The translations under genes were made by a program, and so were the position numbers. From assembly GCA_964106915.2 (NCBI GenBank), contig OZ066922.1: DNA of 64,000 nt; one strand, 5' to 3'. Below, piece after piece: positions 1 through 64,000 of this stretch. A model generated the notes under the pieces. That model saw nothing but the letters and a program-made list of their open reading frames with translations. It was not told the origin of the DNA and did no database searches. Source of the stretch: Podarcis gaigeae (taxonomy: Eukaryota). Within the stretch, counting starts at the first letter, position 1, and each line of letters starts with the position of its first letter.

Positions 1-38
1 TGACAGTCCCGCTTTTCTAAACTAGTGAGGATACTTAC

Positions 39-150
39 TTGCCTTATAAACCAGGATACAACAGCAGGTTCCGTGCAACGTGGTTGGCTGGTCATTGCAC
101 AATAAAGCTTCAAAACTGTTCCTTCTCCTCCTCCTCCACCCCCCACCCCA
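39..150 (-). other. Candidate additional 5' exon of the minus-strand gene (upstream boundary uncertain)
   Basis: Donor CAA|GTAAGT (acttac at 33-38) in non-repetitive sequence; no clear acceptor, so a first exon if real. Confidence 0.25.
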
Positions 151-1344
151 CCCAAAACTAGAGAATTACATGCGCATTCATTCATGTCCAGTTGCTGCTC
201 TACCCCTATTACAGAACGTTCTGAGAGAACAATGCTAAGCTTTTTTCCCCAGTTAAACCACAGAGGATGCCACTAAACCTGAATAAGTGATACAAAGCTC
301 TAAGCAGAAATTAATAGCTTTCCACTCCAGTGGTGTAAATTAAGTACCAGACTTTATCCTGATGTTAAGAAATTTATATTCACTGGTAAATCTCAATGCA
401 AAAATTAAAATAAATTTCTTTTTAAAAGTGCTCCTAGTACAGGTCAAAATGCGGACAATCAGCCGAAGAAATTATGAATTTATGAAACTTAATAGTACAG
501 AATTATAATTGACTATGTAGTTTAGAAATGAGGTGAGATTTATTGATGCATTGTAGTGAATCAAATAGTTGCTTAATATTCAGGCAGATATAAATTGCAA
601 TAAAATTGACCATCTCAAAGTACATACAATACACCATATCTAATACTACGTCAAATTACAGCAACCTCTTAGCCTCAATAACTACTGAAAAAGAGTTAAG
701 AAAAACCAGATGAATCCTATTGGATTCCCATTCTGAAATTACAGCAAGTAATAACACATGGGGTTCAGGGGGAATACTAGCAGCAGAACCCACTTTTCAG
801 TATGTGCAATATCGAAACATTTTGTGGTGAAAAGAATGGTACTATTTTAATTGTAGGAGGGTGTACACTAATTTTTCAGTCTTACCGTAATTCTTAATAA
901 TACACTTAACACTTTAATTGCATATAGTTCAATTTTTAAACTAACTTCAACAATTTGACATTTTGTGAATTAGTAGCATGCTCCACTTGTTTTTTCAGTA
1001 GTTATAGTGTATTGATATTAGATTAAAAAAATAGAGATAAAGTATCACTGAAGAAAATTTCATTACTTTTGCAGTTTCAGATTAACCAGAATTTTGACAC
1101 TCTATAGGCAAAATTCAGCCAACTGTATTCATACAGCACTACACATTCTTGTTCCTTTCTAATTAGCTAAAAGAAAACTTTTTAATGATATTTTAAAGGA
1201 CCAGGAATTAGTCGTTAACCAAAACTCTTCTGCTTGATAATTTGCGTAAATAGCAACGCTGTTTTAACATCACTTTGGTTTCAAAAATTCACTTCAAAGT
1301 AATTTCTATATAATACTGGGGGTGGGGAATTTGTGTTCATAAAA

Positions 1345-1558
1345 CCTCTTGATATACCAGAGGCATCCACTAACTGAAGAGGATATAGTTGATTTCTGCC
1401 ATCCCTCCTTCACCCTCCCACACTAACTTCCACCCTCTTGGAGAGGATTCCTCAACTGTCTGGAGCTGATTTGGGGGGGAGCGGTGGGAGAAGGGGGAAT
1501 TGGCAAAAATTATCTCATCTTCTTCCATTAGCAGATGCCTCTGCTGAATCAAAAGCCC
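1345..1558. mobile_element. Foldback MITE (Harbinger-like)
   Basis: Long imperfect TIRs (ttgatataccagaggcatccactaactgaagagga vs reverse complement of right end ttgattcagcagaggcatctgctaatggaagaaga) plus inner inverted arms; related copy near 52.0-52.2 kb. Confidence 0.6.
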
Positions 1559-1914
1559 TTTTGTGAGTGCAAGTGCAGTAATTGGATTCCACCCAATATT
1601 CTAAGTGCTCAAAACACTTCACATGTAGGATATCAGTAATCAGGACCTATACAAGATATCAGGGAATCCAAAGTAGAAAACAGCAACCAACACATTGAAA
1701 TAATAACTGACTGATAATTTTCAGGGCCTAAAGTCACATGAGACACAGGTCTGGGTCTGGTCAATGTCTGAATGACTAACCACCTGGGTACCATGGTATG
1801 AGAAAGGTGGGATACAAACATAAATAATTGCTGATGCCCAAATTCTGATTCAGCTGTCCTACCAGTGATTGTAGGCTCAGCCCTGCCATTAACAGTCTTG
1901 TTAAAAAGTCAGCA

Positions 1915-2055
1915 TTGTTATTCCCATATTACAAAGCAAGCGTTGAGGCTGAAATATAGTGGGTTGGCTAAGATCACTCAGTGCAAGTGTGGCTAAACTG
2001 AATCAAGCACTTCCTGACTCACAGCTTACTCAATTAACCAGTATGTTACCCAGAA
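1915..2055 (-). mobile_element. Degenerate MIR-like/CORE SINE
   Basis: ttcccatattacaaa..tgaggct..aagatcactcag resembles the reverse complement of the MIR core. Confidence 0.45.
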
Positions 2056-2182
2056 AGGCCCAAAATAATGATCAGCACATGTACACTCACAAGAGAATTA
2101 AATCTTTAGTAACTTTTCTTTGCAATAGTTATAACAAACATTGCACTTTTAATTCTTTATATGCCAGAGTTTTTTCAAGGTA

Positions 2183-2424
2183 CAGTGGTACCGCAGGTTA
2201 AGTACTTAATTCGTTCTGGAGGTCCGTGCTTAACCTAAAACTGTTCTTAACCTGAAGCACCACTTTAGCTAATGGGGCCTCCCGCTGCTACCGCGCCACC
2301 AGAGCACGATTTCTGTTCTCATCCTGAAGCAAAGTTCTTAACCTGAAGCACTATTTCTGGGTTAGCGGAGTCTGTAACCTGAAGCACATGTAACCTGAAG
2401 CGTATGTAACCTGAGGTACCACTG
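2183..2424. mobile_element. Tc1/mariner (Tigger-like) MITE
   Basis: TIRs cagtggtacc/ggtaccactg, TA duplication on both sides, internal repeats of taacctgaagc; homologous to 24363 and 26940 copies (opposite orientation). Confidence 0.9.
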
Positions 2425-2562
2425 TATCAGAAAAAAATAAATTCGAAATTAGACACAATGGTTGTTTCCTTCTTATTTTAAAACTCAGGCTGCTCATAGC
2501 AAGCAATACAGTTATTTGTTACAGCCCAACTGTAACTTACATCCCACAGCCAGTACCTATAT

Positions 2563-2640
2563 GGCTGCAATTCTACACCCAGCTAAGCATACTGGAGTCC
2601 CATTAAAAAACCAGTGTGACTTAAACATTTTATTGCAGCC
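2563..2640. mobile_element. Short palindromic MITE (Harbinger-like)
   Basis: TIRs ggctgcaat/attgcagcc with degenerate cccatt core. Confidence 0.5.
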
Positions 2641-2684
2641 ATTACATGAGAGTGCTATTAATTCTGATAGAACTTTTTTTTTTG

Positions 2685-2965
2685 CAAGATCCCAAAGTAT
2701 ATTTACTCAGAAGTAAAACCCATTAAATCCAATTGGTTTGATTTTGGGAAAGTAAGCTTAAAATGTCCACCTTAAGTACATTATTCCATGTCTCACTCCA
2801 TTTCTATAATTAATGCTATTTAGCCATTTTCCTATAATGCTTTAAAATGCAAAGAAACTGACTAGTTTACAGACAGCTGTTTCTTCACTTAAGCTGCATA
2901 TCCTATACAGACTTACCTAGGAGTAAATACCAAATTAACATAATATGACCTCTGAGTAGACATTA
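2685..2965. mobile_element. Two further short palindromic MITE relics (~2685-2765, ~2890-2965)
   Basis: tttactcagaagtaa..cccatt and atcctatacagacttacctaggagtaa..ctgagtagacat match the family seen at 33340 and 45025. Confidence 0.4.
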
Positions 2966-5942
2966 ATATATAACACTGATAATGTAATGTTACATTACAA
3001 CACTTTTTCCTCTGACAAACCAATGCAGTAACTTCAAGCGAACATAAATACTACACTATAGTTTATTCTCTTCCTTGTAGACTACATTGTTCATTAATGT
3101 TTTAAATATAGTCATAGAAAAAAGAATAAATATCACAGTGTTGTGGGTGTTTTATAAAGCTTTTATTCTCATAAGAAATGTAAAAGTCCTATCTTCAAAT
3201 TATTGTGGTAGTAGTAGTCTCATTTCTTTCAATGGCGAATTACATCACCACAATAGCTTGTGCAGACATGCATTCTCAGTTTGTGTGAACACAATTTACA
3301 CTAATATTGTCCATAAGATCATATAACCCCACAAAGTTTGAGTGGAAAGAATATCAAAACAAAAACAAAAACAGAATGCATGTTTGCATCCTGCAAGACA
3401 AGTGCCCCTCTGATTAAATGAAAGGATGAAAAGTGTTTATTGTGCAGACTCTGAGTTGTGCATACATATACAATGACAGGGAAATAATATTCTGCTGCTT
3501 TACAAAATAGTATTTTGAACTAAAGCCTGTTTGGTCATATGGTTCATCTTAGAGGGAAATACTCCTCCCCCCTCAAAGACAAACACTTGTTCACTATGTT
3601 TGCTTTTCCATACTTGAACACCAGTTTACTGCAATGCATTACTATAATTGTAAAAAAAAAAAATTTTACACATGGGATGACTCAGGAAACTCAGATGTTA
3701 TTTGCATCTATGTGAACATCATATATCAGTGAGGCTGGATAAGGTCGAATAAGCAACATACTTGGACCAAGCTCTTCCAATAATCTTAATTTTAATGTGT
3801 TTGTTATTTACTCCTCGACTCTGAAATTAACATGATTTCTAACTTTAATACACTAATAATATATTAGCACTGATTACCAATATCACACTAATGAAACTTG
3901 TGATATTCAGAGTAAAACCATCAACCTGTCCTTTGTTTATGCTATCAAATACATATTATAAATATCCCTTATACCTAACCATAGTTTGGCACCAAAAAAG
4001 TAAGTAAGAAGCAGGGTTTTTCTTCTTTGCTATGACATTTCCTACATGAATAAATTTAAGATTCTCTTTTTATGTGAAGAAGGTTTTCTACTAACTTTAA
4101 TGTTTTGCATATAGAAAATATATATCATTTTGATATTTAGAGTCCCTCTGCTAACAATACTGTTTCCATGCACATTCTAAGAACTCGTAAGGGAGTAAAG
4201 TGCAGCTACTCCACTCTAATATATAATATAAACAGAATCTGCGAAGACAAAGCAGTGCCACAGATTTATGAAACATACCACCTCTACTCCACAAAGGTGT
4301 CAAATATTAAACAAAGTAGTTTAGGGGACATTTCACAATTGGGACATTTTTGTGGTTTTCTAATTGAATGGAACTGCACTCCTGAAATTTATTTCCCCCC
4401 ATTACTCAAGAACGGGATATAGACTGAAAATGGCATTCTTCAAACTATAAATCATGCAACAACATATTTAATATAAAATATAAGTAATGCCACATAAACA
4501 AGATCTCATATTACTGAAATGACCTAAGTTGACGTGTGTTAAAAGTGCCCTGTTTGTTTTACTTGGGATCATATTTTACTTCTCTGCTTTATTTTAAAAT
4601 GCTTATAGATTTCAGTCTTTTCTGCCAAAGAATAATTTTAGTGAACTGTATATGTGTATCAACCCTACTGCAAAATGTGAATATTTACTTTTTGTCTGGA
4701 ACTAAATGCTGACAGAGCTGATAGGAATATAGACAGAGGACAAAATATGCAAATTTCACAGCAGGAAGTAGAGAAGCCACTAAGCAGTTTTTAAAAGCAG
4801 TAGAAAAAGATAAACAACAACTTCCCTGTGTATTACCTTTCATCCCCAGAGTAATTACTATTAGCATGCAACAGATAAGATAGTCAGGTGACAAACTGAT
4901 ATAAGATTCTTTTAAAACGTCATATTTCAAAATATTTTTGAAAATAAATGGAAGTGCAGAGAAAAAAAATAGTATAATCACAAATTGTTTCTCATATCTG
5001 TCATGCTTTGGTTTGATGAAGTGTACAAATCTGTCTCTAATTAGTGAATTAAACACCTGTATTGTCGTCGTCCCCACCCCAAGAAACTTGTTTCCTCTTC
5101 AGTTTTTCTCTCAAGCTTCATTCAGGCCACAATAAGGTCAAAGTTGCATGACCCAGTGGTTTGAAAATCTTAGAATCCCTAACACTTGTTTTGAAACAAA
5201 TGACTTCTCAAGATGTAGCAGTCTTACTATCAATCACCAACAAGTTAATTCTACATAATAAGGCAGGTTTGGATGCAGACTGATATATTGTGAAATGCTA
5301 TATCCAAAACTGATTAGAACAACACTCAAAATGAATACAGCCCTCCAAACCACTCCTTTTGCTCAGCCACATTAATCTCAATTATAAGAAAACATTTATG
5401 ATAATGCCTGCTATGAAGAAAACATAAAATAAATCAGGTTTTATAAGACAAAAGCAAGTCATTAGTTTCAGAACCAAAAAGGGGAGAGTATGTCTCTGCG
5501 GTGATATCCTCTACAGCATCTGTAACTTTCAAAACCTGGCTTCTTAAAAACTGGTAACTGCCAATATTAAGATTATACTTAACATTTAAATATTTTCCGA
5601 TTTTTGCCAGCCTTTAGGTCATTGCCTGTTAACACCATAACTCAATAAAAAAACTAAAATCCTTTCAAACTTGCCACTCTCAAGCAGACAGTATGAATGG
5701 AAAACATAACTGAAACCTCCAACTTCAAAGAGTTACTGAGGAAAAGGTCTCTTTCAGTACTGTATATCAAATACACTTGACATAGTAGAGTTCTCTTAAA
5801 GCAAACAGATTCATCACAATCAAGTAACAGAAGATTTCTGTTCTGCACACCAAATGTTAAGATCCTCAATATACCTGTTAACACGACAAACCTCACAAAC
5901 AGGTTAGAGAACCAAACCAAACACAGAAAGCTATTCATTTAC

Positions 5943-5985
5943 CTTGAAAATTGTAGCCATACCCATGCATAAAATTGCTCTACCG
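5943..5985 (-). other. Candidate 43-nt micro-exon
   Basis: Minus strand: acttttttaatacAG|CGGTAGAG...TTTTCAAG|GTAAAT; acceptor and donor bracket 43 nt. Confidence 0.3.
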
Positions 5986-8660
5986 CTGTATTAAAAAAGT
6001 AAAATGCCATAGATGTGTTTAAGAATTATGAAAATTAAAATGTGTATGAACTCTGCTAAATTACAAAAACCTTGTAATTTTATGTCCCAATCTGAAAATT
6101 ATCAATTCTGCCATAATTCTGTTGAGATCAATGGGACTACTTGATAGGGTCAAGATAGATTTAAAGATACCATTTTTAGTCATTTATTCAGGTAATCCTG
6201 ATTTTATGACCCTAAATTACAGCCATTTTGGCTTTTTTGAGGACTACTCATTCCAATACACCATCGTATATAAGGCCTGGTGGTTCTCCGGGAACTGTGG
6301 ACTTGAACTGGCAGTAGGATTTAATCTGAATATCAGTGAAACCAACAGCAGTGTTATAAAGACAGCACTGGAATCTTGGACAAGGTTCTGTGGAGGTCAT
6401 AAACCTAAGCTTTTTAAAAGCATACTATTTTTTTTTAACCTTTTGCATTCTTAAAAAAATATTAGAAAATGGCTAAGATTCAATATGACAATTCTTCCAG
6501 GCATGGGGTGGGGATGGCTGCTAGATATAGAGTGGACAATAAGCATTTTTCACTGGTATCAATCAATAGTGTTGTGTTTCAATTTCACAATTGGATACTT
6601 GAGCTTCATTTATTTCAAGATGTTTTATTTTACTGACATTTGAACGACAAGTAGCTATATTTTGCATAAAGGAGTGTTACTAATACGAGCTTGATACTGT
6701 ATCATGAGTATGATTGCAGTCTCTTCCCTGTCCTATAAAATACTTTTTCCAGGATACAATTTCTCCTGTACTTTTTCCTATACTATTTCTACTTACTGCA
6801 GCCAACCACTTACTCCTAAGTAGTCCTACTGAGCAGGAATTGACTCTTTCTAAATAACTGGCTTGAGAATCAGAACCATAGCTTCCCCTCTATTTCTTCA
6901 CATGCAGGAAAACACTTCCTCCTTCTTAGGTCAACAGAAATTATACATAGCACATTTAAGCCTTCTATCTTCTAATTTATTGAAGCTACTCTCAATCTAC
7001 CACATTAGAAGTGCAATAACTTTAATTTACGCCAACTATCATACTATAGACTCCAATGGGACAACAATGGCTTAAATGGAGTCACTTCAGTTTATTGGAG
7101 CAAAGGGTCTGGGAAACAAAGTGAGTAAGCAGTTGTTGACCATAGAAAAAGCAGAACATCATAATACAATAAAAAAGATTTCCTAGATTCTGATATAGAC
7201 TGTTTGTATATGGTCAAGAGTTCTTATAGTGGACTAGATGCCCCCACCCTTGCCAGGATATGCTAACTCTTAAGCATATATGTTCATTTATAAGGGAGTT
7301 TAAAACTGTTAATTTTGAACGCCTTCAGTATGCATATCTGTATGAGTGCATCACTATAGGTATCAATGCATTATAGTTATTGATGCATACTAGGGTTCAT
7401 ACCCAGAAAATGAGCATTTTTAATAGGAGCGCAAGCATTCTTTTGCAGTCTTACTCAGAATTAAGTGCTTCTTAATCACCTACAGTTTATTCCCATGTTA
7501 AGCAGGAATCAGCCTGCAGTCCTAAATCTGGAAATCAAATATGTGAAAAACTGGATCTCTCAAAGACATGTTTTAAGGAATTATATGCACTGCTTTAAAA
7601 CTGCAAATCACAATACAATCACAACACTGAGATTCTGCATACAGAAACATAACAGGCACATATTACAGAAATATATTCTGATTTACCATTAAAGTTATTT
7701 TGAGATTATAAAACTTCAGATAACAGGTAGTGAACGCATGGGAGAAAAATACTTTGCAATTAACATTCTATAAGCAATTTGTGATTTTGTTCAGACTAAA
7801 CATATACTGCAATCTGATCTTCTAGAGTATAGACTTCTCTTTTGTGCTTGCTTTTTTGACAGTTTAAAGAAAGATCAAAATACAGTTTTTCTGTTACTGC
7901 ACAGTAACAAAAGACTAAGTAAAGTCTCAACGTCCAACTTCCAAAGACCACCCAGTGGATTCTGCTACTGTCTACAAAGGTTTGACAAATACGTTGTCAA
8001 CAGATAAGAAGTGCACTGCTATGAAAAGAGACAATCTTATCCATACAGATCACACCACAGATAATAGAAACCATACCTAAGTCTACCACAAGTTAAGCCC
8101 AGGCTGGCATTTATACTCCTTCAGTTTCCCTTACACACTTACCAATAAAGGTCTGGACTAATGAAGGGGGAAGGAGAGAAATGAAATTGCTATGAAAGCA
8201 GTAGTTTTGTGCTAAATCTAAAGTATAGAGTCCAGTAGCGTAGAAGACTAGATTTTTGCTAGCTTGGGAGGGAAGTGTTTCGGATAAGTAATGCATATGT
8301 ACACCTTGCGTGACCAGAGAAGGTCGATAAATCAGCAAAGCGCAACCTACTGAATCCTAAGAGGCAAAATCCTCCGCTCGCCCTTAGAAATTAAAGGACG
8401 CTGGAACGACGACGACACCAGGTATGTCAACAGACGAGTCTCCTAGTCAGGGCAACATTTCTGTCTTGTCTGGCACGAGGTGGCGGCTGATCAAGTTGAA
8501 GCAACCATCACCCCACCCCCGCCCACACACACACACGCACCCCAAACACGCAATGCTACCCTTCCTTCTGCGCCTCTTGCGTGTCCACAGTCTCAGAAAC
8601 ATCTATACTTCGCGGCGGCGGCGCGCTGCATCGCTAACACAGGGCACTGTCGAGACTCAC

Positions 8661-8900
8661 ATTTGGCACCAAACGAAAGTCGCTCTGGGTTCTCTTGTCT
8701 CTCTCGCCCCCCTCCCCACCCCCAACTGCGCCCGCTCGCCGTCCCTGCTCCTCTCCCCGCTGACAGGCAGCGAAGCCGCCGGCAGAGAGAGAGAAAGAAC
8801 AAAAGCCCAAACCAAAAGAAAAAAAAAAGTTTCCAGGCGACTCAAGGGGAGCTTTCCAAATAGGCGAGAGTTCAAAGTGAGGGAGCAGGGAAAGCAAGCG
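8661..8900 (-). other. Candidate alternative non-coding first exon
   Basis: Donor AAT|GTGAGT (actcac 8655-8660) at the end of a CT-rich/GC-rich leader inside the island; start uncertain. Confidence 0.35.
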
Positions 8901-9034
8901 GGGAAAGAAGGACCCCTTTTCTCCCCCACCCCCCGCCCCGCCGCGCGCACCGGCTCCTCGTCGGAACTCCTCGGCACCTCAGCCTGGGACGCGGGCACTA
9001 GGACCAGCAAAGCGCGCGAAACGCAGCCACTTAC

Positions 9035-9675
9035 CCAGGGCGCCTTAGCGCGGACTCTTTCCTCCGCCTTCTCTCCTCAGTTAGCCCAACAGCTCCGGGA
9101 AGAGCAGCAGCAGCGGCAGCGCACGCACCACACACTTTGCCAAAAACGGGGAGCCGGTTGAGGGGGAGAGAGAGAGAGGGGTGGAGAATGAGGGGGGGGG
9201 GAGAAGAAAAAGAAAACTGTTACAAGTTCCTTTCCCTGTCCTGCCAGGGGCTGAAGAGAAGGGGGAGGCTGAAGAGGGAGGGAGGGAGGGAGAGGGGCAA
9301 GCCCCGAGGAGTTCACTTTCCGCAGCTCCCCGGGCTACTCGTCTTTCTCCTGGCAAGAGTCGCGCGCGGGGAGTTTATTATTATTTTTTCCCGCCCTCTC
9401 TCAAGAGATGGAAGAAAGCGCGAGGACGACCCCCAAAAATAAAGTGCCACAGAAGGCGGGGGGAGGGAAGGAGGGAGGAGGAGGAGCAGCAGTAGCAGCA
9501 GCAGCAGCAGCCGGGAGGATCTAACTATAAAGCGAGGGGGGAGACCCCAAAGGGAGGCTCGGCAGAGGCAGCCGCTTCAGCTCCTGCCTCCCTCGCCAGA
9601 GAGGGGGAGAGAGACGCACACGCAAGAGAGAGGCGCCTACCATAAAGCGAGGGGAGATCCATCCCCCTGGCCAAG
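9035..9675 (-). other. Non-coding first exon (5' UTR) of an unidentified minus-strand gene
   Basis: Strong donor CTGG|GTAAGT (acttac 9029-9034); I see no ATG on the minus strand from 9520 to 9035; pyrimidine-rich leader; TATA ~30 nt upstream of the inferred start. Confidence 0.65.
9485..9511. repeat. (CAG)n/(CTG)n repeat in the 5' UTR, next to a GGA run
   Basis: agcagcagtagcagcagcagcagcagc. Confidence 0.9.
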
Positions 9676-9696
9676 GCGCTGGGGAATGGACTTGGC

Positions 9697-9899
9697 CATT
9701 TATAATCCCCGGCTCCTCTGCCTCGGCATTTGGCAAACGGGCAGCCGCTCTCCTTGCCCGAGCTTTTCCCGCCAAGGCGCCCCTTTTGCTGCCTTCTGCT
9801 GTCAGATGGACTGAACCACCTCCGCCTCGTCCCCTTTTCTCTTCCCCACTGCCTCCGTTGGTTAATGTAAAGTGCCGAGGCTCCCATGCTGTGTCCAAT
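9697..9899 (-). promoter_or_regulatory. Core promoter: TATA box (TATAAATG, 9704-9697) and CCAAT box (9895-9899)
   Basis: Motifs seen directly, upstream of the minus-strand first exon. Confidence 0.5.
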
Positions 9900-10441
9900 C
9901 AGTGCATCTACCACTAGTGCCATGATTTAGGGGTCATCCGTGAACAACACTTCACGCTGATGAATGGGCTCTTTGCAGCTTTCTGCCCTGATGAGGGTGT
10001 CTGCGTGCCGCTGATTGCAAACACTAATGAACTTACAGATCCTCATTATACATGCGCCCAGATCCGCCGCCTGAACGAGGAGGAGAGGGACTTGGGTGCG
10101 CACCGCTTGCGATTGGGATGGAATTTGCCTATTTATCTCTCCACCTATCCTTATTTATACGTCCTAGAGGGTGGTGCGAGAATAACTGCGCTAAATGTTT
10201 GCACTTGACCCTGTGCTCTTCAGAGCGATGGGAAGGGCGCTGCTATTCTTAGGCAATACTTTGGTGGTGGCGCGTGTTTGTTTTTCTTCTAGTCCCCCCC
10301 CCCCACTTTTAATTTCCCTCCTCTTGGCTGTTGTTTCATAGGCTGGGCATGTTAGGTCAGCTGAGTCATTAGAGCGAGGGTGGCTAAGCAAATGACTGCC
10401 TCCGAGATTGATGATGAAGCATAGCAGAGGGCTGTAATTAA

Positions 10442-10522
10442 GGCTGCCATCCTAGGCGCACTTCGGAGTGAGTCCTAATGAACTCTGCTGGGATCTAGCG
10501 CCGAATGCAAAGGCGCAGGGCT
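10442..10522. mobile_element. Short palindromic MITE relic inside the CpG island
   Basis: ggctgccatcctaggcgcactt..gagtgagtcctaatgaactc..ggcgcagg aligns by eye to the 45025/33340 family. Confidence 0.45.
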
Positions 10523-11299
10523 GATTTGCACGGCTACGCAAGCCTGGAAGTCGGTCCCTGTCTCATTTCCTCTTAATGACCGGCGGGTTTTGGACCAGCG
10601 CTCCCTCTGAAATTTAGGCGCGGGAAACGCGCTCTCGGCTGGGACGAATCATCTTCGCCGCACAGCGGGCGAAAGTGTGGCTGCCTCGCTCGCTTTCTCT
10701 CGCACGCACCCGGACGCGCGCTCTTGCCTCGTTGGGCTACGCGGCATCTGCTGGGCAAGAGACGACTCCGCCAACTGCCCGCTCCGAAGCTGAAGTTTAC
10801 ACCGAGACACCCGTCCGCGTCCTCGTCAATTCTTTCTCCCGCCCCGAGGAAGATAATAAGCCATGTATTTTCTCTCGTCTCGTCTTACGCCTCCCTGTTA
10901 AGATCCTATAAAACTTATGTATACCTTATTTTCTTGGTGGTGCGGATATTTTCTCTCTTTGAGGCTGCCACACTAACCTCACTCACTTGGGAGAAGCCAT
11001 TTACTTCTCAGTTGATATTCCTAGGTGGCTGCGCCTTTACAGGGAGAAATAGTCTGCTTGACATCCTAGCATTTCCTTACTCTTTGCGTCCTGTGTAACA
11101 CAGCAGCCAGAAAGCCGCCCCCCCCCCCAACAAACCACACACACATATATACACCCTTCCCCCCTCTTGCCTTCCCAGGTTTCAAAAACTTGTGATGGGG
11201 AAGTCTATTAAATTCACAAGAGAGGATGTACATGCAAACAGATACAGACAGTAGCGTTACGCTCCTGTATCGTAATACGCCATGTAGAAATCGCAGAGC

Positions 11300-11345
11300 A
11301 CCGAGCTAACTTTCGAGCTTCACAGAACTCTTCGTCAGGATCGAG
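11300..11345 (-). mobile_element. Penelope-like pseudo-LTR fragment with hammerhead core
   Basis: Minus strand CTGACGA-A-GAGTTC-TGT-GAAGCTC-GAAA. Confidence 0.5.
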
Positions 11346-13099
11346 GCTCAAAACAAACAAACAAAGTAGGTGGGTGGGTCCGCGGGTGAAAAGCAGGTGT
11401 GTGTGGAGTAAAAAGTGCAGCAGGCATGGCAGAAGGCCAGTCTGCCATACAGGGAGCTAGCTCTTCGAGGGCGAACAGGTAGGTTTGTGGCCACATACTG
11501 AGCAATCTCGGTTGGGCTGCTGTCCTATGGTGGCCGGTGCCTGCGACGGCAGCTGACTTTTTCCTTCCAAAAGACCTCGCTCACCTTGTCGGTTAACGAA
11601 TGAGGGCATTACTCTGACCACGTAAAATCCTCTTTCCTGACTGCGCCTTTACAAGCAATGGGAGTGTTTAAACACACACTCTTCGGTAGGTGAAGACACT
11701 AGGAATCTGTGTAGCACAGTGATGAAACAAATCGCCACGACGGGGGAAGAGGCACGACGCCCTCGTAATGTAAACAGCCTGCTCAAATTCTGAGGCTGCC
11801 AACCCGCTCGTGTGAAAAGGGCACTGAAATAGGAGTTGTAGAGAGAGGCGCGTGGCAATGGGCGAGGGTGGGGCTCTGAAGGCAGCTTTCGACACCGGAT
11901 CCCACCATGGTAGTGGAAAAGAAATGGCAAGGTGCAGGTAAAGAAACTTCGAAGGCTCATCAAAGAATCCTTTCAAGTTCTCGCTCCTAAAAAAAAAAAA
12001 AAAAAGCGACGGCCCAGCAGCTTCCTCTGCCTTTGGGCTGCCTCCTAAAAGCAGTCGCAGCACCGATGAGAGAAATCCTCGAACATAAAGCATTTTTCCG
12101 GGCTGCACTTAAATTTGAGGCTGCCATGCGGAGGACTGAGTAAAGAGGAACGTATAGTGTAGGAAGGGTATTTTTTGGGGGGTGGGGGTAAATTTCCGGA
12201 CAAAATTAAGTGTAAATGTAATTGTCACACCCCAGTTAGAAAAAAAGGATCTAACGATTATAATTGCAAGAGGAAAAGTACTGCAAAGATCCAAGGGAAG
12301 GACAGATTTTCCCATCCCTTTAGGCAGATCTGCCCTCTGCGTTTTCTATCCTCTCCTCTTCAGTGTATTTTATAGCATGGGATGTAGCGAATATGTTGAA
12401 AGCCACCCCTTCTAGTTCAGAGACCGAGTCCACAGGATAAGTACCTTGAAAAGAAAATACTATTTAAAACAGAGAGGAGCAGTCCAGTCTTAACGTCTTG
12501 TTTAAAGCTGTGAGGCTTACTTTCAAGTAATGCGTTTTAGTATCGGAGGGTAAGTTTAATACTAGAGGATGAAGCTTACTGGAGTTTAATTACGCTTTAG
12601 CCTTTAAGCTAATTTGAAGTGCGTTAAGTCACGTTTCTTTCAGATCTGATCTGGCTAATATCCTAACATCTTTCCAAAGTCTGTCACTAGACGTGACTGA
12701 ACTAAAAATATTTAATTTTTTTATTAAAAAAACCACACCCGTATCTACAGTCTAGCCTGCGCATTAATTTAATAGACTGCTTCTCTTCCCACCCCACGAC
12801 AGCTAGCAATAAACTTTTATATTGCAGTACCAGACGAAAAAAGGTTGCACGTGTTTCAGTCAAGGAGAGCCTCCCAGTCCCTTTGGCTTCTTAGATCCAA
12901 GGTGTAATCGAAAGGAAACAGCAGGATTGAACCCCGACGCACGACTTTCTGGCTCCTGCCTGCTGGAAGCTACCCATAAAAACGGGGAGGGGGGAAATCC
13001 AGGCATTGGCATGTCCTCTCCAGACTTGTAAAGTTGCCCTGATGCCCCCCCTCCATGTTAATCTACCTCTTCTATGTAGAAGGGGGGTTTGCTGCTGCT

Positions 13100-13100
<1 letters not shown>

Positions 13101-13137
<37 letters not shown>
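13101..13137. repeat. (CT)n microsatellite
   Basis: Pure CT run. Confidence 0.95.
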
Positions 13138-13139
<2 letters not shown>

Positions 13140-13379
13140 TTTTAAAGGTACTCAAGTGCATTTAAAAAATGCTTGTCAAATGGCACTGAAATACAACTCA
13201 TATCCGAGGAAATTGTTTCTAACCACTAAGTTTGCTTTGGGGGTATGCGTCAAGATGTGGTTGAGGATAGTTAGATAAGAGGTTGCCTGGGTGGGAGTTA
13301 AAGACCAAGTTCTGTGCATTACTGTGGATAAGAAGAAAGCATGATATTAAAAAAGGAAGAAGGGGGGGTGTTGTTTCAG

Positions 13380-14400
13380 TTGCTCCATCAATCTTATTGG
13401 CTGGCCATAATGTGACAGTTACAATTCCCATTTGTTCTTCCTACAATTAGCTCCATGGATCAGGCTGAACAGTCATTTAGGACTTCCTCTGGAAAATACA
13501 GCAGAGTTAGGTCATTTTTCTGCCTCCCCTTTAGCCTCTGCCTTTGGGGGCATATTTGCCATGCAGTCTGAGAGCATTCTAGCAGATCAGCGTGGTATCA
13601 GGTTACTCAAAGGCTCTCCAAAGATAACCCCCTCAACTTACTAATTGTACTTTGCTGCTGCTATTTTCTTATATTTGGGAGGCAGGGCAGGTATCCATTT
13701 GTGCCTAACGACAGCTGAAAAAATCTTTCAGCCTGCCTGAAGATCTTGTAATTACATGAAGTTACTATAGACTCTGAATTTTCATTAAGCAGAAAAATCC
13801 TAGAAAAGCCATAGGAAAATAAACCTAGTTCTCTTTTTCTATTTAAAAAATGGGGGTGGCAGGTAGAACATTCAGATTTAATGGGAAATAAATGTTTACA
13901 ACTTAAGCCCCAATTTATCACTCAACATCTCACAAAGCAGATTGATCCACAATATCATCAAAATAAAGTACTAGGATGTAAGCCAATTAAATAGGTAAAT
14001 CAGTTTAACATCAAATCTTTCAGCTATGCTGTATGTTGCAGTGCCGTGTCAGTAGCCCATTAATAAATTACTAAATGGGTCTTTTGATTTTGAGGTCAAA
14101 TATAACAAAACTGTAGCTGTAGCTTTCATTGTACAGGTATTTCCAGTTTACTGCATTAAGAGAGAAATATGATACGTTTCTTAAAAAAAACCTAAAACAT
14201 CCTTACAAGGAAATATTACTAAGCTGCCATGGGTATTTTGAGAAATTTAGTTTGCTTGGCCATAAATTAGCAAAACAAATATTTTACTCAGATCACTGAC
14301 TAAGCTCTAAAATTAAATGGCTGTCTGCAATGAGAAATATGTCTTAATTACCTTAATTAAGGCAAACTAGGGTCCTACATACATCCATTCTGGAGCCACT
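13380..14400. promoter_or_regulatory. Candidate upstream enhancer (PBX-HOX, MEIS, FOX, TCF and homeobox motifs)
   Basis: AGATTGATGG (minus 13385-13394), TGACAG 13413-13418, AGATTGAT 13939, TGTTTAC, ACATCAAA, CCATAAAT in TE-free DNA. Confidence 0.35.
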
Positions 14401-15277
14401 GAATGTACTGATTATCATACAAATCAACCTTTAAATGGGGGTCATGCTTTTCTGCTACATTAGTTTGTGTTCCACTGCATAAACCAATGCTCTAGATGAG
14501 GTTGACCTCTAGTGAAAGCATGGTACTTTAGTTTCACCCAGGCATTGACCCTCTTTACTATGGACTCATAAAAGAACCAACTTGACAGAGTCCACATATT
14601 GCCTGGGGCAGGAGGGATCCAAGTGATCCTCGTGCTGTCATACATCACCACCACTATACTATTGCTACTATTAACTGAGCAAGGTTTTGTACATAACCAT
14701 GGTAATTTCTTAAGTATGCTGCACTTAAAATTTTTAGTCATTGCATTAATTATATATTTCTTTTTAAAAATGTGGTAAACAATGTGGTTTACAGAAGCTA
14801 GAAACAAAAAAATAATGTATATCAAATTTAAGCAGTATAAAACCATAATTCAAAAGTACCAAAAACCTACAGTAAAATACCTACACCTAGTTTCCAAATG
14901 CCCATTAAACATACTTTAACCTGCTACCAAAAAATAAATCAGGGAGAAACCTACTGAAACGTGCATAGCTCTGGGGTCACCAAAGAAAAGTACCTTCTTC
15001 AAGTAAGATATCATTGCCTTCCTAGAAACAATACCTATCGGGAGGTAACAGTGGCCATTCTTAAAACCTTAGGGAGTTTAAGATAATTGAGACCTGAGGC
15101 ATGTAAAGGATTTAAAGCTCTGTATGTAGACAAAAAATTGTCTAAAAATAATTTTAGCTAATGCTTAGGCAGACAACTCAGAATAGATACGGTATGTTCT
15201 CCCCTACCCACACGCATCAATAAGCTGGCAGCAAAATTATTTATCAGTCGCCAAACTGTCTTTAAGGGAATCCTAAT

Positions 15278-15615
15278 GCGGGTGGTGCTGTGGGTTAAAC
15301 CACAGAGCCTAGGGCTTGCCGATCAGAATGTCAGCGGTTCGAATCCGCGTGATGGGGTGAGTTCCCGTTGCTTGGTCCCTGCTCCTGCCAACCTAGCAGT
15401 TCGAAAGCACAAAGTGCAAGTAGATAAATAGGTACTGCTCCGGCGGGAAGGTAAACGGTGTTTCCGTGTGCTGCTCTGGTTCGCCAGAAGCGGCTTAGTC
15501 ATGCTGGCCACATGACCCAGAAGCTGTATACCAGCTCCCTCAGCCACTAAAGCAAGATGAGTGTCGCAACCCCAGAGTCGTCTGCGACTGGACCTAACGG
15601 TCAGGGGTCCCTTTA
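15278..15615 (+). mobile_element. Sauria SINE, near full length
   Basis: tRNA-related head with B box GGTTCGAATCC (15336-15346), body gtcatgctggccacatgacc, tail ending ggggtcccttta. Confidence 0.92.
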
Positions 15616-16049
15616 AGGTATATCACACATTACAGTAGTCTGCAATGGACACAGGTGTGAGGATCCCATGCTCATGTCCATCTCATGTGAGACGATTGCT
15701 CATATGTCTATTTATCATATATACTTTTATTGGAAAACTATGAGTGACAGCAGGTTCTCAGTACAGGTACCTACAGTAAAACAGGCATGTACAATCTTCT
15801 GATATGAAATGCTTCAACTCCTCCTGCCCACACTTGAGTTATTGTGAAGAATCCTTAAGACTGGTAGAGGTTCCCCAATGGCCACTTACACAACCTTGTT
15901 AAATTTAATCAATGGAATTACATTCACTTTCTCAGGATTTACTGTCAAATATTATACTATAAGGTAATTGCCTATAACATCCATGATGGAAAGACAGAGT
16001 AGATAAACGGAGTGAAAAATATTATCCAGCCGCTGATTTAGTGTGTAAG

Positions 16050-16170
16050 CTGGCAAGAGAGTTATTTAGCCAAATTGTTCTCCCTCAGCCTCAATTCTCT
16101 TTCCATAAAATGGGAATAAAAAAGGCACATGGTTGTAACAAACATTTTCCAAGTTAAAAGTGCTACATTA
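16050..16170 (+). mobile_element. MIR-like core fragment
   Basis: cagcctcaattctc..ataaaatgggaataa resembles the MIR core. Confidence 0.45.
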
Positions 16171-17252
16171 ATTATGGTCCTTAATTATATATCACTCACC
16201 TATTAGTATATAGTTGGCTCAATATACAGATAACCAATACATATATTTATGGTATATTCATTTTTACTTTTTGGAGTAGAAATAAAATTAGTTTCAACTA
16301 TGAAACCCTCATAGACTTTCTTAAAGTTCCATTTCCTCTGACCACAGAATGCTTGAAATAATTTCTAATAGTTATCGCCATCAGCTGTTAAGCTCAAACA
16401 TAGCTACAGGTCTCAGGGACAACATAATGCAAACTTTCAAGTTGATGCATCCAGCAGTATATACCAGCCTGACTGAAAAGTGGTGGGCAAAATAATTTCT
16501 TTCATTATACAACTGATCTTATGTAAGTTTACTAATAAAAATAAGAATACAATATTTAAAATTAATAATAATAATAATAATAGTTAAATAGGAAGTACCT
16601 AGTCTTGCTGCTTTCATGTCTATACCCTGTCAGTCTAGTGGCAACACACTCTGTTCCTGTCTGTCCAGGAGAACTGTTTCTAATTGATCTGACATGGAAT
16701 TTAGCTGGAGATGTGTATGTTGCAACCCAAGCACCATCCCTATATGCTTTGTAAAGTGATCACCATATGGGCCTTATTTGAAATATTTGAGGTTTCCATC
16801 AATTTACCTTGGTTAAATTGAGCTGTAAATTCATCTCAAATTTATATTTCCTGAGTACTGAATACTTTATGCATGTGTGTGTTGCATATGTACAGACATT
16901 TTTTTAATGGATAAATATTCCTTATAAGTTTTGAACAAAGGAGGCGTACACCAGAACTATTTTCACTTATTTATGCAATTAAAACACTCTACAATTACCA
17001 TGGGGGTTTAAATAAAGGAAGCTAAGCCAAATGGAATGCATCATATTTGAAGCTGCTAGACAGTAATTCATTCAGTGCTACTTATTTTGGGTAAGGAGCA
17101 ATTATGAATTCTAAAATTCTGCAGATTGGCTCCTATTTTAAAATTTAAAAGGTATAGCAACTCTTTGTTATAGTTAATAGTACTAAGTTATGAATGCTGA
17201 TGGCCTTCTACTGCAGCCTTAAATTGCCTTGAAAAAGATACAGTTTCTTTAA

Positions 17253-17317
17253 TTAAAAAAGCTGCACTGAACTAATCCCTCTAGCTGAAAAAAGAAAAGT
17301 TTTAAGCAATCTCTGCT
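17253..17317 (-). mobile_element. Possible L2 ORF2 C-terminal fragment abutting the gap
   Basis: Translates QRLLKTFLF, like the LKTxLF motif at L2 ORF2 ends. Confidence 0.35.
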
Positions 17318-17649
17318 NNNNNNNNNNNNNNNNNNNNNNNNNNNNNNNNNNNNNNNNNNNNNNNNNNNNNNNNNNNNNNNNNNNNNNNNNNNNNNNNNNN
17401 NNNNNNNNNNNNNNNNNNNNNNNNNNNNNNNNNNNNNNNNNNNNNNNNNNNNNNNNNNNNNNNNNNNNNNNNNNNNNNNNNNNNNNNNNNNNNNNNNNNN
17501 NNNNNNNNNNNNNNNNNNNNNNNNNNNNNNNNNNNNNNNNNNNNNNNNNNNNNNNNNNNNNNNNNNNNNNNNNNNNNNNNNNNNNNNNNNNNNNNNNNNN
17601 NNNNNNNNNNNNNNNNNNNNNNNNNNNNNNNNNNNNNNNNNNNNNNNNN
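17318..17649. other. Assembly gap (332 N)
   Basis: Run of N. Confidence 1.
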
Positions 17650-18299
17650 TTCATTCCTTTTCTTTTTTCTGAAAAAAGCTAACTTATATACTTCACTCAT
17701 GGGAACTTTTCCTTTTTATACACAAGATCTCAAGAAGGGGTCCAATAATTTTTTCTCCCCACCCGGTTTACTATTAATTATTGGAGTGCATCTATGCAGC
17801 TTGAGTGACAAAAGTATAAGGCATGAAGAAAGCAGGCAGAGAGGACCCTCAAGGCATGCTTAGCCAAGATTGTTTCCTTTAGCTATGCTTTCACTAGCCT
17901 AAAAATAAAATAAAATAAAATGTGACATATGACAAGTCTAAATTTAAATGGCAGTAAAAATATTTGCAGAGGGAGCTTAATGATGTTAGTTTCCATACAA
18001 CTGTAAAGTTAAATTGCTATATTTTTTTGTATCACATAGAATAGACTCTTCGCAAGAGTATAAGGTACACACAACACAAGCACATAAAAATTTCTGTAAG
18101 ATCTTGGGACATCCTTAAAATTGTAGTTTAACAGATAAGGCAGTAGATTAAGAAGACAAAAAATAGTGCAGTAAAAATTGTTGTATGCTCCAGCAAGAGG
18201 GCTTAATTATAAGTAGGAATACAATAATGAAAGGTCAGTGGGCTGAAGCTGAAATCTTAAGTAAGACTTATTAGGAAGCAAGCCCTACTTAATCCAATA

Positions 18300-18505
18300 C
18301 CTGGGATCCAGAGAACTGCTTGGGCATGCCCAGTTGATGCTCCCCACCCTTTTGAATAGCAGACATGTCACAAACTACTTTTGAAACCGCCCTTCAGTTC
18401 AAAATAGGTTTGTCAAGTGGAATAAGGGGCTGCTGTTTAAGGAAAATGTATCCAGAGTTCTCTTTGGCATGTGAAACTAGTTGCACAGTTCTTTGGATTC
18501 AGGCC
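18300..18505. mobile_element. Foldback MITE
   Basis: TIRs cctgggatccagagaactg / cagttctttggattcagg. Confidence 0.55.
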
Positions 18506-19198
18506 AGGAAGACTTTCTTGTGGATATTTTGAATCAGATTGTGAGTCAATTTAAATATTGTAAAGGCTGCATAATTGTAGACAACATTTTTTAAAAAAAT
18601 CTGAGGATATAGAATCTATAATCACACTGACCTCTCATATGGTATTTGCTTTGATAGTCCTAGATGCTGAGGTCAAATACCGAGATGTTAGCAAGAAGGC
18701 TGGCATAATACACAAAATGCATTAGCTTTTCGTATACTTTGTGAATGTTCAAAACAACATTCTTGCAGCAGTTTTCAAAAAAGAAATAATAATTGAGCTC
18801 TACACATGGCATTAGACTTGACACAATAACTTCTGAAAGTGGCATTAATGGTGCAAAATTGGTATGCATAGTAACTAGAGTGGGTCAAAAGAAAAGGGTT
18901 GAATCCAAACCAAATTAGGGAGCAATCCTAACTCCTGACCAGGGACCAGTGGGGCTGAATGGAGCAGCAGAGCCACCATCATATCTGAAGTCCTGCCACT
19001 CATGCTGGCCAGAGCAGAAGGTAGGTTAGTGTGTCCGTCCCCACATTCTGTGTCCTTCCCCACATTCTGGGGTGGGGGGTGCATCAGCTCTAGGCTAGCA
19101 CATCAGAGAGGCCCAAATCTAGTCCATCACTGATAGCTGGGCTTAGGATCCAGCAGAACCTTGGCTAAACCAATTCTTCCCCCTCCTTGTAGCATTCT

Positions 19199-19730
19199 GA
19201 GGGTTTACACTAGGTACTGGCAGTGGTGGGGGACAGCTCCTTCTGGGCTGTCCACCTTTGGTCCACATCCTGCACTCAGCTCACACCTGTGGCTCCCAGA
19301 AGCTGTCAGCATGCGACAGCAGTCACATCCTGGTAAACAGCTTAGACTGGCCAGCTAAACCAGGTAAGGGTTCTCAGATCCTTAACCTTTGTTGCCTTGC
19401 AGGATATCTTCAGGAGAAAAAGCTAAGGAGGAAAGCCTACACAAATCAGGAGTGGAGTCCCTAAGACTGTTGGATGGGGCCTTGTACACCTTCTTCTGGC
19501 AACTCCTGCAGCCTAGCTGGTGGCAAACCTGTTGCTCTGCTTTCCTTTGGACCCCATCAGCATGGCTGAAGAGGGGGTATTGATATCTGGGCAGTCCAGG
19601 ACCTCCATACACACTGCCTAGGCTTGTGCTCCGGGGAAGTGATTTCGGTGCTGCTAATGCAGCAATTTGACTTCATCTCTGGGGCTGCACTCCATTGTCT
19701 CTTGAGACAGACTGATGGCAACAACAATAG
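19199..19730 (+). mobile_element. Non-autonomous RTE-related retroposon, copy 1 (diverged, internally deleted)
   Basis: Homologous to 46505-47208 and 53809-54536 (ggcaactcctgcagcc..caggacctccatacacac..ccattgtctcttgagacagac..caacaac); no TSD found. Confidence 0.75.
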
Positions 19731-21091
19731 ATATAGTCTTGGACTCCTGGCACTGAAAACAGTTGCCAAGACTGAAATCATGGTGAGACCTGGCACAAAT
19801 TAAATCCTGAAAACCAGGGCGTTGCTACCTATTCAACAAGTGGATGGACACAGAGATATCACCCGTTTAATGCTTCAGGATGCTACTACATGGCTCAGTT
19901 GATAAGATACAGATGAAATGGGGTAAAAGGAGCTCCATACGAATGCTAGCCTCATATACTTTGAAAATTATGGGCCACTAGCAATGTACACATAGGGTTT
20001 TTTTAGGGGTATGTGATTAGCTTCATTATTCTGGAGATGGCCTCAATTTTCAAAAGTCTAAGAAGTAATGCCCTAGGGGATGTATAGGAAAGGATTCTTC
20101 CCTACATCTAAAGTTTAAGACAAGAATATTCTCAGATAAAGTTTTAATATGTTTTTACATGGAAGCTCTTTGATGTTGCTCAGAAGTTTGCAACTCCAGT
20201 TGGAATCTCCAAAAGACTAAATTAGTGGGCACAGTACAGGTGAAATATTCAAATGTACATTATATAATTATCTGTTTAAACCAAAACATGCTTCCATTTG
20301 TCCGAATTTCTATAAAATTTAATCAATCTGTTTGTCTATACAGTACATAAAGAGTTTCTTTCTATCTCAGACATGTTGCCTTTCTGATTTTCTAAAATGG
20401 AACACCCTTCCAAACAGTTCTAATTATATGGCAGGAAAATTCATGTGACTGCGGTCAGCAGAACTTGGATGTGAGTCTCTAAATATCATTCCTCATCTGA
20501 ATGGTAGACTGTGAGCTTATAATGGGTTTTATTATAATGGAAGACAACTCCTTACTGAATGACATCACTTGTTTTGCAGTCTATACTGATAGACTGGGGC
20601 AATCAGACCAAGTTTTTTTTGTCAACATAATGGTATTACTAATTCCCCCGTGGGTAACCTATTATGTACACATTAATATACTGATGTATGGTACTCATCG
20701 TATTGTTAAAGATTTAGGATCCTAAGCATATTTCTGTACTTAAAGGAAAGTGGAACAGACTTAGCTGCGGAGAAGACTATATAAAATGGTTGGTGCCAGC
20801 TATATTATCCCAGTGCTCTGATATGTTTTGGTTTTTAAACTAGTACTCACACTCCCCAACCAGACTCTCCAACTATAGTGCTGGAATTCTTTAAAAACAG
20901 AGGTCTGTAGAGTGAGCAGGAATGGGTGTCAGATTCTTGGCAGGAAAACCAACGTATTATTCCCATAAGAGTTGGGAAGAATTATTAAGAGAATTACACA
21001 ATGTAAATATACATGTTCAGTTGAAATGGTAGCCTACTGAAAATAAGGTACTGAAAGATATTTAATTCACATGGAAATTTTGAGCCACACT

Positions 21092-21476
21092 GGCCTGGTT
21101 TGCAAGACACAATAAGCCAAATGATAGCTTGCCAAGACTATGCAAGCAAGCAAGCTCCTGGATAGAAGTTTGCAGCTGCTTTGCCTCTCTCTGGCCTTTT
21201 TACTACTTCTATGATAAATCAAGATTTAGCTTAGTGGATAGTCCAAACCCAGAGTTGTAGTTAAGCCATAGCCAAAGCTTGTTTGTGAGCAGAGAACTTA
21301 ACCATGAGCCCATGTTTGGAGGGCATGTTCCACTAAGCCAGGCCTTAGCTAAATGCACCATGGGAATAAAAAGGACAGGGAGGAGCAAAGTGGTTGCATG
21401 CTTCTCTTCAGGAGTATGCACATTCTCTTCAGGAGTATGCATGTAGTTTAGCTTACTGTGATGTGCAAACCAAGCC
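21092..21476. mobile_element. Foldback MITE (Harbinger-like)
   Basis: ~30-bp TIRs ggcctggtttgcaagacacaataagc / gcttactgtgatgtgcaaaccaagcc; internal tandem copy of ttctcttcaggagtatgca. Confidence 0.7.
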
Positions 21477-24362
21477 ACAACCTAATTTGTGTCAGCAGAT
21501 TCAAATACCCTGATTTTCACATCATGGTCACAATTATGATGATAGTTGCTTTATCAAACCTGTTGCTACTTCCATTGTTAGCAGCTAAAGATAGGTCTTT
21601 TTTAGGTTATCCTGAAGGACATTACTGTTGGCCAAGGCAATATTAACTCACAAGTTGTGTTGGCACATAGAATAACTTCTGACTGATTGGTGGAATGAAT
21701 GATAAATGGGACTGATTAGTATTTTATCTTGTTCCCCAGGTCATGAACCTTTTAATCTTATTCAGCTATACTAGAGAATATTCAATGTCTCTGAAATTTG
21801 GACTCTGAAGTCTTCATTAAACACAACAAATGTAAAGGTTTGGATTTTCTATTTCATTAATGTGTTTGGGTTGGCCACTACAGTGTAGATTTAAGCCTGA
21901 CAAATCTATTTATTGTTCCACCAAAAGTGTCCAGTTGATGTTCTTTTCTTCACTCTCCGCTTGCGTCTTCATGTGGAAACATTACAAAACTGAGATTCCA
22001 TGTAATTATCCCTTTTGCTGAGATTTATTATTAATAATCAAAATGTTTGTGCAAAAGTAAACAACTTTTTGGCCATTTCAGACACATGCAAGGAAATAAT
22101 ATGTATCCTTAAGGAGACGGGGGGTGGGGAGCAGAACTGCAGTAGAAAGATAGAAGAAGCTCAAGGTGGAGTTTTAGGCTTGCAGTCTAGCCGGTATTTA
22201 TAATGTCCTGTTCCCAGAAGTGCCAGAGAATGGTAAGAGGAGGGATGCTCTGGTCCCGAAGCAGAAAAATAAACATATTTCCAGCTCTTGCTCTTTTTGT
22301 GCATGCAGATGCATATCAAGCTATGTTAATAAAAATTGCACAGTGCCTAACACTGAATCTAATATTGCAAATCCTGATGGGCAAGAACCCCAATATTAAG
22401 CAGGTCAAAAAAATGGCGATTCTTGCCAGAACTAAATTTAGTGCCATATGCAAAAGCAACAGGAAGCCAGAGCCCTCTCCGCACATTGCAAGCTGTGAAC
22501 AAGGCTAAAACAGAACTGAGCTTATGCTAGCATCTCCGCAAGTTCAGCTAAATACTTGTTTTGAGATAACACTTAAGTTCCAGTGGGCTGCTTAAATGCC
22601 TGAGAGAATGAGACCTAACCGAATGGAGTAGTCCCTGTAGAAAACCTAAGTAAATTAGAGAAGACATAGACACAGCAATGATCACAGTGAAGATGTGCTG
22701 ATAAGACTGTGATAGTACTAATATAAACAACAAATATTTGCTGTATTGTTGGAGGAGGTGAGCATCAGGCAAATTATTTTCACTTGCTGTATATAAGTTC
22801 ATATTATTAGTTCATTCCTCCCAAAAGAAATAGTAATGTAATGTTCTGTTTTTTTCACATTATTTTAAAAACTGTGGAGTCTTTGTGCCTTCTTTGTTTA
22901 TTTCAAATACTTTAGTTTATCAGTGAACAAATGATGCAGCTGAATGAGACATCCTAACTACAACTGATTTAGAAGCCTCCATCTATATATCAATATGAAA
23001 TACTAAACATATTCAGATAATAACAGAAAGAAAGCTGCTAAAAGAAATACCTAGTGCCCCATAATCTATTTATTTAAACAATTTTCACTACTAATGTAAT
23101 ATTAAGAATGGAAAGCTGCCAAAACTTGGCAATCAGGAATCTCTCTGGCATAATAAAACCATGCCCTAAAACCGTAGCGGTAGAAATCAACACAGTCACT
23201 TTGTCTCCACAGTACACTTAACCATTTGCACTGGGAAGGTATCAACACAAAGACTGCAGAAAGACCTACACCAGCTAATGGAAATAGTTGCCTGATATCA
23301 ACAAAGCTGTACTGAATCCTTTTCTAATCCCCAAAAGTCAAACCAAGAGATCAGGAACTATCAGAATCATTGCAGAAGGTACAAAACTATTTCTTGCTGC
23401 ATCTTGGATGTAGCACTAAAGTGAATTTGCACTCAGAACATCATCACAATTAAGCAGCCATGAGGTGTTTTCTTTTTTTAAAAGAATTCAGAAATCAACT
23501 ACTTTGGCATTACTAAATGTCTAAATCATGTTGTGGATGTCACAATTGTAAGTGTGAATTAGAATTACAATGGCAGGTTCTCCATTTTACCATGTGTCTC
23601 TAGTGTTGACATAGACTTGGACACCTTGCAGGTATGTATCACAGCAGCCCAAGGAGATAGGAAGTAATTATCAAAGGCTAGGAGTCAAGTCAATACTTAA
23701 AACTGTAAGCCGTTTTTATCCATGAATAATGTTTCTTACTTTAAAGTGCACATGTAACACTTGGGGTGGGTGGGTAAAAGAAGAATAGCATATACAGTGG
23801 TAATAAAAGTAGTCATTTAGCTGAAGATGACTTGAATGTTTAAATATTACTTTTAATAAAATAAAGTTTCCCCAAATGAGTGCATAACAATTACAATACA
23901 GATTAATGAATGTAAGTGGAGTTTGGGGATTTTCTCCCTTTAAAAAACTAATCTTATCCAAAAGACTAGATCTTCATCGTAATCTGTCCTAAATATTTTA
24001 TTGATTTCATAGCAGCTCCTTGAGTCCCCTTTTTAACACAGCAATACATGGACGGAGCAATCTCATTGATCTAACTAGGTCAGTGTTCCAACTAGGTTTT
24101 GCACAGGGTGTGATACAGCTTCTGCTGTCTCTGCTTCTCACACAGACACTGATACACAAGCAGCACAAGGCAAAAATAGCCTCATTTTTACAAACGTTTC
24201 TTGTTGTATGAATCGCTCACTTGCCAGAATAGTATAATATGTGCTCAAGATGAGAATGTACAAGGTGCAGCTACAGCAATTTGTACCTTCTGTAACTTCT
24301 CTGATCGTTGAAGTTGGAGCACTTATCTACATTACACTTCTCACAGAAATATATTATTTGTA

Positions 24363-24604
24363 CAGTAGTACCTCGGGTTACATATGCTTCAGGTTACATA
24401 CGCTTCAGGTTACAGACACTGCTAACCCAGAAATATTACCTCAGGTTAAGAACTTTGCTTCAGGATGAGAACAGAAATCGTGCTCCGGCAGTGCGGCAGC
24501 AGCAGAAGGCCCCATTAGCTAAAGTGGTGCTTCAGGTTAAGAACAGTTTCAGGTTAAGAACGGACCTCCGGAACGAATTAAGTACTTAACCTGAGGTACC
24601 ACTG
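24363..24604. mobile_element. Tc1/mariner (Tigger-like) MITE
   Basis: TIRs cagtagtacctc/gaggtaccactg, TA TSD; near reverse complement of 2183-2424. Confidence 0.9.
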
Positions 24605-24724
24605 TATGAGGAACATGGATAAGAACAAAAAATACGATGTGCTAATTGACTCAGACTTTGTCTTTCCAACAAAAACTTCCAAATGTGCCAGTTTGGACTT
24701 TTAGTGACCATTAGATTGTACAGA

Positions 24725-24930
24725 AAACAGAGTTGGTGATTAGAGTTTGGACTAGGACTTAGGAGAACATGATTCAAAACCCCACTCAGCCACTGGGTAA
24801 CCTTGAACCAGTCACTGTCTCTCAGCATAATCTACTTCACACAGTTGTTGTGAGGATAAAATGGAAAAGGGGAGAACCATGTACACCATTTTAAGTTCCT
24901 TGAAGGAGAGCGTGGATATAAAATGACAAT
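24725..24930 (+). mobile_element. tRNA-headed MIR-like/CORE SINE
   Basis: Degenerate head (gattcaaaaccc), gggtaaccttgaaccagtcactgtctctcagc..gttgttgtgaggataaaatgg body, L2-like tail. Confidence 0.65.
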
Positions 24931-26939
24931 GGTAATAACACACACACATATACACTAATAGGGAAAGGGAAAGCAGTTGGAAGGGAAGAGAAGGAGAATA
25001 AGATTGCACCTAGCTTGCTAGTTCCAAATGCGCCTTTTGGTCTGAAGTATGGGGAATGAGAGACACAAGATGTCCCTATGGTACTATGGCCATCCTCCAA
25101 TGTTTTACTTTATTGTACGTTTTGAAAATAATTTTTATAGTTTTTCATACCCCCATGTGTAACTTTCAGGTAGGTATCTGCAAAGGCGTCCACTATGCTT
25201 CTTAACTGGCATACTATTAAAATATTTCAAAGAATTACAGAGAAGCATGAAGAATTGAGAAAGGGTATAGCCTGCTTAAAGGGGAATGTGGTGGAGCAAA
25301 GGAACTTTATCTGAATCAAAATGTATGTTAAAATAGCAGCATAAAGTGAACAAGGGCATTATTATTATTTTTTAAAATGTGGTATCTAACTCCTGCCGTG
25401 GTGTAGCCTTTTTACACTACAGCCATTACATTTTGACCTACAGCCAATTCAATGCTGGATTATAAAATGAGACAGAGAAGGAAGAGAACTCAATACCCTT
25501 TGGTTAGGGTATAATCTCTTAGTGAAACAAATCAAATAACTACGAAAGGAAGTTCAGAACTTCTGTTATTTGGTTATTCTGAATATCCAGTGGGGCAAGG
25601 CAGAAGGATATTTTCACTGAACCATCCCTTGCAGCTACCTGCTGTTTGCCTCAAGTTCAAGACAGGTACTGTGAGGTATGCCTCCACTGTGATTTACTGG
25701 GGGAAAAAGAAAATTTTCCAAATCACCTACCTCTTAACAAGGACATGGCTCATTCTGGATCAACTGAGATATGAAGTTGCAACTGAATTTAGACCTATTT
25801 CTATTGCTACCACAATGGAAACTTGAATGCATCACCACAGAGAAGGTGGTTTGTAGGGAGAGCTGTGGGGCAATAAGGAGAAGACACAGCGTTCTTCTTA
25901 TATCTGTAACTTGCAGGCATTCAGTGAAGTGTCCATTGTTGTTGGAATGCACAGGCAAGTGGGAAGAAGGAAGTGTGGGATGAGGCATTTTCCCTCTGCT
26001 CCTTATCAAGAATAAAGGTGAGATGGTGACAAGACCAGTCTGCCTTCAGAACAGTCTTAAAGGGAATATCATAAACATTCTGCCACTGCTTCTCAACAAC
26101 CAGAGACAGGGAATACGATTTAGTGGGATACAGGCTTCTCATGCCTATCTAATCAATGGAACTTTTGCTAGGCTTTTTTTTTTTTTACATCAAATCTTTG
26201 TTAAAATATTCATTTAGAATCAGCTGCTGCATAAGTCAGCATATTTTTTTTTAATTCATCCTTGTTAAAGTCTTCTAAAAACAAAATTAAATAATCACCA
26301 CCACCACATACAGCCAATAAACTTAAATGGAAACATATATTGTGTATAAACTATTACTAAATATAAACTATTACTAAATAGACACGGATACTTGAATTTT
26401 TACTCCATTTTACCAGTCTATCAAAAATGGCCAAAGTCTCCCTGTACATGGTGCCCACACTGATGTTTCCACAGAGAAGACCTACTGATGCATGCCATCA
26501 TTTTAGTTATACTGCTGTGTTCAGGCAGTCACACTCATTGTCACAGATTGTCTTGGATCTTTCCTCCCCAAGGAAACTACTCCTATGAAGTGTGAAGCCC
26601 TTATCTGGCATTCTGTATGAAGACTCAACATTTATTTCTACAACCAGAAAAAGCAAAATTGAAGAATATTATAATTCCATTTTTATTTAACCCTGGGGTA
26701 TGCAATGTCACAGCAAAAATTCTTATTAACATAACTTCAAGTTTGTGTACATTGTAGTGCTTGGTTAAAGTATTCAGCCCAAACTTTACTGCATTTCAGG
26801 GTTCAGGTGGGCAAAACAATCTCTTAATATTTTTGTGATATTTGGGCAAATTTTCTCGTATTTTTCTCTGTGTGTGTTTCTGTGTGCATGACTTAACACA
26901 ATAGATATGGGGTGGCAAATGGTTGCTGTCTTTCTTTTA

Positions 26940-27151
26940 CAGTGGTACCTCGGGTTACAGATGCTTCAGGTTAGCAGAAATAGTACCTTGGGTTAAGAAC
27001 TTTGCTTCAGGATGAGAACAGAAATCATGCAGCGGTGGCGCAGTGGCAGCGGGAGGCCCCATTAGGTAAAGTGGTACCTCGGATTAAGAACAGTTTCAGG
27101 TTAAGAACGGACCTCCAGAACGAATTAAGTTCTTAACCCGAGGTACCACTG
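26940..27151. mobile_element. Tc1/mariner (Tigger-like) MITE, internally deleted
   Basis: TIRs cagtggtacctcgggtta / taacccgaggtaccactg, TA TSD. Confidence 0.9.
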
Positions 27152-27180
27152 TACTAGGAAAAACTTTTGTCACCACTTTA

Positions 27181-27359
27181 AGTGGCAGCAGGGCTGCAAT
27201 TAACAACAAAGGTCATACAGTGTTCAACAATTGCAACACAGAACTCATCAGTGAGAACAGCCCAGAAGGAATGAAACAAAGTTGTCCCATTCGTATTGGG
27301 GCATTCTCACTGAGGAACAACATCAGTCTCTGTTGCTTCTTATTGTTGTTTTGCCACTA
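27181..27359. mobile_element. Degenerate foldback element
   Basis: agtggca / tgccact ends and inner arms tcagtgagaacagccc / gggcattctcactga. Confidence 0.4.
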
Positions 27360-29504
27360 CCTGAAGGAGTGATAAAGCTTTTTAACCACTTTTTCAAACA
27401 CCCTGCCACCTCATATTTATCACATTAACTGTCCCACCAATAAAATAAAAGTCTCCAAATCCCCACCACAAGAATATGAAAATAAAAATAAAAAGGTGTG
27501 TGTGACTAATGGCTGGGTTGGGGAGGATTTTACATCTAGCTGTATATGTTGTGCTGGTTAGGCTAGTTTCTGAAGGAGGCGGGAGAGAGGGCTTGTGCCC
27601 TGAGTGGCGGGTTGGTTGGGGGGGAGCAAACAACACCCTGCCCTGATGCTGACATGCTCAGTGACTCTCCAGTTTCATAATCCCCAGCTGGTTTCATTTG
27701 TCAGCGATCCATGGATGCAGCAAGTGTGTCTTTCTACAGTCACTCACCTCTTCTAATAAGTAGAACCTGGCTGGCATCCTCAAGTATTTGCTGTGGTGGC
27801 ACACGATTCTCCTCTCTCCTCCATGCTGCATTGTCGTTCCAGTTGGCTTTTGGTTATTAGAAGATGTGAGTGAGTGGGTTTGTACCCAGCCACACTGTCA
27901 TTGTCAGGGCCTGACTGGATGATACATCCTTTACGTTCCAGCACTGAGGATGGACCCACTTATCAGAGGACGTTAATGGCTTCTGCAAATGGGGAGGAGG
28001 GGCAGTAACAACCTTTGACTCAGCATAATTCCAAGGATGCCCCCCATCCATTAGGAACTGTAGCCGACACTGATTAAGGGTGGCCAAGGAAGACAGCAAG
28101 CAGCATGTGTGCTGGTATTACATTAGTGGGGAATTTGCAAATCAGAGATTTATGCAAGGCGATACATGCCTCAGGACTGGCTGCTGAGCACATATGCACA
28201 AATTGTTCAGTCGAAATGAGTATGAGTAACACCCTCTTTTTACCTAGCCTAACTCTGAGCTAGTAGTTTCTCCACTTCCTGTAAGAGCTTCCAGTCAGAG
28301 TTGCTTCATTGCTGAAGCAACAGATCTCTTCTAACCTCTAGCATCCTTTGGAAATTGATACCATCCTGAGTGTTAGGGATGGGACAACTAAAATATCTAC
28401 ACATATTTGTATGAAAGCCTTCATCTAGTACTACCTGAACTCATCAAATGTTTTATGAATAATCACAATTCTAGTCCTACATTTTAGGTTCATGGAGACA
28501 TACAGAGGTGAACATTATTCTGCTTGTAAAAGACAAAGAGGAAAGTAATTCACTTCAAACAATAGGTGATATGCTATTTATACTTATGTATCCACACCAT
28601 AATATGAATTAGCCACACTTGATCATAATTTAATTTAGGATGTGGACCAAAGGAAAAAAATAAAAGGGGCATAAAATATTTGGAATACATTATTCAGATA
28701 AAAACTTTCAGTTGTTGACAAGAAATGCCTGCTATTTAATAAGACATATGAAATACTTTAGTATGGTCTTTTTCATTATGTTTTATTTAAAATGTTAATG
28801 GAGCTTTTCTACAATTCAGATAATTTATTTTTGAATCACTTTCCCCTGGAATGATTCATCGTGTGTATGTACAGTAATATACAGTCAAGTCCCCTTAAAG
28901 AACATGCATCAATCCAGTTCCCTTTTGAAGCCTACAGTAAATGCCCTCTAACAGAGCACAGCAACATTACATAAATCATCTTATATGAAAAATTAACATG
29001 ACATCAAATATTTATAAATATTAATGTGTATGTTAATATAACCAAAGCTGTAACAAACAATCATAACCTTGCCAAGTTTCCTAGGACAGGCGCCGTTGAT
29101 AATGATATCCATTATCTCTGGAGGACTGTACAATTATGGAAGAATATGTTGGATGCTATATTTCTTATCTGTTCTCAAATTCCTCCACTAAACTCTCTAC
29201 TTTATGTTTTATATTAACCCATTATTCACTGTTGTAATTATTCTTCCAGGGAAACAATTGGCTCTGTATGAGATATAATTATGGTTGTGAGTGGACAGGA
29301 GACCTCAAATAGCTTTAGATACAGTGATAGTAAATAAAATCCCATTCTTTTTCCTACAGCATTTTTCTCTAGGTTATCAGATGCCCAGAGAACCTGTACC
29401 TCTGTTACTCACTGCCAAACTTTTAAAAGAAAATTTAAATGAACTGCAGCATTTTGTTTTGTTTTTAAAAGCTAGCTGTAAGTGCCAATACTTATTAGAA
29501 GCCA

Positions 29505-29592
29505 TGGAGTGGAATCCTATGCATGTTTTTCTCAGTAGTAAATCCCACTGATTTTGATGGGACTTATGCCCAGATAATGCATAGAGCACTGA
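29505..29592. mobile_element. Short palindromic MITE
   Basis: aatcctatgcatgt..ctcagtagtaaatcccactgattttgatgggactta..gcatag. Confidence 0.55.
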
Positions 29593-30408
29593 AGCCGCAT
29601 CTCTTTTTTAAAATAATAATGCTTCACATCACATGCAATTCTACTGTTCAAAATGTGATGCTTTATAATTTATCTAACATCATGTATACTCAAATTGTTT
29701 ATAGAATTTATAGTTCAAATCCCTTATCCTTGATCCCTCATCACTCTTTCCCCCTATTAAAAAGGAGAGGGCACTGGAGAAGTGTTTCCTTATAACATAC
29801 ATTGGCTGATCCTCGCTTTCCCCTGCACACCCCATATAGATTCAAGAAGAGGCACCATCTTGCACCTAAGATTGAGTGGGCCTAGCGCACATTGCGCGCG
29901 TGTGATGTCATGTTCCTGGCATGCAATGCGGCATCATTAGGAGGAGGCCGAGTGCAGAGTCCGTTGCAGGGTGGCTTCGTCTCTCGCACTCAGGAGCAAC
30001 CAGCCACTGAACCATGTTGTGCTCGGCTCTCCACTTGGCCTCCTCCCCTGCCAGCCAATACTGAGGGGTCCGAAAACACCTCTGCCCCTAGGAGTTGGCT
30101 TGCCTGGGTTGAAGCCTGGTTTGAGGTCATAATTTCCTCCCACTTTCTTCTCTTGATATTGCTTACTGCAACTTCCAATGGAAACTGCTACCACTGCTGC
30201 TTCTGTTGGGAACTCTGAGACACATTCTGTATTGTGTGTGCTCCTGTTCTCTTCTTCTTACTGTAATGAACTGAAATGCCCAGAAGCTGGGTGGAAGAAG
30301 CCCTGATTTTTACTGGTATCTCCAGGCTTTGTCAGCAACAGCCTTTCTCAGGGGAGATCGCTAACTGGTTGCCATGCACCTTTATCCCACCCTTTCATTT
30401 ATAGACTT

Positions 30409-30572
30409 TAAAGGTAAAGGGACCCCTGACCATTAGGTCCAGTCGTGGCCGACTCTGAAGTTGCGGCGCTCATCTCACTTTACTGGCCGAGGGAGCCGGC
30501 GTACAGCTTCCGGGTCATGTGGCCAGCATGACGAAGCCGCTTCTGGCAAACCAGAGCAGCGCACAGAAATGG
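30409..30572 (-). mobile_element. Sauria SINE, 5'-truncated
   Basis: taaaggtaaagggacccctgacc..gggtcatgtggccagcatgac. Confidence 0.9.
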
Positions 30573-33339
30573 CAAATATTTTTTCAGGTAACCTAATCCA
30601 GTTATGCAGATGCAGCGCCAATGCAGTTGGCATTACGATGACATGCGAGAGAATGAGAGGCAGTTACGCCAAGCAAAGCCTTATAGGAATGAGGTGTAAA
30701 TTGCTTATGCAATTCAGTTAAAACAGTGTACACCTACACCCACCCACCCACAGGAATGGTTTGACAGAAGGTGAAATGAAAAAGGAATATTTTTAAAAGA
30801 CAGTGAAACAATCATGAAGGTCCTTCTCACCACAAATTTGGCAACAATTTATTATTAGGTTTAATTTTGTTTAGATTTTCCTCCTAGATTGAACTGACAC
30901 TTTGTATCAATGGGGGGCAAATCCACTAATATAAAACTGAAGGGAATCACTATGTCACAGAATTTCTATGACTGCGGGGAAACATTTCTGCACCTTCACA
31001 AGAAATAGTAGGCTGCTTTTTGCTGCTGCTGCATTAAGTGCTATAAGAGAGAGAAGACAGGACATGGCGTCCTTGTGCACATAGGCTATGCCCATGTTTC
31101 ATTTCCAATGTACAATACAAAGGTACTTCAGCCACCTTCTGTATAGTTCCCCTCCCCCCTTTTTATTAATTTTCAACAGTTATCCAGGTTAGCTTTCTTA
31201 CAGCAAAATAAACACAAGGCTATATTTTGCATATGATACATATAGCATTTGTTTTTACCCTTCTGATTCTTACTGTAAACAGATTATATGCATGTGGTCA
31301 ATGCAACTTTTTTGGTAAATATACTTGAAATGATGCGTACTGCTCACAGTCAAACAAAGAAATCACATCATCCCATACTCGTGATACATCTTTGCTAAAT
31401 AATGTAATCCATGGCAATAAATAATGGACACGTTTTATTGCAAAAAAACATGCAAAAATCACACACACATACCCATATCCTGTTTACTTTAAGCTAGCAT
31501 TTAAAATGACATAGTAAAAGAGCACAGATGAACATAATTTCTGTAGTAGATCCTATGCTACTTTAGCTGGTTGTTTTTTGGGTAAGTAGGTGGAAACTAT
31601 TATTTACATTGTAGAAGAAGAAGAAAAAGATTTATTAAATTTCTCCCTATTAATGCATACAACCCAGTCAAAGCCAAATACTTTGAAGTTCCAGAATCAC
31701 AATTTGAGAAATGTAAGCATACATTGATGACACTTTAAAGTATTTAATTTAGGCTGGATCTTGGCCAGTGTTATCCTTCATAGCCCTTAAAGTTTATGGA
31801 AATAAGTAAATTAATCAGAGTTTAAAATGTCCAGATTTGTTCTGTTTGGAAAATGTGCCCTAATTGCACAGAAAAACAGAATATTTCTATATCAGAAACA
31901 ATTACCTCAAGAAACAAACATTAAAAAAAGCCAAGTGTAGTTAGCCAACCAATGATATTTTATCAGATCTCCCCAATAGTTTACCAGAGTTTGCTGCTCA
32001 TCCCAAAATAAAAATGGAAACATTAATATAATATTTTGTGGTTCCCTTTAAAATGTTAAATTTGTAATGTACAATAAATCATTGGGATCATAGTGGGGTG
32101 GGGGGCTTGCTGGGAGTTAGACATGATAAAAAGGGCAGAGCATTTTACTTAAAATAGTAAAAGCACAACATGTTATGGTTAGTGAAGAATTAGGTTTAGA
32201 AATTATTAAACATCCTTGATAGCAGAAGTCATGCATGTTTATCAGGGTGGTAGTTTATCTTCCTGGACAGCTCTGAGGCATCCCATCAAATATTCCAAGC
32301 AATTTTCTGGGCACTAAGTAAGGAGCCATATTCCCCCATGGAAGGATGTTACTGCTATACAGCAAGATGTGCTATCAAAACCAAAGCACTCAAAGAACTG
32401 AAGGCAAGAAGAAGGTGGCAGTGAGAAAAAAAAATGCAATAAATGTTCTGGATTAACAGAAACTATTCTGCTATCAAAGCAGACACTCTGTCCTTTTCCC
32501 ATTAATACAAATTATTAGCTAGTCAATTACCATTAAATGCTCAGACATAAATATTGTCCTAATTGTACTATAATAGCTAATGAGTCCTTAACAGCAAGGA
32601 ATAAGCTTCAAGAGACAGAGTTTCCCCAAAGTTATATGAAGGGGCCTCTCTCCCTTGGTGTTACTGACAGAAGGCAGAAGGGACTGCTGCAGGCACAGAG
32701 AGCAACAGTCACTTTCTCGAAGGCAAAGGCTTTCTTCAAGAGGAGATAGGAGGCTCTGCATAAACAGTGGGAGATCTCTGTTCAAAGTAAGAGAGTCAAG
32801 AGCTCTGTTCTCACTGATTAACATGTATAATAACAATTCTCTGCTCTTTCATTCATAATTATATTTTAACTTTTTAACTGGGGATTCTTATTAGCAGAAG
32901 TACTGTATTAGGCAAAAAGATGCAGAGTCAAGCGGTGGGATTATCTTTAATTTATCTCTGGAAATGAGGCTCCTGTGCAAGATGAGGACAAAACTGATTA
33001 TGATTGTATTTATTCCTTCTTTGTTGCCCCTTTTGTAGCACTAGTTTAAGCAATCAGGCTGAGCTCATACAGAAATGCTTCCATTAATTCTCTCTCTAGG
33101 TTGCACAAATATTTTCAGTTCATATGCATCGAATGATGCTTTGTGAAGTGATTCTGCTCAGGAAATAAGGGACAGGGCTTTCCGCACATATGCCAGACAT
33201 ATGAATAATGGTGTATAAACTGAAGCTATAGCTTTGATATGTCCATACAGCTTGGTGACTGTATTTCATGCTGAATATTATTAAGATGGGCACGCTGTCA
33301 AGTACAGGAAATAAAGATGTTAAACAGCTTACTGTGGAA

Positions 33340-33415
33340 GCTGATACATGTTTACTCAGAAGCTTCATTGAGTTCAATGGGACTTATTCCCAAGTGAATG
33401 TGTATAGGACTGCCA
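33340..33415. mobile_element. Short palindromic MITE
   Basis: tacatgtttactcagaag..cattgagttcaatgggactta..tgtataggactgc. Confidence 0.6.
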
Positions 33416-36400
33416 CTAAGTTCCACAATATTTAATGTTGTGTGCATAGAATGATGTTGAAATAGTTTGGATTATCAGAACTATCATAATGTATACATAC
33501 AACATTTTGCACTATGACCAATATTTTTGAGATATATTATATATGACAGAGAGTTGATAATACAGCAAGTAAACTAGGATCAGCGGCTTTTTAAAAATGA
33601 TTTGACAAATACACAGAGGATTGGTTTTGCACGCAGAAAAGTCCAATGCATGATTACTCATAAACAAGCTTGACCGTGTTCAATGCAACCTTGCTAGCCG
33701 TATCTGCAAAAGGGGTTGAATATCACCATCGTGTATTGAGTGGAGTTGCACCTAGAACGTTTGGCTCAAACAGATGTTCGACAGAATGACTGACTAAACT
33801 GACCTTTGGTCTGATCCAGCAAGCATTCTGGTGGCAGTAAAGGGATGTACAGCGATCACCATTTCCTAGTTTCTCTGTGTACTCTGGATCTTAATTTTAG
33901 TACCCAGAGATTGGATCAAGTGTTATAGATGGACTAACTCCTGGCCAAAACAAAATTATTGCAAGCTATGTCTCAAATAAAATACTAGCTGAATTGTTAT
34001 TGGTGTAATAACCTTTTTTTATTACTGTAATACAAATATAGGTAACATAAAACTGGGTTACAGAAATGGAGTATGATCCAACTACATTTTAAGCACCTTT
34101 AATTTCAACCATAGAGAATTCAGCTCACACTTAACTCTCCTAGTAAAAGTAAGGGGACTTTAAAATGCTTCACTTTGGCTGGACGATGCCTTCTACGCAC
34201 CAGTAAAGGTATTTTAAGACATAGGACTCTACTGATTATTCTATTCAGTCTCAGTTAGAGACAACTGCTGATAAATCCAAGACTCAACTTGACATTATAT
34301 GCACAGGTTTCTAACACTTCCCTGTTGGTTGTTTGTTGCTTGCTTTTAACCTCAGGAGGCTACTCTTCAGAAGGCTGGGAAAGGGATGCACCCTTTCCCT
34401 GATGGTCTTTTGTGTGTGTACTAAAAATTGCTTTTCAGAACCCTGGGGGATAAAGTGCAATTCAAGAAAGGGTATATTCAATGAAAAAAAACCAGACAAC
34501 AGGGAAATGATTAAGCACCTCCTCTCCGCTGCTATCCTCTGCCCCAAACCTCAGCCTACTGAAACTTTTGCTGCTACTGGTGGCTTTTCTGATTTTATTC
34601 TAAATCAGAGTGATGTTTACACACACCTACTTGTAGCAACTGGTTTGACATTTAGCAAATACAGTAGTGGGAAAACATTATTTTTTTGCCACTCAACCAT
34701 TCTTAACCTGTCTGAAGAAACGAGTAGGACCTGAAAACAAAGAATTCTCTTTCCAGAGTCTGAATGCGTTTTGGGAAAATGTATCAATATATAATACTAA
34801 ATACTAATTTGAAGACAGTTAACTTGAGAAGCTGCACAAAACGCACGTGCCGCTATCCTGCATATATGTACACAATACACACAACTGGGATGTGTAGAAG
34901 TAACCATTATTCAGAAGACAACAAAGCAACTTGAGTTTGATCTAGTTATCAGTGGACTCTGCTTGTAGTGGCTTTGTTCCTACATTTCACTTTATGACAT
35001 TCATAGGTTTTATTCTCATATGCATTGCACTTTTCTCCCATTAATCATAACAATTGAAAGTTCCAATATAGGAACCTATGTTTGTATATTTTTCTAGATC
35101 TAGAAAACTGGTGTTGCTGGTTATTACCCTTTAGTATGGTTGGAACAAGGTTATTATCCCTATGAATGTTGAAAATTGGCAACTCCGGTAGCTGTTTCCA
35201 TTTTGTGATCATACACTTTCAGTTTTTACATGCACACCCAACAGTGTTGTTTTGTATATATATTTCAAAACACTCAAACAGAAAAGTGGACTTAGTTTTG
35301 TACCTGTCAAATAAAAAAAACAAACTAGTCATAGTAGACCTATATGGCTCCAAGGGTTTAAAATATTTAATCTCAAGTTATATTTTAAGAGTCCAAAGGT
35401 ACAGCCCTGAACATGAGATTATTAATTCTGTAGAAAAAATTAATCTACAGGGATTATTTCCCCCCTTAATAATTACAAATATTTTTTTCCACTGGTCGTC
35501 CAGGAACCGGTTGAGTCCTGAGTCAATATTGCTTTTATAAATTGCACAGTACCAATTTTAAAGACAAAGCAATAAACTGAATCATTTCCCTAATGACTCT
35601 GCCAAATTATTTCATATATATTTATACTTGGGAGCCTTTCAATGAGTCCTATTACTAAACATCATATTCACAAAAAAGCTTGGCACAGCTGTACCATTTC
35701 TGATCCATTTATAACACTTTCCATCGAAAGCAGAGCAATTTTAATCACAAACATTCCATATGAGAAAAAGAAGAATGCTCAGTGGTTACATCTGAGATAA
35801 CATCAGCACACAGGTCAACTTCAGACATCATAGTGGTCACATGAAGGCGTAAGTATAGCAAAGGTCAGGTTAATCGGTTTCTGAATAGGGAGTTACTTTC
35901 TTTTTTTATTTATTAATGTGCATTCAACTCAGCTAATGGATTTAATATAAGGGTGGTGCAGGGAGGGAACAAGAGTCACTAAATCTCAGACTTCCATTTT
36001 TTCATTAATATTAATATGGTCTTCAGCCGGAGCATATTGGTATTATACAAACTAAGAAGTTATTATGGGACAAAGTGCTTGCGTTCTGTTGGTATGTGGG
36101 TTTGTTTAAAAGGTCGAACATATGAATGCAGAAATAATTTTCTTCAGTATTCCTAGACTATGGGAAACTGTGGAGATGCATGTGCCAATCAAGCATTGTG
36201 CTTGTTAGGAATAAATGTATTTTAACAGGATGTGAAAACTTCACTCAGTGGTTCAACTGAGCAAGGAAGAATCTGCAGGAAGGGGCATGCCAGCCCTGTA
36301 ACATCTGATTTGCAAAAAAATAGGTGGTGCTACTCTTGTGTCACCTGGGACTTCTACATAAATAGAAATATAGCTGGCCTCGTTTTCTTGCAGATGAGGT

Positions 36401-36439
36401 GTATTTGATAGCCTTGGTCTCCATAAGAACATTTAAATA

Positions 36440-36476
<37 letters not shown>
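36440..36476. repeat. (GTCT)n microsatellite
   Basis: Pure tetranucleotide run. Confidence 0.95.
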
Positions 36477-36477
<1 letters not shown>

Positions 36478-36522
36478 ATTTGTTCATGCAAAAATACTTT
36501 TACTTCTACTCATACTTTAAAT

Positions 36523-36683
36523 CAGTGTTTTTTCTGGGGGTACGCATACCCCTAAACATTTTGTGAATCTTTGTACTTTTGTCCATTTACTGTATTTATT
36601 TTTCCCGATTTGAACTATAAAATGGTGTTTTTTTTGAGTCAAAATGAGAGTACCCCTAAACATTTTTTTAGAAAAAAGCACTG
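36523..36683. mobile_element. hAT MITE
   Basis: TIRs cagtgttttttct / agaaaaaagcactg; perfect 8-bp TSD CTTTAAAT (36515-36522, 36684-36691). Confidence 0.9.
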
Positions 36684-36699
36684 CTTTAAATTATCTTAG

Positions 36700-36785
36700 A
36701 CCGCAATCCTATTCACACTTAACTTGAAGAGAACACAGAACTCAATTAAACTTATTTCCTACAAAACATGTATAGAATAGGGCTA
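36700..36785. mobile_element. Short palindromic MITE relic
   Basis: gcaatcctattcacactt..aacatgtatagaat. Confidence 0.45.
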
Positions 36786-38539
36786 AACATTACACAAATA
36801 ATATCTATTTTGTGTATGCACCAAAAAGTCTGTGCATGCAGGAAAACTTCTATAGGAAGTGCAAAGAACAAAATATTAAATAACAAATGAGGCGTTCAAA
36901 ATGGCAAAAGTGAAAGCATTTTTTTCAATTCTCACAAGCACCAAGTGGGCAATGATTTAAAGGAAATGTCATCTGGTTCAAAACCACTCCAGATTGCTTT
37001 AAACGTGTCTCCAGTTTGAAGTTGTTCCCAACTGTAGCAGTTTCTTATTACATATTAATTAATTTTAATAAATAAATGACCATTTGTGAATACAGAGGGG
37101 ATGTGACATATCAACAACAACCTAGAGGCACAAGTACTGTGACTGTGACTGTAATTGTTTTTAAACTCTGCTTCTGTAAGAAAAGAAAGACTGTCAGATG
37201 GGAAGAGAGCATCTACAAACGCAACAAAGAATTGTGTCAAATGTGTTGGACTGTTGCCTCTTGTATCTCCATCATGTATTTGGTGGGCATCCCGTTCTTC
37301 CTGGTGGACAATGTAGGGATCTATTATTTTATAATATTACAATTATTTTATCCTAGTAAAAGTGAGGCATGATCTACATTCCCTAAAGTAATTGTCTTTT
37401 TTCTGTTACCCAATGCCATGCCTTTTTTTTTTTGCTCTTTATCCCAGATATATCCCTTTGCTATTATATTAACATAAAAGACAACATGCCTATTTTATTT
37501 ACTTTAAATATGCTGTAACCTGCTGGAAGGAATGTTTAAATCTCCAAAACTCCAACTTTAACAAACAGGTCACAGAAATGTAGGTGAATGGGTAGGCAAC
37601 AGAAATGTTCAAATTGGTTTTGCAAGTAAGTTAAATATAAAAAAAGAGAAATGGTTTTTAATACCACGAAAGATGCTGCAATAGATATGTAAAAAAAGAT
37701 GTTTCATATCAATTAGCATGTACATGCGTTGTAAACTAAAGTAAATTATGTTTTTCATTATTTTACTAAAATTAAAGAATGGGTATTCAGCAATATCTTT
37801 AAAATTTCATATAGCTCGGGCTAGTTTCGGCATGCCAGATCATTTTAGCATAATGAATTTCTTTGCATGCATCATAAGGATACTTACAGTCATAGCAATA
37901 TTTTTCTTTTAAATGTGAATCTAAGGAAAATATTAATAGGCTGTCTCATTTTTATGTAAGCCATTATTACATTTTACTAATGAGAAATCTGTCATATTAT
38001 TTCCTATTGCTTTAATATAAGCTACGTATCGTAACACATCTGTGTTGCAATATCTTTGTTACAATTGCTTTACCTATGATGCTATAAACAGCATGTGGCA
38101 AAAGCCCAGAGTAGGAAGCAAGGAGGTTACGGCAGGTAATGTGACCTCTGTTGGACCAGCTGAAACAAACCATTTTACAGGCAAAGAGCCATGTGAATTC
38201 ACACTTGGGAGAGGAAAATCAAAACGGCACATAATAATTAATAATAATAATAATAATGATAATAATAATAGAAAAATAGCAGTTGAAAGCCAGACAATTT
38301 CATACTGTTTTAGGATCTAGACCACCACTGCATATCTCCTTCTTTTTGTTTTGTTTCGTTGTCCCTGTGTAACACCATTAATTTCAATACAATTACGGCA
38401 GTGAAAATGTGAATAGCTTGAAGTACACTTGAGAATGAAGAGATGGTATATACGCCTCTTAATCAAACAACAGCTTTATAGCAAAGCTGTGAAGGACAAT
38501 TGCTTGTGTATGTGTACCAGAGTACCACAAAGCACTGCA

Positions 38540-38850
38540 GAACCCATAAAAATGTACATTTATCTCCTTCACCCCCTTTGCCTCCATGGGTCACCCTAAT
38601 GAATTTAAATAACTTTTATTCAGATTTTCAAAATGCTTAGAAATTAATGTTATTCCAGAAAATTTCAACCCTGTTATATATTGGCACTGGCGATTTTTAT
38701 GTCGCTCAAGGTTTTTTAAGGTTGTTTATGGGCTTTCATAAATATTGTCTATTTTCGTAGACTTTTATCTTTCGCTCAGTTTTGATTGAAGAATTTATGG
38801 GATTTTATCTGTCTTCATGGGAAGGATGTACAAGTGTCTCAAAATTTTAT
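38540..38850. promoter_or_regulatory. Candidate posterior-HOX/CDX enhancer
   Basis: Dense TTTATG/CCATAAAA/TTTTAT motifs with retained CpGs in AT-rich, TE-free DNA. Confidence 0.4.
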
Positions 38851-40262
38851 ATGAAAGCGGTCCCACATCAACAAATAAATCTACTTATATATTCACATAC
38901 TTTAAAAGCAAGTTCTTTGCATTTCCCCCTGTATTTTCTGAAGGCAGAATAAACATGTAGGAATGGAAAAATGTTATTTGATAAAATGTAACTATAAATA
39001 TTTAGGGGGGGAGTGTAAACATTATATGATGCAACAAATTGAACCATAACAGTAAGTAATCCATAGACTATAAGAATTTATTTCTTTCATCCACCTATTC
39101 TTTACTTTTGCATCAAGATTATTTGCATGTGCATATCAAAATAAGAATTTAAACCAAGCCTAAAGGTGTCAGAAATATTATTCGAGAACGATTCAAATGA
39201 CACACAATGAGAATAAGACTGCCATTATTCTATTTGTCTATCTGGAAATCATTTTACATCCATGACCACAACACACAAGAGATCAAGGTCCACAATGCTA
39301 TACCTGCTTATCTGAAAGTATTGTAGAACTTCATGGGGTTTAACAAACATGCACAGGATTGGACTGCAAGATTGACTATTACAGATGTTACACACTACAT
39401 ACACACTGATCAAAGCGAAATGGAAACTACGCTGTAGAAGGTTTTGTGACAATTATTATTTAAAGACAATTGAAAGCCTTCTGCTGGTAACAATGAACAA
39501 TCAAATAATACCCTTCTTTTTTGGTACAGTCAAGCACTCAAAGCTACTGTGAAACAGGATTGGACAGAACATTCCATCTCATATGAGAATTAGTTTCTTA
39601 CCGGCAGTTAGAAAAAAGGTTTTGTGGGGTTTGGGTTTTTTTGCAACAAGCTGCTAGAAACAAGTCTGTGGGGGGCCCACACTTCTTTATAAAACACATT
39701 TATTTTATTTCTAAATAAGGGCTAGTCTTAAGAAAGCACTCTTAAGATACCAGCATGGCCAAAAAGAAAAAGGAAATAAAAATGGCAAAGCTATTTTATT
39801 ATAAATTTATGTTCCAGACTGCTTTCTAGAGCTGAATAAGGTCATTTTTCTGCTGGTCTCTAAAATAACTTCATTTAAACTTTAAAGTGTTAGATGAAAG
39901 GGGATGACATTGCTTTTCTGCTTACTCATATTTTCCCCAGGAAGTAAAACATAATATAACCTCACCTTTTGACAAAGTAGGATTGTAGCTGTACTGCTTA
40001 AAATCCTATCATTTTACAGCTTGTTGGAGAATTGTTTTCCTAGTGACTATATAAAAGCAAAAGGCTTTTCTGTACTGTACAGTTACTTCCACAGTTTCAA
40101 TGTAAATAATTAGAAATGAAAACTCAAAATTTATGGTTGTATCATATGAAGCTTTTAAATGACTCTTAAGCAATATATTTATTATATTAATGCATTTTGG
40201 GGGAAGTGCTGAAAAATTATTCCAGTGTTATGACACAGGAATGCAAATTATTATAAATCAAA

Positions 40263-40312
40263 ATATTATTATTATTACTTGTACCCCACCCATATGACTG
40301 GGCTACCCCAGC
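40263..40312 (-). mobile_element. L2-type 3' tail fragment
   Basis: (att)n followed by taccccacccat..ccccagcca. Confidence 0.55.
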
Positions 40313-40583
40313 CATGAACATGGCAACCTTAGATTACAGGCACATGAAATGAATTACACTATCCAGATTTAAATTTTTATTTTCTATGATTTTAAAATAA
40401 TTTTAACAGCAGCTACTGGGGCTTTCTTTGATGACTACGCAGCCAGCTTCAAGGGTGTCCTGAGACATGCACTGGCCAGTTCCAGATCAGCTTACCTTCA
40501 CAGATAGACACTGACACATTGGGCAACTTTAGAACACTCCATTGAGAAATGTAAGGCAGTCTTTCTGGCTTCTACTGCTTATA

Positions 40584-40927
40584 AAGGTAAAGGGACCCCT
40601 GACAGTTAAGTCCAGTCGCGAACGACTCTGGGGTTGGGGTGCTCATCTTGCTTTACTGCCCAAGGGATCTGGCGTTTGTCCACAGACAGTTTTTCCGGGT
40701 CATGTGGCCAGCATGACTAAGCCGCTTCTGGCGAAACCAGAGCAGCGCACGGAAATGCTGTTCAACTTCCCACCGGAGCAGCACCTATTTATCTACTTAC
40801 AATTTGATGTGCTTTCGAACTGCTAGGTTGGCAGGAGCTGAGACCAAGCAACGGGAGCTCACCCCGTTGCGGGGATTCGAACCACCAAGGCTCAGTGGCT
40901 TAGACCACAGTGCCACCCGCGTCCCTG
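40584..40927 (-). mobile_element. Sauria SINE, full length with TSD
   Basis: Head to (ACCTTT) tail; 11-bp TSD TACTGCTTATA (40573-40583, 40928-40938); ~20-bp deletion in the head. Confidence 0.95.
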
Positions 40928-40975
40928 TACTGCTTATAGCAAACAGCAAAAGCAAAGATGCTGCTATAGAGAGGA

Positions 40976-41040
40976 ATAATAATAATAATATATTATTTTT
41001 ACCCCACCCATCTGGGTGGGTTTCCCCAGCCATTCTGGGG
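40976..41040 (-). mobile_element. L2-type 3' tail fragment
   Basis: taccccacccatctgggtgggtttccccagccattctggg next to an (AAT)n tract. Confidence 0.6.
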
Positions 41041-41205
41041 AAAAGATTAAAAGTACAATGGCAAAGATGAACCAAAGAAACCCCAATCCTCCAAAAGAAA
41101 GATCAGAGAGAAAATGCCTTCTCCTTTTCTCCAGTGGGAATGTTCTGTGAGCAGAGTTTCAATTATGATAAGTCTGGAGCAAATGCTCCAAGGACAAAAA
41201 TAATA

Positions 41206-41461
41206 CAGTCATACCTCGGGATAAATACGCTTCAGGATAAGTATTTTCGGGTTGCGCTCCACGGCAACCCGGAAGTAACGGAGCGCGTTACTTCTGGGTT
41301 TCGCCGCTCACGCATGTGCAGTCAAAATGACGTCACGCACATGGGCGGAAGCGGTGAAACGCGACCCGCGCACACGCAGACACGCTGTCGTGTCTTGCGT
41401 TCCGTTCAGGATGCGAACGGGGCTCCAGAATGGATCCCGTTCACATCCCGAGGTACCACTG
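41206..41461. mobile_element. Tc1/mariner MITE with CpG-rich interior
   Basis: TIRs cagtcatacctcgggat / atcccgaggtaccactg, TA TSD. Confidence 0.88.
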
Positions 41462-41534
41462 TATAGAAAATAATTGTGCATATGGGTCTGTGCGTATGAA
41501 AATTTAGAGGAAAGCTATATAATTGATTTAACAG

Positions 41535-41621
41535 TACGATCCTATACATGTTAACTCAAAAGTAACTTGTATTGGCTTCAACAGAGCTTACTCTCAGGTA
41601 ACTGGATGAAGGATTGCAGCC
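41535..41621. mobile_element. Short palindromic MITE
   Basis: gatcctatacatgttaactcaaaagtaa..aggattgcagcc. Confidence 0.55.
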
Positions 41622-42637
41622 TAAATTATCTATTCTTTGTACATAAACCAAGCAAGCCTGCCACCTATTATGCATCTACCAGGAAACTACCATACAAATG
41701 TGCTGTTATAAGAGAAGTGAAACCAGCAGTTTCAGATAATTTAATTAAGTCATGGGTCTTCTAATATAATTCAGTAAGAATGTGAACTTTTAACTTGTGT
41801 TAACTCAATTTCCTTATGCTTTCATTTACCATTTGTTGGGGACATTATAATGATTAGCCAAAGTCCTTCCAGCTCTTAATGTTCGCAATAAATTCTGATT
41901 GAAATTGACTGTCATTTTCTTGCTATAATAAAGTAGGTATCTGACATCTCAAAAAGAACCAGCGATAGGTTATTACATACTTTTGAAGCGACCTGTCCTA
42001 TCACATAGCATCAACACAAAACTAGTCTTAAGAGCTCCAGTGGGAAAGCGGAAGTGCACAGGCAAAGTCACACTTCTGCTTAAAAAAACCAAACCTGCAG
42101 TGATAATGTGGGCCTGTAGTATCACAAGTTAAATGACACTACTTTCACATTTAATTGTTCTACTACTGAAGTTACTACAAGTTTCTGAACACTGTGGGTG
42201 AAAACAAGTTGTTCAGCTTGTCAGCACAGGAAACCTACTGTGAAGAGCTACAAAAGCAACAGCTGTGTTATATTCCAGTTGAGTTCAAAGGCAACAGTGA
42301 CTCGAGTGGTTTGGCTGCAAATCTAATTCCAACACTTCTCTGTTCAGATAACTTAACTGGTAAATCACACAATCTGAAACTGAAAGCCCTGGAAGCCCAT
42401 GTTTATATGTTACAAAGCTTCCCCAATTTATGCTAATTCTTATCTAGTACAACCCTTGTCTTTGTGGATCAATGTTAAGCTGCACTCATCGGTATTAATT
42501 TAACTCACGCGTCACTAACACAGCACCCATGGATGCCCATGCGCCGGCAGAAGCCCTCCCTGGAACTCGCAGCACTCCACCCCCGAAATCAGATTTAAAA
42601 GAAACATTTTATTACAACCAATACAACAGTTTATGGT

Positions 42638-42817
42638 TAGGGTTGCCATATTCCAAAAATATCCTTTGATTTTTTTCAGAATTTATTTATAAAAAGTAGG
42701 CCAACTTGCCACATGTTTCCAGAACATTTTGCTAATTCAGCAAAAATCCACCCAGATGCCATTTTTCTGAGCTTTTCTCAGATGTGCCCAGGTGAACCCA
42801 GATGTATGGCATTCCTA
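42638..42817. mobile_element. hAT MITE
   Basis: TIRs tagggttgccata / tatggcattccta; degenerate 8-bp TSD tttatggt / gttgtggt. Confidence 0.7.
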
Positions 42818-45024
42818 GTTGTGGTGTACATATTGTGTATATTGCAAAGTTCCACAGGCCCAAAAAGGTTGGTAACCTCTTATTTACCCAATTAACAATA
42901 AACTTTGAACTGTGGAAAATGTCTCTCTCCAAATTCTCCAGTTTAATGTCATGCTTATCAGTGTTGCAGAAATGTTCAGACTATTTCTGTAAGACAAACT
43001 GTGTATCTGAAACTAGTACCTTGAAAACAGCTACCTGAGGCAGGATATTTCATGCTGCCTAGGGGTAGAAAAGTCCTGGTACCCACAAAGACAAGGCACA
43101 CTACAAAGAATGCACATTTATTTTAAAGCATTTTTTACATGACAGCAGCTTATAGAGCATTTTTTTTAAAAGCATACCTGTCTAGGAGGGCAAATTCAAA
43201 TGACTAGATAATTGGGTCATACAGACAATGATAGACTCGTGAACTTTTTCTCTGCCTGCTACTGCCTGTTAAAGGTGGGAGAACTACCACTTTTCTCATT
43301 GGGGGAAGGAATGTATAACTGAACACTGTGCAAAATTAAGTTGTAATTTGGTAATATCATCATCATCATAATACATGTGTCACATAATACAAATGACCAC
43401 ATATTTCAGTTCTGGTGTCTCTATCTATATTTTTTACTCTTTTCAGTCTGTTTTGTTACTACCTTCTTGCTAAATATTCTTAAAAACCTAAATCATTCCC
43501 TGAAGAGCAGCTAGAGCTGGACCTCTGGATCAAAGTCTAGGACCACATGGGCCAGGGCAAAGGACCACCCAGAGAGCAGCAAATGTTGTGGCAGCAACCA
43601 AAGAGGCCCAGCATCACCACCTTAGTCAACATGCATGCACTGCAGCTGATGCTGGTCACAGAAGCATTCTTTCCTCTTATTGTTATTTATAATTATAGGC
43701 AGGGGGCACCAAGCCAGCAGGCATGTATATGGTTACAGATGTTTTATATATATAGCTACACATGTTCTCTTTAAAGACACATGACACTGGTGGCTATTAC
43801 TAATGGTTTCCTTCCTCGTCTGTTATTTTTATTTGCTCAGTTGACAACAGATAGTAAAAAAAATAAAATCATAATCATTAATCAAACTCACCTTAGTAAA
43901 AATCTATTTAATTTAGTTTAATTACATTTCTATTAGCCCAGTTCATAAGACCATACAGTTAATCATCCCTATCTATTCTATTTATATACCACCTGTCTGC
44001 CAATGTGGTTTACATCTCTGCCAGGTTTGTGTTAGCAATGGACTGCAGTATTAGGACCTTCATGAGAACCATCAAATTTATTAAATAGAATTGACCCAAA
44101 GCATGATCCCCAAGAATCTTATCTGATGACTTCTATGTAATCTAAAGGTTTATTTTCAAAAACAATCCTTTGTCATCTTTCACCTGTCAACCACAGTTTT
44201 TTGAAGGTCAGATAGGTTAGGTCATCTGCATTTCCTATAAACACATTTTCTTGATAAAGATTAGCCAAGCAAAATCTAGCTTTACTGAATCTATACTACC
44301 TTACATTCAGCTGCTGTTTTCTTCCACATATTTATTCAATATTTGATCTCGTGCTCTATATGCCACTGTAGTCAAATTAACAGTTCTGTATAAAGCTTGT
44401 TATGCTTTCCATTTAAAGCATCTAACATATACTCCACAAGAATGCTTGTTTTTAAATTGCTTGCTCTCTCAGAATAATTAAACCAAAATTATCAGCTCTG
44501 TGTTTATCTCATTAAAGTGCAACTCAAAAACACAGTATCAAGTTAATTCATTGGTAGGATTTGGTGTTAAATAGTATTCCATCTATAATCCCATTTCAAT
44601 AAAGTACTGGAAACATTTACTCACCTTTGCATTTGTAAATTTGCAAAGCTGAGTGCTCACAAGAATGAAGAAGGCAGACGAGAAAGAGGTCTGAATTCAT
44701 GCACATCAATGTATGCCAACAGTTCCTAAAGAAGGATTGGAGTTCATGTAAGCCGGTCATCCAGCCAAGATTTTATCTGTGCATTGAGTCCTCATTTTGA
44801 GAAGCTGATGGAATTTTTTTGGCTCAGAGCACAAATAAAGAGATAAAAGTAAAGTCTTATAGTAGAGGATGGTTGGGCAAAATTGGACAATGCTCTTGAG
44901 CTTCATCCTTAATCTCTTTCCATGCACCTTAGTTCTGCCAAACTTTAGATGCCAAAGGTGATTCTTATATTTTCAGGCACTCCCATAGGACACCATCAGA
45001 GAATAATGCAATGCTGGTTGAGGC

Positions 45025-45105
45025 TGGGATGCTATACTCACTTACCTGTGAGTAAGCACTAATGAACTCACTGGGTAACTTCTGAGTAAACATGTATAGG
45101 ATAAT
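45025..45105. mobile_element. Short palindromic MITE
   Basis: atgctatactcacttacctgtgagtaag..ttctgagtaaacatgtataggat. Confidence 0.6.
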
Positions 45106-45408
45106 GTTGTCAAGAACTCCTCCTCCCAAATACCCTAATCAGAACACAAATGTTGAATTGTTCTTTCAAGACTACACTGGGAAAATGGAATGGTTATTCA
45201 GTTTAAAGAAACATAGAGAGTGAGAGAGAGAATACAATAGAAGCAGAAGCCCTCATTTTGCTGCTGGATCTAATATTTAAGTTCTTTAGGTTTCTGCAAA
45301 AAGTGTTTGATAATCCTAAAATGTAGCAAATGATTGTATGCATATGAAATTTAGCACCATTTATTCAAACACACACATTTATTTGTTTTAAGTATTCAAT
45401 TTATTTGT

Positions 45409-45479
45409 TTCCTGCTTGGCAGGGGGTTGGACTCGATGGCCCTTGTGGTCTCTTCCAACTCTATGATTCTATGATTCTA
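45409..45479 (+). mobile_element. CR1 LINE 3' end
   Basis: ggggttggactcgatggcc..ttccaactctatgattctatgattcta, the CR1 terminus with (ATTCTATG)n. Confidence 0.9.
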
Positions 45480-45862
45480 AGTACCAACAACAACAAAGGG
45501 ACTTACGAGAGAAAAAAATCCTACAATTATATAAAGTACAAAAATAAAATAAAAACCTCAATAAAATGTTTGTTAGAAAAGTCATTGTAAGGAGAAATAC
45601 CTGTCCTCGCTCCCACCCAAAACACGACAATAAGCGCACTTACTGATGAGTAAGGAAGTGATATTTTTTATTAAAGCAGCTTAATGTTTCAGACTCAGAG
45701 GCATGAAAGAGCAAGATACAGCCCAGAAGCTCTCATAAAGGGTAACAAGAATTTCAAGGCCACATGAGAGCTGTTAAGTTGTTAAGTTGTTACAACAAAT
45801 ATGTCCGCCTACCTGCCCAGCTAGACATCTTCCTAGTCCACACATGTGAGTATTAGCTCTTT

Positions 45863-45937
45863 TAAGCAAGATGAGCGCTCAACCCCAGAGTCATCTGCGA
45901 CTGGACCTTATGGTCAGGGGTACGTTTACCTTTTTAC
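45863..45937 (+). mobile_element. Sauria SINE 3' fragment
   Basis: gcaagatgagcgctcaaccccagagtc..ggtcagggg..tttaccttt. Confidence 0.85.
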
Positions 45938-46504
45938 AGTTACCGTACTTATAACACTGTTTCCTGATCAGTCTGTTCAGATCCTGCTGTGTATTTTTTC
46001 TGAGGGAACCAACCAAATAGAACAGGTGGCTAGATGTATTAATGTAGCCAGTTCTTACCTTGTCTTCCTTTCCTTCACTTTTAATCGTTTCACAGAGACT
46101 GAAATTCTGTTTTTTGTATTCATGGTTGTGTGAACCATGAACTAGGCCCCAAAGCTCATTTCCAGCAGCTGATGAAACAAAAGGCTCCACATACTCCTAT
46201 TTCCTGACAGCATGAGAAGAAGAGCTACATCATAATTGATGGAAGCCCCACACAAAGCACATTACAACAGTCAAGCCAGGAAGTTACAAGAAAATGAATG
46301 AAAAGCTGAATAGAGATATTTATGTGTCAATAGCTTATGTGATATCTGTTTATATTTGTACTGTGGATTTGTACTGTGTCAATCATTTTGTTATAGAAGC
46401 CTTTTATGTGTAACGGATTAAGACTTTTCTTGATAAAAATACAGGTGTGCTTCATAGGCATACATAACATGACATTATTTATGTCAGCATGTTAAAGCAT
46501 ATTT

Positions 46505-47208
46505 GGGGTGTATGCAGTGTTAGGGGAGAGGTAGTACTTCTGGTGGAGAATATGGCATGCTCTATCTGGGGTAGTTTGAACACTTTTGGTCCCCACCTTG
46601 CATTCAGTTCTCACCTCTGACTCCTAGGAGCTGTCAACATGTGACAGTGGCCACATCCCGGGAATGGCTTCAACTGGCCAGCTAAGCCAAGTGAGAGTAG
46701 CTGATGGGTTTCAAACCCTGAGTGAGTTAGGAATTTCCCCTGCATGTGAAAAAAGGCTCCAGTGTATTGAGCGGACGAGACCAATAGTCTGTCCAACAGT
46801 CAAGAAGGTGGTTTCTGCGCGTGCCATAGGGAGAAGTGAGGGGCAAATGAGGCTCATCTAGGAAAAAAGAAAACTCTGATCCTAAAACCTTACTGCCTTG
46901 CGGGAGTAAAGCCCTACACAAATCTGGAATTAAGTCCCTAAGGCAGTGGGATGGGGCCGTGTACGCCTTCTTCTTGCAACTCCCACAGTCAAGCTGGTGC
47001 CAAACATATTGCTCTGATTTCCTTGGGTCCCCATGAGCGTGGCTGAAATGGGGGAGGGGGTCTTGTCATCTGGACCACCCAGGACCTCCATACACACTGC
47101 CCAGGCTTGTGCCCTGGGAAGGTCACTTTGCTGCTGCTAACACAGTGGTTTGACTTCACCGTCGGAGGCGAACCCCATTGTCTCTCGAGATAGACAAATG
47201 CCAACAAA
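46505..47208 (+). mobile_element. Non-autonomous RTE-related retroposon, copy 2 (complete, with TSD)
   Basis: Starts GGGG, ends gccaacaaa; 12-bp TSD TAAAGCATATTT (46493-46504, 47209-47220); catctagga..aaactctgatcctaaaacc..ctgccttgcgg motif resembles RTE 5' regions. Confidence 0.85.
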
Positions 47209-48089
47209 TAAAGCATATTTTCACTAACATCTGACACATTATACATAAAGAGAAAGGAAAGGAGAGTGAATTTTAAAGCACTAATACTGAAAATGGCTCA
47301 GTTCAGATATGTTACAGATTGATTTATAATTAATACCCAGCTAGGTATTACCTTTACCTTAGGTATTAACAGCACAAGAAGCACCACTCACTGAAGTGGA
47401 TGAGAGAAGCTTCTGATCATGTGTGCAACAGAGTGCATTAAAGGGTCTGGTCTTTGTCTTAGAGCAGGGATTTACAATATCTGTTACAAATCAGCAGGAT
47501 TTTATAAAGCAACTGTAAGAAATAATTCTGACCCATCTTAATTGGACAGTAGGATATGCCTGAATGGAACAGCAAATGCAGCCTAATGCTGATATATGCA
47601 AAAATCAGATTTGCATTTTTTACTTAAGGAAAGCTCATTACCAATGCTACATTTCAAGCAAATAAGAACTGTGAGTACTCAACAAAGCTCAGTTTTAAAG
47701 TTTTTAAATTTTGTATAAAGAATTGGAGACAGCCTTATATTGTGTGTAGAAAGAGCCATCTAATTAAAACTGATTGTGCTAACTGGATCTTCAGTGTGGA
47801 ATTATGTAACATGCATTCAACACGCCTATTATCAATATCTTGTTGGTTCAGAAAGAAAAACATTCTGATGTATTAGTGCTTATGGGCTTTGTTGGCCTGG
47901 TTTGGATGATGATATCTTTGCTCAAGATACAAATTCATGGGATAGCTCATCTCCCTTCTTCAGCTTCCTGCAAGTCTTCAATTAACTACAGGTAGGGAAG
48001 GAGGAATGGTGACTTAGCAACTTAGGTCTACTGCAGGACTTCAATTTTGTCCCTTTGCTCCCTTCTTTTTTCTTTAAAAACGCTTTGAG

Positions 48090-48225
48090 CAGTGTTCAAT
48101 GCTAGTCCTATTCACAGCAGACCCACTGAAGTTAATGGACACGACTAATTAAGGTGCATTAATTTCAGTAGGTTCATTAATTTCAGTGGGTCTGCTCTGA
48201 GTAGGACTTAAGTTGAATGCAACCC
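48090..48225. mobile_element. Palindromic MITE
   Basis: agtcctattcacagcagacccactgaagttaatg / cattaatttcagtgggtctgctctgagtaggact. Confidence 0.75.
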
Positions 48226-48324
48226 TTCGCTTGTGTAGTGGTGGTAAGCACTGTCATAATTCTAATACTTATCAAGGAGATAAAGAACTATACAACTTTT
48301 AGAAGACACATGAAGGCAGCCATG

Positions 48325-48425
48325 TATCGGGATGTTTTCAATGCTTGATGTTTTACTATGTTTTTATATATGCTGTAAGCCACCCAGAGTGGGCGGAGTA
48401 TTAATAATCAACATCATCATCATCC
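48325..48425 (+). mobile_element. L2-type 3' tail
   Basis: tgtaagccacccagagtgggcggagtattaataa followed by (atc)n. Confidence 0.6.
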
Positions 48426-49007
48426 TGTGACCTAGAGACCTTGCAGTGCATAGTGGACGACTCTGATAAGGATGAGGTTCAGGCTGCTTCCTTGGGAGCG
48501 GAACCACCAGTACCTTATTCATGGCCCTTCCAACTGGAGGACATACATCTCATCCTCTGAATGAGATAATGGCTACCCCTGGGGTATCTCTGTCTCCTCA
48601 GCCTTAAGAAGTCAAATACTACAAAAAAATAGTGAAGAACTTTTAACTAACCATTCAGTTCCTCCAGGGAAGCAGAACCTACCATACTACAGGTCTGGTC
48701 AGCATACATAAAGCTTCAGTTGTCTCTAGCTGCCTGCAAAGACAACAGCTACTGTAATAGTTGCCTTAGCAGGGCCCTTTGGAGCTGGTCCAGGTCCTTT
48801 GTGTTCTCTGTTTGTCTTAGATTGAACACTGCCTACTTTCCCTGTGAGCCTCAAGCTCCCAAAGACTAGGGCATAATGCAAAGGGCAGACCCCAGTCACC
48901 CACCATCTTAATTTACCCAGAGGCTTCTGCACATATACTTTACTATAAATAACCTTTATAAACTGGGGAATTGTCTCTTTCTTTATATTTCAGTTATGAC
49001 TGTCACA
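48426..49007. mobile_element. Probable solo LTR
   Basis: TGTGAC...GTCACA inverted termini, AT-rich 3' part; TSD not clean. Confidence 0.5.
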
Positions 49008-49135
49008 TGATCCTCATATAGAGGACTAAGGAATAAACTTGATTACTGATTTGGGGACTTTCAGTGAAGGCTTAGGTGTGGCAATGGATCAGGCAATCTC
49101 CCTGGGCCACATTTCCACAACTTGTACAACCAAAG

Positions 49136-49570
49136 TGTCAGGGAACTGCCATCAGTGCCGGAAGGAGAGAGCAAAATCCAGAGGGATTCCAGAGAGCATT
49201 CCGGGATTGGGAGAGGCAGCCCCTCTTCTGGCGAAGAGAATCAGCGTAGCACCAGTGGAGAAGGGAGGCAGATGGGGGAAGCGGCAAGGCGGTCCCATGA
49301 CTCCTTGCCGGGGACCAGCGGGGAGAGTAGAGGTGCTCCACTGCCCACGCCCTCCTTGCGCAGAAGGCTTTCGCGCAGAGAGAGTAGGAGGAGACTAGGT
49401 GTCAAAGAGCTTCTTTGCTGGAAGAAGTTTAAGAAACGCCCACTGATGGATTCTGCCAGCGATTGAGAGAGCCACGGGTGAGTGGCTGTCCGGACAGAAA
49501 AGGTTCACTCAGGCAATGCAGCCAGGTGTTTGCACCGGCTTACGCACGAGCAACCCCTAGAACCATCACA
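49136..49570 (+). mobile_element. Solo LTR (Gypsy-like)
   Basis: TGT...ACA termini, perfect 5-bp TSD CAAAG (49131-49135, 49571-49575), CpG-rich. Confidence 0.85.
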
Positions 49571-49611
49571 CAAAGAAATGAAGAGGTGTTTTATTTTAAC
49601 TTTTTTTTTTA

Positions 49612-50074
49612 AGGTCACTAGCATCACTAGCATCTTACACAAGGGTTTGGTTCTGGGGGTTCACATACATAGACAAAAACAAAATGCATAAAGTCAGGAA
49701 CCTCCAGAACCTTCCATCCTGCAAGGTGGAGGCTTTGGGAAGGTGGCACGAGGGTTCTGGCAGTGTCCCAGAGCCCTTCCTCCACCTTCCCAAAGTTTAG
49801 TACGGTAAACTCTTGCCCAGCTTTGGGAAGCAGGTGGGAGGGCTTGCACCATCCCCCAACGCCCAGCTTCTCACTTACCCAGCTTTGGGATGGCAGTGTG
49901 AGGGTTCTTGGATGCAGTCACAGCTTTGCATCGGTGAAGCGGATAATAAATGGAGAGTAGATTTCCTCCACATTCTTTTTATTTAATTATTTACTTACTT
50001 GCTTACTTACTAACCACAACCGGCACAAAGCTGCAATCACGTAAGTAAAATAAGTGTAAAATGCAAGTTATGTG
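49612..50074. mobile_element. Tigger-like non-autonomous DNA transposon
   Basis: Homologous to 58673-59083 (gaaggtggca..ctggcagtgtccca..cccagctttggga; gtaagt..gcaagtta end). Confidence 0.6.
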
Positions 50075-51153
50075 TATGCGACATTGTCTTGTACAGAAAT
50101 AAAAAGAAATCCGTAACACTTTGTGAGATAATGAAGATCCCAATTTAAAATGTATATTATTTTGGAAATAACTATTTTATTTTATTTTTATAGCAGATAT
50201 AAGGTGGCCTTTGTCCACAAACTGGAATCTAATCTTTGCCAAGAATCCAAAACTTTGCAAAAACACTTGACTTGAGTTCAAATTGGATGGATCTTCTTGA
50301 TGGAACTCATCTCAAAATCTCTTGGAACCCAAAGCATCTATGCAAAACTATTAATCTCAGAATGTGTCTAAACACCATCCTGGAGACAGGCTGCAATTTA
50401 CAGTTCTCTGTGACAGACAAATAACTCTTGGAGCGCTGTCATTTAACCCCAGTGATTTCTTTGGTAGTCATGGAAGAAAGGTTTTTATGCCACCATGTCA
50501 CAGAAGAGCTATAGAATCTGTCAACACTGTATAACTTTACATACAGAAATAATACTATGCATAGGCATTTCACTCATCAAGAAAGATATCAACAAGAAGG
50601 GGTTTTGATCAGTGCACTGACACACATTTAGTATTGGAAAATCTAGAGATGGAAAGTATATGGGGCTAATATGTCAAGTGTATGCCAGGATTTTGTTCTC
50701 TATACTTTAAATGAAAGAGGGCTCTCTCCCCTTTTACAAGTGCAGATAGGAGCTTTACTCTCTCAAGGCGTCTGACACACCTGTCTCATAGCAGCAATAC
50801 ACACCATAATGATCACTGTGTATTCATCAAATGCACACCTATCTTGCCAAAACTTCAAAGAGTCTTGAATGGTCAGGGTTCTGTCTATTTTAGAAAGGAA
50901 AATAGGAGAAAATATTTTGTCTCCTGGGGTATTTTTTCTGGTATTATCATGGATGAATCCTTTTGTGTTCACCATAGCATGTATAAACCTTGCTGTGCCA
51001 ATCCAAGCATCACTAATCCAAGCGAGCATTCTTAACAGCTCTAAGACATTCTTTTTGAGCTATGCCTTAATTTATTTGAGGATAAGCATTTGACACTTCA
51101 TATAATAATAGATCTCTAGATCTCTAAGGCCTTACATCTCTTGTCCTTACATA

Positions 51154-51604
51154 CCATACTTTCCCGTGTATTAGACGAGGTTTTTTTTTTTACTCCAAAA
51201 TAAATTTTAAAATGGAGGGGGGGGAGGTGTTGTCTTATACATGGGTAGTGCAGAGTGGGGGGCCGACAACTGGTTGCATCTGCAAGCAGGATCTAGTGGT
51301 TGGGTGGGTGAATGGTGTCTGCTGCAAGGGCTGCTTTGGATTGGCTGATGCTTTGTCAAATGGGTGGGTTATTAGTGGATGCGGCAAGGGCTGCTTTGGA
51401 TTGGCTGCTGCTTCTGCAATTTGGCTTGCGTCGCTTGCGATTGTTAGTTTTTTTCAGTTGGTTGAATGATTTTTGGCATTCCTCCCCCCCAAAAAAAACC
51501 TCAACAACTCTGGTCAATTTCTCCCCAAAAAGCTCTTTAATTTTAGTCCCCCAAAATAGGGGGCATCTTATACACGGGGGCATGTTATACATGGAAAATT
51601 TTGG
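51154..51604. mobile_element. Tc2/pogo-like MITE
   Basis: TIRs ccatactttcccgtgtattagac / gttatacatggaaaattttgg, TA TSD; internal ~60-bp tandem unit containing gcaagggctgctttggattggctg. Confidence 0.75.
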
Positions 51605-52019
51605 TATATAGGGTTCCAATTTGTCTCACATCTTCAGAAAACATACCAGTAAAGCCTAGCTATGTAGAAACATAAATTTCAAAATAATGATTAAAGGCAA
51701 GCCTGCGTGTGATGCACTGTGGTCACTGCAAAGATATCCAGGAATCTCTACTCCCTGTGGTGTCTGGCCAAGTGAGGGACCTGCATCTGATTAACAAGCA
51801 TTGGAATATGGGCATAAAAATGCTACCTATCTGCTTTAAGTCCACCTGGGAGAAGATTACCCCTTTGACATACTTAATGGCATGCCTGTTTTGACCCTGA
51901 GGCACAAGGTTCCTCTGAATTACCAGCAGCACATTTCACTTGGGCCCCCCAACATGGCATATTGCCCTTTGTTAAAGGTAAACACATTGCATTGTATCCT
52001 TCTGTACACAGAGGATTCT

Positions 52020-52230
52020 CTGAACAAGCCCAGAAGAGATTTATGTGATTAGAAGGATCAGGGAGGCAATATATCCTTTTTTCTGTATCTTCTAAATCTG
52101 CTCCAGAGGGTTGGAGGAATCTTTCGAACAGAATGAAAAGTAGCATCCGGGGAACAAACTGGAATTTTCAAAAATAGCTTCCCTCCCCTTCCATTCATAG
52201 AAACTTCTATCAAATAAAACAACTTTCTGT
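52020..52230. mobile_element. Second copy of the 1345-1558 foldback family
   Basis: aaatctgctccagagggttggaggaatc is the reverse complement of the ~1446-1473 core. Confidence 0.5.
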
Positions 52231-53808
52231 GAATGGAATTAGACCACACTGGAACAGCCCATGACATAAAATTAATTTGTGAAACTTGTTTTCTCTGAAT
52301 CCACACAGTGAATCATTAGTGAAATTAACCTCTAGCCAGAGGTCCATTTTGTTTAACAATTGGTCCATTGTGTAGTGTTTATGTATATACACGTTTGTGT
52401 TTCAGAATGTACAACTTGAAATGCCTCTTCCTATTAACACTGCTTACTAAGGCACTACTTCAATATCTTTGAAGAAGTGTCTAAAATCAACACCTGTAGA
52501 CTTCTCAAAGACTCCTGAGCAGAATGCAAGTTCACTGCCCTCTCATCCTGTTTCACATATCTGTTTATGTAATACAATGTTTCTAGACTGTAATTGACAC
52601 CAGTAAAGGAAATTCACACAAAGATATTATGTCACAGCAGGCTCTGCACTGGCAAATCAGAGAAAACACACACACAAGCGAAACCCCTTCAGAGAGCACT
52701 GCAATGATTTATAAATGAAGCTGAGAGCAGAGGTGTGATATATGAGAAATATAAGCAATTAAATGTGGGATATTGCTGGGTGTTGACAACAGACCGTGTA
52801 TAGTACATACAATTCAACACCTTCATGTTCCCATGAGGTGTCAAGATTCTCAGCCTCACATTATTCTACACCTTTAACAGGAATTGCATGGTATAGGCAC
52901 TGATGCCCATGTGTGGTTCTGCCATGTTTCAAATAAAGCAACAAAGGAATTAGATTATGAACAAAGCAGGTAATTTTAGTCAGCTTGGCTAGAAAAGCTG
53001 TGGGGGAACTATAAGCAACATTCATAAACTTATAAATATTAACAATTTAAGCAATAGGCTATACTACAGGTTTAACTACTGCAATATGGCCAAACATTCA
53101 GAAGAACTGTAATGGTTGTGAATATGTGTTTGAGAGTGTTCCCTACAATTAAAGGAAATGAGTGTGCCTTTAAAATGGTCTCTCTTTGATTCTGTTGATC
53201 AGTTTGTCATCTGTTGTTAAACCACTGTCTCACATGAACTACACAATCTAACTGATATTACACTTTAATATGTCTGCATGACTGTGGCTCTAGGGGCAAG
53301 AGGTAAGTGTAAAATGTTCCAGTTCTCCAGTACTCTGATGGTAGTGAAAACCTCCATCCAGCCTCTCAGAGCCAAAGTGTATTCTATATACTTCTTTCAC
53401 GCTAACATCTAATATACTGAACAGCAGGGAGTTGTAGACTGCTATAATGACTCATGATTTAGTGAGATACAGTGGCATGTTTAAATAGATTCCAGACTAA
53501 ATACCTGTGGGCAAACAGCATTAAGAAGTGGTATCAGTACTACTGATTATTCAATGAAAATGTATCTTAGTTCATAAACTAATCAGATTCCTAATGATTA
53601 TTAGTCCCCCAGGGGAGAGAAAATTAAGATAGAAGCAGTTTTTTAAATTACCTTTTGGACTAAATTCTATTTTATTTTGGATAAGCATGTATATTTTATT
53701 TTCTAAAGCATTATGTAGTAAGGTACTCAACAGCTCCAGCTAAAAAATCTGCTACAGGGTTACAGGGTAGCCCCAACTCCACTACAGCAGTGTGGTTAAT
53801 CCTACCAA

Positions 53809-54536
53809 GCCACAAGGCAGTAGAATTTTAGGATCAGAGCTTTCCTCCACCTAGATGGGCTACCTTCCCAGGTTGACAAGCCCCATCTGCTGCTTCTTTA
53901 TTGCTGGACTCACTACTAGTCTCGTCGCTCAATCCACCAGAGCCTATCTTTGCATGCAATGAAAGTTCCTAACTCACTGACGGTCTGAGATCCATTGGCT
54001 ACCCTCATCTGGTTGTTGTCGCATGTGGAGTGCAGGGTGGGGATCAAAGGTGGACAAACTACTCCAGAAGGAGCATGACTTCCTCCACACCACAGATACT
54101 ACCCCTCCTCTAACACACCATATGGCACAAACCCCACCAGCTTCAGGAGTAAATCCCATGGAAACATCTCTGGAAGAAGAAAAGGCTAGACAAATCCAGA
54201 GGTTGTTGGATACCTTCTTGTACACCGCCTTCTGGCAACTCCTTCAGCCAAGCTGGTACAAAATGTATTGCTCTGCTTTCTTTTGGGCCACATCAGTGAG
54301 GACGAGAGGGAGATATTGTCATCTGGGCAACCCAGGACCTCCATACACACAGTCCAGGCTTGCACCCTGGAGATATCACTTTGGTGCTGCTTTCAGCAAA
54401 AAACAATTCGGGAGGCAGCAGATACGAGTTACCATCTCTGAAGTAACAGCAGGTGCCGTGCTTCCCCAGTGGTTTGACTTCACCTCCCGAGGCACACTCC
54501 ATTGTCTCTTGAGACAGACAGATGCCAACAACAACA
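53809..54536 (+). mobile_element. Non-autonomous RTE-related retroposon, copy 3, 5'-inverted
   Basis: 53809-54135 is the reverse complement of the 5' half of copy 2; 54136-54536 is the sense 3' half ending (CAA)n; 11-bp TSD AATCCTACCAA (53798-53808, 54537-54547). Confidence 0.88.
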
Positions 54537-54569
54537 AATCCTACCAACCTCCTTCAATACAATCTTTAT

Positions 54570-54622
54570 AACATAAGGAGCTGCTTTATACTGAGTCACA
54601 CCAATGGACCTCTCAGTATTGT
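54570..54622 (-). mobile_element. CR1-type SINE/LINE tail fragment
   Basis: cataaggagctgctttatactgagtcacaccaatggacc. Confidence 0.45.
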
Positions 54623-55436
54623 GCTTAAATGCTTAAATATTCTGCCAGCCCCAGAGACAAAACAATGCTGGGTACCCGAAGACCAAATGGTCCCAAAGAT
54701 TCCTTCAGCCATTCACAGCTACCTTAGCAGTGAGAGACTGCATGGAGGCAGTCACTTCACCTCCACAAAAATGGCCCGAGTGCTTGTTAAACTATATTCT
54801 ATTTCTTACCCTATCCCAATTACAAGAAGGGCTGACCTTGCTTGGCATTTGACTGTCCATTGCAGTCTTTAGACAGGGCTGGCTAAACCCTAGCCCAGGG
54901 GCCTGAACCACACCTGCAAGCCATTTTTTCTGGCCCCTGGAAATACACCAATTCTGGTGCTGCCAGCAACAAAAAACCAAAACAAAGCAAAACATCACAG
55001 CACATTGGTGGCTTAAATTTCTCTCCTCAACCCAGCACCCTGAATGCGAATGCAAATCACCCCCCTCCTAATCATTAGATTGATAATTTGACAAGCAGAG
55101 GGAGAAAAATTCTACTTCTCACTCAAACTAGGAATTTGTAGGGATGCAAACTCCACTCCTGTGGTCTGTATTGGGGAAGGGTGTGTTTTTTAAGAGGATA
55201 AATTTCCCAGGAAAGATGGATGGGGCAAACATCATCCCACAACACAAACCCTATTACCCCAAGAGTAGTTGATGGCAAGTGTATTTTTGTGGATACAGCC
55301 TCTTTTCTGGGTGAGAGAGATATCTCAATTGACAATTGACTTGTCCATCAAAATGAAAGATTCCCTCACTTTTCCACTTCCTCCCCACTCAAGCATAGTG
55401 CATTTTCCTGGTCATCATGGCTTGACTATTTTTAAA

Positions 55437-55485
55437 AATAATAATAATGATGATGATGATGATGATGATGATAATGATGATGATG
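55437..55485. repeat. (AAT)/(GAT)n compound microsatellite
   Basis: Seen directly. Confidence 0.95.
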
Positions 55486-57976
55486 TAGCACTTGCTTTAA
55501 ATGTTAAGCATTTGGAGGCACCTGAGTATACAGACAAAACAGTATTTAGTATCCCATTCAAGATAACTTGTTAATGGCACAATCTGATTTTAGAATGTGA
55601 GTATGTCATCCAAATCACCCACTATTTGCCTTGCAGTCTGGGAAGAATACAGAGCTGACACCCCCCCCCCAGTATTTAATCTCTTATGTTATACATTTGT
55701 ATTAGATTTGCAAAGAATTAGCAACAAACAATGCCAAATCAAAATAAGTGATAAGTACTGCAATATCTTGCTCAATTCCAGATTAGTTACTATTCTTACT
55801 ATAAAGATGGTGGTGTCATAGAACTTGGGACTTGACAAAGTGAGGAGGAGTTTATTACACCGTGAATGCCTAGCACAAGAAAGTCCTTTGGTACAGCTAA
55901 GATAAGAGGGTTCTATTATGACTAGTAACACCCTTCTCTATTCAATCTTCTCAGTTCTTCTGACCTTTGACAATCTGCATCAAGTATGTGGATAAACATC
56001 ACGCTATCAGTGAATCCCCATCTTCTTCTTCCTTTCAAATTCGAAGTAAGAGGTTCAAAAAAATGTCAACCAAACCCTGAATAAGATATTTTGTGTCCTG
56101 CATAACACTAGATTATTTATTCTGCCACTTGACACAGGCTTTGCCTTTTTTCTGTGTATGAGATTTCCCACCTTAACCTTAAATTATTCTCTCCCTCTGG
56201 TATTCATTGATAGTCTCTGAAGCTCAGGCTTTATTCCCCTTCAAGGTTTATTCATCCTCTAAATACTCATCAGCCAGTGCAGGCTATAAAGAGAGTTCCC
56301 AGCAGTAGTTTTTAAAAATAAAAAAGATAAAATGCTCAGCCTCTGAACACTGAAGGCTCTAGTGACAGTACCTGGAATGCCTCCTGTTGACAATGATGGT
56401 TATCACTGGGGGCAACTGAAATCTGTTCATTCTGAACTGTCTTCAGAAATCACCCTTATCTGATTGTTCTTTCAGATCAAAAGAAATAAGAAGACAAAGT
56501 AAGCCATGCATATTCTTGCCCTGTGCACTTTGTTGTCAAAAGAGGGAGGAATCCCACTAGGAACCCTAAACCACTTTTAGATATTACTAATCTTTTCTGT
56601 GGATTTCTGTTTTCTCCCCCTTCATTTACTGCCAACTGCCATTGATATTTTAATGGCACAGAGAAGCAACTGTCAGGAATTACCTGTGCAAAACACATAG
56701 CAGAATCTAGACAGACAAAGTAACATATCTTGCTCTAAGGGAAATTACATGTAATTCACAGTATTTACTCCGAAGATTAAACCATTTCCCCTTGTTCAAT
56801 AAGGTAACTGTAGGTCTCTAAAAATAACTTCCTGAGCTTCTGAATGTGGTATTATTCACCCTACATTTTAGGCATTTCTGAAGTGTGTTCATATGTTTGC
56901 TTACATCATGTTCACTTTCAATTATGTAACTATGCTGTCCTGTTTAGAAGAGATGAAATTACATACCAGAATATGCTTATTACATCAACAGAGCCAGCAC
57001 TACTTTCTGGCAAATAATCTTTCAAATACAGAAGGAACTGCCTGCCAGTTTAATAGAAAGAACATAAGAGTACTTGGCATTCCCTTAAAAATGTGTTTCT
57101 TATCGGACACAGGAAGTCACTTTACATTAAACTGGGATTTAACACAATGTAACATGTCAAATGCTTAGTTGAAAAACAAATTGGAATAGAGTTGCATACA
57201 GTACATCTGAAGTATTGCAATCAGCTTCATACATTAAGACACTCACACATGCAGAGTTTTGGAATTCAAATGGTGAGGCAGTTTTTGGACCACTTCCCAA
57301 TACCCAGTGGGATCTTAATGGGACCTCTGCAAATATAAAAGCAACCTAAGCCCCTGAAAAACATCTGAACAAATGAAAGAATTTGCTCTGGTAAAGGTCT
57401 CTAAGCCTGTAATAAAATTGCTAGAATAACATATTTCAGCATGTTTTCATTAACCCATTTTTCATTGTATGATTTCTTATTTTGACATTAATCGAATCAA
57501 GGAATTAACTTTTCAGCTACCAATGTGTATCCTGAATATACTCTTTTGTTCCAGAAGAAGGTGGTACTTTGTTGTACCAATGCACCTTAATGAAGTGTAA
57601 CTGCATCTGACCCTGCTATTTTGTGTCTTTGTTCAGTGACACATCCAAGTGCCTTTCTCATTTTTTCAATTTCCACTAAGAAGCAGTAGGATCATGAAGT
57701 GCTGACCATCTTGCCCGTCAACTTCCAACTTCCTTCTCATTACGGTTTTTAAGCCTAGCAGTAATGTTGTTTAAAAAAACAATGGCCTGCCTTGTTTACT
57801 AACCCCTCGTATGCTGAGGCATTGCACTTGCACTTCTGGTTCAGGTTTTGATATTGGACTAAGGAACATGGATGACAACTCTCTAGGATACTAGGCTACC
57901 ATTAGCTACAAAGGAGAGAATGAATGAAAATGCCTTCTGCTGTCCTTCTTCATTAAGTAGGAACTGGCCTGTTCTA

Positions 57977-58405
57977 TTATTTTTTTTTAAACATTTTTTT
58001 ATTGCTTTTTTAAAAGTACAGAAATACAGAAAAAAGAATAAAGAATGGTTATAAGAAAGAGAGATATAAATAACAAATTTCCATATTCTTTTTCCATCTA
58101 ACCTATAGGACTTCCCCACATCCTCCGAACCCTGCGTTCTCTGTCTTATAAAGCATCAGCAATTTGTTAACTTATTTCAAAACTTATTGTATCTTCCATT
58201 TTATCATGTTCCCTGATTTCAAATATACTGTAACTCAATTCTTGTGCGTTTTATATTGAACACAATAAAGTTGTTTCATTATTTTACCTCTGAATTCTTG
58301 TGTCTTAATTTTCATTCCAATAGCTTACATTTGCTGAAGCTAGAATTTCCTGAAAGGTGCATTTTTTTTAACATTCATACAGCTTATAGTGTTTTTTCAA
58401 ATAGT
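57977..58405 (-). mobile_element. 5'-truncated L1-type LINE (ORF2 end plus 3' UTR)
   Basis: 17-bp TSD GGAACTGGCCTGTTCTA (57960-57976, 58406-58422); AATAAA and A-rich tail on minus strand; TT/AGAA-like target site. Confidence 0.8.
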
Positions 58406-58672
58406 GGAACTGGCCTGTTCTAAACCACACTAGTATAGGTCCTGGGGTCAAATCCTGATATAGAAGGGGAAAGACTGTTACAGTCTTTCTTTTTCAAACA
58501 CTCCACTCTTTCCTACAAAAAGAGCTTCTACCTTAAGTACAAACTTACCACAACCTGACACTTGGAACAAAATAACTTTCATTATTGTACATGAAATGTA
58601 CAGATGTTATAAACTATTTCAACAGAGTCCCAGAATGTTGAACAAACAGTTCAATTCTCAGTTCTTGCAATA

Positions 58673-59083
58673 CAGGTAACTCACACCTTATGTGAGGGTT
58701 CGGTTCCAGGGGTCCACGTGTATATGCAAAAACACATGAAGCCAGGAATCCCCAGAACTGGTCCCCCTGCAAGGTAGGGGGCTACCTGGCTTCCAGAAGG
58801 TGGCATGAAGTCTCTGGCAGTGTCCCAAAGCCTCCCCCCTGCTTCTCCAAGGCCCTGTAAGTGAATACCCAGCTTTGGGAAGGAGGCAGGAGAGCTCTGG
58901 GATGCTGCCAGAGCCCTTGTGCAGTCTTCCCAAAGTCAGGTAAGCCTGCAATTGAAGATTTGCACAGGTTTGTGTAGGGAAATAACTGGAGACTGGGTTT
59001 CCACTACTTTCCATTTGGTTATTCCCCTCCCCTGCAGATCTGTGATTGAGTAAGTTAAATAAGCGTAAGTTGCAAGTTACCTT
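58673..59083. mobile_element. Tigger-like non-autonomous DNA transposon
   Basis: TA + caggtaactcacaccttatg ... gcgtaagttgcaagttacc + TA-rich flank; related to 49612-50074. Confidence 0.7.
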
Positions 59084-60689
59084 ATATATATTCACCCAGT
59101 AGCTTCAGGTACTGACACTCTTGATTTCTAGACTGACTAGTTTATTTCCCTGAGGCCATGAAGGTCAGAGGACTACATGAAAACACATACAAAAATCACA
59201 ACACTAAATGGTTCAGGGTTTGTTTTTCAAAGAGTAGCCTCTTGCATATAAATAGCATGTTAATATTATTAGAGGTAACAGAGCAGATTAGGAAGCCACA
59301 ATTTTTGCTCTTCAGAACTAAGTTTAAAAGTAAGTCCATCAACAAAAACATTAACTGGGACTTCTTAGAAGGAATATTGCTACAATGCTGAAACAATGAA
59401 TATATATATCTAAATTATTTGCTTCACCTCTAAAAAAAATTATAGGTTATGCCAATATTTAAATAAGTGTGCGGAAAACCAGAGAAAAATTGTTTGGAGC
59501 TTGAAAATTATTATTTTTATGTATTTTTTTAAACTGGGCCTGCAATATTTTAGGATTCACATTTTCTGTTTCTTTGAAAACATTTCTCCTTTTATGCATG
59601 TTCAGTGACACTTTAACAATGACCGTTTTCATTATAACACATAGTTAAATCTGATTTTCAGAAGAAGGATTAGATTTGAGTGATGTTGTTGGGAATTGCA
59701 ACCTGAAATGCAGTAAAATGAAATAGTTTTTGTTTTGTTTTGTAAGAAAGGGGTCTTTAGAAATGTTCACATGAAGTCATGTGTTGGCTGTGGTGCCGAA
59801 GTAAATCGCCCACCTGTAGCCATTTCCCTTCCTGGGTTGTGGTTTCAGGAGTGGGATTTATTTATTTTTGTCTGGTCCACAGTTGGGGAGGAAGGGATTA
59901 AAACTCCTCCCTGCACTAATCTTATTTTCCCCAACTGCTTTTTAAAAAAATTAGAAGTGTGAAGTGCAGCCTCACAATTCATGTATCTAGTTTGGCCCTT
60001 AGCCATTTCATCCCAAACTGCAAATGGCTAAGACACTTTGCAACTGTAGATTTCTCATCCTCATACACAGCCAGGAGTAATTTGATAGAGTCCTAACACA
60101 GCTTCAAATTCTACTGTGTGATAAATATGAAAAATGTTCCTGCTTCTCAAGTCACTTCTGATACAACTTTGTATCTTTTGTTGCCACATTTTCTCTGCCA
60201 TCCTGCACCTTCAACAGGAGACAAAACAGGCAAAAGCTTTCTACTGCACTGCATGCTGGGAAAGCTTTTCTTGATGGATTTCTATCCTGCAATTGTTACA
60301 GGCAAACCTCCTCTCCCCATAGAAGATCTATTTCTCTTTGTTAAACTTGGAAGGTGTCCCATTATTGTTATCTATTCCAGGAAAAGGCTTACAGGAAGAC
60401 AAGAAAATTGGAGGGATTTGGCAAGCCTGCATTGTGCAAGTAGAAGTGTTCTTCTTGTACATCACTGGATCCAGGCCACTGAAACTACTATGGCTTACTT
60501 CTGAGTAAATATATGCAAATGAAAGTATCCTCCTGTAACTGGAAGTGCATACGCAAAAGACTATACCATGGACATAAAATACTACACACTGTAATTCAAT
60601 ATGAACTTTGTAATGATAGATTTTAAAATTATATATAATAATTTTTAAATTTATCATTACACAGTTTATATTGAATTCAATTATATTGA

Positions 60690-60691
<2 letters not shown>

Positions 60692-60725
<34 letters not shown>
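60692..60725. repeat. (CA)n microsatellite
   Basis: Pure CA run. Confidence 0.95.
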
Positions 60726-60727
<2 letters not shown>

Positions 60728-62659
60728 AATCTATACATGGCATGTTATAATAAATACGTATACAACAGATTTATTTGATATGTTAAGTCACATATACAAT
60801 GCTATAAAAACATCCAGAAGATGCAACCTAGGTTCTATAAATTGCTACAAATATTCTGTTCCTCATCAATATAAGAAAATTCAAGAATCCAGGAAATGAT
60901 TTAAACCATGCTTTTCTACTTTTGTTAGTGTTGAACTAGTATAAGAAATCCACAATAAATTTCGACCATTTACAGGTGGATGAGTTGCCAGTATATATGT
61001 TTTTGCACTTGGAAACCACCCTTTTGAACACTTTAACAGAAATTATGGTTGGCTCCTGCCAAAGGTGTGCACTTTTAACACCCACCTGTCTTTTGCCCAG
61101 CCCGTGAAGTCAAGGATTTCAAGAAGCAAAGCTTTTACTCAGAGCAACATTTTGCAGATTATAAATCAGAAAATACTTTTTTCTAAATACCTTAATAACC
61201 ATTGCCATACAATGCCTTGTTCCACTTTATGATGCTAAGAATATATTCAGTGTAGCAACTGCAGTCTAGCCACACTAACAATAGCTGACATTTTAACAGA
61301 GACCTGTGAAAGTGAGTGCATACATAGGCAAGCATACAGCACATGCTAACAAGGGGGAAAAAATACTATGGCTTTATCCCTGGCAGATGTAAGGTAACTT
61401 TCTACTCCTCCGTTTTATGAAAAGAAATGATTGTATTGGTTTTATTAGGAAACAGCATATCCAAGGAACCTCCTCTCTTTCCCAAAAGGATAGACAGTTA
61501 TGAATAGTTATCTTTCAACGTGCCTCTCATAGGAGCACTAGAACATTCAAGTCTATACATTAGCTATTAAAGTCTAAATGCTAACCCTGGAAAAATTCAC
61601 CACAAGAGAAGAGCAATTTTCATATAACTGACAAAAGACAAGTTTGAACAGAGGATACTTAAAGGTTGACATGCTTTATTATAGTGGTATTCACACAGAT
61701 TGCTGTTTCTCTGAAGAAACAAATAGAGACCAGACCAAATGTTAGGGAACTGAAATAATATTATCAACAATGCACTTCAGTAGAAAATAGGACTGCTTTT
61801 GTATCTCATATAGAGTTATATTTTTATGGCAGAAAGCCCACAAATTATTATGTTCCTATACAGGGTGCCTGAAATTAGCCACAATAGCACCTATTAGCAA
61901 TAATAGGAGCTCTTCACCTTCTCCTCTTGCACACCGCAGACAATCTACCCTAAGGAGAATTATAGATAATGTATCTTTCTCAGCATTTACAGGTTTGCAA
62001 CGCATGTAAAATATGTAAGGGGAAATGGATGGTATAGTCATTAATTTGCCATTCTTTTCCAGGCACAATTATGTGCAATTATGAGAGTTGCTTATAGTTT
62101 GGTATGAGGATAAACTTATACAAAAGTTTATAAGCACGATTAAAGACAAAATTTACCACAGTGAAACACTTTTCCTAAACTGGTTTGATTCTTCCTGCAC
62201 ATGGAATACAGAACAATGCAGATGACTTGCATTGCATACAAGATGCTCAAAACCCCCATCCTTTCCTTTCACAAGGTTTTGATTAATTACTCACATTATT
62301 TTTCATGAAGGCCTATGTTATCACTTTTCTCATAGATCCCAATGGTAGAAAATACGACTTCGTGCCTGAGAGAATTATTAACAAGACCCCTAGTGATTAA
62401 TGCGGGTGAATGCAACACTCTGCTCCTCTGTGACTTAGCAACCTGAAGTCTGAACTGCTTACATATTTTGAAAGTTAACTTAAAATAGAAAACTGAGCTT
62501 TTACAGCTCAGTTTAATAATGATAATGTAGGTGAATGGAGCCCTTTGGTGTGATGGTATAAACATGTATGCAAAGGCTACTTCCTTTTTTCTCTCATCAA
62601 GTGGCAGCTACTCCGTGCTACTTTCATAAGCTGTTTTTAACAGCCTCACAACCAAAATA

Positions 62660-63890
62660 CAAATAATTGCAGGCTGGTTGGCAACAGTCCCTTCCTGGGC
62701 TTTTTGAGTGGGTGGTTGTTGACCAACTCCAGGTGCTTTTGAATCAGAATGACTTTCTGGTCCTTTTTTAATCAGAGTTTAGCCTCCGCTTTAGCACTTG
62801 ATCACTCTGTATGATGAGCTATGTTGGAAAAGAGACCTAAGGGATGGTGACCTGTTGATCATCCTAGATCTGTCAGTTTTGAAAAAAAAAATCAATCGTG
62901 GTGTACTTCTGGGTAGGTTGTCAGAGCAGGGGGTGGGAAGTACTGCTTTTCAATGATTTTGCTTCAACCTGCGTGGGTTAATCCAGAAGATGGTACCTGG
63001 CAGGTATGGCTCAGCCCATGAAACCTCCAGTATGGGGGTTGTACTGAGTTCATTCTTATCATCTGGAGTTTTGGAGTGCATTGTCATCTATATGCAGACG
63101 ACGCTCAACTCTGTTTTACTTGTAAATCTCAGATAGGTAAAGCAGCGGACATGCTGAGCTTGTGTCTGACTGCAGTAATGAACTAGATGAGCGCCAATAA
63201 ACTGAAACTCAGACAATACAGAAACAGAGGAAGTAATTCCTCAGTTCAGACACATGAAATTCTGCCAGTTTGGGTTGGGTCACACTCCCCTTAAAGGATC
63301 AGCTTCATGGTCCAGAGTACTCTTGGATCTACTACTATCACTGGAAGTACATGGTCTCCTTGATATGGAGTGCCTTCTAACAGCTTTGGATAATGACTCA
63401 CCTATTCCCATATATCCTGGATTCAGTGGTATATGCCCTGGAAACCTCATGCTGCAGTGGGGATGCCTTTGAAGATGGATTGGCAGAGTAGCCTCTAGCA
63501 TGTCATAATGAGCCAGTTCAAGCATCAGATGAGGGTGGGCAACAGAAGCAGCCCCCATTCCTTCTGAGCCCCAGCCACAGCTCTCCTCTGTTGCATGACA
63601 GAGGCAGGTGTGCCACATGACCTGGATTGTATCACCTAAACTAGCTTGCTTCCCTCAGGTGTGGTGAAGGATGCTTTCTCATTGCCAGCTTGGATGGCAG
63701 CTACAAAGGAGAGGCCTTTTAACTAGTGGCTGTTGCTTGACTGTATAATGACTTATTGATGTGATCATTAGAATGGATGCTTTTTATTCTGTTTTAATCT
63801 CTGACTTTTTCTGTGTATTTTTACATTATCATATGCAACCTTGTACCTCACCTTGAGATGATTTGTAAAAGGCAATTAAAAAGTTTAAAT
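62660..63890 (+). mobile_element. Decayed L2 LINE (RT domain to 3' end)
   Basis: Frameshifted relics of NYRPV..PFLG, LLI.LDLS and YADD (tatgcagacgac 63091-63102); L2-like 3' terminus near 63840-63890. Confidence 0.85.
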
Positions 63891-64000
63891 TATCACCATC
63901 AACATTTTTTAAAAAAATAATATTAGACTGGAAGGACTCATTCTTGACAATGGTTTCTGCTAATCACTGGCTTGTTATCAAGACAATTACAAATTGACAT

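What the first reader, a model, noticed from the sequence alone, without database searches (positions are those of the whole stretch)
53798..54547. Twin-priming-type 5' inversion in a non-L1 retroposon
Seen: one insertion bounded by TSD AATCCTACCAA. The left arm (53809-54135) is antisense, running from an internal point (..ctgccttgtggc) out to the element's true 5' end (GGGGTTTG), which is joined to the sense 3' half ending (CAA)n. The uninverted copy at 46505 is an internal control. Established: this is the twin-priming geometry, described mainly for L1-mobilised RNAs. Inference: an RTE-type RT can prime from both nicked strands, here copying the second cDNA to the RNA 5' end.
Basis: partly seen in the sequence, partly recalled or inferred. 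Interest (0 to 1): 0.7.

Follow-up and report, generated by a model that had tools for sequence, protein, structure and literature searches.

The report
Flipped-front insertions of an RTE retroposon
This copy of a reptile-type jumping element has its front half flipped, about 3% of sampled sister copies share that layout, and it likely arose because the element's RNA was copied from both cut DNA strands at once, a process described mainly for the unrelated human L1 element.

Summary
An exact 11-bp target-site duplication (TSD; 53798-53808, 54537-54547) brackets an antisense 5' arm (53809-54135), 4 filler bases and a sense 3' arm (54140-54536) ending (CAA)4; 19 nt of element are missing between the arms. 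Contigs of 8 public runs carry the inverted form, so it is not a misassembly; no empty or uninverted allele was seen. The family is a bipartite non-autonomous derivative (5' UTR plus 3' end) of an RTE-type LINE in the same genome, not an L1 client. The same geometry occurs in 7 of 252 copies sampled without regard to orientation (2.8%, CI 1.1-5.6), in 12 other non-autonomous copies overall and in 2 autonomous copies, each with its own breakpoints; the arms nearly abut far more often than by chance. Twin priming by RTE machinery is the best explanation (about 0.8), inferred from geometry; microhomology here is only 1 nt. Corrections: GGGGTTTG is not the family's 5' end, and the 46505 copy is a shorter subfamily. 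Known mechanism, clade not found reported in my searches.

The parts
53798..53808 (+). left copy of the 11-bp target-site duplication; its last A also fits the element (1-nt overlap with the inverted arm)
53809..54135 (-). inverted 5' arm: consensus c418 back to c1-c6, 88% identical; inferred second cDNA
54136..54139 (.). 4-nt filler at the inner junction; no microhomology between the arms; 19 nt of element (c419-437) missing
54140..54536 (+). sense 3' arm c438-c885, 85% identical, long subfamily, ending in (CAA)4 from 54526 whose last A is the first base of the right TSD; inferred first cDNA
54537..54547 (+). right copy of the target-site duplication
46505..47207 (+). uninverted full-length copy of the short subfamily with a 12-bp TSD (46493-46504 / 47209-47220)
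19236..19727 (+). third, uninverted, internally deleted copy of the family (matched range)

Best explanation
This is one insertion of a non-autonomous RTE-derived retroposon whose 5' half lies inverted between an exact 11-bp target-site duplication, likely because the RTE reverse transcriptase primed cDNA from both nicked target strands on the same RNA (twin priming). Shown: the geometry, the TSD, the RTE origin of both ends of the element, and recurrence in about 3% of sampled copies. Inferred steps: (1) the first nick primed cDNA at the (CAA)n tail, which ran to about c438; (2) the second nick, 11 nt away, freed a 3' overhang before the first cDNA was finished; (3) that overhang primed near c418 with 1 nt of pairing and was extended to or near the RNA 5' end; (4) host end-joining fused the two cDNAs, leaving 4 filler bases and 19 nt uncopied. 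The insertion is old and probably inert.
For: Anatomy. Real and shared by 8 runs under 8 organism labels. RTE partner: tail-only copies share an upstream ORF end and the last ~100 nt with the family; RVT_1 at E 5e-08 in L380; 22 homologs, the long ones ~1,040-1,100-aa endonuclease-RT proteins, against E 0.5-1 for human L1 ORF2p; the family's 5' body is colinear with that ORF in L108, L405 and L416; the body closely resembles the RTE-12_AMi 134-237 segment printed in the supplement of PMC5786205 (compared by eye). TSDs in 38 of 223 uninverted copies against 43 of 1106 shuffled pairs, 34 of 38 being 9-12 bp and 23 of 38 starting with A, matching RTE values in PMC6007223. Recurrence: 7 of 252 orientation-blind copies; 12 other non-autonomous cases; autonomous L367/L404 and L414. 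Arms within -5..+30 nt of abutting in 8 of 13 (null mean 0.85; 0 of 200,000 permutations) and 4 of 8 among cases not picked by an inverted pattern (p 0.0012). L153 has an 8-bp TSD, a 3-nt outer and a 5-nt inner microhomology.
Against: At this locus the outer microhomology is 1 nt and the inner junction has none, so the hallmark pairing is not above chance here. No empty site was seen in 8 runs. Only 3 of the 12 other inverted copies have a clear TSD (L153, L199, L335); about 6 have degenerate candidates and 3 none, though uninverted copies also mostly lost theirs (17%). Other rearrangements occur in these decayed copies: L240 tail-to-tail pair, L201/L202 fold-back with overlap, L247, L431 and L423 internal inversions, L411 complex. 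PMC4245944 saw 5' inversions only with L1 in human cells apart from one Nimb-2_DR insert. Two breakpoints in the permutation test were hand-adjusted, and the test ignores motif-selection constraints.
Confidence: 0.8

Rival explanations
1. A normal full-length insertion was later inverted at the DNA level (repair or replication error), before the sampled species split.
For: The copy is old (85-88% to consensus) and carries many internal deletions. No empty or uninverted allele can date the event. Non-5' inversions exist in the family (L431, L423, L240).
Against: The outer breakpoint falls exactly on the TSD edge and leaves the TSD intact. The TSD end has no reverse-complement match near c418-438 by eye. 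13 non-autonomous cases share one polarity with different breakpoints.
Confidence: 0.1
2. The inversion formed during insertion but not by second-strand priming of reverse transcription: for example a free cDNA or RNA-DNA piece joined backwards by host end-joining, or a template switch onto a second RNA of the same family.
For: The weak microhomology and the 4-nt filler fit host end-joining. Overlapping fold-back cases (L201/L202, L247) are not simple single-RNA products.
Against: Near-abutting, non-overlapping arms (8 of 13 within 30 nt, 13 of 13 without large overlap) suggest one RNA shared by two cDNAs. L153 shows pairing at both junctions.
Confidence: 0.06
3. Two independent insertions (a 5'-truncated sense copy and an antisense fragment), or mobilisation by L1 machinery.
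For: The family is dense (3 copies in this window; 985 matches to one two-motif pattern), and nested insertions are common.
Against: The antisense arm has no tail or TSD of its own; one TSD encloses both arms; both arms carry long-subfamily features and similar divergence. There is no poly(A) tail, and the 3' end is shared with an RTE-type LINE.
Confidence: 0.03
4. Assembly artefact.
For: None found.
Against: Short-read contigs from several studies span the inner and left junctions.
Confidence: 0.01

Closest known systems
L1 5' inversion by twin priming (Ostertag and Kazazian 2001, not held; seen through passages of PMC2912911, PMC4245944, PMC12016303)
   Same: TSD-bounded insertion with an inverted 5' arm that starts near where the sense arm stops; small gap or overlap between arms; microhomology at the junctions in some copies.
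   Different: Mobilised by an RTE-type LINE; (CAA)n tail instead of poly(A); TSD mostly 9-12 bp; rate about 3% against 18-22% for L1 and 13% for processed pseudogenes, but far above germline Alu (0.02%) and SVA (0%) in PMC12016303; the inverted arm reaches within 11 nt of the RNA 5' end in 6 of 13 cases.
The single 5'-inverted Nimb-2_DR insert in chicken DT40 cells (PMC4245944, passages)
   Same: A non-L1 LINE with ~12-bp TSDs producing a 5' inversion; the paper's idea that 10-20-nt overhangs allow second priming fits an 11-bp TSD.
   Different: One cell-culture event of another clade, against recurrent germline insertions of an RTE family and its non-autonomous derivative.
Bipartite non-autonomous RTE elements such as RTESINE1/2, MAR4_MD, WALLSI3 (PMC5786205, passages and supplement passages)
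   Same: 5' UTR fused to the 3' end of an RTE LINE, no ORF, microsatellite tail.
   Different: Family name not established (no Repbase or Dfam search possible); 'invers' does not occur in that paper's main text.

Membership tests
Twin-priming 5' inversion | One TSD enclosing both arms, the inverted arm starting at the TSD edge | tested here: met
   11-bp exact TSD, arm starts at 53808/9
Twin-priming 5' inversion | Intact sense 3' end with tail; inverted arm from just upstream of the sense arm's start | tested here: met
   c418 against c438, 19-nt gap; 8 of 13 cases near-abutting
Twin-priming 5' inversion | Microhomology between the TSD 3' end and the internal priming site | tested here: inconclusive
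   1 nt here; 3 nt in L153, 1 in L335, 0 in L199; too few intact TSDs for a test
Twin-priming 5' inversion | Microhomology at the inner junction | tested here: not met
   4-nt filler and no overlap at this locus; overlaps of 2-9 nt in L014, L153, L190, L223
Twin-priming 5' inversion | Inversion present from the moment of insertion (empty site against filled site) | tested here: inconclusive
   8 of 8 runs carry the inverted form; no empty or uninverted allele
Twin-priming 5' inversion | Second cDNA made by the element's reverse transcriptase from the second nick | not testable with these tools
   needs a retrotransposition or in vitro TPRT assay
Bipartite non-autonomous RTE element | 3' end shared with an RT-encoding LINE | tested here: met
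   c781-885 shared; 28 of 29 ORF-end loci hold it; RVT_1 hit
Bipartite non-autonomous RTE element | 5' part derived from the same LINE's 5' UTR | tested here: met
   L416, L405 and L108 carry the 5' body colinear with the ORF
Bipartite non-autonomous RTE element | Partner LINE belongs to the RTE clade | tested here: met
   RTE 5' UTR motif and RTE-12_AMi similarity in the supplement of PMC5786205 (by eye); ~1,050-aa endonuclease-RT homologs; no tree with named clades was built
Bipartite non-autonomous RTE element | RTE-type insertion signature: 7-15-bp TSD, first base A with a (CAA)n tail | tested here: met
   against PMC6007223
L1-mobilised RNA | Poly(A) tail and L1-derived or poly(A)-dependent 3' end | tested here: not met
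   (CAA)n tail shared with the RTE-type LINE; partner RT against human L1 ORF2p only E 0.5-1

The most novel reading that the evidence does not exclude
Twin priming is a regular by-product of RTE-clade retrotransposition, in cis and in trans: a few percent of germline insertions of this RTE family are 5'-inverted, which would mean RTE proteins nick the second strand before first-strand synthesis ends, and that overhang length rather than L1 or mammalian host factors sets the capacity for twin priming. This appears undocumented for RTE.
Probability: 0.55. Interest if true: 0.6.

Novelty: new member of a known kind. Interest (0 to 1): 0.45.

Why it matters
5' inversion is treated as largely an L1-in-mammals trait (PMC4245944, passages). 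A rate of about 3% in an ~800-880-nt RNA mobilised by an RTE protein, well above Alu and SVA, suggests that the timing of the second nick and the length of the 3' overhang decide it. That gives a genome-only read-out of the poorly understood second-strand step for a widespread, horizontally transferred clade, and a direct prediction: inversion rate should follow TSD length across clades in one genome. It also means repeat annotation splits such insertions into two. The single locus has no evident function.

Tried and rejected
Searching with the whole inverted element did not enrich inverted copies: ranking is by best single match, and none of the 39 other places showed both arms on one strand. 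Inverted-order pattern with gaps 0-400 gave 6 matches: the finding, L095 (inverted), L094 (colinear copy with at most a small local change) and 3 without a family match; gaps above 400 were not searched; the colinear control gave 121 for gaps 270-330 only. The pattern unintentionally matched colinear copies (985) and was reused as an orientation-blind sample; 16 matches, 3 clean inversions, 2 fold-backs, 11 colinear or unrelated. My first reading of no inversions among autonomous copies was wrong; tblastn showed L367. No empty site was found in 8 runs; that is absence of cover for the test, not evidence. Rfam found no ribozyme or other family in the element in 8 loci. Five DNA motifs of the element found no relevant paper. 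No full-length autonomous copy was recovered. A pre-inverted master copy is disfavoured because no other copy shares the finding's breakpoints. Two look-ups of earlier scan findings returned nothing. Rows dropped before the 7-of-252 count: 2 loci without a family match, 5 duplicates, 11 autonomous copies; L240, L247 and L305 stayed in the denominator but were not counted as 5'-inverted.

Full report
Observation. The 11-mer AATCCTACCAA lies at 53798-53808 and 54537-54547 and nowhere else on the + strand. Between them, 53809-54135 matches the window's other copies antisense and the rest matches sense. The family is abundant in the 1.51-Gb genome G000 (3,687 and 5,704 first-look candidates). In 29 of 29 other hits of the left arm, the right-arm match was on the same strand. 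That the host is a lizard is my inference from repeats resembling the Sauria SINE (recalled; no call names the organism).

Anatomy. Copies fall into a short and a long subfamily. Against the 885-nt long consensus the left arm is c418 to c1 antisense (282 of 321 aligned bases identical) and the right arm is c438-885 sense (334 of 393); 4 filler bases lie between and 19 nt are missing. The last base of the left TSD also fits the element (1-nt overlap), and the last A of (CAA)4 is the first base of the right TSD. The 46505 copy is of the short subfamily and is an imperfect control.

Reality and age. One contig spans the inner junction in 4 of 4 runs, and the left junction is bridged by 31 or more nt in 3 of 4. 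In 4 of 4 further runs one contig runs from the flank 30 nt into the antisense arm, with 8-17 differences in 589 nt, none listed in the arm. The eight runs carry eight organism labels; X17 may be the source sample. No empty or uninverted allele appeared, so the event predates these samples and cannot be dated by them.

Identity of the family. Among 90 tail-anchored loci, 19 matched only the tail, and several shared upstream sequence that translates to the end of a retroelement ORF. Of 29 further such loci, 28 hold c781-885 or part of it. L380 hits RVT_1 at E 5e-08, above the curated cut-off; L361 hits weakly (E 0.0045) and two C-terminal pieces do not. The C-terminal piece has 22 homologs, the long ones ~1,040-1,100-aa endonuclease-RT proteins, while human L1 ORF2p scores only E 0.5-1 against the RT piece. 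L416 and L405 carry the 5' body up to c782-786, then ORF, then tail; L108 carries the body followed by RT sequence. The supplement of PMC5786205 prints an RTE 5' UTR motif found in this family and an RTE-12_AMi segment closely resembling c495-590 (compared by eye, not aligned). TSDs were found in 38 of 223 uninverted copies against 43 of 1106 shuffled pairs; 34 of 38 were 9-12 bp and 23 of 38 began with A, as PMC6007223 reports for (CAA)n-tailed RTE elements. The element is therefore a bipartite RTE derivative; no tree with named clades was built.

Recurrence. Three samples chosen by motifs, not by orientation, gave 3 of 90, 3 of 88 and 1 of 90 5'-inverted copies; after removing 5 duplicates and 11 autonomous copies, 7 of 252 (2.8%, 95% CI 1.1-5.6). 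The first two samples cannot show breakpoints between their motifs and very short arms escape BLAST, so this is probably a lower estimate. L014 came, L095, and L190, L196 and L199. In all 13 cases (finding included) the inverted arm starts upstream of, or at, the sense arm's start, within -5..+30 nt in 8 (null mean 0.85; 0 of 200,000 permutations), and in 4 of 8 cases not picked by inverted patterns (p 0.0012). Two breakpoints were hand-adjusted and selection constraints were not modelled. The inverted arm reaches c11 or further in 6 of 13. Clear TSDs survive in L153 (8 bp; 3-nt outer and 5-nt inner microhomology), L335 (15 bp, 1 mismatch) and L199 (10-11 bp, 1 indel); about six are degenerate and three absent. 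Autonomous copies show the geometry too: L367/L404, 1 of 29, and L414, 1 of 29 others, with a weak and no visible TSD respectively. Against the reading: L431 and L423 look internally inverted, L411 is complex, L240 is a tail-to-tail pair, and L201/L202 and L247 have overlapping arms.

Mechanism. Twin priming, as described in passages of PMC2912911, explains the TSD-edge start, the polarity and the complementarity together; I put it at 0.8. The priming and joining steps are inferred. A later DNA inversion (0.1) needs a breakpoint exactly at the TSD edge and does not explain the shared polarity. Insertion-time joining without second priming (0.06) cannot be excluded given the weak microhomology. 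Two insertions, L1 mobilisation and misassembly are largely excluded.

Literature. PMC4245944 (passages) found 5' inversions only with L1 in human cells except one Nimb-2_DR insert, and proposed that 10-20-nt overhangs are needed. PMC12016303 (passages) gives 18-22% for L1, 13% for processed pseudogenes, 0.02% for germline Alu and 0% for SVA. PMC13295347 on reptilian Bov-B and Sauria SINE insertion signatures has no 'twin', 'inversion' or 'inverted' in its main text. PMC5389967, PMC2718515 and PMC11371274 hold the term only in their reference lists; PMC6895275 mentions twin priming for L1 only; of PMC6007223 I saw passages and section 18; of PMC5786205 passages and supplement passages; of PMC4844689 supplement passages. 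Searches listed no paper whose title or abstract start reports 5' inversions in RTE elements; most listed papers were seen as listings only. Ichiyanagi and Okada 2008, Ichiyanagi et al. 2007 and Ostertag and Kazazian 2001 were not held; the first analysed RTE junctions and may pre-empt the claim. Supplements of bioRxiv preprints could not be seen.

Verdict. Real, recurrent and most likely twin priming by RTE machinery: a known mechanism in a clade for which I found no report. Interest 0.45; 0.6 if the clade-wide reading holds and is unpublished.

Noticed in passing
L153 (G000:C24:14337400-14339800): Cleanest example: 22-nt inverted arm, exact 8-bp TSD, 3-nt microhomology at the outer and 5-nt at the inner junction, 2-nt gap.
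   Followed up: yes
L367/L404 (G000:C2:69708942-69712328) and L414 (G000:C8:1469382-1472744): Autonomous RTE-type copies with the same 5'-inverted layout; L414 has a ~1.5-kb inverted arm and a ~70-nt sense end.
   Followed up: partly
L201 (G000:C31) and L202 (G000:C32): Two paralogous copies with the same 3' flank and a fold-back of the element with overlapping arms; possibly one insertion on paired or duplicated chromosomes.
   Followed up: partly
L235 (G000:C1:90580800-90583200): Inverted copy with a different SINE-like repeat inserted at the inner junction, and a 3' flank resembling the reverse complement of the priming region over about 10 nt.
   Followed up: partly
consensus c404-485; L034-L060 and others: The long subfamily has a ~70-nt duplication-like segment; many 5' ends of truncated copies map to c468-478, partly an effect of the duplication. 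A further ~135-nt segment near c315 occurs in a few copies.
   Followed up: partly
L151:160-442: 7SK RNA match (RF00100, 203 bits) beside a family copy.
   Followed up: no
window 48095-48217: Short element with 46-nt inverted arms 31 nt apart, MITE-like.
   Followed up: no
window 15336-15615, 30409-30569, 40580-40883, 45880-45936: Copies of another short repeat family, resembling the Sauria SINE (label recalled, not tested).
   Followed up: no
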